NCBI GenBank assembly: GCA_020137815.1 | Contig: CM035357.1 | Coordinates: forward strand, 4,030,001-4,094,000 | Length of the DNA stretch: 64,000 bases | Direction: 5' to 3' | From: Hormiphora californensis | Taxonomy: Eukaryota > Animalia > Ctenophora | Part shown: piece by piece, positions 1 to 64,000 of the stretch | Numbering within the stretch: position 1 is the stretch's first letter | Layout of the letters: every line of letters begins with the position of its first letter | Translations under genes and position numbers: made by a program | Notes under the pieces: generated by a model | Told to the model about the DNA's origin: nothing | What the model saw: the letters and a program-made list of their open reading frames with translations, nothing else | Database searches by the model: none

Positions 1-1181
1 GCGCCCATTTTGGCCCATTTTTGCCATTTTAGGACATCCAAAAAATCTACAAAAATTTCTAGTTGCTTCTTGGATTGCTAAGAGTCGTTTATAAGTCAAA
101 TAAAAGCATTTAAACGATTTTTGTAAAAAAATAATTTTATTTTTCCCCCATTTTTGGCAGGCTTGACACAAGGCTTCATTTCATATCCTTCCATTTGACC
201 TTTGCTGTTGTTTTTCTTATACAGGCCCATAAACCCTCAGAGATGCTAAAAGAAGTTAATAGAGGACCATAGAGACCCAGAGAGGCCCATAGAGACCCAT
301 AATGGCCCCTATATACCCATAGAGGCCTATGCGGGATGGCATTGAGGTTCATAGAGGCCCCTTAGAGGGTCATAGAGACCAATTAAGGTCCATAGAGGCC
401 CACACAGGCCACTAGAGCTTCATAGAGTCCCCTTAAAGGCCCATAGAGACCGACAGAGGGTTTATGTATGCACATAGAGGTCCATAAAGCTTCAAAGAGG
501 CCCGTAGATGCCATTAGAGGCTTATAGAGTCCTCTTGAGGCCCCTTAGAGAGTATATAGACCATCTGTCGGTCTCTATGGGCCTTTAAGGGGACTCTATG
601 AAGCTCTAGTGGCCTGTGTGGGCCTCTATGGACCTTAATTGGTCTCTATGACCCTCTAAGGGGCCTCTATGAACCTCAATGCCATCCCGCATAGGCCTCT
701 ATGGGTATATAGGGGCCATTATGGGTCTCTATGGGCCTCTCTGGGTCTCTATGGTCCTCTATTAACTTCTTTTAGCATCTCTGAGGGTTTATGGGCCTGT
801 ATAAGAAAAACAACAGCAAAGTTCAAATGGAAGGATATGAAATGAAGCCTTGTGTCAAGCCTGCCAAAAATGGGGGAAAAATAAAATTATTTTTTTACAA
901 AAATCGTTTAAATGCTTTTATTTGACTTATAAACGACTCTTAGCAATCCAAGAAGCAACTAGAAATTTTTGTAGATTTTTTGGATGTCCTAAAATGGCAA
1001 AAATGGGCCAAAATGGGCGCGCGGGAAGTAACACTTCCCATGCGCATAAAAAGCATTTTGTACCCGTAAGGAGTTGGAGTAGGGGGCTGAAACTTCACAG
1101 TCCTTCTCTGTGTACCTGTCCACAACTTCTGGGAAGGTTTCAGTCAAATCGGAAAACTTTTTTGCAAAATGACGCACCCTA
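1..1181. mobile_element. Large foldback (long inverted repeat) non-autonomous DNA element; left end lies outside the window
   Basis: 1-457 is the reverse complement of ~564-1020. The right arm continues to ...gacgcaccct-aat at ~1181. The interior is built from degenerate AGAGGCCCAT-type subrepeats. No transposase ORF. Confidence 0.8.
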
Positions 1182-1633
1182 ATATATATATATGAATATA
1201 TGTAGTATATATGTATATTATATATGCATGTACTATATCCAATACTGCGAATCTAATCAGGTGATTTGGAAGACGGGATTTCGTCTGTGGGGCAATAGAT
1301 TCAGAGTATTAAAGTAAACCTTGCTGTTAGCGGCCCCAACACGCACGTTTTCCCGACATCACAAACTTGACCGAACTCAGTTAAAACTTTAACCTTCTCT
1401 ACTTCAGGACTATCTTAGAACATACTTTTAGGGAATATGAGTTATAGCCACAACAATTTTTAGGGCCTTAGAATAAATGATCCAAACTATGTGCAATAAT
1501 GATCAGCGTAGGAGATATATATGTGTAACTACGGTATATATATAAAGGTTAATGTGTGACAGACACCCAAACACGCACACACACTCACACACACACACAC
1601 ACTGAGCTGTACCTCTTATAACAAGAATTGTTA

Positions 1634-1719
1634 CAGTCGGACCCTGATATACCGGCATCTCGATTTACCGGGCAAAATGGCTTCCCCCGAGAGGATCCCG
1701 GTAAATCGGGGTCTGACTG
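1634..1719. mobile_element. Tc1/mariner-type MITE (CAGTCGGACCC family), short copy
   Basis: TIR cagtcggaccc / gggtctgactg, flanked by TA on both sides. Same family at 28399 and 53924. Confidence 0.8.
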
Positions 1720-3282
1720 TATAATCATCAGTGCAGGGAGCAATATCAAGTATAGATTTCAACCTGACACGGCCATCGATCCCACCAAGTTGCTGTGTAA
1801 TTGGTCCTCAGGGAAACATGCCCAAGTAGCAAACCTTGTTTAGGGTCTAAAGTTCTCCCACGGCCTCGCTCCTGAGACAAGATCTCAAAAAGAAGAATTG
1901 TCTCTATCCTTGCAAAGGGGGCGGAGCCCATGAGAAATCTTAAAAAAACCCTAAGTTAGGATTTACTTGGGTGCTATCCTAAAAACCTCTCGACAACGCC
2001 TGACAACTAGGGATCAAACTTAACTGATGCAATATGTATGACATATTAATATATATGGCGATGTTTGTGCTCAATTATATCGGCTACAACATATAGTTCT
2101 TAAGATCTTAACAAACATTTTACGGGGAAAAATACGCGAATTCTTATATCACTTTCACTGGAAAATATCTCGCAATATAACATGTGTACGAACTATCTTA
2201 AATCTTGAAAGTAAGAAATAGTTAACGTACACAACCAGACACTAACACACTGAATCAGACCGATAAAAGATCAAGACGTAGAGAGACACAGATTAACTTT
2301 TGTACGTGATACATTTCCTTATCTTACACGTGTTTGATAACACTGTAAGGTATCATAACTGTGGAAAAATCAAACGCGGATGGAAATAATTGCACGTGCA
2401 AGATAGGAAACGAACACGAACAAATAGTTAATCTGGTATGTGCACGTGTAAACGATTAAAAAACGCTTAAACAATCATCAACATGTAATTACTGGGGAAT
2501 CTCTATCTCTAACTCTCTCTCTCTATCTCACTCTCACTCTCTCTTTCTCACTCTATCTTTCTCACTTAAACGGGGGGTTCCTAGAACCTACATAATACCA
2601 ACGGTAACAATTAACAGAACTAAAAGAACAAAGTATTACCCAAAATATCTCTCTCTACGTAGGTGTTGTAGTTGCGGTATTGTCCATCTCTCTCTCTCTC
2701 TCTCTACTGGCGAAATAGATCCAGCGAATTGGGGCACAATTAGCATCCAACCCTCTCTGATTATTAACTTATTATTAAGAAAAAAAAAGAAATCGTGCGT
2801 AATACCATTGTTATGCTTAACTCCATGCAAAAGCACACACAAACACACATGCCATGTATACGATAATTCTTCACACGTGCAAAATCTCCATAGTCCGCAC
2901 GTGCAAAAACTGTATGCGCAAGAAAAACACCGATCTCTTACGAGCCATATTACAAGCACATGTATACGCAATTTAAGCGCCATTTAAAAAGCAAACACGC
3001 ACATAAAACTATATATGTATCATATGTAAATATGAATAATGTCTCGCACTCTGGATAAGAATGATAATAATTGTAGATCCTAGAACACGCATGGGGGGCA
3101 GATCCTAGATTTCACAGCTCTCACGTTGGGGGGTTATCAGTATATTAATATTCATATAATATATGTATGTATATGTATATAATATAATATAAGGTACCAT
3201 ATATCTCGGCACACGAGTATGTATCTCTCAGAAAGAACACACAAGAGTTTGAAAAATGGGGGATAATTTGGGGGGTATTAAA

Positions 3283-3392
3283 CAGGAACCGACCGAAACA
3301 AGTAAACAACCAATCAGAACTCGTTATTTAGGTCACGTGACTGGTTATCAGCCAATCAGGGACCAGTATTTCCTGATTCAGGTCGGTTCCTG
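3283..3392. mobile_element. hAT-type MITE (110 bp)
   Basis: TIR caggaaccgacc / ggtcggttcctg. Exact 8-bp TSD gtattaaa at 3275-3282 and 3393-3400. Confidence 0.85.
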
Positions 3393-3920
3393 GTATTAAA
3401 GTATGGTTGTGAACTCTGGAACATCACGCCAGTATTTCTCTTTCATTGAAAGTAATAACCGGTGCCACACGCGTCGACTCCCATCGTACATGTCGTACCG
3501 TAACCCACACCACATTACATGTGTATAGCTCTGTAATACATGTCCCGTGCAATGGGCTAGATATATATATATATGGGAGCACTCTGTATGGATATCACAC
3601 ACCCAGGATTAGAGAACTGCACTGGGCACTAGATTCTAGCTCGTGTGAGGTAGTTGTGTGTGCTCCACACATAATAGTCTGCTCAGAATTGGGATAGTAT
3701 AATACACAACCTCAACATGTTATTCTTGGTGAGGGCTGGGGCGTGAAGCCAGGATTCCAGAGAAACACTCTATATTATCTCAATCTCACAGCAAAAACAG
3801 AAATTTTAGCTCTCTCTTTCTCATCTCTATCTCTCTCTCTCTCTATCTCTCTATTTCTCTTACTCAATCTCTATTTAAAATCAATACAGTGTCTCCCTAA
3901 AGAAGAACTCGATAGTAACA

Positions 3921-4029
3921 TAGTAACCGACCGACACAAGTAAACAACCAATCAGAATTCGTTATTTAGGTCACGTGACTGGTTATCAGCCAATCAGGGA
4001 CCAGTATTTCCTGATTCGGTCGGTTCCTG
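3921..4029. mobile_element. Second copy of the 110-bp hAT-type MITE
   Basis: Near-identical to 3283-3392. Left TIR is degenerate and no TSD is visible. Confidence 0.75.
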
Positions 4030-4257
4030 CTGCATTAGTATAGCAGTGGCTAACTTTCTCTCTAACTACAACTAAATCTCTCTCTCTCTCTCTCTCTCCC
4101 ACAAACTTAATGTCCCTTTCTGTCACACTCAAAAGAATGTGATATGGTGACACGTGTTGTTTGCACGTCTCTCTCTCTCTCTCTCTGACACGAGCTTGTG
4201 TAACAATGGCGCATATATATATATGTATGTATATATATATATTCCAGCGCCATGTCC

Positions 4258-7200
4258 TCAGCTGGTCAGGGGCGACTCCAGCTTAATACTGGGCATTTGA
4301 AAGGGAGCTCCCATAGTGTTGCTGTTGTTGTTGTTGTTGTTGTTGTTGTTGCTGTTGTTGCTGGATACTTGAACCCCTCCTGGAGCCTGGATGTTCGGCC
4401 ATATCAGACTTGTCGGCATGTTGGAGTTGATGGACGTCTGATGGTCCAACACCTGATGAACCTGCAATGATACACGAGGTTTAGTTACTCCTTCATATAA
4501 TAGTTTTTTCCAAAAAAAAGCTGGTGCAGGTGATGTTAGGTAGGTTGTATTGAAAGAAATGGCTGCTCCTTCATAATACTATCTGTTGAACACACACACC
4601 TGATGTTGCTCCTTCATAAAACTATCTATTGAACACACACCTGATGTTGCTCCTTCATAAAACTATCGGTTGAACACACACACCTGATGTTGCTCCTTCA
4701 TAAAACTATCTGTTGTACACACACCTGATGTTGTTGGTTGGCCGAGTTGTTGTTGTTGTTGCTGGCTGAGGCTGCCGCCGCTGTAGCAAAACGGAACTGC
4801 TGTTGGGGATTTAGGCCGGCCGCTGCCGCGTAACCCGGCAAACTGGTGATTGATGCTGCGAGACTTGGCATCGCTGAAGGGAAATACTACGGTTAATCAT
4901 CCACCCATTCACGGGCACCTAATGGTAACCAAATGGTAACCAGAGTACCCGAGTGGTAACCATTTATGGTAACCATGGTTTACCACGTGATAAATCTTTA
5001 AGAAAATCCCCAACACGAACATAAATCAACCAGACCCATATAATACAGATCTGCACACTCATAATCACAATCCAATCAATTCACGCACAAACACACAATG
5101 GGTAAGAATTAATGCAAAATTAGTTGCCATTTATTCCTAGAATATCACTTCACTTTATAGTGATATTCTAGGAATCATTTTAATTTGAACTTTGTATTTA
5201 AAACCCCCTCCCCCCGCTTGATGCTTGATCCAGTTTGAAACCATTGAAACACGGAAGTTTACTAGAAAATAGAATTTCCATGCGTGATGATAATTCTAAA
5301 AATGTCTCACACACTAGCAAACACTGACTGGAGCAGGAAGTGCTCTAACAAAGGGACCATCTAGTAAGGAGTGGCGGGGGGAGAAAACATTATGCTGAGT
5401 TCTGTGTTTGCGTTCTGTTATTAATGCTTTTTCATAGCCTTTGCACCACTATAACCTTTTTGTCGAAACCATTATAATTACCACGAATTAATTAATCAAT
5501 TAATAACCCCACACACACACACATGGATATAACACGTCACGTGTCGACTAACCCTGACTCACATGCGGTACTCGTGTAGGGGAGAGAGGGAAGTCCAATA
5601 TCACTGGTAACAGCCGTCAGGGCGGACTGGTAGAAGGACGGATTGGTGGTTGTTGGGGAGTGCCAGTTTCCCGTTAGGTACTGGTGGTTCAGCCCGTGGT
5701 AGTTCGGGTTGATACTGCTGAGGTCCGCTGAGAGAGAGAGAGGGGTGTTTTAAGGAGTGGTCGGGTATTTTATCTACTAGAAACAAAACGCAGGGGATCG
5801 GGGATGCTACTTTTGATTGATATTCAACAGACATAAAAAATCATTATATGGGTTGATTGAGAGATTTTTATCCTCAGACGAGAATTCATAACTTCAATTG
5901 GACGTTCCTTTCTAGGGCGTGTTGGGGAGAGGGAGAGAGAAACAGGGAGGGAAAGGGAAATGAAGTCGGAGAGAGAAACATAGAGACCGAGAGAGATCAG
6001 AGAGATAGATAGACATAAAGAGATAGCAAGGGGGGGGGGGTCCAGCCCTAAAAAAAGCTAAGCTATCGGCCAAAATCAGGGTACCTTTAGCTTTTTTTAG
6101 CTTTTTTTAGCTTTTTTTAGCTTTTTTAGCTTTTTTTAGCTTTTTTTAGGCTAAAAAAGCTAAAAAAAGCTAAAAAAAGCTAAAATTGAGTTTTTAGTGG
6201 ATTCATATAGGTTCGAATCCCGCTGACGCCAAATTTTTTAAACTTTTATTATAACGTTTTATAACGTTTTTTGAACTTTTTTAAAACTATTTTTACAAAT
6301 AAAAACAAGGAAGTTTAGTTCAACAGTTTACACATGTTTCAATACAAAATTGTATTTCATCAGAACTGAATCACACTTGTCCCGTTCCAGGTTTCTTGCT
6401 TGCTCCTTCATAAAGCCATCCAATTAGAGATTGTATTTCTTGTGATGTCTGCAACTACCCATGATCTCGCTTCTCCGGTTTAGGAGTTGGTGGTTCCTGG
6501 ACTCCATCAAAATCTCCATCTTCTCGGTAGTGCACAGGTCACAGAACCGATCCCCAATTCTGTACGGTCTTCCCTTTTTCCTCACTTTCCAAGTGATCCC
6601 GAATGTGATCCCCCTGTCCTTCAACTCCCACACCTTTTCAGACAGCCTTGTAGATGTTCTTTTTTCGGAGTTGTTGAATGTGTGCTTGTGCTGGCTGAAT
6701 CGGGTTTTAAATGAGTTCCCTGTTAACCCGATGTAGAACAGGGAACTCATTTAAAACCCGATTCAGCCAGCACAAGCACACATTCAACAACTCCGAAAAA
6801 AGAACATCTACAAGGCTGTCTGAAAAGGTGTGGGAGTTGAAGGACAGGGGGATCACATTCGGGATCACTTGGAAAGTGAGGAAAAAGGGAAGACCGTACA
6901 GAATTGGGGATCGGTTCTGTGACCTGTGCACTACCGAGAAGATGGAGATTTTGATGGAGTCCAGGAACCACCAACTCCTAAACCGGAGAAGCGAGATCAT
7001 GGGTAGTTGCAGACATCACAAGAAATACAATCTCTAATTCGATGGCTTTATGAAGGAGCAAGCAAGAAACCTGGAACGGGACAAGTGTGATTCAGTTCTG
7101 ATGAAATACAATTTTGTATTGAAACATGTGTAAACTGTTGAACTAAACTTCCTTGTTTTTATTTGTAAACAGCTCCTCCTGGTGAGTAGAGCACTATCCG

Positions 7201-7502
7201 AGGCAAGGACAATCAGCTAAAACTATTTTTATCAAATTTGAATAATATTTTTATCGAAAAAATGTCTCCAGAAAATGGCAGTAGGGGTGGATACAGAAAT
7301 TGCTATTTATGGACATAAACGGTAGATTATGGTAAAAAATGTGCAGGAAATGAACAAATGCAGTCAATAGACGTCCGGAAGGATGAAAATTTAATGGAAA
7401 AGTGTCAAGATGAATGCTGAAAAAACATAAAAAGTAGGGCTAAAAAAAGCTAAAAAAAGCTAAAAAAAGCTAACATAAAAAAAGCAATCGACCAAAATCA
7501 GG

Positions 7503-7569
<67 letters not shown>

Positions 7570-8587
7570 GGGGAGAGAGGGAGAGGGAGAGAGTGCGCCC
7601 GGCAGAGAGAGGGGGATAGTGGATACAAAGAGAAAAGAATATAATGTTGAAACAAAAATTTAATATTAGAATATTATAATCGAATATTTTATGTTAGATG
7701 GAAAATTGGTAAAGTCGGATTTTTTGAAACTGTCGCCCCCCTTTTCACGTATTTGCACGTGACAGCCCCCACTTGCTCTCACTCGACAGCATAAAACCGC
7801 ATATCACCGGAAAGAGCATAATTTTTTGAGTCCGTAAAACTTTTGACCGACGAAATCGGCCAAGAAACAAAGGCGTGAGAGCCAAAAAACCGTCAAAACA
7901 AGTTTCCGACGCGCAAATAAAAGATGGAAGTAATTTTGATATCTCCTTCTGGTGATCAACACACACACACGCCCTCTGTACAACAGTTTAATGGGGAATC
8001 TCACACATACACGGGCAGAACTCGGTTAAGGAGAGATTAATTAGTATTCTGAATAATGAGTTCAGAGCAAGAATTAAATAGGGAAGAAAATCGAAAAATA
8101 CTGGGTTTGACCGGGAATTGAACCAGGGACCTCCAGAGAGACATGCTCGGAGCTATAAACCACTAAGCTACCAAACCCTATAATTAATTCTTGCTCTGAA
8201 CTCATTATTCAGAATACAAATAAAAGATCGTGCGCCACCCAGGGGGGTGACAGTTTCAAAAAATCGGACTTTACTCTCATTCTCGCTGGGATTGGGATTA
8301 AAACTTTATGCTTTAGTTTCCCACAATTGAAAAATCTTTCGTGAAAAATTGGAAACAAATAATTTTGCCGACCCTGAAAAGTATATAAAGGTCTGGCCTT
8401 CATATGATATGTTCATGTTGAGAATGAGAGAGAGAGAGTTTGGAGTGCTGCTCTCGTTTCATACTAACAGTGGGGTCCTTTCACCTAGGTAGGTATGTGA
8501 CTTCCTTTCTACTACCACTAGCGAGAGAGAGATGGAGTGAGAGCGGGAGGGGATGGGAATAGAGACAGAGAATGAGAGAGAATGAGA

Positions 8588-8657
<70 letters not shown>

Positions 8658-8923
8658 ATATGTGTGGGATTTTAGCATATTATATGCAGTGGGTATGCTT
8701 CAGTCTTCGCATAAATGCGAATCCTGTGTGCATACTGAGACTCAGAGACAAAGAGAGTGAAAGAACGAGAGGGAAAGAGAGAGAGAGAGAGAGAGAGAGG
8801 GTGAGAGAGATTAAACTAAGAGAGAGAAACAAGAGTTTATATGTTGAATATATCTGGTAACAGCATATTATGCGTATGTGACTGTATATAGAGGGATAGA
8901 GAGGGATAGAGAGGGATAGCGAG

Positions 8924-8968
<45 letters not shown>

Positions 8969-11900
8969 ACGAGAAGAGCAGAACGAACGACAGATAGAGA
9001 GACGATCGACGAAGAGAAGAAAGTAGCTAAACAGCATTTGAAGACATACTTCTATTAGATCACAGTATCCTCCCTTCTCCTTCTTGCTCCTGCATTCCTC
9101 TCCACTCCTCACACTGCTCTCTCCTCTCCTTCTCTCTCCTTCACCTGTCTATCTCAGCTTTCTCTTCCTCTACTCTCACCCGACGCAATATCTCTACTCT
9201 CGGCTCTCTCTCTCTCGCGCAGTCCGAAGGTCTCAGATCGTGCACTGATCGAAGATAACTCTGTTCTGGCTGAAACACTAGACTAATTTTCTAAGAATTC
9301 ACGTGGCCTCGACATGGCTGGAACACCACCAACCACAGTAAGACCATTTAAAATGGGAGATCATATATAAAGTAAAAACTTCACTGCAACTTACTCATAG
9401 CAGACAGACGTAGACCACCGATTGCTGAAACAAAAAAGCATGTTAGTTTTTAAATTAGTAATCAATTAATTAATTTCATTAACTTAAAACAAGCTAAACC
9501 CCCTTGCATCAACAGTTGATTCGTACCAATACCCCCATGACAAGTGCATCCCTAATACAGCCCACCAACCGACCCACCATAGCATTAAAATCCAAATTTG
9601 GACATGATTGGCTTTCACTCACTCGACATTTTTTCACCTGATTGATTTACACACTTTTTTCATACCCCTTTCAACCCTTATTTTCTACACACTTGTAAAT
9701 TGACGTACAATACTTTGACATGATATATAATATACTAATCATCCTATATAGGAAACTACTACTGCTGCAGCCATGGTTGCCCGGACACTGTTTGCCTCTG
9801 AACTGCTGAAGAGTGTCAACCCTTTTAATAAAGTGGCTGTGGATGATTGGTGGGATCAAATGAACAGATCAGGAATGTTCGCAATCCTTGTTTTCCTGGG
9901 TGAGTGATAATTATCTGTAATTAATTATCTAACTAACCCATTACCCACTAATATTATCTAATTAGCACATCATGATACTTTCAGCGATTGGCGTCACTGC
10001 TAAGGATCATGTTGGTAACAGGGTTGCTTGTTTTGGGTTTGAAAACTTTGACAGTAGCTTTTCCGAGGATTACTGTTGGACACAAGGTGAGTGAACATTT
10101 CGGTAGTATTTCGAAATGTGAAAGAGCTGTAATAATGCCAGCCCCAACACATTATGGACCAAACATGACCTAGTACATAAAGTGGTACTGAACTAGTATT
10201 TCCACAGGATTGTATACGATAGCAGAGGCCTACCACTATCATCCAGATGTTATACCCTATCCTGGTATAATACCTGCTGAAATACCTGCAAAGTGTTTCA
10301 AAGAACAGGCCGAGACTAGTGAGTCAAAGGTGAGTCGCCACGTGATGCCCATATATGGTCCTGTGTGTCACGTGATGCCCATATACGATGTACTAATTCA
10401 TAACATGAATTTCATGTGTAGCTAAAAACAGTGGTTAGGAAGAGAGAATAAACCTACACATCTCAATGTGCTACTCAACCAGTACTTTTCAGTTCGTGGT
10501 ACCGGAGGTAGAAGATTTGGTGTCGTGCCCGGAGAAAAATGTAACGGGGGAAACTAAAGTATTCCACTTGTGGTATCAATGGATAACTCCATATCTTTGG
10601 TTGGTTGCGGGAGCCTACTACTTCCCTTATCTTTTTTGCAAGGTATTGGGTTCGTCCTATCTTTTTGCAAGGCATACATATTGGGTTCGTCCTATCTTTT
10701 TATAGGACTAGCTTCAAGGCACGGCCTATTTTTACCAAAGGACAAAATTACCTACTTCTGTAATGGTCCTTTCTCGGAACATGCTCCTCTAACAATCTGC
10801 GCGTCTTTCACGTTTAGGTCGACCCAAACCCGGGTGTGAATGCTTACAACAGTGAAATTACATGCGATAAACTACATCACGTGCATGTAATTTCACTGTT
10901 GTTAGCATTCACACCCGGGTTTGGGTCGACCTAAACGTGAAAGACGCTCAGATTGTTAGAGGAGCATGTTCCGAGAATGCAGCATAAGAAGTAAAGATTA
11001 TTCTACTTCTTCATAAAAACATTTTTAGAGGTATGGTTTTGAGATAAAACCGCTGCTAGTGATACTTCATACTGGAGCAGAAAATCCTGACAGTATGGAG
11101 GATAAGGTAAACCTATACGGGGTGGGGGTAAACCTAAGGGAGGGTGAGAAATAGGAGGAACTGGGGGAAGGGGGTAAACCTAAGGGTGTGAGTCTCTTGA
11201 GTTGTTCCGTATCTGAATGTACATTGTTAACCCCATTATAGCTAGCATTATCTTTAATTCTAATTTTCTTGTTTGTTTGACAGGTCGAAAGGGCAAGCGT
11301 GTGGCTCTACCACCGACTGGCGGTCTGCATGAAACCCGACGCTGGCTGTACGACAACCCTAGTCCGGAGGCATGGTGTGGCCATTGTATTTCTCCTTACC
11401 AAGTTCTCATTATCTCATCATCTCAACCGGGATAATATATGTCACCAGCCTAATGTTCCAACTGGCAGACTACAAGACATTCGGGTAACGTTGTGGGGAG
11501 CTCCTTGCCTTGTTCTACCCTCAATTGCCGTTCGCTCCGCATAAAAAAGGAGCTTCTAAACCCATCCTAGACCCGTCCTTGCTGTGCGTGTGTTTTGAAT
11601 TGCCAAAGGATTTTCTAATATCAATGCTTGCAAAATTCCTAAACCCTTTTAACTGATTAGGCATTTATGACTAGACTAGTTTGTAACCTAACTTAACTAC
11701 ATTTATGTCTCCAAGAAGAATAGGAATTTCTGCGGAATTTCCCAAAGTTGTACAATTGTAACATCATGACATCATGCCTGCAAGGTTTTATATTGTAGAA
11801 CAATATAAAGTTGTGTACAAGTCCAGTGTATATAACTTATACAGTAGACACACTGGACTTATACTATAAGCTCTATATACACAAGTCCAGTGTGTATAAG

Positions 11901-12567
11901 CTCTGCAGTAACGGGATGATGATAATGGCGCATATAACGTGTATGTCACACATATATATTATGTAACAGCAAACCTAAATTTAGCCCAGCGAGAGAGAGC
12001 GAGAGAGAGAGGGAGAGAGAGAGGATGGAGAGATATTTTAGGTATTGCAACAATGACAACATGAGTGCCGCTTGGATCGGATAGGCTCACGTCACCCTGC
12101 AGCAAGGGATTCCGAGAAATTAGAATAGGGCACATCTTTTTCAGCCCGCAGTGCATCATCCCGTAAGGTGATGCTAGCCCGATTCAAAACCGACATCAAG
12201 TTGAGACTACATAATGTTGAGTGAGACCAAACTGCAGTCTACTTCACTACCCTCCTTGTCTATCTAACTCTATCTCTAAGACCATATTTTCAGTTAAACT
12301 AAGACCATGTTTTCAGTTAAACCAAGACCATGTTTTCAGTTAAAGTAAGACTCGTTTCAGTAAGAGATCCAACTAAGACCCAACTATTTTCAGTTACGTT
12401 TGGGCAACTAAAGAGTGGCCTGCTCCACCTGGTAACACTACTGGAATAAAGGACCTACTGTTTCCCAAAATTGCTGCATGTGAAATCAAGCGCTGGGGGA
12501 CTTCCGGTCTTGAGGTGGGTTGCTTTTTTTCAAAATGAGAGAGAGAGAGTGAGAGCGAGAGAGAGAG

Positions 12568-12614
<47 letters not shown>

Positions 12615-12645
12615 GAGGAGAGAGAGAGGAGAGGGGAGAGAGAGG

Positions 12646-12681
<36 letters not shown>

Positions 12682-12716
12682 GAGAGCGAGAGAGAGAGAG
12701 AGAGAGAGAGGGATAG

Positions 12717-12760
<44 letters not shown>

Positions 12761-15702
12761 AAAGCAAGAGAGAGAGAGAGAGAGAGAGAGAAGCAGAGAG
12801 AGAGACAAAGAGAAAGAGAGATCTGCCATAAATCTCTGCTATATCCCACTTCAACTGTGTGTATGAAAATTGCGGCATGCGGGGGAAATTAGATGTATAC
12901 ACCTACTGGACAATATATAGGGATATATAAGCCAGGCCAGGGGGGTAGGGGTATAATCCACGTATTACAGTCCACGTGGTAATATACCATTGGTAACGAA
13001 GTTACCCCTCCCTTGCCGGTGTGCGAAGCGTGCCAAACGAAGGGTGCGACCAAGATAAAAAACACGGGCTCCAACCAAGATTGTTACAATGAAAACATAG
13101 ACCCTATAACCCAATACATAGGCTGTTTCTATTAGCCCTCTTGTCTATGTAGTTACAGAGGGAGAGAGGGTGAGATAGAAAGAGAGAGGGTGAGATAGAA
13201 AGAGAGATAGCAGCAATAAAATCTCTTAAAATCATTATACAGGCTGAGAACGGGATGTGTATCCTAACGCGGAATGTGATGAACCAGTACATTTTCCTGA
13301 TGCTATGGTGGGCCCTCGCCTTCATGTCATGTTTCAATGTGATCAATGTACTGGCTGGTATCAGCAAGATCTCCTTTTGCAGGGTGAGCGTTTGACTAGT
13401 TACCATAGTTACCATAGTTACTATCGTGGTTACTATGGTTACCATGGTTGCCAATTGTTTCCCTAGTTTGAAGTTTCTATGTAGAACAATTTCTTCAACT
13501 GCTCCACTGACATTTGGAGCTGTCAGTCTCAGTATAGTCACAAAAAATGCACATATTATATGCAGCATATATAAGTACCTAAACAGAGTGACACAAGTCA
13601 GTAACATCTGTCATATTAATGGTTAGATGAAATCTTTATCAAGTTAAGTAGTAAATATACTTGATATTTATTTATTCATTATTTATCGTAAACGAGCAAG
13701 TGGTGTTCATTATTCGTTACAACCGAAGTTATTACCTCAACCCCCCCCCCTCCTTAGGGAACATACAAAGAAGTGTTGGGGAAGACGTTTACAAGAGGAA
13801 AGCCAGAGTACAAACGGGTATTTGAGTCAGTGGGAGCAAATGGCCGTCTTATCATCCTGATGCTCGCTCGAAACTCCGACCCAACTTGTTTCAGAAAAAT
13901 AATGGACAATATTTGCCCTAAACTTATTGCAAACTGCCTACATGAATCTTAGAGATGTAACTATTCAACTAAAGTATTTTTAATCAGCGTGTGTGTTATG
14001 TGTATGTTGTAAAAAGTAGTTATGTAAATATTTTGTCAATTATCTAAGTTGTAGTACAGTTCTTTGATAGGGTTGGGCCAAAACATTAATTGGTCTATCA
14101 TTTTAAATACACATTATATAATACAAAAAAATTTCATAAACCCCGTATATTTTATTGAATATTATATTCTGAATGAATTTTAATAATGAATATAATATTC
14201 AGTAAAATATACAGGGTTTATGAAATAAATGAAATGAATTTATATAACATATTGTTAAAATAGCGTACGAGATGTCCTCCTAATTTAAAGACCCCTTTAA
14301 AGATTGATTCCCGAAATTCTAGAAATTACTGTTAAATTTCTTTGGATTCAGCCCCAGGACCCAGCCCTACTATGTACCGTATTATATGTTTCAGCTAATA
14401 ATCAGCTGACAATTACGGGGTTTTATGTTGTTTGGGGGGATGTGTACTTTGTATTAAGGCAGATTTTTATTAAATTCCAAAAAACCCCTTTTTTTTCAAA
14501 AGGGTTCTTGAACTACCAATTACCTTTCGTTTTAATTTAAGCGTTCGCTATTTCAAGAAACATTTTTTAAAATAAAAAACTTTTTTTCAAAAAACTAAAA
14601 AAAGGTTTGTTAGCAATCCCAACACAAAAAGAATTTCTCCTTTATCAAGAAACTAAACAAGTTAGGGGTGTTCTATTTTGTTGTGGCGTCCCTGAATTGT
14701 GTAATTTACATTTTAAAAGTTTCTTAAAAAAAAGTTTCTTACTAAAGCGTTTCTTAAAAAACGAGAGTAAGGTATATTCCAATGAATATAATATATTCAA
14801 TATATTCATCGATATTATGTGACCATGACCGGAGATAGTGCGAGTTGCAAAGAGCAATATATATTAATATATAAAGGTCCGGAGCAGCCGAGACTCTATA
14901 ATACTGCATTGAGCTGAGTGCAGTAGTAGTCTTTTCTTCTATAAATTCATTAAATTCATGTACATTCCTCTTTATTGAGAGCCATAGAAGTAGTATTCTG
15001 TAATAGAACACTATTTCTTATCCCTCATTTATCAACCAGAATCCCATTATAACCCTATACTTCCCACAAAACCAGTGAACACACAGACAAAACCAAACAA
15101 ACAAGATATTATATTCACTTACCATTTCCATAGCTTTTGCAGTTTTTAGATGCAGCATTTCTAAACCCAGGATGAAGTGCGATGTTCCGGTTGGTCATAC
15201 TCATATTCTCCCTGAAGCTCTCCAAACTTTTCTTGATCGCGTTACTCGTCAGGGACCCGGTGGAGAAGGCATTAGCAGCTAGGGCATTGGACACCAGGCT
15301 GCTACTTGCTTGGGACAGACTCGGATTTATACCAATTGCAAGGTACTTGCTATCAAGCTTGATAGGAACTGGCTTGTGTTGTCTCCAGAATTCCCGCCGT
15401 CTCTTGATGTTGGGGGATGTGGGGTCCAGGACTGCGCATAGGACGAGACAGGCAATGAAATCATCGGTTTCAATGTCAGCCACTAGGTGGTCTGTGTCTA
15501 CGTCGATAGCGAGTTCCTTGTTCTTCTTGCTGATGCTCTTTTCCTGGACAAGGGGAATGGGGGATTAGAGAGAGAGAGAGAGAGAGAGGAGAGTAGATCA
15601 GGAGAGAGAGACAAGAGAACGCGAGAGAGCGGATAGAAAGAGAAGAGAAAGAGAAAGATAAAGGAAGGAGAAAGAGAGAGAGAGAGGAGAGAGAGAGAGA
15701 GA

Positions 15703-15742
<40 letters not shown>

Positions 15743-15935
15743 CTCCTCTCGCTCTTCTCTCTCTACTCTCTCCTCTCTCTCTCTCTCTCTCTCTCCTCTC
15801 TCTCTCGTTTTTTTTTTTCTCTTTTTTTTTTTGTTTTTTTTTTTTTTTTGTTTTTTGTTTTTTTCTTTTTGTTTTTTTTTTTGTTTGTCTTATTTTTTTT
15901 TTTGTTTATTTTTTCTTTTATTATTTTTTTTTTTT

Positions 15936-15966
<31 letters not shown>

Positions 15967-17370
15967 GTTCTATTTTTTTGTTTCTATTTTCTTTCATTTT
16001 TTTCGTAGTTTTTTGTTTTTATTCTTGTTTTTTTGTTTCTCGCGTTTTTTTTTTTTTTTCTTTCGTTCTTGTTTTGTTTTTTTTTTTGTTTTTTTTTTTG
16101 TTATTTTTTTTTGTTTTTTTTTTTTTTTTGTGTTTTTTGGGGGGGGGACGTCAAGTCAACTTCACCTTTTATTTTGTGCCCCTATTTGCCCATCAATTTT
16201 TTCGCGCATTTTTTTTTTTTTGTTTTTGTGTTTTTGTTTTTTTTTAATATTGTTTTTCCCATTTTTTTTTTATCTTTTTTTTTTTTTTTTTTTTTCCCAT
16301 GATTAATGGGCAAAACTTACTTTTTATTTATCAAAACCGTGGGACGTTGGACTTTGTGCAAAATGGGCAAAAATGGTCCAAAAAAAAATCACAAACTCCT
16401 AACTACTATAACTCCTAACTAACATACTCCTCCTTCACCTTAAAACTACAACCAGATAACACAACATCCTGCACCTTACAATACATACTCATAGATAGGT
16501 TTAATAGCCACTATACTCGAAGCAGAATTTCACGCTGAGGAAGTGCTTATTTATTTTGTTTCTATGACGTTTTTCTGAACGCCATAAATCAAAAAACCTA
16601 AAATATTTGACTTCTAATTAGACACCTAATACTTCTGACCGAGTTTTTATAAAAATCAAAATTTGGGCTACTTCTCTCACACTTTAAGAGATGACCTCAC
16701 GCTATAGAGTTGAAAAAAAAACGACATATACCACTTAAACTTGCATTTCCCCTTTTTTTTTTTTGCCATTTTTGTTGGCCCTATGGGGCGAAACCAAAAT
16801 TCGCTGTGATTTATGGGCAAGGGCAAAAAAAAGGTGACGCCCCCCCCCCCCCCCCCCCAATAGAGGAGAGAGATAGAAAGAGAAAGCTAAATAGAGAGAG
16901 AAAGAGGATATAGAGAGGAGAAAGAGGAGAGAGAGAGAGAGGAAGAGAGGGAGAGATAGGATAGAGAGAGAGAAAGTTACAGAAAGTTACAGAAAGTGGT
17001 AGATAGAGTGCCAGGGGCCAGGGCCAGGTGTAATGAATAGAATAGAACTATATTCGAAGGGCCCAAGAATATTCTGAATAAATTGAATTAGCATCAATGG
17101 GGCACCAGGCCTGTGCATTGTGTGAAAGTTCAGAGAGAAAAGAAATGGACACCGTTATAGGAACCAAGCGTGGTTTTAGACCCTAAAATGTCTTATAAGA
17201 CAAATATCTCTTAGCATTACAGTGGACGAGCAAGCAAAATTGGAGTACATATTATTATCTTAAGATAATTAACTAATTACCGTTTCCTCGGCGTTAGGAA
17301 GGCGTTTCCGGTTGATGTTGGATGGTTGCTCCGCCTCTGTTAGTCTCATAATCTGGTCAAGCTGTTCCAT
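4258..17370 (-). CDS. Uncharacterised ~340-aa low-complexity (N/Q/A/S-rich) protein, possibly a nuclear regulator; host gene of the nested innexin
   Basis: Exons 17370-17281, 15543-15123, 5727-5563, 4873-4725, 4461-4258. All introns are GT..AG and the phases (0,1,1,0) join into one open frame: MEQLDQIMRL...DDFIACLVLCAV...KRRREFW...IKLESPLTS*. An acceptor AG lies 8 nt before the ATG. No recognisable domain; additional exons cannot be excluded. Confidence 0.7.
4560..4730 (-). repeat. Tandem repeat (~40 bp, ~4 copies) duplicating the exon/intron donor junction
   Basis: Unit acacacacctgatgttgctccttcataaaactatctgttg reads CATCAG|GTGTGTG on the minus strand, the same as the true donor at 4725/4724. 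Confidence 0.8.
6324..6368 (-). ncRNA. Minimal type I hammerhead ribozyme (inverted copy)
   Basis: Reverse complement of 7093-7137. It lies on the sense strand of the minus-strand host gene's intron. Confidence 0.85.
7093..7137 (+). ncRNA. Minimal type I hammerhead ribozyme
   Basis: cagtt (stem I) - CTGATGA - aataca attt tgtatt (stem II) - GAAA - c atgt g (stem III, palindromic ACATGT) - GTA cleavage triplet - aactg (stem I'). Located downstream of the PLE ORF, where such ribozymes are expected. Confidence 0.85.
7709..8274. mobile_element. MITE with ~33-bp TIRs
   Basis: gtaaagtcggattttttgaaactgtcgcccccc ... ggggggtgacagtttcaaaaaatcggactttac. A related end occurs at ~37172-37207. Confidence 0.65.
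8044..8217 (-). mobile_element. Small TIR element enclosing a tRNA-like sequence (8103-8178, minus strand)
   Basis: Perfect ~34-bp TIRs gtattctgaataatgagttcagagcaagaattaa. The interior on the minus strand has acceptor stem gggtttg/caaaccc, A box TAGCTTAGTGG and B box GGTTCAATTCC. The anticodon arm is degenerate. Confidence 0.7.
9773..13952 (+). CDS. inx: Innexin (gap-junction protein), ctenophore-type; one apparent +1 frameshift in exon 6
   Basis: Exons 9773-9899, 9985-10086, 10208-10329, 10493-10642, 11029-11106, 11284-11484, 12394-12514, 13243-13383, 13758-13952. Motifs VDDWWDQMNRS, CFGF...EDYCWTQGLYTI, HLWYQW, LFPKIAACEIKRWG, GMCILTRNVMNQYIFL. An extra base near 11406-11411 shifts TKF.. 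out of frame with YLIISTG. Confidence 0.93.
10771..10977. mobile_element. Hairpin MITE in innexin intron 4
   Basis: ~95-bp near-perfect inverted arms (ttctcggaacatgctcctct... / ...agaggagcatgttccgagaa) with a short spacer. Confidence 0.75.
12277..12393 (+). repeat. Tandem duplications of the innexin exon-7 acceptor
   Basis: Unit ~22 bp, taagaccat.ttttcagttaaa, ~4 copies, ending at the true ttttcag|tta acceptor. Confidence 0.75.
16139..16858. mobile_element. Oligo-G / oligo-C-ended TIR element
   Basis: (G)n acgtca ... tgacg (C)n, with TGCCC/GGGCA subterminal motifs. The internal segment 16498-16680 is similar to 44727-44932. Confidence 0.55.
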
Positions 17371-17378
17371 ACTTTTCC

Positions 17379-17480
17379 CTGAAAATAGGATAAATTGTAG
17401 ATCTCTGAAAATAGGATAAATTGTAGATCTCTGAAAATAGGATATTATAGATCTCTGAAAATAGGATATTTGTACATAGA
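17379..17480 (-). repeat. Tandem repeat (~26 bp x4) of the acceptor upstream of the minus-strand gene's ATG
   Basis: Unit ctgaaaataggataaattgtagatct reads ...cctattttcag on the minus strand. The first unit is the true acceptor. Confidence 0.8.
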
Positions 17481-18466
17481 TCATTCATTTTGACCAATGC
17501 AATATCACATCATGTGCTCTTCGTTCCCGCCAAAAACAATTGAAAATTATACTTTCCCGCCAAACAATATACAAATTCCCGCCATAATACAAGTATCATT
17601 ATTTTCATATACTAACCAGGGAACATAAGAGTAAACTGAGTTTTGTTCTTTAGGATGCTTTCTGGAGTTTTGACAGCAGCAGTGAGATCAGATCCAACGT
17701 GTAACATAGAGCAATATCATATAAGACGCATCAACTAGAATTATGGAGGGATAATTATTATACAAATGAACAAATTTCATTTTAATCGTAATGCAGTAAA
17801 CATGTATACATAATCATTGTAATAATAAACAATATGTAAATAATATATTGTACATGATAGGGCTTTGTAACCTGTATATAATATCATTAATTAATAACCA
17901 GCAAAAACCAGTATGTATTTCGATTTTCTTCTCTATTTAATTCTTGCACATATTTATAATATTTCATTATTGAATAGTTATAACCGATATAAAGTTAATG
18001 AGAAATATATTGTCTCACTCACTCTCTCATGAGAGCTGCTACAGATATATAAAAATGGGATGACATTATAATAGAAAAGAACCTGGAAAACTCCCGGGGT
18101 GGGGAGGGAGGCTACAAAACAAAAACAAAACACGACCATCAAAACGGGTGAACTACCTGCATACGGAGAACAGGAGAGACTGTGTGCTAGCGGACTGACG
18201 AAGATAGAGAGAGCGAGAGAGAGGAGAGAGAGAGAGAGGAGAGAGAGAGAGAGGATCTAGAGATAGCGAGAGCAGAGAGAGAGGAGCGAAAGAGAGCAGA
18301 GAGATAGATAGCGCGATAGAGAGTAGAGAGAGAGAGAGAGAGCGATAGAGATAGATATATAGAGAGTGCTATAGAGATGAGAAGAGAGAGAGAGAGAGAG
18401 ATAGATATTAGAGAGATAGATATCTATAAGATTGAGATAGATGAGAGAAGAGCAGATGCAATATAG

Positions 18467-18522
<56 letters not shown>

Positions 18523-18706
18523 AACAGTGTTCCGAGGATAATATGAATATTCCTGCATATTTCGCTACCGTAAATATATACGTGCGTACATGTGTGTGTG
18601 TGTTAGGTCTCTCTTTCTCTCTCGCTCACTTCTTTTATTCTTCTTGCCCTCCTTCACTCTGTTCCATTTCCAATCCCAGGCCATCTTCTCTCTCTCTCTC
18701 TCTCTC

Positions 18707-18769
<63 letters not shown>

Positions 18770-20779
18770 CATATCTCTCTCCCCATATCTCTCTCTCTCC
18801 CTCTCTCTCACAGTTGCTTTTCAAACCTAGTTCTAGAGAAGGATGATTTCAGATGGTTGATATGAAGGAAGGAACACTTAGCAGCGGCGCGTTATAATAT
18901 ATAATATACGTACATATCATCCTCCCATTATCCTATTTTTTTCTCTCTCACTCTCTCTTTCTCTCGCTCTCTCGCTCTTTCTTCCCCTCTCCTTTTCTCT
19001 CTCTGTATGATGAACTGCACGCAAGCTAGAGGGGTTTCATCGTAGCCTAGAAAATATAAATACTACTACGCAGAATAGGGTGGGCAGAATATTTAGAGAG
19101 AAAAAGATGGAGATACATAAAGCTCTATAATATCTCTAGGGAGGAAGAGACGTGCACAAAATAAGCGTAACGAAGATAGAAAGATGAAAATATAAAAAGA
19201 GGGATGAAAAGATAGGTGAGAGGTGTGTGAAGGGTGCCAATGGCAAGTAAAGAGCGGTGAGGTTCAAACAACATACAAAGAAATACCAAGAGTGAAATAT
19301 AGCATATAGTGTGCTACTGGGCTAGACAACATCTCTCATTAATTGAGGCAATAAAGCACTTATACAGCAGGTTCATCAATGTGATTTCATAATTTATTTA
19401 TCTATCTATTTATTTTATCAAGATCTCAAACGAATAGAATATCTTTTTCTCAGCTCTCCTCACTACCGGTATAAATTAGAGTGCTATGCTGGCAGTCCTA
19501 TATAATATTGCTATAACAGTAGACCTTACGACGCACGGATGGAATATGATCTTCACCAGAATAACGCATAAAATAGGTCTCCATATTACATAAATATATC
19601 ATATATACAATCGAATAATTTCAGTCACGTGACCGCCACAAAGGCAGTCACGTGTTAGTGAAGCGGCGGCGAGACACGTGACGCCAATATAGCACCAGTA
19701 GAATCACTCTGGAGCTGGGAGCAAAAAAAGAGAGAAAATTGAGAGACACAAAGAGAGAATGGGAAAGAGAGAGGGGGGAGAGGCAGGAAAAAAGTTTCAT
19801 ATTAGTTTTTGTGTACATACATATAAAATATTTAATAATATTAAATATATATATATATATATATATTAAAAGATAGGCATGGGAGGAAAAGAAGAGGGGT
19901 AGGGGTTGCTGAAAGGGGGGACAAAAGGGGGCGAAATGACCTAAGAAGAGAGGAAAAGAGGGAAAAGAAGGGGAAAAAAAAGAGAGAATAAGAAGAGAGA
20001 AAGAGAGAGAGAGAGAGGAGAGAAAAGACGGGGGGAAGGGGGAAGGAAAGCTAGAGAGAGATGAAGAGAGAAGAAGGGTAAAGGGGAAAAAAGAAAAGAG
20101 AAAGGGAGAGAAAAGGGGGAAAAATTTTTAAGGGACTATTTTTTGGGGAAAAAAAATTTTTTTTTTTGGCCCCAACCCCCCCCGGGGTTTTTTTTTAAGG
20201 TTTTTTTTTTGTTTTTTTTTTTTTTTTTTGGGGAAAAAAAAAAAAAATTCTTTTTATATTCATTAAAAATATTTTGTAAAATTGCTATCATTTCCTTCCT
20301 GGGTTTTTTAAAGCAAAACACTTTTTTCGTTTTTTACATTCTTGATCTCCCACGTGCAGTCAACGTTGCATGTTGAGAGAAAGTGAGAGAGGTAGAGAGA
20401 GAGAAAAAAAAAACTGGAGAAAGAAAATTGGTAAGCCAAAAACAGTAGGTTCAGCTCATTAAAAAAAGCCGTTTAAAAAACACTCGAACATTAATACTTC
20501 CCACAAAAAAGAAAATTTCAAAACTTCAATTCTAATCCGGGACAACCTCTTTATATTTGGAAATGTTCCTTCGAGGTGGCCGTTGGGTTTATGTGTCGGT
20601 AAAATGCTTTCCTTCAAAAATCTTTCATCCGTCCAAATAAGTAATCTGTAATACTGTTTTGTACTTTCTGCCATGGGAACCGAAATTGGGGGTGTCAACT
20701 ATTAAGGCCACCCGGTGGATTTTAACCGGTTTTTGTTTTTCTCACATAGACTCATGTGTTGGTCCCCGGGGTTTGTTTT

Positions 20780-22133
20780 GTTGTTTTTTTCGCCCAAAAG
20801 TTTTTCTGTTTGGCGTTATCACTTATTGTTTTAATATTTTCCCTAACAAAATTTTTGGCTTGGGGTCCCCTTTTTTTTTTGGGTCAATGCACCTTTGCCC
20901 TCTCCGGGTTTTTATCATTTCTTTCCCCTCGAACCAAATTTTTTCCCCCATTTCCCTTTCATTTCCCCTCCCTCCCCTTTTTCTTCCTCTCTCCTCTCCC
21001 TTCTTCCTCCCCATTCCCTTCTTTCTCTCCCCCTCTCTCCCCCTCTTTTCCTCTCTCTCTTTTCCTCTCCTCTTTTCTTCTCTTTTTCCCCTTATTTACC
21101 CCCTGATTTCCCCTCGATCATAATCCGTAACCCGGGGCCCCGGGGAAAAGGGGTCGTTTGCAACAAAATGGCCCTTTCCACCAACTAATTTTCCCGTTAT
21201 TTTTGGGATAATTGGGGTTTTTTTTGGTATTTTCTGATGTGAAATACATTAAAACATGTCTGGACGTACCGTGTAAAGACCGTCAGGAATCGCTAAATAC
21301 GAAAATTTCAATTTTGACGTCATTATGACGTCATAGCGTGACGTCACGACGTTATAACGTCAAGATAGGGATATATTATTATCAGGCTCATCTAGATAAA
21401 GATGCTGACCAAGTTTGAGATCGATTGAACAAGATTTGAGGTCGCTCTGGCGAAAAACGCATTATCGTCATATCTATTTTCATACAGTCTTAACACTTCA
21501 GACGCGATTTGAGACCCTTAGAAATAGAGTTTCACAAATTCGCGATATAGTTTCTGAAAGTATAGACGATTATCTTTCGCAAGTGCGGTCTCCGTTTTTC
21601 AATCAGAAGCCATCTTCAGGGTGTAAATTGAGCTCAAAGAAATTTGGTTGATTTGAAAAAACTCTTATCTTTATGACAGTTTGTTAAGACGTTCGGGTTG
21701 GACCTAGAACATGAAAACTATTCGTCTACACAATTTGAACGATTATCTTTCGAATGCAACAAACGAGAAGTGTCTATCTTTTGTCGTTTTCTCTCAAAAA
21801 TGATTATAAATTTGGTAAAAACAGCGTCTATCCATAGATAGATACATAGATACATAGATAGATAGACCCGGGACATTTATTGCTTTTTTCACGATGCCAT
21901 ATCTCTAAAACTAAAAGAGATAGAGACTTGCCCTTTTAAACTACAGTAGATCTAGACTATGTGACACTGTATACCAAATTTCAGACCGATCGGTGCAGCG
22001 GGGGCCTCCCTATGGGCGTCGCAAAATGCCATTTTTGGCTAAAAACTGAAAAAAGTTATTACTGCACTCTGGCACGCGCGGCTGGGGGGAAGGGATGGTC
22101 ACCTTTGCGCTTGCCAGCGCAGTGATATGTATA

Positions 22134-22173
<40 letters not shown>

Positions 22174-22295
22174 GCCAAAAACTAACAGAAATTAGTTGGC
22201 TGGAAAGGTGACCATTTTGTTGTCAAACTGACACCTTTGCCCTCTCCGGGTTTCATCATTATCTTTCCCTCTCTGATTTCTATCTCTCTCTTTCA

Positions 22296-22356
<61 letters not shown>

Positions 22357-25010
22357 TCTCTCTCTTTCTCTCTCTCTTTCTCCCTGATTTACCCCCTGAT
22401 TTACCCCATCGATCATATCCGTAACCCGGGCCGGGCAAAGGTGTCAGTTTGACAACAAAATGGTCACCTTTCCAGCCAACTAATTTCTGTTAGTTTTTGG
22501 CATAATTGGGGTATATTTTTGGTATTTTCTGATGTGAAATACAATGTAAGACATGTCTGGACGTACCGTGTAAAGACCGTCAGGAATCGCTAAAATACGA
22601 AAATTTCAATTTTGACGTCATTATGACGTCATAGCGTGACGTCACGACGTTATAACGTCAAGATAGGGATATATTATTATCAGGCTCATCTAGATAAAGA
22701 TGCTGACCAAGTTTGAGATCGATTGAACAAGATTTGAGGTCGCTCTGGCGAAAAACGCATTATCGTCATATCTATTTTCATACAGTCTTAACACTTCAGA
22801 CGCGATTTGAGACCCTTAGAAATAGAGTTTCACAAATTCGCGATATAGTTTCTGAAAGTATAGACGATTATCTTTCGCAAGTGCGGTCTCCGTTTTTCAA
22901 TCAGAAGCCATCTTCAGGGTGTAAATTGAGCTCAAAGAAATTTGGTTGATTTGAAAAAACTCTTATCTTTATGACAGTTTTTGTTAAGACGTTCGGGGTT
23001 GGAACCCAAAAACCAAAAAAACTAAAATTTGTCTAAAACAATTTTAACGATTATCTTTCGAATTGGGAAAAAACCCAAAAAAATGTCCCATCTTTTTTTT
23101 CCTTTTTTCCCCTCAAAAATGAATTTTATAATTTTTTGGGAAAAACAGCGTCTATCCCTAGATGGGTACATTAAAATCAAAAGATAGATAACCCGGGACA
23201 TTTTTTTTGCTTTTTTTCCCCGATGGGCCCTATCTCCCTTAAAAAATAAAAAAAAATGAAAATTGGCCCCTTTTAAAACCCAAAAAGTAGGGTCTAGACC
23301 CATTGCCCCTGTATAAAAACCCAAAATTTTAAAACCGAAAAGGTTTTTGTGGGGGGCCCCCCATATGGGGGGGTCCCCAAAATGCCCCTTTTTTGGGCCT
23401 TTAAAAAAAGACAAAAAAAAGTTTTTTTACTGCACCCTTTGGGACGGCGCGGGCTGGGGGGGGGGGAAGGGGGGGGGGTGGTCCCCCTTTGGGCGCTTTC
23501 CAAAACAGTTATATAATAAAATCAATAGAAAAATATAATATATTAAATATATATTATATTAATGATTTTAATATATATATAATTTTAATATATATTAAAA
23601 TTTTAAACCAAAAACCCAAAAAAAATTTATTTTGGGTGGAAAGGGGACCCTTTTTTTTGTCCCAAAATACCCGGGGGTTTAATTTTCCCTCTCCGGTTTT
23701 ATCATTTCTTTTCCCCCCCCTGAAAATTTTTATCTCTCTCTTTTCCCTTTTCTTTTTTCCCCCTCCCCTCTCTCTCCTCTTCTCTCTTCCCCTTCCCCCT
23801 CTTTTCCCCCTTTCTCCCCCTCTCTTCCTTTCTCTCTCTCTCTCCTTCTCCCCTCTTTCCCCTCTCTCTTTCTCCCTGATTTTTCCCCCCGATTTTCCCC
23901 CCATCGATTTATAAACCCCTAACCCGGGGGCCCGGGGAAAAGGGGTCAGTTTGAAAAAACCAAAATGGTCACCTTTTAACCCAACCCAAAATTTTTTTTT
24001 AGTTTTTTTTGGGATAATTGGGGGGAGTTTTTTTTTTTTTTTTTCTGATGTTTAAATACAAATTTAAGACATGTCTTGGGCTTACCCCCTTAAAGACCGT
24101 CAGGAATTTGCTAAAATACCCAAAATTTCAATTTTGACGTCCCTTAGGAAAAGTCTAGGTGACGTCACGCTTAAATGAAACGTCAAGAAGGATATTTTTA
24201 AACAGGGGTCATCTAGAATTTTAAAATGCTGACCAAGGGTTTTGAGTCGATTTTAACCCAAAATTTGAGGTCGCTTGGCGAAAAACGCATTAAACGTCAA
24301 TCTATTTTCTACAGTCCTTTTAAAACTTCAGAAAAAAGCGATTTAGACCCTTAGAAATAGAGTTTTTTACAAAATTTGCATATAGGTTTTTTGAAAATAA
24401 AGACGATTATCTTTCGAATTGGTCCCCCGTTTTTTTAAACAAAAAGGGCCCTCTTTTAGGGTGTAAATTGACTTTAAAGGGAAATTTTTGGGTTTATTTG
24501 AAAAAAAATCTTTTTTATGACGTTTTTTTTTAAAACGTTTGGGGTTTGGGCCTAGAAAATTTAAAACTATTCGTCCCACCCACTTTTTTAACGATTTTCT
24601 TCGAAAGCAACCCAAAGAGAAATGTCTATCTTTTGTCGTTTTTTCCCCAAAAATGAAATTTAATTTGGTAAAAAAAAGCGTCTATCCTAGATAGATACTT
24701 TTATACCCTAGATAGATAGACCCGGGACTTTTTTTGTTTTTTTTACGATGCCATATCTCTAAAAAATTTAAAAAAGATAGAGACTTTTCCCCTTTTAAAA
24801 TAAAAGTAGATTTTTTTTGATATTTGACACGTATACCAAATTTCCCGACCGATCGTTTCAGGGGGGGCCTCCCCAAAGGGCGTCGCAAAATGCCATTTTT
24901 TTGGTAAAACTGAAAAAAATTTTTACTGCCCCTTTTGGCACGCGCGGGGGCTGGGGGAAGGGGGTCACACCCTTTTCGGGTTTTTCCCCGAGGGGGAAAA
25001 TTTTATATAT
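20780..25010. repeat. ~1.3-kb unit in 3 tandem copies (TIR MITE + Helentron/DINE-like body + (TA)n); outer parts corrupted by homopolymer errors
   Basis: Identical ORFs at 21415 and 22713 give a period of 1298 bp. A clean MITE with ~70-bp TIRs lies at 22170-22506. The body has a (GATA)n tract and a terminal short inverted repeat/hairpin at 22058-22126. Confidence 0.7.
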
Positions 25011-26024
25011 ATGTAATGTATTACCCCCTTTAAATAATTAATTAGGACTCTTTCTGTTTGGTGATGGGGATATTGTTATTTGTTATGAGTCACTAGCTAG
25101 TAGCTATAGATTATTTTGTCTAGCCACGTGACATGCCTTTTTTCCCTTTTTTTCGTGTCTTCTCCGCGTGACTTGCCTTGCCTGTTTTCTGTGCCCAGTG
25201 GGACTCCGAAATGACTTCTTTAATGGCCGATCGTGTAGAGTGGAGAAATCGTATACATGGAGCTCGGAAATACCACACGTGGAAGTAAAGTTAAAACTGT
25301 ACACGCTTTTTTAATCAATGCAATGTCTAGCAAAAGTTTAGTAAATGTAAATTCGATCTGTTAATTGCACTACTAATCCCTATGTCCATAATTTCCAAAT
25401 TTTGTGGGAATATAAGGGGTTTTTTTTGCGCCAGATATACCGCTCTGATGCTCGCCAGTGGCCGGTACAGTTTATCTTATATCTGACCTTGTCGTGTGTG
25501 CGGTGGTTATTATTAAACCTCGATACCCCAAGAAAGCTTGCAACGATCTAGGCTACAACGATCTAGGCTACAACGATATAGGCTACACGTGTGATATATC
25601 TAGGGTGCATATAATATTATTTATTATTACTAGTAGGCCCGTTCGCCCTACGGGCGAATTTCGGGGAAATGGTAGCTTGATTAGGGAGGGGGGGTCGTCA
25701 TGTTAATTTTGTTAATGTTTTGTTAATTAACAAACGACCCTCGGTGAAACATTAACAAAATTAACAAAATTAACAAAATTAACAAAAATCGCGTTTTAGA
25801 TGTTTTCAGTCGGTCTATAGCTGTTTTATGTGTTTTTAGGCGTGTTTAGGTGTTTCTATCATAAACTCACTATCTCCCATGGCAGATATTTCATAGCTAG
25901 GATAGTTGTTTGGATTTATCAAAGGTTTTGAGGTAAGAAAAGAGTCATTATAACAAAGGCGGGTATACGAGTAAAGAACACCAGTTTAATGTATAAACTG
26001 GTTTTTATGGGCCAAATATGGCTC

Positions 26025-27230
26025 ACCCTGATTTAGTGGCACCCCGATTTAGTGGCAGGGATTTTTCCCCCAAAAATTTTTTCCCCGCCCGGGTGAATGC
26101 CGAAGGCATTCACCCGGATGCCTTTTGCAAAAAGGCATAGGGGTTTAGAATTCGACAAGTTTACATACTAGTGAAGTGTCACGCTTTTTTTGTCCCGTGA
26201 CGTAACCCGATTAGTTGCGAGGGACAACGGTGTTGCTCCTTCATCAAATACTTCAATGGCACGTTTTCAGGAGATGTGAGCCGCGCAATGAGACGTGCAA
26301 TTTAGTGCTACTAAAACACAATGATTTGTTCTATACGGTTTGAGTGATTCATAAATGATCGGAAATGTCTATCCCGCCTTCACATTAGATGGTTATGAAA
26401 ATAAAGGTTGGCGGGGAAACATAGCATTATGAAACATAATGCAGTTATTCTTGTTTTGTGAAATTTTCTTGAAATTTTTTTAAAGGAATACCAGCCACGT
26501 CCGAATCGTGTTTCGAATCGGTGCATCTTATCGCGTGTCCTGCTGCTAATTAGACGGTTCGGAACGAACTGAAACGTGATCGCCATCGAATCGAAATGGG
26601 GGGGGGGGGGGTACAAACCCAAAAAAATCAAACTTTTTCCGAAACCCAGGGTATGGTTTTTTTTTGTCGTTTTTGATTGAAATTTCTTTGATTTTTTTGG
26701 TCGTTTTTGATTTTTTTGAACTTTTTTGGTCGTTTTTGATTTTTTTAAATTTTTTTGAATTTTTTTATCGTTTTTGATTTTTTTTAAATGTTCAAAAAAA
26801 TAAAAAACGATCAAATAAAATAAAAAAACGATTAAAAAATTTAAAAAAAATCAAAAACGATAAAAAAAATAAAAAAGATCAAAAAAGATCAAAAAAATAA
26901 AAAAAGATCAAAAAAAATTTAAAAAATCAAAAACGACCAAAAAATCAACAATTTTGAAAATCCAGGGTATGGTTGCTTTTTTTTGGGTTGCACCCCCCCT
27001 CCCCCCATTTTGACGCTTGGTAAACATTTGATTTAATGGCCCCATGGGGATCACTTATCGGTTCGTTCCGAACTGTCCAATTAGCACCAGGACATGCGAT
27101 AAGATGCATCGATTCGAAACACGATTCGGACGATTTTCACAAAAAAAATCAAAAAAATTTTTGGGGAAAAAATCCTGCCACTAAATCGGGGTGCCACTAA
27201 ATCGGGGGCCACTTAATCAGGGTCCGACTG
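26025..27230. mobile_element. Tc1/mariner-like foldback MITE (GATTTAGTGGC subfamily), left terminus truncated
   Basis: Right end ggtccgactg|TA. Mirrored arms at 26500-26660 and 26960-27135. Confidence 0.65.
26077..26455 (+). mobile_element. Helentron-associated non-autonomous element (HINE-like)
   Basis: T-rich insertion site, subTIR ttccccgcc / ggcggggaa, 5' hairpin gggtgaatgccgaaggcattcaccc, 3' hairpin gcattatgaaacataatgc. Confidence 0.65.
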
Positions 27231-28398
27231 TATATCAGTGTTGATTGGATGGGTAGTACGTATAATATTGTCAAAAATAACGCAAATGATCTATTAAAGC
27301 GGGATTAAAAGCTTCAAAAAGACTTAAAAAAGCTTCTTTTTTTGTTAATAATGTTAATAATGTTAATAATGTTAATAATGTTTAATGTTTAACATTTAAA
27401 AAATTTTCATGAAACATTAACATTAACATGACGCCCCCCCCCTTTGGGGAAACGTTTGGACACACCGCACCATCCGTTCCTAGCCAAATCTCTCACTTTT
27501 TTCCTTTTTTCAGGGGGTTTTTTGTACGCTCGGGGTTCCTAAACAATGTAAAGGTCCCGAATTAAGAATCGATTCTCGAGGGGGCAGTGCTTTTTTCCAG
27601 AAACTCATCCCGTAAAAAACTTGCCCCCTTATTTAGCCGATTGGGAAAGTTTTTTTTAATATTCGACTGGGGGAAAAATCCCCTTGGGGAGGGGTTTGGG
27701 CAAAGGATTTACCGTAAAGCTATCCTCAGTGGTTTTTTTGGCTTTGCTTGAACACGTTGGCGTAAACGTTTATTTCCCCTAGCCTGCTCTCTACAGTCAG
27801 CAGATCTTTCCCGGAAACCCTTTTAAACCGTTGTCGAATTTGCGCTTTGGGGGGGAAGAGCTAGACACCCGGTTCGGAAAAGAATAAAAAGAATTTTCAC
27901 TTTTTCGAAAATTTAATTTCCCCCCTTGGGACCCCAGTTTTGGAAACCGGGGGAGAAACTCCCAGGGGCCCCTTTTAATAATTGCACGTCAAGACTTGTC
28001 CCTTTGGTTTGTTTTTCTAGGTGTCCCCCGTTACACAATTTGCTTAGTAAGTAGTATGATTACAAAAGGTATAAGTTTGACGGGAGATTATTCAGCGAAA
28101 AGTCCAATCAAGAAGACATATATTATGCAGAATTTTAGGATAGCCACTATTTATTAGATGTAGTTGTATGTATCATGGGGGGGGTGGGGGGCCTCTCTTG
28201 GGCCCCCTGCCCGAAAACGAACCCGGGGCATGGCGGCTGTCCTTTCCCTTTTCTCTCTCGCCTCTCCCCTTCTCCCCCTCTCTCTTTCAATCGCTCTATC
28301 ACTCATCCCCCTCCCCCTCCCTCTCTCTCTCTCAGGTGCCAAGTGATCCTAACGTCTCCAGAACCTTTTTCGTCCTCCATTACACAGCTAATGTAATA

Positions 28399-29038
28399 CA
28401 GTCGGACCCCGATTTACCGGAACCCCGATTTACCGGGAGGATAAACTTCCCCCGAACTATTTTGGCCCATTTTCAGATTTTCGAATTTTCTAATTAGCCA
28501 TGTCATGTGATCTCTATCGAATCGTGAATGGATATGTGTCGACTATTTGGGGTGATAGGGGTGGGGGATCACATAGCATTGTCCTACGAGCCCATAGTAA
28601 CGGTACATGACCTTTTACAACTAATCGAGTGATTGGGAAAAGTGGTAGAAAATCACACAGGCCCGAATCATCGAGTATACTGTAGCCTGTAGAGATCGCG
28701 ATACGTGATCTCTAAGTCTAATGAGGTCACAGTATCGATATACGTCTTGCATTTGAATTGACGATACGTGATTCCTCACCGCTACACACACTTAATTTAA
28801 CCGATTAATAGTCAGACGGGTTTAATGAATTGTTGTTTGAAACTCATTCAAAGCATCGTGTTGCTACTAAAAAAAATTAATATGCTAAAAAAAGCTTAGT
28901 GTGTCGTTAAAACTGCTTATGGGTGTAAAAATTAGCTCTATAGAGGGTCAAAAATGCACCACCCCCATATACCGGACACCCCGATTTACCGGGCAAAATG
29001 GCTTCCCCCGAGGATCCCGGTAAATCGGGGTCCAACTG
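28399..29038. mobile_element. Tc1/mariner-type MITE (CAGTCGGACCC family), 640 bp
   Basis: TIR cagtcggaccccgatttaccgg / ccggtaaatcggggtccaactg, TA on both sides. Confidence 0.8.
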
Positions 29039-30249
29039 TATTCCATGAAAAATAGAGAGGAAAAAATTTCTAAAATCTCAATGAATTCTATGTTAAGTAG
29101 AAGAAACGAACAAGAACAAACATGGACATTTAGAATTATGTTGAAATAAGGGAGCGAAACGACATCCTGAATATATTAAATTGTATAAATTATAACATCT
29201 AGAAGAACTAGATAACGAGACCTAACTCGCGGGGAGGGAAGGCTACACACTGGAAAGAGCACACCACAGAGGGAGGACCAAGAAATGGCCGGCAAGTACG
29301 CATAATATGCAACGTTCTAGCATGTTCTGTGGAACTGAAAATTATGCGACCGTTGAATATGAAGTGAAGGAATAATGCGAACCCGCGCGCCCCATCTCAA
29401 TGTCTCCCGTGATTTATTTGCCGCGCGTTCCAGTCGGTCAGCTCTGGTTCTCGCACATGGTTCACACGTCACATTCTCGCGGGCGATAGGGCGCCCTGCT
29501 TGTAGTACTGTGGGTACTGTTATACCCAATAGGAGGATATACAGTGATTCAAAGAGAGAGAGAGTTTTAAATGGAGGTGCTACATACACAGGAGCTAGAC
29601 ACACTACTGATGATAAGAAAGAAATATAACTTAGTGTGGGTTGGTAACGAAATAATCCTCAGATAGGTTATTTTGTTACAAACCGTTTGTGGGTGGGTCC
29701 ACTACAATATGGTTGCTAGAACTCTCTTAATATCATTTCTTATCTCTGATACAAGTTCACGGAAACTATGGAAACAGAGCAAGAAGCCCGATTACTCGGA
29801 CTTTTCCGGGTTCTATTATTCGGGCTATCCAGGCTTGGATTGTGCTTGGAGAGCCATAAATTTCGAAAAAAAAGTACACAAACGGTACAGCACAATATGA
29901 CTAGGGGATAATTAGAAGGAAGGAGAAACTATTAACTGAAAAAAATTAAATTAAAAAGTCGTAAATATATATGTTCAGAAGGAACAACTGAAAGTACACG
30001 ATGAAAAGAGAGATGGGAAGGCAGACGAAATAAAAGGATGAAAGAGAGAAGGGACCGACATTTACGACAATGATGTGGCAGTACCACTCAAGAACATCTC
30101 TCTCCCTATTTTCATTTCTCAATTCTCCCTATCTTTATCCCTATCTCTCTCTCTATGTCTCTCTCCCTTTATCCTACCGGCTCACTCGCATATTCAACCC
30201 CCACACCTGGCGCTATGTAATCGCATAATGTACACACAGAGATCATCTT

Positions 30250-30285
<36 letters not shown>

Positions 30286-30390
30286 ACCCTCTCTTTCCCT
30301 CTCTCTATTCACAACTCCGATAGGTTCATGGCAAATCACGTGACTCACGTATGGAACGGATGTGAGAGAGAAAGAAGAGATGGTATGAAA

Positions 30391-30468
<78 letters not shown>

Positions 30469-30471
30469 TAT

Positions 30472-30596
<125 letters not shown>

Positions 30597-31813
30597 GAGA
30601 GAGAGAGAGAGAAATTAAGAATAAGGTTAGAGAATAGAAATATGAAGAAGGGGAGTGAGTATCCTAGTGACTTGGTGAATGAACTCACTAGGATCTCACT
30701 GGCCGGGTCGTGGGTAACCTACCCAGACTTCTTGACGGCCATTTCTATAAAATATAAAGTAGGTGGAATAGACTTGGAACGTGCAACAGAGTGAGATCAG
30801 TTGGTTGGGTGTTAGTTTGAGAAGTAATAATATTAGTTAATGTTACTTTATGCGGAGCACAGTGTCAGGCGACTCAAGTGCAATGGTTGTCTGAGAGAGT
30901 GAGATCAGTTAATAGTCTGAGATAACTGGTCGAATCGCAACTGGAGGTTTGGGAAGTTATAATGTTACATGATACTCACTATGAACTTTAACTGTAGTCA
31001 TTGCTATATCAGAACACAATTAGCAAGTAAATCTAGCAAGAGTTACATGTAATAACGGCAATGGGCGAGCGAAAAGTAATGGGAAATAGGGGAGAGGTGG
31101 GGTGGGAGAGGGGAATGAAGTGGTGAGAGTGAGGAAAAGAGGGGAGGAATAAATGAGATGGAAAATGGTTAAATGGAGGAAATAAGATGGAAACATAAAG
31201 AGAGCTGAATGAAATAGCAATGATAACTGAGAGAATGACCCAAAGCGGGGTGTTCAACTCTGTTTCAAACTTTCATACCACGTTCAATTGAACACTTCAC
31301 ACTTCTAAACACAAATTTGCAAAGGGTTTACAGAGGCTGTTTGGCAGACCATAGTAAGATCTTGACACTATTAACAGCTATTACATAGTTGACACCGTTA
31401 TAATAATAGGGCATTATATGTGTGAAAGACTCATATATAGTAACATGCATACGCCAAAAAATGTAACTCTATAATATATATTCTATAAAAGGGTAATATA
31501 ATATGAGTACTACTCAAATAATATGAGTACTACTCAAATGGCTGACTATGCAGTGAATATTATTTATCAGTATTAGAATGTGTGCCCTTTAGAGGTCTGC
31601 CCGCCCTAATGGTTAGTTAGAAGCCAGACAAAATTATGCACCGGGACCGATCATGAAAACGGCATCCAGCCAAAGAAGAGATCTCCAAACTTCACGTGAC
31701 TGACTACTGAGCTAGAATACCATGGAAATTAATGATTTCAGAGTCTTACACAACTGATAAGAAATTAACAGGCTGGAAAAAGTAAAATTAATGTGCTAAA
31801 AAGGAAAGATAAG

Positions 31814-31881
<68 letters not shown>

Positions 31882-33260
31882 TAGAGAGGGAGAGAGAGTG
31901 AGAGAGAGATAGAGAGATGGAGAGAGCTCTAGTGTGTGTGTATAAACTGGCACAAAACAATTATCAAGCCAACAGCTAAGAGAGATAGAAGACACTCCGT
32001 AGGCGGGAGCAAAACGGTGGCTAAAACAATTACCACAAATCAAAATCAAAACCAATAAGTCGAGACAACTAATCGCAACTTCTCCGTGCCCCTGGTACCA
32101 CCGGGACTGAACACAGAACACTCAGCCCCGGGGCACGGAAAAAATTTCGGGAAAAAGTCGAGATAGAAGGGGTAGCAGAAAAAATGGAACTGAACATCTC
32201 CGGTGATACACTTATAACAAGAGATACAGAATGAATTAAATACTGTCAGCTAGGCAAGTCATTCGAAGAGTCCCGTTTTACTACGCGTGACAATACCAAG
32301 CCCAAGCGAGATAAAAGAATTTAAGTTAAATCGTTAAATGGGCTATTAAAGAAAGAGAAAGAGAGGGGGAGAGAGATAGAGGGAACTGACAGGATAAATT
32401 GAGAACTAACTGAGTTGAGCAATGAGCAACTGATTTATATGTTAGCTCAAGCTAATCTAAAATCATTGCCCACCCACTCTGTTGTTCACTCAAGTGGTCC
32501 TATCGATGGTCTCCTTTGTCATAACATAATCATCCTTTAGCTATAATACCTGAACATTAACTTGTTAGACATTTGCTGTAAAGACAACTTACAAATCAAT
32601 AGAGGTCATTAAAAATGAGTAAAATGAGTAATATTCACTAAACACATAGATCCGTTCATGTATTATATATGAACGCCGAACAGATCGGTGTGTTCAGTGT
32701 TCAGCCTCTTTTGCACTCTTGGGGGGCAACTGCACGCCCCCGCATTCATCTCAATTTACCCTTCCCTCGCGAGGGAAGGTCTCAGCAGCACTGTAAATAA
32801 CACACTACAATGCATCAATGCACATAATCTAAAATATATATAATTTCATGTGGTATCATAAAACTTTGTCTTTGACACTTTTTTATGTGTGATAGGGGTT
32901 GAGATAAGTCAATAAATAGGGGGTAAGCAGAGGCCAGAGTTGTTACTCATTCAACACATCAAATTGAAGGAACCCTAATGCTCACCAACACGCAGACTAC
33001 TTCGATTGCATTTCTAAATTATAATAGAGATAATAAAATATTAATTACTAAATTAATTAATTTATATATTAAAGTTGTTGATATCTAAATGCCACGTAAC
33101 CTCTCCATGAAGTGACCATATGGTGGCTGTATACTTATGAGAAAACAGGTTGACCACATATTGCAGCAAAGCGCAAATGCGAAGGAGGGATGAAAAAGAA
33201 GGGAACAAAGAAAAATGAGAGAGGGAGAGAGAGAGAGGTAGTGAAAGAGGGAAAGATAGC

Positions 33261-33335
<75 letters not shown>

Positions 33336-33454
33336 CATCCTAATGCGGCTGTAGCAACAGACGTACACACGCCCCACACGGACCAGGAAACGACACATAT
33401 ATATGCAAACATGTGGGAGAGACGTCTATGGTAGTGGGGTGATAGAGAGAGGGG

Positions 33455-33543
<89 letters not shown>

Positions 33544-33899
33544 AGATAGATGGCCAGGAGAGAAAGGAGATGGATATAGCTAGGAAGGGAGGCCAGGGAA
33601 ATAGTGAGAGAAAATATGCCGTTGGAACTCCACTAAAAAGAGACACCAAAAACTCAAATCGTGGAATATATTATGAGTGGTAAACGTACTAGTAGTTTGA
33701 ACGGAAAGCAGAAAATTCCTTCGTTGTTTTTAAACTCTTCTACCACAATAAATGAAGCAGAGGAAGAGGAAGAGAGTGGTCCTTTTAAAAAGTGAAGAAG
33801 ACAGAAAGACCTTAATAGGAATGCATATGAATAGAAGATTTTCATAAAAAGAGTAGCTTCAAGAGAATGGGATAAATACCGTCAAAAATTAACGTTATT

Positions 33900-34660
<761 letters not shown>

Positions 34661-35120
34661 AGATAGGCTCAAAATGGAAACACATAATATGCTAAGTGTG
34701 GCAAGCAAGTGCAGTACACGTAGCTTATAGCAGTGCTGATCTAACATCCACCGGACAAACAGACTGAAGAACAGACAGACAGACTGAATTACAGACAGCT
34801 CTGTCGTGTGGCAACGGAACAAATTTTTACTGCATGTAGGGTAAAATGGACACGTGTAAAAATATATGACTGAGAAGAAGGATCGTTTGATTGTTTTTAG
34901 CGGCTAAAAATAATCAGCAGATCCTTTACTGATACATGTAGTTTACCGATACATGTAGTAAAAATATATTCCATTGTCAAACAATAGCTGTCTGTAATTC
35001 GGTCTGTAAACCGCTGTAAATTAAACTTAGCCGCATGGTCAAATAATGGAAGTTTAGATTTCTTCCTCTGGCTGGAAAAGAGGAGTAGACGGGTTATATT
35101 GAAGTTAATGAAGATCAGTC

Positions 35121-36085
35121 TACGTGTCAGGCCCGGTAATGGGTTTTTTGACTTGCATAGTGTCCCATATATATGATATCATTACTTGCACGTGTGGACC
35201 CGTCTTCTCATTTTGTCAAACCGGAAGGAGAAGACTAAACTTTTTTTCTTTTTTTTGGGTCACTTAGCCACACGCTGAGCAAGCCTCATACCACCCGGGT
35301 ATGGGTAACTATGGCGCTAAGCTCCCCCCTTTCTCGATTTTGATAAAATGGGGGGAACCTATGGCATCAGTCATAAAGTCTGTCGAGTTGGGATTGTTCT
35401 GGAACAAGGTAACGTTTTGCCTTTGAGAGAGTCTTGAGTGTGGTTTAGTCTGGAACAAGGTAACATTTTGCCTTTGAGAGTGTCTTGAGCCTAGTTTGTT
35501 CTGGAACAAGGTAACGTTTTGCCTTTGAGGGTGTCTTGAGTTTAGTTTGTTCTGGAACAAGGTAACATTTTGCCTTTGAGAGTGTCTTGAGCCTAGTTTG
35601 TTCTGGAACAAGGTAACGTTTTGCCTTTGAGGGTGTCTTGAGTTTAGTTTGGTCTGGAAGAAGGTAACATTTTGCCTCTGCGTGTAACTTGGAGTTGGTC
35701 TGGATCGAGGTAACGTTTTGCCTTTGCGAGTAGGGTATGTTGGTCTTGGGGGGGTAATATTGGACATAAATGTAGCTGTAATTTAGTAATGAGACCAGGC
35801 CAAGCCCGAGAGACAGTTCAGTGGTAACTGGGAGGTCATATGTGTTGGAAATGAGAACTATAGACAGATTTGAGCTGCAAACCGGAAGGAGAAGACTAAA
35901 CTTCCTCGTTAGCCATTGTATGCTTTTACATACTTCAGAATAAGTTAAAAATCTTTAAATGAGAACAATTACGATGGTCATACAACAACCACATAGGTCC
36001 ATGTGCATACATGTGGATATTATAGGACACTATGCATATTTTATACACTGGTATGCAAGGGACTCAGTACCGGGCCAGACACGTG
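35121..36085. mobile_element. TIR element (probable CAC...GTG ends) with an internal ~60-bp tandem array
   Basis: acgtgtcaggcccggta ... taccgggccagacacgtg. Repeats tctggaacaaggtaac.ttttgcctttgag at 35397-35730. No TSD seen. Confidence 0.6.
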
Positions 36086-37419
36086 ATGAATCTAATAAGT
36101 AAAGACTAAAGATGAATGGACGTGAGAGGATTGGTCCCTTCATATTTTATGGTACCTAACAAACTATTCTCTACTTTTCAAATGATTGGGTCTCTGACTG
36201 GCATCTGCTAACTTTTTCCAGTGTTGCGCTAAGTAGCTGCTAAGTAGCTGCTGGCCCAAGTATTCCCCCGAGCTCATTTTGGTACAAGCTTCTTTCCTGA
36301 CGAGACGTAGATTTAGAAATCAACAGCCCGTCTAGAAAAATCGTCAAAGTAAACGAATTTGTACTAGGTAAATAAGTTGATGGGGAGGTTAAGTTTCTCC
36401 TTCCGTCTTACAAGATGATAAGGCATGTTTTGTTGTAGCAGAACGCAATAACGCATCCTGATATATGCTGATACCCCGCATTAGACTAATTAGGAGCTCA
36501 TTCCCGGATCCCCGGTTGTGATATTTTTACTGCATAACTCCCTGGCCTCTTTCTCACATCCTACTCTCTCTCACTCTCTCTGTCTATCTCTATCTCTCTG
36601 TCTCTCTCCCTTCTCCCGGAGAAGAAACCGGAAGGTCCATCACGAAAGAGAGCTCAGTGCAGTGTGTGTGAGCCAACGTGTAGCATACCGAGAGATGTGG
36701 CACAAAATTTATACGAAAGTTCCGGCACTTTTGCTGACATATTATATGAGAAATAGACTAATATTCCGGGATAGTCATCGGACTGATGTTAAAAATCGAA
36801 AGTAATGCGGAAGTAGCCGACTAATTTGAGCCAACATCATCATATGGAACAATGTGGAACAAAATTAGTAGAAGGAGTTCCGGGGGCTGAATAATATTAT
36901 AACCTACACCGATTCGAGTCAGCATTGCATGAATCGTGATGTTGATTTAGCGATATAGAGTAAACACTAGCCAGCAATTTCTAACTGAGGCTGATGCACA
37001 TCGATGCACATTGTGACCGGTATTCATATCATGTGGGGCAATAAAAATCTCATGATCCCCAATTAGCGGCAGTGATACATGATTAATCTCCACGTTCAGC
37101 ATCCCCTATAATCATACTAGGCCCGATAGGCCCTATGTTGCATAGGCTATGCATTGCCTAAAAGCTAAACTCTAAAATCGGAATTTTTTGAAGTTGTCGT
37201 TCCCCCCTTCATGCACAATTAACATGGTAACGTGTGGGGTGTGTAGCGAAAATGTATTCACATGTACGTGAGTTTGCAGTGACAATCAGAGTTAAAAAAA
37301 TTGGGAAACTGGAAGAAAGTTGTTTTTGAGCAACCTTGGAAAATGGAAATGTTCAGGTCGAGCACATCGTGACCAGTTTTTAATTTTTACATGGTGCGAA
37401 AGAGCTGGAGCGCCATTTA

Positions 37420-37676
37420 ATAGGGATCCCTAAAAAAGTTCAGTATTTACACAGCGTTTACACAGTCTTTACACAGTCGTTACACCCAAGAAAATATTGG
37501 ATTGTGTGCTGCAGTCTGCACAATTGAGAGAACTGAGCGCCGTGGCGAAAAAAAGTTTCCATAAACGCTGCAAATCGAGTGCGAAAGACGCAGTCGTTAC
37601 ACCCAGAGCGGCGCGGGCGCTCTGGGTGTAACGACTGTGTAAAGACTGTGTACTGAACATTTTTAAGGATCCCTAT
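37420..37676. mobile_element. Palindromic MITE
   Basis: atagggatcc ... ggatccctat, with mirrored tacacagtc subrepeats. Confidence 0.65.
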
Positions 37677-37792
37677 GGCGCTTGGCGGCCATTACAATCT
37701 GCCAAAAAAAACGGCAGGTCTATCCCCCGCTTTAGTCTGGTTGGATACGTGATCCCTTGCAGCCTTTTATTGCAGCCTTTTATTGCAGCCTG

Positions 37793-39020
37793 TTATTATT
37801 ATTATTAAATCTGTTTACAACTTGACACTGTCAATATTGTCCTCCTATTTGCGAGGAAAATGGAACTCTCTAGGTCTCTTTCACACTCTCTCAGCTGACA
37901 GATCATACAAACAAAATATAAAATGTCGATTAAAATACTGATTAGATAATGATTGTGATTAAAATATATTGTAAATTGATTAAATAAGTTAGTTAAAAAT
38001 TCACTCCATGGAGTGCGATTCGTACATAGTCTGTACGTCTCGTGTTGGTCAGTTATACATTTACAATTGATTAGAATTTAAACCCATTACACAAGCAGTT
38101 CATCTCCAAATAAGGATTGTTCTATCACAGCTCTAACTAGCTTTCTAAAGTTCGATTTTACCTGTTTGTCTTTGGAGAAAATTAGTGGAAGATGGAAGTT
38201 CATTTCATAGGAAGATATCACCCTTAGTTCCTCACGGAGCCCTTCCACATCTTTTATCGCAGAACATTCAAACAACTTGTGGAATGTTGAATCTGGGAGT
38301 TGGCCACATTCAAGACAATTGGGAACTGTAAGTGATCGCTCGTATCTCAGAAAAACGTAAGGATCTGCCGTGTACAAAGTCTAAGACCTGAGATGAGTTC
38401 TGTCGGGACATGTTTCTTGGAACTATGGGGAAATCCAAAATGGCCTCTGAGTTGATAAGGCTGGCGAGTTCTTCTTGAGAGCGAATAGGAAGTATGCTGA
38501 AAGGGTCATCTCGAGTCAAATGGTTAATCGATGATTTGAGTGACCGGTCCCATAAACTACATGTGTACTGTCTCATTTCCTCTTTTGAGTACAGGAAAGT
38601 GTCCGGCTCTAAACTTCCCAAGTTAATAGCTCTGATTGAATCTCTGTTAGAATCCTGGATCTGGACACCGTCTAGTTGATTCGACTTCCAAACCAAATAT
38701 CTTTTGGTAGCAGCAATCTGCCAGAAGAACACATGTTTTTGTTCGGCTTCAATTTGTAGTAGTTTAGCTGATATATTATCTTTAGCTGCAAGGCCTTTTA
38801 GGACAAATTTGGTTACCACTGTTTCCACAAGAACGTCAATAGGAGGTACGCATGCTAGGAGTTCTGACAGAGGTTTGGCTATGTGAACTTGTCCCCCTGT
38901 TATCTTCAGCCGTGCTCGGGAAAGAAGATCTCCGAAGAAGTCTGTTCGCTGTCTTCGCCAAACTGGTGCTGCATAAAGGATCTTTGTCAAGATTACTGTT
39001 CTGAATAGTAGAGAAAGCCC
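37793..39020 (-). mobile_element. 5'-truncated non-LTR retrotransposon (LINE), same family as 47146-49640
   Basis: ORFs 38310-39035 and 38087-38377 are nearly identical to the C-terminal part of 47420-49348. (TAA)n tail at 37793-37806. Confidence 0.9.
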
Positions 39021-39065
39021 TTTTATTGCAGCCATTTATTGCAGCCTTTTTCTGCAGCCTTTTAT

Positions 39066-39497
39066 ATTCGTATATCAACCACGAGAAAGAGAAGAAAAAG
39101 AAATATGTTCACCGAGTAACAGAGATCGAGAAAGCGTCGTTCTCGCCGCTAGTGATGTCCATAACAGGAGGTTTCGGCACTGAATTCAAAATGTTCCTGA
39201 AACAACTCGCCACAAAGAAGACCCAGAAGACCGGCCACTCTTATGAGGAATGTATCAGGCACCTGCGGACTCGGCTGTCATTCTCTATGGGGAGGTCAAT
39301 TACCTGTTCTATTCGAGGATACCGAGGAAGGAGTAGGCGTGATCTGCCTACAACGGACCTCAATCATATTATATATTAGCTTTATACTGTCACATTTATC
39401 ATGCTCGTTTCTGTGTAGCCAGATGGCTAGCTCTCTGTTTTTATAGAAATGAATTTGTTAGGCCGGATGCATGTGGCCTCTTTTATTATTATTATTT
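39066..39497 (+). mobile_element. 3' fragment of a CRE-like (restriction-like endonuclease) non-LTR retrotransposon
   Basis: HEKEKKKKY..RV.EIEKASFSPLVMSITGGFG...LRTRLSFSMGRSITCSIRGYRG resembles the C-terminus of animal CRE-clade ORFs. (TTA)n tail near 39483-39495. Confidence 0.7.
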
Positions 39498-39529
39498 CCT
39501 TCTTTGTACTATATTGCGGCCTTTTATTA

Positions 39530-39772
39530 GGGGAAACTCTAACTGAATGCACGCGTCCCATCACTGGTAAAACTCTAATTGGATGGAAGGAATGATGGAC
39601 AGAACGCGCGACCATGTTCGTGTGTTTGTCATCGCGCACTACGTAAAAGCCTTTTTTTGGCAAAATTTGTGGCAAATCCTGGCCCGCCCAGAGTGATGGC
39701 TCCCATTATCAGTGAGAGTTTTCCATTTGATGGGCTGCCGTTACTGCGCGTGCATTCAGTTAGAGTTTCCCC
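39530..39772. mobile_element. PIF/Harbinger-type (Tourist-like) MITE
   Basis: TIR ggggaaactctaactgaatgcacgcg and a 3-bp TTA TSD on both sides. Confidence 0.85.
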
Positions 39773-40433
39773 TTAGGAGCGAAGTTCTACTCACCTGCCA
39801 AAAAAATACTAAAATGGCTCTAACCACCAAACCACTCAACCGTTTCGTCTAATTCAATGTTCATCTGAAAGGAAACCTCAAGCCGAACTCCAGCACTACC
39901 ACCAAATACTAACTCTACTTAATCAGCCCTAAGCACTAGCACTAAAAAACCGTGAGTACTGACAGATTTTTTAGCGTTTCCTGTCGTTTTGGGCAAGAAT
40001 CACGATTTTTTAATTTGTTTCGTGGAAATAAAGACCGCGCGCCCTAAAGTTTTAGCGTCGTTTAATGCAATTTTTACGCGTGTTACAACAAAATGCGCAT
40101 TGCAATGCCACATGCACATTAAAAAATCGCGGCCCGACAAAATAAAAAATTTACGAACCGAGCTGGGATTTCTGATTTCAAAATATTTTATGTTCGATTT
40201 TTGCATATATTCCGCACTCTTCGGCTCCGTCTCTACTGACTACTCTCTCAAACTTCTTAAGACCGAGATTTCATTTAAAGTCCATTTTTTTTCAACTGTT
40301 CACCCAAAAACTGAAATTTGATAAAAATTAGAATTTGGGTGGCGCGCGCTATACGTTAACATGTGATAAACGCGCAAAACAATTCCGCGCACGACTTTGG
40401 GGGGTGAACAGTTGAAAAAAAATGGAGTATATC

Positions 40434-40587
40434 TATGAGGCCCCTCGGAAATGTTCAAGTCATGCACAATCAAGTCACGCCCACCAATCACAGCGCAGAA
40501 CGCGCGAAGCACTCCGCGCGTTCTGAGCTGTGATTGGTGGGCGTGACTTGATTGTGCATGACTTGAACATTTCCGAGGGGCCTCATA
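40434..40587. repeat. Near-perfect 154-bp palindrome (MITE-like) just upstream of the gene cluster
   Basis: tatgaggcccctcggaaatgttcaag... mirrored. Each arm carries CCAATCA and GGGCGTGAC. A smaller inverted repeat is adjacent at 40281-40426. Confidence 0.8.
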
Positions 40588-40658
40588 AAAAGCCCAGCTG
40601 ATGCTAGAACATATTTTGACACTATTTTTTATGCTAAAAACATCTACAACAACTCAGA

Positions 40659-42597
40659 ATGTTGCGTAGCAGAGTGCCGGGTATTTCCCGCTGGTTAGCA
40701 AGGAGCTTGAGTGTCAGGCACCAATCTTCAGATACCGTGAGAATCGGTTGCTACTCTGGATTCTGGGGTGATTCGTGTACATTTGCCGCCAAACAACTCA
40801 CCAGCAAAGGAGATATTGATTTCCTGGTCGGAGATTATCTTGCTGAGGTAATACTTAAATGAATGAATACTTTTATTATCACTGTTCATTAACTAAAACT
40901 CATTTAGTCTTCTGGGTTTAAATCTTGATCTTTGCTAAAAACAATCAATTAATTTCAGGTGACGATGTCCCTTGCTTTCACGAATCAAAATGAAGTTTCC
41001 TCATCTCGGATTTTGTCCCGATTTCTTCATGCATCTCGGCCCAGTTGGACCGAACATCATGAAAAGTGCAGCCAAAGGAAAGAAAATTCGTGTTGTTGTC
41101 AATGCAGGGGGATTGAATCCTGATGGATGTGCCAAGCGGTTGAATGAGCTGTTAAAAGATCTCGGAATGGATCTAAACGTGGCCTCTGTGTCCGGTGACA
41201 ACTTGATGGGCACTGGATTCCAAGGTCCCAAGGACATCAAATACAATACTATGAACTGCTATCTGGGTGCTGAGCCGATTGCCCGGGCCCTTGACCAGGG
41301 TGCAGATATTGTTCGTCACTGGTCGTTGTGTTGACTCGGCCCTTGTGTTGGGGCCACTCATCCACAAATTCGGGTGGTCCATGGATGATTTCGATAAGTT
41401 AGCCCAGGGTTCTCTCGCTGGACATTTGGTGGAATGTGGTGCTCAGTGCACGGGAGGTAATTTTACCGACTGGCACAAAGTACCTGATTTCAGTAATATC
41501 GGATTCCCTATTGTTGAAGTTGGGGCAGATTCAACGTTTACAGTTACCTAAACCACCCGAAAACGGGAGGACTTGTTAACTTTGGTACCGTCACGGAACA
41601 GATGTTGTACGAGATCGGTGATCCGCGGTGTTACGCTCTTCCCGATGTGATTTGTGATTTCACCGATGTCCAAGTTAGTGAAGTTGGAGATAACGAGGTA
41701 GAGGTGAAGGGAGCTCGAGGGATCGCCCCTTCGCCACACTACAAGGTCAGTGCAACTACGGTTGATGGGTATAAAGCAACCACAATGGCGCCCATGATTG
41801 GACCTCGAGCCGCTGTGAAAGGCCAGCTTAACGCCTCAAGTACCATTGAAAGGTGCAGAAAGAGGTTTTTAGAAAGTGGAATGGGGGATTTCGGTAGGGT
41901 GAATATCGAGTGCTTAGGAAGTGAAAGTAACTACGGAAAAGATCCCCAAACCAGTGATGTGAAAGAAGTTGTTGTGTGGACTAGTGTGGAGCACAAGAAG
42001 AAGGAGGCTCTTCAGGAGTGGGCTAAAGAGATAGCAGGAGCGGGTACTGGTGGTGCTCCTGGGTTTACAACCCTGGTCGGTGGTCTACCTAAACCTGCCC
42101 CTATCATCCGATACGTGCCCTTTATGCATCCTAAATCTGATGTCAAGATCACGATTAATGGCGAGGAATTCGAAGGGACGGCCGGTATTTCGGCCGATAC
42201 GCCAGTTTTTGATGTCCCTGACCAAGTGCAACCGGCGCCCCAACCCGAGGGATCCCACTCGTATCGGCTGGAGGAGCTTGCATACACTCGATCCGGTGAT
42301 AAGGGTGACACAGCCAATCTGGGAGTGATTTGCAGGGATCCTTCTCTGTATTCTGTCATAGATGAACGGATTAGTGCGGAGGAGGTGAGAAAATATTTCA
42401 GCTACCTTGGGCCGGAATTGAAAGTTACAAAGTACACCCTACCGGGAAGCTCTTCTTTTAATTTCCTTATGGAAAATGCCCTTGGTGGTGGAGGTATCGC
42501 ATCGATCAGAAGTGATCCCCAGGGTAAGGCTATCGGACAAATTTTTACCGATTTTTTAGTCGAGGGGGTGAAAGATAAGTCTGAATATGGACTTTAA
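40659..42597 (+). CDS. AtuA/DUF1446 (acyclic terpene utilisation A)-family protein with probable mitochondrial presequence; several frameshifts in this sequence
   Basis: Exon 40659-40847, intron, exon 40959-42597. Motifs [73 protein letters not shown]. Single-base indels near 40971, 41314 and 41549-41570. Confidence 0.88.
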
Positions 42598-42941
42598 AAA
42601 GTTGGCGTTTACTTCGCCATCGTTTCAAGGTGGTAATTAATCAGTGCAGATATATTATCAGGTGGATATTTTGTGTGTTTTTGATCGTTCGTTTTATCTA
42701 ATTTATTACTTGTAAACATTTGATAATCAATGCAGTTTTTCTCTAACTATCCAATATCCATCAAACCCTTGATCGTAGCTTCCTAAGTAATTTGACCAGA
42801 AATTGTGCAGAGTATATAATATAGCCATTAAGGGACTAAACGAATAAACTTTCCCCACGTTCTGAGTAATACACTAAAAGGTCAAAACTTTTAATGTAAT
42901 AAAAGCTCTAACCTTCATGTACTATTTACTGTAGCAGGAAG

Positions 42942-45900
42942 ATGCATATTCGGTGCGCTACCACATCCGATCTGATCAATATGCAGCATTGCAACTTGTT
43001 GTGCCTTCCAGAGAACTACCAAATGAAGTAAGAACAGAGCTGTTTATAACGCATCACACGCCCTGTTGTGTTATAAATCTTTTGTTAGAAATGGTATCTT
43101 TTAGATGCATTATAAGAAGAAGATGCATTATAAGTATTTTGTTACGTTAGAAATGGTATCTTTTAGTTGCATCAGCGACGAATTATAAACGTTAGTGTGG
43201 TGTTAATTATTGTCTCTATTTCTAACTTTCCTCTTTTTTCTAGGTACTACTTTTACCACGGGCTGAGTTGGCCTCAACTCAGCTTTGTAGCTGTAGACGA
43301 AAAGGAGAAGATCTGTGGGTATGTCCTCGCGAAAATGGAAGAGGAGCCGGATGAGGTGAGTACCGCTGGGGAAGGGGATACTTGCTGTGGGGAGTTGTTG
43401 TGGGGAGTTGCTTTGGGGAGTTGGGATATGGAGTTGTTGTGGGGAGTTGCTTGTGGGGTGGGATAGGGATATGGATTTGTTGTGGGGAGTTGCTTGTGGG
43501 GTGGGATAGGGATATGGAGTTGTTGTTGGGAGTTGCTTTGGGGAGTTGGGATATGGAGTTGTTGTGGGGAGTTGCTTGTGGGGTGGGATAGGGATATGGA
43601 TTTGTTGTGGGGAGTTGCTTGTGGGGTGGGATAGGGATATGGAGTTGTTGTTGGGAGTTGCTTTGGGGAGTTGGGATATGGAGTTGTTGTTGGGAGTTGC
43701 TTTGGGGAGTTGGGATATGGAGTTGTTGTGGGGAGTTGCTTTGGGGGAGAGGATATGGAGTTGTTGTAGGGAAGTTGTTGTGAGGATGAAAGTTTTCCTA
43801 TATCCGGTATATATATCCGGTATATATCCGGTATATAAATCCATTTTGTTGTTGTTGTTGTTGTTATGAGAAGGCGACAGCAAACTAGGGGAAGGCGGTA
43901 GCCGGTAGGTATCTGGAAAATGTGGGTGTGGGGGGGGGGGCGCGTGAATTTAATATCCATGTCCTAAATAAACACGTCTGACTTTAATGTCCCTGGGACA
44001 TTAAAGGACATTAAAAGACATTAAAAGACATTAAAGGACATTTAATTAAAACATGAATTTTCAGCTATTATTAAACTAAGTGGTGTTTTCAAACACTTAA
44101 TATTTACTCCTAATGTCCCCTCTATCGATTCCAACCAATACCATAGATGTTGGGGGTGATTAAGCCTCATTTTTGGGTGGCCCGGTACCTCTAAGCGAAC
44201 CCTGGAAATTTTAAAGTTTTGGACTAAATGTCAAGGTTTTGAAGTGAAAATAGCCCCGATTTTGATGAAACTCAGTCAGAATGGTCTTTGGTGTCTAATT
44301 AGAAGTCAAAAATTTTTTGAGTGCTCAAATCCTAAATTTAGGTTTTTTTAGGTTTTTTAGGTTTTTTGGCTTTTATATGCGTTTCAGGAACGTCCTAGAA
44401 CAAAATAAATAGAATAATCTTTCTCGGCGTGAAATTCTGCTTCGATTATAGTGGCTATAAACCTTTCTATGACGTAGTCGTAAGATTCAGAAGTTATCCC
44501 AAAAAAACCAAACGGGTATGCTTCATTTGGTAAGGTTTTTAGGTTTTATTCGTTACACAGACATCGCAGATCAAAATGGTTTTCACTAAAATGATTTCCT
44601 CATCAATACACGTCGATTGAGTACCTATAACATGGTGTTCTGACAAGAGGTTCGCCCCTTAGCCTAAAACATATATCCGCCCCTATAACATGTACCCGTT
44701 TGGGATAACCTTACGTCATAGAAAGGTTTATAGCCACTAAAATCGATGCAGAATTTCACGCTGAGAAAGATGGTTCTATTCATTTTGTTCTAGGACGTTC
44801 CTGAAACCCATAAAAACCAAAAAACCTAAAAACCCTAAAAATTGTAAGTTTAGGATTTGAGCACTAAATTTTTTTTGACACCAAACACTATTCTGACCAA
44901 GTTTCATCAAAATCGGGGCTGTTCTCTCTCACTTTTCTACTCGTTTCATAAGATGATTTTGAGATATCGTCTAGGCTAGAAATATGCATGTAAAAAAAGG
45001 TTCCGCACCCACGCAAAAGCAAGCCTAATCACCAGTGAACATTTATGAACATTCATTGGAATCGAAAGATGGGACCTTTAGTAGTACATTGGTGGTAAAC
45101 ATGTTTGGTAACACATTTTGAAATTGTTTTGAAGTTATAATTTAATGTCTTTTAATGTCTTATAATGTCCTTTAATGTCTTTTAATGTCCCAAATAACCT
45201 CGGGCAATTTAATGTCCCAAAAATCGAGGGACATTAAAGGACATTTTAATACGCGCCCCCCCCCCCCCCCGTGTGTGGTTTATTTAAATGCATATTGCAT
45301 TCAAATGTCAATAGCTAATATAGAAGGTATTGAGTTTTATATCGACAAGTTTCTTAGGTCTAGGGGGTAGAAGGTATTGAGTTTTATATCGACAAGTTTC
45401 TTAGTTTCTTAGTTCTAGGGGGTACAATACGACTCACGCAGCAATCATCATCTCACTGATGAGTTACGATTGATAATAAATTTAGCTTAGGGTAAACCGG
45501 GGCAAAATGGTTAACTTTTTACTTAATCGGTTCTCACTCCCATTTAAAAAAAGATACAATGAAAAAAATTATATAGGATTAAAGTTCATTATTTTATCTT
45601 TCAAATAAGATAAATTTCAACTCTAGGGACCATCATTTACTTAACTAAATAACTAATTTAAAAATTTTGGTCGGAAAAAATGGTACCGGGGCAATTCGGA
45701 CAACACCAATAGGAGTGCTTTATTTCGTCACGTGGGAGTCACGTGAACGTCCTCACAACACCAGAAGAAGATTCCCGCCTGGTGTTGTTAGAGGTGGGGG
45801 CAATTCGAACAATGTAATCTACACGCAATCTACACGCTGGTCGTTCTTGCTCGAATTGCCCCGGTATCACGCGTGATCACGTGGTACAAAGAACTGCACA

Positions 45901-48900
45901 TCATTGGCCCGGGAGTTAACCAAATTGCCCCGGTGTGTTAACCAAATTGCCCATGTTCGAATTGCCCCGGTTGTTCGAATTGCCCCGGTAATCTTAATTT
46001 ACCAGAATTTGGAATGAAAACATGCGAATATTTAAATAATTTTTATACCATCTGAAAGCTGATATTATTAGCTTTCAGCTGGTTTTTTAAAATCGGAAAT
46101 TGACCAACTTAAACCGGATCTAGAGCCTATTTAGTGGTAACGGGCAGGCTCGAACGAGCAGTTTTCTTCTGGAGATAGGATGACGTCATTATGATAGCTT
46201 AACTAGGTGAGAGACGGGCAGTACTATGTTCGAATTGCCCCGGTTGTTCGAATTGCCCCGGTTTACCCTACAACCAGTATAAGAGTGTGTTTTAGCCTTA
46301 TAGCTACTTTTTTTTTCTTTTTTTTTTTAAATAATTTTAAATGAGTTTTTTTAAGACGTAAGCACTCGCGCCATAGGCTGCTAAACTATTAGTAAGAGTC
46401 AGTCGGGTATTTATTTAATGTGCAATTTGTACGTTTATATAATATCTTTTTCAAATCAAATCAAATCATCTTATTACTTTTCTTTGTAGACCCAATCTTC
46501 TCTCTGCCTCCCTTTTTTTCTACCCTCCTTGCCCCCCCCCCCAATATATTCTCTGATTTACATCCTTCACCAGGTGCCCCATGGACACATCACCTCCTTG
46601 GCTGTGAAACGATCCCATCGGCGCCTTGGTCTCGCAAAGAAACTCATGGACCAGGCATCCCGAGCCATGGCTGAGAGTTTCAGTGCTAAATACGTGTCTT
46701 TGCACGTGCGGATCAGTAACCGTGCTGCCCTGTCCCTTTACACGCACGTGCTAAAGTTTCAAATTGACGATGTTGAGCCCAAGGTGGGTACTGCAACTGG
46801 GTGTTTGTAAAAGATGAGTTTTTGTAGAGGGGAACCAGTTTATTAGTTTCGAAATATATCTCCATTATATATGCTTTTCATGCTCTCAACCAGTCCATAT
46901 GACAAGGCACATGTATTACTGCTACTCAGAACTCCAAAACCAATAATTCCCCTACTACAGTACTACGCGGACGGAGAGGATGCCTACGCCATGAAGAAGC
47001 ATCTAAATCACCTGACAGAGGAGACGGAAGACACTCGAAACTTTATCAATAGTCTGGGAATGGATTCCATTGAACCTACCTCCAATGGACATCAGGTCAG
47101 TGGCTTGTTTTGTTCAAATCCTTTTTTTATTGTTTACTTTAGCGTCATCCTCTTTGATGCCTACTTCACTGGTAAACACCTACAAGGTGAGGATTTTGAC
47201 GATGTTCACCTCGACGGAATAACTGAGGATTATGCTCGTTTGAAGAACGAGATAGAGGATGACGATCATCACGACCCGGAGGATCAACTCAATCGCCCAG
47301 TAGCCGCCGACGAAGTATCAGCAGCCATCAGCTCTATGAAAGCGAGTGGTAAAGCCTGGGACGGAGATGGTATCCACCCAACCATGCTGAAACACCTTCG
47401 CCACAGAACTGTGTAGTACTTGGCCGATATGTTTTCGAGATGCCTAAAGCTGGGTCGATGGCTGTGGAACTCTTCCTACGTTACATTCATCCAGAAACCT
47501 GGAAAGTCGTCCTATGTAAAACCAGGTTCCTTCCGACCCATCACAATATCATCGTACATCGGAAAGATGCTTGAAAGGGTTATGGACAAAAGAATTAAAG
47601 ATCTTTGCGCCATGGAATCAATACCAGATGAGGAACAAGAGGGCTTCCTACCGGCACGAAACACCACTCGCTATCTCTTCAAGCTGCTATCGACCGTTCA
47701 TGAAACACGCAGAAGAAAGCTGACAGCCTTTCTGTTGTGTATAGATTTCCAAAAAGCTTTTGACTCAGTTCCCCATGAATGTTTGATTGTGAAGCTCCAT
47801 AAACTTGGAATCAATGGAATGCTGTTGAACCTTATCGACAACATGCTTTCACAAAGAAGTGTTCGTTTGAAGATCAATGGAGTTCTTGGCCCACTCCGTA
47901 GGTGTGGAAGAGTAGGCCTTCCCCAGGGGGCAGTCCTCTCTCCAATCCTATTCATTCTCTACATCTCTGACTTACTCTGCACCAAAAATCTGCCGGAGGA
48001 GGTGAGATGTAGGACTGAAGCATTCAAGTTCGCCGACGACGGATCTGTGTTGGTTTTTGGAGACCAGACTCAATGCGAGAGAACTATGGCAATAGTTTTG
48101 GACTACATTCACAACTGGTGTCGGAAGTGGAGAATAGCGGTGAACTGTGATAGAAATAAAACAGAGATTGTCATCATCAGACCAAGGGGTTCATCAGATG
48201 ATAGTGCATCACCTCAGCAACTGAAGATTGGAAATAAAGTTGTCTCTTTTGCCAAGAATAGTAAAGTCCTTGGGGTTTACATTGATAGTAACCTAAATTT
48301 CATGACTCATGCTGCTGATGTACTGAAAAGATGCTGGTTTAACTGGAACACATTAACCTCAATGACTGGTCGACTGACAGGGATTAACAGTTCGGGGCTT
48401 TCGCTACTATTCAGAACAGTAATCTTGACAAAGATCCTTTATGCAGCACCAGTTTGGTTAAGACAGCGAACGGACTTCTTCGGAGATCTTCTTTCCCGAG
48501 CACGGCTGAAGATAACAGGGGGACAAGTTCACATAGCCAAACCTCTGTCAGAACTCCTAGCATGCGTGCCTCCTATTGACGTTCTTGTGGAAACAGTGGT
48601 AACCAAATTTGTCCTAAAAGGCCTTGCAGCTAAAGATAATATATCAGCTAAACTACTACAAATTGAAGCGGAACAAAATCATGTGTTCTTCTGGCAGATT
48701 GCTGCTACCAAAAGATATTTGGTTTGGAAGTCGACTCAACTAGACGGTGTCCAGATCCAGGATTCTAACAGAGATTCAATCAGAACTATTAACTTGGGAA
48801 GTTTAGAGCCGGACACTTTCCTGTACTCAAAAGAGGAAATGAGACAGTACACATGTAGTTTATGGGACCGGTCACTCAAATCATCGATTAACCATTTGAC

Positions 48901-49951
48901 TCGAGATGACCCTTTCAGCATACTTCCTATTCACTCTCAAGAAGAACTCGCCAACCTTATCAACTCAGAGGCCACTTTGGATTTCCCCATAATTCCAAGA
49001 AACATGTCCCGACAGAACTCATCTCAGGTCTTAGACTTTGTACATGGCAGATCCTTACGTTTTCAAGACTTCAGCTTCAGTTACCTGAGATACGAGCGAT
49101 CACTTACAGTTCCCAATTGTCTTGAATGTGGCCAACTCCCAGATTCAACATTCCACAAGTTGTTTGAATGTTCTGCGATAAAAGATGTGGAAGGGCCCCG
49201 TGAGGAACTAAGGGTGATATCTTCTTATGAAATGAACTTCCATCTTCCACTAATTTTCTCCAAAGACAAGCAGGTAAAATCGAACTTTAGAAAGCTAGTA
49301 AGAGCTGTAATAGAACAATCTTTATTTGGGGATCAACTGCTTGTGTAATGGGTTTATATTCTAATCAATTGTAAATGTATAACTGACCAGCCCGAGACGT
49401 ACACACTGTGTACGAATCGCACTCCACGGAGTGAATTTTTAACTAACTTATTTAATCAATTTACAATATATTTTAATCATTATCTAATCAGTATTTTAAT
49501 CGACATTTTATATTTTTTTGTATGATCTGACAGCTGAGAAAGTGTGAAAGAGACCTAGAGAGTTCCATTTTCCTCGCAAATAGGAGGGCAATATTGACAG
49601 TGTCAAATTATTGTAAACAGATTTAATAATAATAATAATAGCGTGGGGAGAGGCAAAGCATTGATTTCGATGTTTTCAAATTTCAAATAATTAACATTCC
49701 TTCTATTGAAGATGCTGCGAGCAGATAGATTACCGCTGTTGACGCAACTTTTATTTAACAGAGCTGCAGAGGCCAGCGATGCATTGTTTATAATTTTTTC
49801 GCTGCATTGACGCATGAACGAGCCGTTAAAAACTGTTTCTTTTTAGGAAGAAGTTGACGTGGAAGAACAACTAGAAAAGTTGAACCTAACGGACGTTGAT
49901 CCTAACATTTGTGATCCGGTGGTTGTCACGGGGACAGAAGAATTGGAGTAG
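42942..49951 (+). CDS. NAA10: N-alpha-acetyltransferase 10 (NatA catalytic subunit)
   Basis: Exons 42942-43027, 43244-43355, 46574-46783, 46961-47095, 49847-49951 (last exon less certain). MHIRCA...[29 protein letters not shown]...[19 protein letters not shown]...[11 protein letters not shown]. Confidence 0.95.
43380..43782. repeat. G/T-rich minisatellite (~39-41-bp units) near the start of NAA10 intron 2
   Basis: Repeated ggagttgttgtggggagttgct...gggatat. Confidence 0.85.
43930..45270. mobile_element. Oligo-G / oligo-C-ended foldback element with GACATTAAA subrepeats
   Basis: (G)n cgcgt ... acgcg (C)n. Inverted internal modules at 44243-44462 and 44727-44932. Confidence 0.7.
45488..46270. 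mobile_element. MITE with TAGGGTAAACCGGGGCAA TIRs
   Basis: TIRs at both ends and many internal aattgccccgg motifs. Confidence 0.75.
47146..49640 (+). mobile_element. 5'-truncated non-LTR retrotransposon with RT domain, in NAA10 intron 4
   Basis: RT motifs [36 protein letters not shown]-terminal CxxC...H...C zinc knuckle. In-frame stop at 47414-47416. (AAT)n tail and a probable TSD tagcgt. Confidence 0.92.
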
Positions 49952-50106
49952 ACAATCTTTTAACACGTGTAATCTTTTACCCAATTACGTCACGAGTGTG
50001 TAACCATGGTTACGCACAATTCAACTCCCCCTTTGACACCCCGAATTCACCACGTCAGGATCAGGAAGATCCCTGAAATATCCCGATAGAAAGAGAGAGT
50101 GATGAA

Positions 50107-50704
50107 TTTTTTCCCTGCCCGGGTGGATGCCCGAAGGGCATCCACCCGGATGATCGTTTTAGCACGTGTGCTAAAAAGATCATAAAGGGTTTAGAAATCT
50201 CGGATTTGAAATAGTAACTCGAGCGTGGTCAAAATCGCGTGTGTCACGGTAGCAGCCTGACAACCGCGATGCTGACAATTTTGAAAAGTTCGTCCGCAAA
50301 GTTATTTCACTACGGATTGTGGTGGTGCGCGCTCAAAATTTGCTGCGCGCGGCGCTCTCAATGCAGCGTTGTTGGTCTCACACCTCGCGCGTTACAGCAT
50401 GGCGCCGCTACTAGCGCTCGAATGGATTTAACTTCTTAATCAATCTGATCGAAACTAAAAGCTCAGCTCGTTAGTATGGTGACTGACGGAACGTGAGAAG
50501 TTCCCATGCATAGCTTAGTGTCACATAACATTGTAATTAGGCGTTGGCGTCGCGACGATCAGATCACATTGCACGGTATCATCTAGTGTGGGCGGCGCTC
50601 AGAGATCTCATCGCAGATCGCTTATCAGTGAATGTGATCGGTTTGAGTATTCGTTGGCAGGGAAACACAGCATTATGAAACATAATGCAATAATAATTCT
50701 TGTT
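50107..50704 (+). mobile_element. Helentron-associated non-autonomous element (HINE-like), related to 26077-26455
   Basis: subTIR tttccctgcc / ggcagggaaa, 5' hairpin gggtggatgcccgaagggcatccaccc, same 3' hairpin gcattatgaaacataatgc. Confidence 0.65.
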
Positions 50705-50869
50705 GGTGGTAGAGATCAGTCCGTCTGTTTGGTGTTCTATAAATTGAGTAATTTATTTGTATACGACGTCTTCTTACATAACTCACAACAACACTCAGCT
50801 GAGCTTGATTTTGTTATATTCCCCCCAATCTTCCTTTTCTATCATGTCCCCTTTCCAAACTATCCCCCA

Positions 50870-53518
50870 CCTCTAGCTAAATGTTATAAAGTTTCACCCC
50901 TCCCTCTAGCTAAATGTTACAGTATTTCACCCCCTCCCTCTAGCTAAATGTTACAATGTTTCACCCCTTCATCTAGCTAAATGTTACAATGTTTCACCCC
51001 TCCCTCTAGCTAAATGTTTTAGTGTTTCACGCCCTCCCTCTAGCTAAATGTTTCAATGTTTCACCCCCTCCCTCTACCTAAATGTTACAGTGTTTCACCC
51101 CTCCCTCTAGCTAAATGTTTCAATGTTTCACCCCCTCCCTCTAGCTAAATGTTTTAGTATTTTACCCCTCCCTCTAGCTAAATGTTACAGTGTTTCACCC
51201 CTCCCTCTAGCTAAATGTTACAGTATTTTACCCCTCCCTCTAGCTAAATGTTTCAATGTTTCACCCCCTCACTCTAGCTAAATGTTTTAGTGTTTCACGC
51301 CCTCCCTCTAGCTAAATGTTTCAATGTTTCACCCCCTCCCTCTAGCTAAATGTTACAGTGTTTTACCCCTCCCTCCCCTCTAGCTAGATGTTACAATGTT
51401 TCACCCCCTCCCTCTAGCTAAATGTTACAGTGTTTCACCCCTCCCTCTAGCTAAATGTTTCAATGTTTCACCCCTCCCTCTAGCTAAATGTTACAGTATT
51501 TTACCCCTCCCTCTAGCTAAATGTTTTAGTGTTTCACGCCCTCCCTCTAGCTAAATGTTTTAGTGTTTCACCCCCTCCCTCTAGCTAAATGTTTTAGTGT
51601 TTCACACCCTCCCTCTAGCTAAATGTTACAACGTTTCACGCCCTCCCTCTAGCTAAATGTTACAGTGTTTCACCCCCCCCCCCCTCTAGCTAAATGTTTC
51701 AATGTTTCACCCCTCCCTCTAGCTAAATGTTACAGTATTTTACCCCTCCCTCTAGCTAAATGTTACAATGTTTCACCCCTTCATCTAGCTAAATGTTACA
51801 ATGTTTCACCCCTCCCTCTAGCTAAATGTTTTAGTGTTTCACGCCCTCCCTCTAGCTAAATGTTTCAATGTTTCACCCCCTCCCTCTACCTAAATGTTAC
51901 AGTGTTTCACCCCTCCCTCTAGCTAAATGTTACAATGTTTCACCCCTCCCTCTAGCTAAATGTTTCAATGTTTCACCCCCTCCCTCTAGCTAAATGTTTC
52001 AATGTTTCACCCCCTCACTCTAGCTAAATGTTTTAGTGTTTCACGCCCTCCCTCTAGCTAAATGTTACAGTGTTTCACCCCTCCCTCTAGCTAAATGTTA
52101 CAGTATTTCACGCCCTCCCTCTACCTAAATGTTACAGTGTTTCACCCCTCCCTCTAGCTAAATGTTACAGTGTTTCACCCCCTCCCTCTACCTAAATGTT
52201 ACAGTGTTTCACCCCTCCCTCTAGCTAAATGTTTCAATGTTTCACCCCCTCCCTCTAGCTAAATGTTACAGTGTTTCACCCCTCCCTCTAGCTAAATGTT
52301 TCAATGTTTCACCCCCTCACTCTAGCTAAATGTTTTAGTGTTTCACGCCCTCCCTCTAGCTAAATGTTTTAGTGTTTCACGCCCTCCCTCTAGCTAAATG
52401 TTACAATGTTTCACCCCTTCATCTAGCTAAATGTTACAGTGTTTCACACCCTCCCTCTAGCTAAATGTTACAGTGTTTCACCCCTCCCTCTAGCTAAATG
52501 TTACAATGTTTCACCCCTCCCTCTAGCTAAATGTTTCAATGTTTCACCCCCTCACTCTAGCTAAATGTTTCAATGTTTCACCCCCTCACTCTAGCTAAAT
52601 GTTTTAGTGTTTCACGCCCTCCCTCTAGCTAAATGTTACAGTGTTTCACGCCCTCCCTCTAGCTAAATGTTTTAGTGTTTCACGCCCTCCCTCTAGCTAA
52701 ATGTTACAGTGTTTCACCCCTCCCTCTAGCTAAATGTTACAGTGTTTCACCCCTCCCTCTAGCTAAATGTTTCAATGTTTCACCCCTCCCTCTAGCTAAA
52801 TGTTACAGTGTTTCACCCCCTCCCTCTAGCTAAATGTTACAGTATTTCACCCCTCCCTCTAGCTAAATGTTTCAATGTTTCACCCCTCCATCTAGCTAAA
52901 TGTTACAGTGTTTCACCCCCTCGCCCTAGCTAAATGTTACAGTGTTTCACCCCTCCCTCTAGCTAAATGTTACAGTGTTTCACCCCTTCATCTAGCTAAA
53001 TGTTTCAATGTTTCACCCCTCCCTCTAGCTAAATGTTACAGTGTTTCACCCCTCCCTCTAGCTAAATGTTTCAATGTTTCACCCCCTCCCTCTAGCTAAA
53101 TGTTACAGTATTTTACCCCTCCCTCTAGCTAAATGTTTCAATGTTTCACCCCCTCACTCTAGCTAAATGTTTTAGTGTTTCACGCCCTCCCTCTAGCTAA
53201 ATGTTTTAGTGTTTCACGCCCTCCCTCTAGCTAAATGTTACAATGTTTCACCCCTTCATCTAGCTAAATGTTACAGTGTTTCACACCCTCCCTCTAGCTA
53301 AATGTTACAGTGTTTCACCCCTCCCTCTAGCTAAATGTTACAATGTTTCACCCCTCCCTCTAGCTAAATGTTACAGTGTTTCACGCCCTCCCTCTAGCTA
53401 AATGTTACAATGTTTCACCCCTTCATCTAGCTAAATGTTACAATGTTTCACGCCCTCCCTCTACAGTCTACCTAAATGTTACAGTGTTTCACCCCCTCCA
53501 TCTAGCTAAATGTTACAA
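50870..53518 (+). repeat. 33/34-bp minisatellite (~79 copies) whose last unit is the ANAPC4 acceptor and start codon
   Basis: Consensus CCCTCCCTCTAGCTAAATGTTACAGTGTTTCAC. The final unit runs into ATG TTA CAA GTT GAA. Confidence 0.95.
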
Positions 53519-56500
53519 GTTGAACGGACGTTCTCTACTCCGATAGAACATGCCGCCTGGTCACCCACTGCCGACCTTCTAGCTCTCTCCTACAGTTCCC
53601 AAGAGGTCGATGTGATAAGGACGTGTATGACATGGCAGGTATAACCAGCTGAGAAAAGTGAGATTGTTAGTAACAATCTCACTTTGTATAAGTAACAATT
53701 TGTTACTTATACAAAAGAGAGACAAGTGAGATTGTTACTTAACCCATTAGTGACCTGTGACGCGTTATCGCAACCCAGGTTTGGAGGCGTATTACGGCTA
53801 GATATGAGCATTTGAAATGCTGTAACCACCACACATCACTAGAGAATCGTTCGAGCTAAAATTTTAGTCATTAAAAAGTTTTCTAAATTGACCCTAATTT
53901 CCGTAATTATCAATCAAAAAGTACAGTCGGACCCCGATTTACCGGGCCCCGATTTACCGGAACCCCGATTTACCGGGAGGATAAATTTCCCCCGATATAG
54001 GAAATTAATGGGATTTGACCCCGATATACCGGGCACCCCGATTTACCGGGCAAAATCCTTTCCCCCGAGCATCCCGGTAAATCGGGGTCCGACTGTACCA
54101 ATTTCTGGCATTCGGACTAATGCACATAAATGTGCATTTATGTAACATATCTCGACTAGTTACCGATATGACACATAGCTGATCAGTTAGAGAAATGTTC
54201 AGAGATGTTTCTGTAAAAAAACTAGATCTCAAACGGATTTCCTGTTGGCCCTGTAGAGCCTCAAACAAGTGGGTTGCGGAAACGCTACACTGGCACGGGG
54301 CATATATTGGAGGTTTTCAAAGCATGTTAAGGGGCAATTTAAAATAAATAAAAAATTATAGGGCTATTTTTGGTGCCTTTTTATATTTTTTAAAATCGAT
54401 TAAAGCAAAAAAATCAACTCAAAAAATTTATCGTTGCGTTTTCGCAACACACTTTTTGGCTGTTTCTGCCGGTTTCTGAGTCATTTAGTGGGATATTTAG
54501 CAAAATTATACATCAGTATGCTTATAAACATAACATTTTACAACTGTGGTTGGTTGAAAGTGTGTATATGAACCGTTTCCAATCGTTGCGTTTTCGCAAC
54601 ATCTATAAAGTAAACAATTTAGTACTGTAAATGACTCTGGGCCATTTTATCTTGTTATTAACGATTCTAGTGTTTGATATGTCTAACCTATGACCTCGTG
54701 GGACATCTGGGACGAGCTAGAGGCACCCGGCACGACTTAGGGAGCACCCAGAACGGCAAAGAGAGCACCCAGGAGGTCCCAGTGATCGTCTGGGACAACT
54801 CAGAGACCACCAGCAACAACTTAGGGAACGCCTGAAACAATCCAGGGGAGCGTGGGAGGACTCCTCGAGCAAAGTGGACGACTCAGGGAGCACCTGGGAT
54901 GTCCCAGGACGAATCAAGGAGCATCCAAAACGGCAAATGGAGCACCCAGGAGGTCCCAGTGATCGTCTGGGACGACTCAGAGACCACCAGCAACAACTCA
55001 GGGAACGCCTGAAACAACCCAGGGGAGCGTGGGAGGACTCCTCGAGCAAAGTGGACGACTCAGGGAGCACCTGGGATGTCCCAGGACGAATCAAGGAGCA
55101 TCCAAAACGGCAAATGGAGCACCCAGGAGGTCCCAGTGATCGTCTGGGACGACTCAGAGACCACCAGCAACAACTCAGGGAACGCCTGAAACAACCCAGG
55201 GGAGCGTGGGAGGACTCCTCGAGCAAAGTGGACGACTCAGGGAGCACCTGGGATGACCCAGGACGAATCAAGGAGCATCCAAAACGGCAAATGGAGCACC
55301 CAGGAGGTCCCAGTGATCGTCTGGGACAACTCAGAGACCACCAGCAACAACTTAGGGAACGCCTGAAACAACCCAGGGGAGCGTGGGAGGACTCCTCGAG
55401 CAAAGTGGACGACTCAGGGAGCACCTGGGATGTCCCAGGACAAATCAAGAAGCATCCAAAACGACAAATGGAGCACCCAGGAGGTCCCAGTGATCGTCTG
55501 GGACGACTCAGAGAGCACCAGCAACAACTCAGGGAGCCCCTGAAACAACCCAGGGGAGCGTAGGAGGACTCACCGAGTACACTGAACGACTCAGGGAGTA
55601 CCTGGGAGGTCTCAGGACGACTCAAGGGGCATACAGGACGCCTAAAAGAGCGTTTGAGAGGTCCCCGAAAGCGCCTTGGGCGACTCAGGGAGCACCTTGG
55701 AGGTCCCAGTACGTTTCATGGAGTATATAGGACTTTTTAGGGAGTATCTAGAGCGTCTCAGCGAGCTCTCAGGAGTCTCCGGGAAGCACCTGGGACAAAT
55801 CAGAGGACGCCCCAGTGAGTGATTATGGCCTGGGAGTCACAGAATGGCTAAGGATATGCCCACTGGGCTTGAAAGTGGCTATACCCCCACACTAAACACT
55901 ATATTTTCATGAATTCTCGGTCAAATTTACAAATATTCAACCTTATTTTCTAATCCAACATGATCTCCCACCTTCCAATATCGATATGATTCACCCAATG
56001 TCGGTTCAAATCAAGTTTAGTGATAATTTAACTGCTATTTCATAATGAAATTATATTGGTGTGAGGGTGGCACTATTTGCTGACATTTTTGCATGTTGCG
56101 GAAACGCAACCTTTCTGATTTCCTTCAAATTCCCCATAGATACCGTAGTAAGACCTTTACGGTGTTGCTCAGTAGTATAGAAATCAAAAAACTGTACGAG
56201 ATGGCCAGATTTGCTGTCGAATGAGGTGTTGCGAAAACGCAACGAAACTCTAAGCTGCCCCAAGCTTAAATCTGACTATCACAAACTATTTCTACTATTA
56301 CTAGACTGCCATTAATAACTTAGTTTGAAAAAAATTATTGAATGTTTAGCTGTTAACAGGCTCCGAATGTTGTTGCGAAAACGCAACGAAATTTAAACTT
56401 GCCCGGAGACAAAAACTAAATATCACAAATTATTTTCATAATAGATTGAAGTCTGTTAAGTGAAACTTTAAAATGATTGCATCATAATTTTAGCTGTAAA

Positions 56501-58885
56501 ATGACTTTGAAAAGTGTTGCGAAAATGGGACGTGCCAGTGATGCGTTTTCGCAACAGGTTGTTTTAAGCACTTCCCGATAAGATAGAGACTTCCGCTTTT
56601 CAACTTACCATATTGGTGCTGCTAGGGCACTATTCCCAAAAAATTGGAAAATTTCTTCAAAAATTTCGATATCTGGGCACTAATGGGTTAAATACTATAC
56701 TAAAGAGAGACAAGTGAGATTGTTACTTTTACTAAAGAGAGACAAGTGAGATTGTTACTTATACTAAAGAGAGATAAAAAGAGAGATAGTTACTTGTAAC
56801 AAAGGGGAGGCATTCAGCAAAGGGTGGGGTTGTTTCACTAGCTAACTAAGTAGTTAAGTAGTATTGTCCTTTTGAAAAAATGGTGATTGAATTTTGCATT
56901 TTATTCTGAGTTTCTCTCCAGAGTGCAAGGTTTAAGAGGATAACGTCATTAAAATTTAACTAAGAAACTGCTAGAATAGTTATACATGTTGAAATATGAG
57001 GCTTCACCAAGTTAGCGGTTATATCATGACCACGTACAGTATTTTTGTTCTTCAAATCACTCTTAATCCACACATATCTCTTCAAAATCAAATAAAACAT
57101 TGATATCTTCCTCAGATCGTCTGGAAGTTGAAAGACGAGGGTGAAGGTGAGGTGAGGGGTCTAGTTTGGAGGCCAGATGGTAAGGTCCTTGCGGTTCGGC
57201 ACCCTGACATAGTAAACCTCTATAAAGTTGAGGGAGGGACCCTCATCCACTCGTCATCTACCCGAGACACTATCAGTGCGTGGTGTGGTGTGCCCTTGAC
57301 TACCCCCGATCGGGAATATCTCCTTCCACCCGTGCCCAAGTTACCACCGATAGAGGACGTTAAAACGGATATAATGGCAACCCGGGACCTCCTTCAGGGA
57401 CAACCTGACCTCAATATCATGGCAATGACGGATGAGGCTGGGGTGAAGTTGGTGAGTCAGGGGATCCTGCAAATTGGCAGTGTTCCAACTCCTGCCCCAG
57501 CCACAGTTGGACTAACACCCGACGGAGGGTATTTGTGTGCTGTTTCAGCCACTAATCCTGTCACGTGTCGAGTTTACGATTGTTCTCAGTTAGCGGAAAA
57601 TCTCCAAAACATCAATGATATAACGAAGATTTATAGCAATGTGCTAACTCTCTCTGAGTACATGTTGTCTACATTCAAGGCCATGTCAGACTGTTGGGAT
57701 ACGGTCCTCTCGGAGTTCAATAAGAAGCTGTTTGCCTTCCACATGTCCCTTCATCCGGGCACCCTATCCAAACAATTCCTTCACCTGTTCGTCACTGGAA
57801 CTGCCAGCATGGAGCTGGAGAATTTCCTGGTCCACACCCTGAAAGAGAAGGAGATATCTAAACTCCTCTCCTCCACTCTCCAATCGTATCAAGGCATTGA
57901 GAAGTTGATCACAAGGCAGCTCATGTCGTGCTGTTATGCCCTATCCACCCACCTCCAGACCCTACTTGGTATGTCTCGGTGGTATGATAGGTATGGGGCG
58001 GTGGGGTTATCCGAGTGTGCCGTCCAACACTCCATCAACAAACTTAGCGGACTAATGATCAAATCACAGGAGCTATTACAGAGTATATCACGATCCAAAA
58101 TGAGGCTAAGCGCCTTCCTGAAGTGGCTCCTAAAGGCCACAATTTCGTTGAGTGATGAAAACCCCACCGTTGTGAAACTGACCGAAGAAGAGCTCAAGTT
58201 GGTGGTTGACTTTCTCAAAACGGAGAGTCTCTTCGCTACCCGGGCAGACACGTGCCACTTTAATATTGATACCGTGTGGCAGTATTTTGGGGAGGATAAC
58301 ATCATAACTCCTCCTGATTTCCATAACAACAAACTCCTGGACACCGTGCTAACCCTGCTGAAGGACAAGAAACCATATCTTACAGTCCAACCTAACCTGT
58401 CCCTCCTTCAATCTCACAAACTCTTCTCTGATTCATTGTTACAATGTTTCGAACTGTCCCTCCCAGAGATCACAACTCCCCTTCACACCCTGACCATTGG
58501 TTCTCTCTACACCCTGGCAACGGATTGTTCGAATATCCGGTACGTTGATAGCAGTAACACAGTCCGGGCGTTATCTCTCCCCGATGGCACCCACCAGAGA
58601 CCTAACAGGAGGCTCAATGTGACCGACACCATCACCCAACTTCACGGATACGATGCTGATTATGTAGTGGAGACGGAGGACAGTGAGGGTAGGAAGGCGG
58701 TTTGTATTTGTATGGAGGGTGAGGTGGTTAGAAGTGAGTTACCGGGGGATGTTGGGTTGGTGGTTATTTCTGAGAGTAGGAGGTTAGGGGCCGTTGTGTC
58801 AGCTTTGGGGAGGAGAATTCAGATTTTAGATTTGGAGGAAAATGAAGATGATGATGATGAGGACGAGGAAGGAGAAGAAATATGA
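53510..58885 (+). CDS. ANAPC4: Anaphase-promoting complex subunit 4
   Basis: Exon 53510-53638 (MLQVERTF...AAWSPTADLLAL...WQ) spliced in phase 0 to exon 57116-58885 (IVWKL...LVWRPDGKVLA...helical APC4 region, acidic tail). About 632 aa. Confidence 0.88.
53924..54095. mobile_element. Tc1/mariner-type MITE (CAGTCGGACCC family)
   Basis: Perfect TIR ends with TA TSD. Confidence 0.85.
54717..55700. repeat. 177-bp tandem repeat (~5 copies) built of ~22-bp subunits
   Basis: aaagtggacg recurs at 54871 and 55048 and onward. Subunit resembles gactcagggagcacccaggagg. Confidence 0.9.
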
Positions 58886-59030
58886 TTTTGAGATATAATT
58901 GTATGTAATTTGTTTTTTATTTGACCCCCTATCACCATGATGTAAAGATGTCTTTTTATTCAACACACTTTTTGTTCATTATCTCCCTGCGCCATGATGC
59001 TCTGACACTTTCCTCATCTTTAGGTAGGGT

Positions 59031-60221
59031 ATGGTGAAGAACCAACTTCGGAGATTCTGGGGATGCCTAATAACTGGGGTGATGTTCCTGCTCCGTCCCT
59101 TCATCAATTGTCGGCGCTCTAACCTCCGATCTGTTTATGGTGCTAGATTTCTCGCCACCACTGAGCCTTCAGAGCTAGTGGTGAGAGGGCGAGTTAGGTT
59201 GGAATCAAGCTCACCTAATGAACTGACCCTAGACAGTGCTAGTATTCGGCCTGTGATAACTAGTTCGGCCAGGCTCCAGTCCTATTCCGAACCCAGACCT
59301 GGTGCTCCAGAATCTGGAGCGGAGGCCGAGGTAGATGGAGTCTTGGAGGAGTGCAGCGAGGAACTGCTTCAGGAGTTGCGGACTAAACAGGAACAACTTC
59401 GCAAGCAAGTTATTTTTGGGCGGGATTTGGAATCCACATTTTCCACCGTCGGTGGTTTTGATATTTCCTTCGGAGAGGGGCGGAATGCAGCCGCAGCATT
59501 GGTCGTCATCAAATATCCATCCAATGAGGTCTGTTATGAGTCATTTATCAACGTCACACTAGAAATGCCTTATGTTTCGGGTTTCCTTGGGTTCCGAGAG
59601 ATTCCCGCCCTTGAACGCCTCTTGGACAAGATGAAAAAGGAAGTCCAATGGCAGCCGGATGTTATAATGGTTGATGGAAATGGAAGGTTGCATCAGAAAC
59701 AGTTTGGATTGGCTTGTCACGCTGGTGTGGTGACTGGGATTCGCTGTTTTGGAGTGGCCAAGGACCTCATCCAATTCGAGACCATCTCCCGTGACAACAT
59801 CCAAGATGAATTGAAAGCACTGAAATCGTCCGGTGACTGGTTTCCGTTAAAACTGAACGACGTGGTGTTGGGGTGTGCGGTTAAAACCGGGCAGAATGCC
59901 AAGAATCCTATCTACGTTTCGGAGGGTCATGGTGTTACCCTGGATACCGCAAGGCAGATAGTCATGGCAACCGCTCAGGAGTTCCGGGTACCACAACCAA
60001 CGAGACTTGCAGATCAGTTATCAAGGAAGAAAATCAGGGAAGATAAGGAGAAAAGAAATGGACAGCGTAATGGAACCGCTAGTCGAGACCAGAAGCGCAA
60101 TGGGACCCCTAATAAAAGCCAACAGCGCAATGGACATCAGAGTAACGGTAGTACATCTAATGGTAAATCTAATGGAGGAGGGAAACAAAAAGGACGCGGT
60201 AGAGGGTCTCACAGAGGCTAA
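59031..60221 (+). CDS. ENDOV: Endonuclease V (inosine-specific), with N- and C-terminal extensions
   Basis: GGFDISF, PYVSGFLGFRE, MVDGNGRLH..FGLACH, GVAK, PIYVS.GH, RVPQPTRLAD. Single exon. Confidence 0.93.
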   Translation: MVKNQLRRFWGCLITGVMFLLRPFINCRRSNLRSVYGARFLATTEPSELVVRGRVRLESSSPNELTLDSASIRPVITSSARLQSYSEPRPGAPESGAEAEVDGVLEECSEELLQELRTKQEQLRKQVIFGRDLESTFSTVGGFDISFGEGRNAAAALVVIKYPSNEVCYESFINVTLEMPYVSGFLGFREIPALERLLDKMKKEVQWQPDVIMVDGNGRLHQKQFGLACHAGVVTGIRCFGVAKDLIQFETISRDNIQDELKALKSSGDWFPLKLNDVVLGCAVKTGQNAKNPIYVSEGHGVTLDTARQIVMATAQEFRVPQPTRLADQLSRKKIREDKEKRNGQRNGTASRDQKRNGTPNKSQQRNGHQSNGSTSNGKSNGGGKQKGRGRGSHRG

Positions 60222-60377
60222 TGTTTCAGCACCGGTTTATAAAATTCAAAATATATGTAATATTATGCAAAACATTCGCCTTCAGATATACAATAGTGTT
60301 TTCACCTACTAGGTTTAATTTTGAATCAGTTTGTAACGAGTTTTTATTTGTTTTAAAGTGTGAGTGACAGTACATGT

Positions 60378-62202
60378 CACCCCGTGCCTGAACAAAGTTT
60401 AACCTCGGATGAAAAATGTACACTAAGCGGACTTCACTAGGGTCTTCAGATAGGTATTTGGAGTGGAAAAATGTAAAAAAACACCCCAATTTTATGAAAA
60501 GTTTTTTCTCTACATGGATTTTAAAATGGGTCGTTTTGACTGTAAAAACGGCTTAAAAACCATGCTGTGTGCAGATTTATTGTCCTCTTCCGGTAAAATG
60601 GTTGTACCTGACCTGGTTTTGAATGTAGAATCGATTGCCGGTGAAGAGAAATCTCTAAAACGACTAAAAAATGGTCAACATTTGATTTTTTGCCGTTTTT
60701 TGAGGGTTTTTCGCCCCTAATCCCATCATGACATCAAGATAGAAAATTTTCGCTAGTGCCAAACGTTAAAATGGACATTTTTCTACCGGATCCCAAAGTT
60801 TCAGATAAATCGAACGAAAGGCAAATTTGGCAAATTATTGAAAGTGGCTAGATGAGAGAAAGTGAACTTGAACTTAATTTTTTCACAATTTTGGCCTTTT
60901 TGACCAACTTCTGATTGAAATGGCCAATCAGGACCATGCTCACGCTAAAGAAGGGATAATTTCCTACTAAAATGCAAATTTTCATGCCGATGCGACATCA
61001 GGTCATGGATTTATAGTAAATTTAAGCGAGCTAACTAGGCTATTTCTACTGTCAGAAAAGGTCAATTTTTCTAATTTTCGGGTCAATTAGCAATAAAAAA
61101 GGGTACCCGACCTATTTTTCACCGAAGAATTGATTTCCGATGGAGTTGGACCTCTAGATCGCCAGGAAAATTGAAGAAAACGAATATTTCAGTTTTTTTT
61201 GGGAAATAGCCAGAAAATCAGTAAAAAAACAAAAAATTGACATAAACCTATTTTCCCGGAGATTAAGAGCTTCAATTCCATTTTAAATCGATTTTACGTG
61301 AAAAAATTGGGCTGGGAACCCTTTTTATTGCCGATTGATACTAAAATAGGAAAAATTACCATGTTCTGGCTATTTCCCCAAAAAAACTGAAATATTCGTT
61401 TTCTTCAATTTTCCTGGCGATCTAGAGGTCCAACTCCATCGGAAATCAATTCTTCGGTGAAAAATAGGTCGGGTACCCTTTTTTATTGCTAATTGACCCG
61501 AAAATTAGAAAAATTGACCTTTTCTGACAGTAGAAATAGCCTAGTTAGCTCGCTTAAATTTACTATAAATCCATGACCTGATGTCGCATCGGCATGAAAA
61601 TTTGCATTTTAGTAGGAAATTATCCCTTCTTTAGCGTGAGCATGGTCCTGATTGGCCATTTCAATCAGAAGTTGGTCAAAAAGGCCAAAATTGTGAAAAA
61701 ATTAAGTTCAAGTTCACTTTCTCTCATCTAGCCACTTTCAATAATTTGCCAAATGTTACCCTTTCGTTCGATTTATCTGAAACTTTGGGATCCGGTAGAA
61801 AAATGTCCATTTTAACGTTTGGCACTAGCGAAAATTTTCTATCTTGATGTCATGATGGGATTAGGGGCGAAAAACCCTCAAAAAACGGCAAAAAATCAAA
61901 TTTTGACCATTTTCAGTCGTTTTAGAGATTTCTCTTCACCGGCAATCGATTCTACATTCAAAACCAGGTCAGGTACAACCATTTTACCGGAAGAGGACAA
62001 TAAATCTGCACACAGCATGGTTTTTAAGCCGTTTTTACAGTCAAAACGACCCATTTTAAAATCCATGTAGAGAAAAAACTTTTCATAAAATTGGGGTGTT
62101 TTTTTACATTTTTCCACTCCAAATACCTATCTGAAGACCCTAGTGAAGTCCGCTTAGTGTACATTTTTCATCCGAGGTTAAACTTTGTTCAGGCACGGGG
62201 TG
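60378..62202. mobile_element. 1.8-kb foldback element, Chapaev/CMC-like by its ends
   Basis: ~835-bp near-identical inverted arms, CAC...GTG termini, 4-bp TSD atgt. Confidence 0.8.
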
Positions 62203-62389
62203 ATGTGTGTAACATATTGCTCCAGAAGGATGAATTATATTTTGATAAGTTTATATTATGAATCTGCAAACTAAACCTTTCCCCTTTCCTGTCCTTTTTG
62301 TTTTACTTTTACGATTATCACCCCCCCCCCCCGCCCCGATTCACGTCAACCACTTCTGCTAACACCTCTATCTTTTCAAGCTAGTTTGT

Positions 62390-63817
62390 ATGTCAATCCA
62401 ATGGGGCAGCACAGTTCCTTGTACCCTTTACATTGATGGATCTAAACGATGCGAAATGCACCTACCACCCTCTCTCACCCTCTCCTCCCTATGCTCCGAA
62501 ATCTCAGCACAATTCTCCCTCCAACCCCAGCAAATCCGCCTGGAATACTGTGTTTATGGTGCGAGGACATTCCGAGAAACAATCTCTAGCGAGGAACAGT
62601 TTTCAGTTATCCTACACGGGTGTGCAAACAGTAAGACAATGCTCCAGCTAAACGCTGTAACAAGAAACGATAGTGATGTCGGTCAGCTGGTCAGAGAGTA
62701 CCTAGACAGAGAAGGTCCAGGAATACTAAGAGATCTCTTACATCAGAATAAGATTTGCTGTTGTCACAAGACAGGTAACGGAGCTGTAACTGACGCAATA
62801 CCAACGTCATCAGATCAAGCTATGACGTCATCAGATCAAGCTATGACGTCATCAGATCAAGCTATGACGTCACAACACACAGTGACGTCATCCATTTCTT
62901 CCTCAAACCAGCACCAGCCCGTTCAACGACGCCGAACTCTCCCCGACCAAGGGGAGGGAGAAGAGTTTGATAGGAAGCGACAAAGAGTGGTAATCGGAGA
63001 ACGAGATACGTTCCTACTGGCCTGTGTGGAAAGTACCCATCATGTTACCCCGGGACAGCAAATGACTGCTACTTGGAACCTTCAGGTCCGTGATACGACC
63101 TCCAAGTGGACAGTTGAGGAGGAAGGAGAGAGCTCACTGTTGAGGGTTGGGGAGGTCCAATGGTCTGGTGGCGAGGGTACAATACGGACTTTTAGTACAG
63201 TGTTCCTGGCTCCAAATGTGCCGGGAACCCACGAGAGCAGGTGGTCATTAGTCAGGGATGGGAGGGTAATGAGCACTTTCGTGTTTTGTAAGGCAATAGT
63301 CGGACAATTTGGTAGTAAGCCTGAGGTAAACCGTGTTGCCACTCACGGTAACATCCCTTCCGATGTTTCAACTCCAAAACTGCTGAACAATAACAAAGTT
63401 TTTTGTATTTCTAAAAATAGCTCAGATTCCCCGGCTAATAATAGCTCTTTTGTGAACCCACATAATTTACCTGCCTCAGTCAACACATCTGAACACTCCG
63501 CAAATGATATCCCACAACCATCCTCCGGAAACAATTCACATTCCTCCGCAAACATTTCACATTCCTCCGCAAACAACCAACATTCCTCGGCAAACAACCA
63601 ACATTCCTCCGCAAACAACCCACATTCCTCCGCAAACAACCAACATTCCTCCGCAAACATCTCAGCGAATATTTCGTTTGTAAACGTTGAACCTGCTGAT
63701 GTTGCAGATGATAATTCTAACTTGTATGAAGCGGGATACTTCCTCGAAAACGCAGATCCTCCCTTACAACAACACCAGATGGAAGAGGAAGGGGAAATAA
63801 AAATGTTGAATATTTAG
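62390..63817 (+). CDS. NBR1-like protein (PB1-like N-terminus, degenerate NBR1 FW domain, low-complexity tail)
   Basis: 475-aa ORF. VTPGQQMTATWNL...W...FLAPNVPGTHESRWSL...FVFCKAIV resembles the NBR1/ILRUN FW domain. 21-bp coding repeats (TSSDQAM, HSSANNQ). No clear ZZ or UBA domain. Confidence 0.6.
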   Translation: MSIQWGSTVPCTLYIDGSKRCEMHLPPSLTLSSLCSEISAQFSLQPQQIRLEYCVYGARTFRETISSEEQFSVILHGCANSKTMLQLNAVTRNDSDVGQLVREYLDREGPGILRDLLHQNKICCCHKTGNGAVTDAIPTSSDQAMTSSDQAMTSSDQAMTSQHTVTSSISSSNQHQPVQRRRTLPDQGEGEEFDRKRQRVVIGERDTFLLACVESTHHVTPGQQMTATWNLQVRDTTSKWTVEEEGESSLLRVGEVQWSGGEGTIRTFSTVFLAPNVPGTHESRWSLVRDGRVMSTFVFCKAIVGQFGSKPEVNRVATHGNIPSDVSTPKLLNNNKVFCISKNSSDSPANNSSFVNPHNLPASVNTSEHSANDIPQPSSGNNSHSSANISHSSANNQHSSANNQHSSANNPHSSANNQHSSANISANISFVNVEPADVADDNSNLYEAGYFLENADPPLQQHQMEEEGEIKMLNI

Positions 63818-64000
63818 TTTTTTATCGAAACAGTTCAGAATAATTTATCTTGGCAGTTCAGAATATTATATTTGTTATTTATAGTACTATCGTACATGCT
63901 GCACTAAGTTTTTTAACTCTCAGTTCAACATATATTAGGCTGTCCAAGAAATAATGTCGCGGGCCGATTTCTCCAACTTAACTCAACAATTTCGGTATAC

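Follow-up and report, generated by a model that had tools for sequence, protein, structure and literature searches.

Tandem repeats that copy a splice junction have been described in amphioxus, where so-called mirages in Adh3 and in the globin genes BflGb6 and BflGb9 are tandem duplications across an exon-intron boundary (Ebner et al. 2010, PMC3087553, citing Canestro et al. 2002). Many of these copies keep an AG or GT, length varies, and RT-PCR suggests that regular splicing is undisturbed (PMC3087553). A second related system is found in trypanosomes, where alternative spliced-leader (SL) trans-splice sites that can add upstream open reading frames are known (PMC2916883, PMC6084854). In the comb jelly Hormiphora californensis, a 44-nt spliced leader has been reported that occurs at 718 genomic sites and heads at least 56% of the Iso-Seq reads, so that up to 44% of the reads are without it (PMC8527503). 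Here we describe a tandem array of this species in which a putative trans-splice acceptor and the start codon behind it are repeated at the 5' end of ANAPC4.

We analyzed a window of 64,000 nucleotides (assembly GCA_020137815.1, contig CM035357.1, positions 4,030,001 to 4,094,000), to which all coordinates refer unless stated otherwise; its sequence is eukaryotic, with 41% G+C. The array in front of ANAPC4 is by far the strongest and largest tandem repeat that Tandem Repeats Finder reports within the window (50870-53517, period 34 or 67, 78.6 copies, 89% matches, score 3940). Delimiting the units with the anchor CTA[AG]ATGTT, we counted 79 of them, a figure that belongs to the assembly only: 38 units measure 33 bp, 38 measure 34 bp, and one each measures 37, 38, and 41 bp. 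The first 78 fill 50877-53505 on the plus strand (~2.6 kb) and the 79th opens the gene. Each unit starts with CTAA-ATG-TT and runs through a C-rich pyrimidine tract into CTCTAG. The two bases preceding the unit are AG in 74 of the 79 cases and AC in the other 5, an ATG is present in all 78 upstream units, and around the AG most copies are identical from at least -25 to +13. We distinguished 29 unit variants and found multi-unit blocks duplicated inside the array, with units 43-49 equal to units 68-74 and units 3-7 equal to units 27-31; together, these features mark a real minisatellite that has undergone unequal exchange. We also considered the array as a coding repeat and rejected this, because no frame stays open across the mixture of 33- and 34-bp units, the longest open reading frame being 68 codons.

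For the gene itself, we built a two-exon model on the plus strand by searching the exons one by one. Exon 1 (53510-53638, 43 codons, MLQVERTF...TWQ) weakly matches Pfam ANAPC4_WD40 and ends at a donor CAG/GTATAA (53638/9); it is 71% identical to residues 3-44 of Mnemiopsis ANAPC4 and has the same start methionine. Intron 1 (53639-57115, GT...CAG, ending in CCTCAG at 57115) consists mostly of inserted repeats, among them a MITE at 53921-54098 and a 177-bp repeat in five copies. On one of its alleles, a second individual lacks a ~3-kb insertion of this intron (53670-56696), position 53669 being joined to 56697. Exon 2 (57116-58885, 589 codons and a TGA stop at 58883-58885) matches Pfam ANAPC4 (5.6e-36) and ANAPC4_WD40, and it shares 60-62% identity over 98% of its length with comb-jelly ANAPC4 proteins, including one named as such from Mnemiopsis leidyi. 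The gene had been called ANAPC4 in an earlier, sequence-only reading of this DNA, and both the Pfam match of exon 2 and the orthologue alignment of exon 1 bear this out. An Rfam search returned an intron hairpin far below its gathering score as the only match and no known RNA family.

Comparison of the array with the gene reveals from where the repeat was derived. At 53503-53509 on the plus strand, the gene-proximal TAG (AG 53504-53505) is followed by CTAA, which we take from the sequence and from the arrangement of neighboring genes to be a putative SL acceptor and a 4-nt 5' UTR. The ATG at 53510 belongs to unit 79, and the first 8-9 coding bases of exon 1 are still repeat. Only unit 79 (53506 onward) reads into ANAPC4, as MLQVERTF...; past CTAAATG it continues as ...TTACAAGTTGAACGG, whereas the upstream copies run into another unit. 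The units and the gene-proximal copy have in common the pyrimidine tract, the AG, CTAA, and ATGTTACA(A), and the shared stretch that we claim is 53506-53518. A candidate homology beyond codon 3, a match to ...CTCTAC at 53533-53538, was discarded, as it does not reach significance when compared with random positions of the window (P 0.08-0.3). Comb-jelly ANAPC4 orthologues begin with MTFQVDRT or MAFQVDRT. Since the start methionine and the residues next to it are thus orthologous, the gene is the source of the repeat rather than its derivative, and the ATG at 53510, inside the last repeat unit, is the ancestral start codon. These results agree with the sequence-only reading, which had seen about 79 tandem copies at 50870-53518 (by our anchored count and Tandem Repeats Finder, 78 upstream units and a 79th that opens ANAPC4), had taken the unit for a copy of the ANAPC4 acceptor and first codons (tract, AG, 4-nt leader, and first 8-9 coding bases match), and had noted that the last unit alone enters the gene.

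The opposite edge of the array may preserve older sequence. Its left flank (50815-50876, plus strand) is unique, pyrimidine-rich, and ends in CTCTAG (AG 50875-50876); this is probably the original pyrimidine tract with its acceptor, now located at the far array edge. Further upstream, 131 nt before the first acceptor AG, we find a TATA-like motif, TATAAAT (50738-50744, plus strand), which could possibly be the ancestral core promoter. Its position ahead of the array suggests that the promoter is upstream, which would place the whole array in the outron.

Each upstream unit also forms a short upstream open reading frame. The units of 33 bp encode MLQCFTPPSS followed by TAA, with the next ATG abutting the stop, those of 34 bp terminate at the TAG (MFQCFTPSL, MLQCFTPSL), and 14 units contain ATG TTT TAG, in agreement with the original description from the letters of the DNA. 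These frames are 2-24 codons long and end 0-7 nt ahead of the next ATG, and none of those in the 78 upstream units (longest, 24 codons) extends into ANAPC4.

We then asked how the putative acceptor relates to leader trans-splicing in H. californensis. The leader published for this comb jelly ends in ...AATTTGAG and contains no ATG. A pattern made of 33 nt of the leader and a GT donor, allowing up to 2 mismatches, yields 551 matches in the genome compared with 0 for a reversed control; this count and the published transcript data (PMC8527503) confirm that the organism uses SL trans-splicing, as had been proposed. No match to the leader pattern, and hence no SL RNA gene, was detected within the 64-kb window. 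The downstream neighbors both carry a pyrimidine tract and an AG shortly before their first ATG, at 7 nt in the EndoV gene (ATG 59031) and at 9 nt in the next gene (ATG 62389). In ANAPC4, the AG at 53504-53505 likewise follows a pyrimidine tract and stands 4 nt ahead of the ATG at 53510. As SL trans-splicing is common in H. californensis, a trans-splice acceptor at this position is plausible. Searches for the transcript end itself gave the following results: a search of sequencing runs returned none of RNA that contains the gene; one run guessed to be RNA contained no ANAPC4 contig, its contigs falling only on the MITE and on an acidic low-complexity tail; neither the 5' end of exon 1 nor a junction of leader and unit was matched in scans of metagenome contigs; and an SL-headed retro-copy of the ANAPC4 mRNA was not found in the genome assembly.

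The repeat is restricted to this locus. Searching the assembly (110,691,255 bases, 45 contigs) with a 28-nt unit pattern and up to 3 mismatches, we located 77 of 77 genome-wide matches inside the ANAPC4 array, and the BLAST matches likewise all lie inside it. We therefore rejected a transposon or a dispersed satellite, as the unit is confined to one locus of the 110.7-Mb assembly. For a check against reads, we used Logan contigs and the interval 53260-59259, spanning all of ANAPC4 together with the eight repeat units closest to it. Contigs of the probable source individual and of a second individual from another study contain array units, and these are multi-copy in the reads of both. In the former, the summed word depth is ~887 for the array and ~11 for exon 2; in the latter, it is ~24,400 for the array compared with 800-1,000 for single-copy sequence. 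The ratios of array to single-copy depth are ~80 and ~25-30, respectively; these depths are not copy numbers. In a related species, whose exon-2 contigs are 91-93% identical, a 325-nt contig matches the array units at ~90% and appears to continue upstream in register. Array-like units in a relative could also mean that they have been retained for a reason.

The ANAPC4 array is not the only repeat of its kind in this genome. By eye, three smaller arrays in the window appear to copy splice junctions as well: one at 4564-4733 copies a minus-strand exon end with its donor, one at 17379-17468 copies a minus-strand acceptor, and one at 35394-35731 copies a donor-like site, AAG/GTAAC. A second array of acceptor plus ATG lies 2.2 Mb away, at a hexosaminidase-like gene (contig positions 1823617-1823964, 77 bp in 4.5 copies). 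Its unit reads CCCCTAG/AAGCTGTGTC-ATG-TGG-TGG..., the last copy enters the signal peptide, and the upstream copies end as 14-codon open reading frames. Both arrays thus consist of head-to-tail copies of a gene's own acceptor and ATG beside the real one, but the ANAPC4 array is larger (78 copies and 2.6 kb compared with 4.5 copies) and it fronts an essential, single-copy cell-cycle gene. It therefore marks the large end of a recurrent repeat class in the genome and is not a one-off device. The array also resembles the amphioxus mirages: the copies are arranged head to tail, the unit combines an intron-side signal with exon-side sequence and so spans the splice boundary, the real junction is found at the edge of the array, and many copies carry AG or GT signals; in the mirages, unequal exchange changes array length and edge units diverge. 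Unlike in amphioxus, the boundary copied in ANAPC4 is a putative SL trans-splice acceptor at the mRNA 5' end, with no upstream donor competing, and each copy carries a start codon and forms an upstream open reading frame. The number of copies is 78 rather than the 3-6 units of the amphioxus globin genes, and the host is a comb jelly rather than a chordate. The trypanosome sites resemble ANAPC4 in that several AGs lie upstream of one coding region, and their choice decides whether the 5' UTR contains upstream open reading frames; those are, however, a few unrelated AGs whose use is shown there by SL mapping, whereas ANAPC4 has 74 near-identical copies known from DNA alone. The ANAPC4 array is thus a mirage-type minisatellite at a putative trans-splice acceptor and start codon, present in extreme copy number in a comb jelly; the variant is new, and the repeat type is known.

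How, then, can such an array be tolerated in front of ANAPC4? We consider it probable that this mirage-type minisatellite, derived from the 5' end of the gene, lies in a discarded outron, that the proximal acceptor is used, and that no dedicated regulatory role is needed. A segment of ~33 bp, composed of the SL trans-splice acceptor, the 4-nt 5' UTR, and the first 8-9 coding bases, would have been duplicated in tandem, and the array would then have grown by slippage and unequal exchange, including the duplication of multi-unit blocks. As a portion of the outron, which precedes the trans-splice site in the primary transcript, it would be thrown away when the leader is joined to the gene-proximal AG at 53504-53505, and the mature mRNA would begin as SL/CTAA-AUG.... 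The 78 upstream ATGs would thereby be kept from the ribosome, and we propose that their absence from the mature mRNA is why the array is tolerated before an essential gene. What we infer here is that the array is transcribed, that the proximal AG serves as the acceptor, and how this AG is selected. The sequence-only reading offered as its alternative a mechanism that picks the last acceptor, and this is essentially the view we favor. Because most copies do not differ between a point well upstream of the AG and +13 nt, the choice of the last one must rest on features further downstream. Exon definition, a principle familiar from splicing in general, could provide these, the proximal copy being the sole one with a real exon, whose donor lies 133 nt downstream. 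Alternatively, an RNA spliced at an upstream copy would keep the downstream acceptors and could be trans-spliced again, ending at the last. Of the 78 upstream copies, 74 retain an AG with an equal pyrimidine tract before it and equal 13 bases behind it; that nothing near the splice site sets the last copy apart from these counts against our explanation.

Several other explanations would assign the array a different place in, or outside, the transcript. It may lie outside the ANAPC4 transcript altogether, which would then start in or after the last units, or the units may be promoter or initiator elements, with the AG unused or the outron very short. Each unit has an A/T-rich CTAAAT core between C-rich tracts, and up to 44% of Iso-Seq reads are leaderless (PMC8527503), as this arrangement would allow. 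We nevertheless regard it as unlikely: what precedes the ATG (tract, AG, and short spacer) matches the arrangement in the neighboring genes, most mRNAs are trans-spliced, the TATA-like motif is found upstream of the array and not within it, and the repeat is made of splice-site parts, like the intronic junction arrays of this genome. A cis-spliced 5'-UTR intron, whose 3' end would be the array and whose unrecognized upstream non-coding exon would join the proximal AG, would make the locus a classical mirage. A cis and a trans acceptor look alike by sequence, and the published mirages are all located at cis junctions (PMC3087553). No upstream exon is evident, though, the 3.5 kb upstream being a LINE reverse-transcriptase remnant and unique non-coding sequence, and the reported norm in this genome is an SL acceptor directly ahead of the ATG; we therefore find such an intron quite doubtful, and more so than a transcript that starts in or after the array. 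By far the least probable is that the array is an assembly artefact or has been grossly over-expanded in the assembly. The mean PacBio read length, 2.7 kb, is about that of the array (PMC8527503), but its units recur in contigs of the source individual, of the second individual, and of the related species, their word depth is far above that of single-copy exon 2 in two individuals (again, not a measure of copy number), and 29 variants arranged in duplicated blocks are unlike what a collapsed or stuttered assembly would contain.

The remaining alternative, and the one closest to the original interpretation of this array, is that it constitutes a functional field of decoy trans-splice acceptors. 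Leader addition upstream would bring short upstream open reading frames into the mRNA and lower its translation, and array length would set ANAPC4 expression. Primary transcripts would begin ahead of the array, and the leader could be added at many of the 74 acceptors, either in a recursive walk to the last copy or to give mRNAs with 0 to n upstream open reading frames, with a hypervariable copy number setting the dose of this APC/C subunit. The premise holds conditionally: if the array is transcribed, use of an upstream acceptor would indeed load the mRNA with upstream open reading frames. In line with it, 74 copies have an intact acceptor, each followed by an ATG and a frame of 2-24 codons, SL trans-splicing is established in the species, a related species has array-like units, and trypanosomes are known to have alternative trans-splice sites that add upstream open reading frames (PMC2916883, PMC6084854). 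On the other hand, the same type of repeat occurs at ordinary splice junctions, here and in amphioxus, without a known function; the units diverge freely (29 variants, 5 lost AGs, and a mixture of 33 and 34 bp), with no sign of selection on the upstream open reading frames; and a fast-mutating minisatellite could hardly be expected to regulate an essential gene in a stable manner. We thus judge both the decoy field and leader addition at many of its acceptors to be rather improbable, a little more so than a transcription start within or behind the array and less so than a cis-spliced intron. As junction-copying arrays recur in this genome and in amphioxus, a mutational by-product is a simpler reading than a dedicated function, which by this comparison appears unlikely for the ANAPC4 array. 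Were the array used after all, the array-like units in the relative would reflect retention rather than recent common ancestry, and use by successive rounds of leader addition would amount to a hitherto undescribed, recursive form of trans-splicing.

Regardless of its origin, the ANAPC4 array bears on how trans-splice acceptors are chosen, which to our knowledge is poorly understood outside nematodes and trypanosomes. With 74 near-identical acceptors of which one has a real exon, the locus provides a clean natural test of whether downstream context, that is, exon definition, or the order of transcription decides. For the sequenced individual, 2.5 million Iso-Seq reads and 28 Gb of RNA-seq are public (PMC8527503), and the acceptor question can thus be answered without new experiments. 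According to one idea, trans-splicing of a leader relaxes the constraint on the DNA that precedes a gene, and 78 start codons ahead of an essential gene, apparently harmless, are an extreme illustration of it. Even if inert, the array would still be a large example of a junction-copying repeat type that recurs in this comb-jelly genome.

The splice-acceptor-plus-ATG minisatellite in front of ANAPC4 is accompanied by other arrays that copy a splice junction. Three small tandem arrays in the window (4564-4733, 17379-17468 and 35394-35731) are of the same repeat type as the ANAPC4 array: their units include a splice donor or acceptor belonging to the neighbouring exon, which in two of the three cases is a minus-strand site. 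An acceptor-plus-ATG minisatellite of 77 bp x 4.5 precedes a hexosaminidase-like gene about 2.2 Mb away on the same contig (G000:C8:1823617-1823964 in the H. californensis assembly; positions 1118-1465 of stretch L014). Here, the upstream copies terminate as 14-codon ORFs.

In read contigs, one allele of a second individual (X5) lacks an insertion of ~3 kb in ANAPC4 intron 1 (53670-56696), with position 53669 joined to 56697. The ends of this insertion read TTAA followed by CCCATTAGTG and, at the other end, CACTAATGGG followed by TTAA, and these termini look piggyBac-like. Inside it lies a 177-bp repeat present five times, which contains an open frame. A MITE of 178 bp with perfect terminal inverted repeats of 26 nt is located at 53921-54098; it shows extreme depth in all three DNA runs, that of the related species among them, and is also contained in contigs of a run guessed to be RNA.

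Upstream of ANAPC4, a LINE remnant at 47417-49345, whose open frame of 643 codons includes a reverse-transcriptase domain, sits between the ANAPC4 upstream region and a GNAT acetyltransferase gene, which we take from its ORF to be a putative NAA10-like gene. Downstream and in the same orientation, an Endonuclease V gene has its acceptor and ATG only ~140 nt beyond the ANAPC4 stop (58883-59031), and the two genes look like an operon-type pair.

Genome-wide, in many of the 551 spliced-leader copies in the assembly, the leader is followed by GAGAT, GAGCT or GAGTT and not by a GT donor. These copies are probably retro-copies of spliced-leader-capped RNAs rather than spliced-leader RNA genes. The copy at C9:1772016 reads leader|CCAAATG, which matches the 4-nt spacing seen at ANAPC4.
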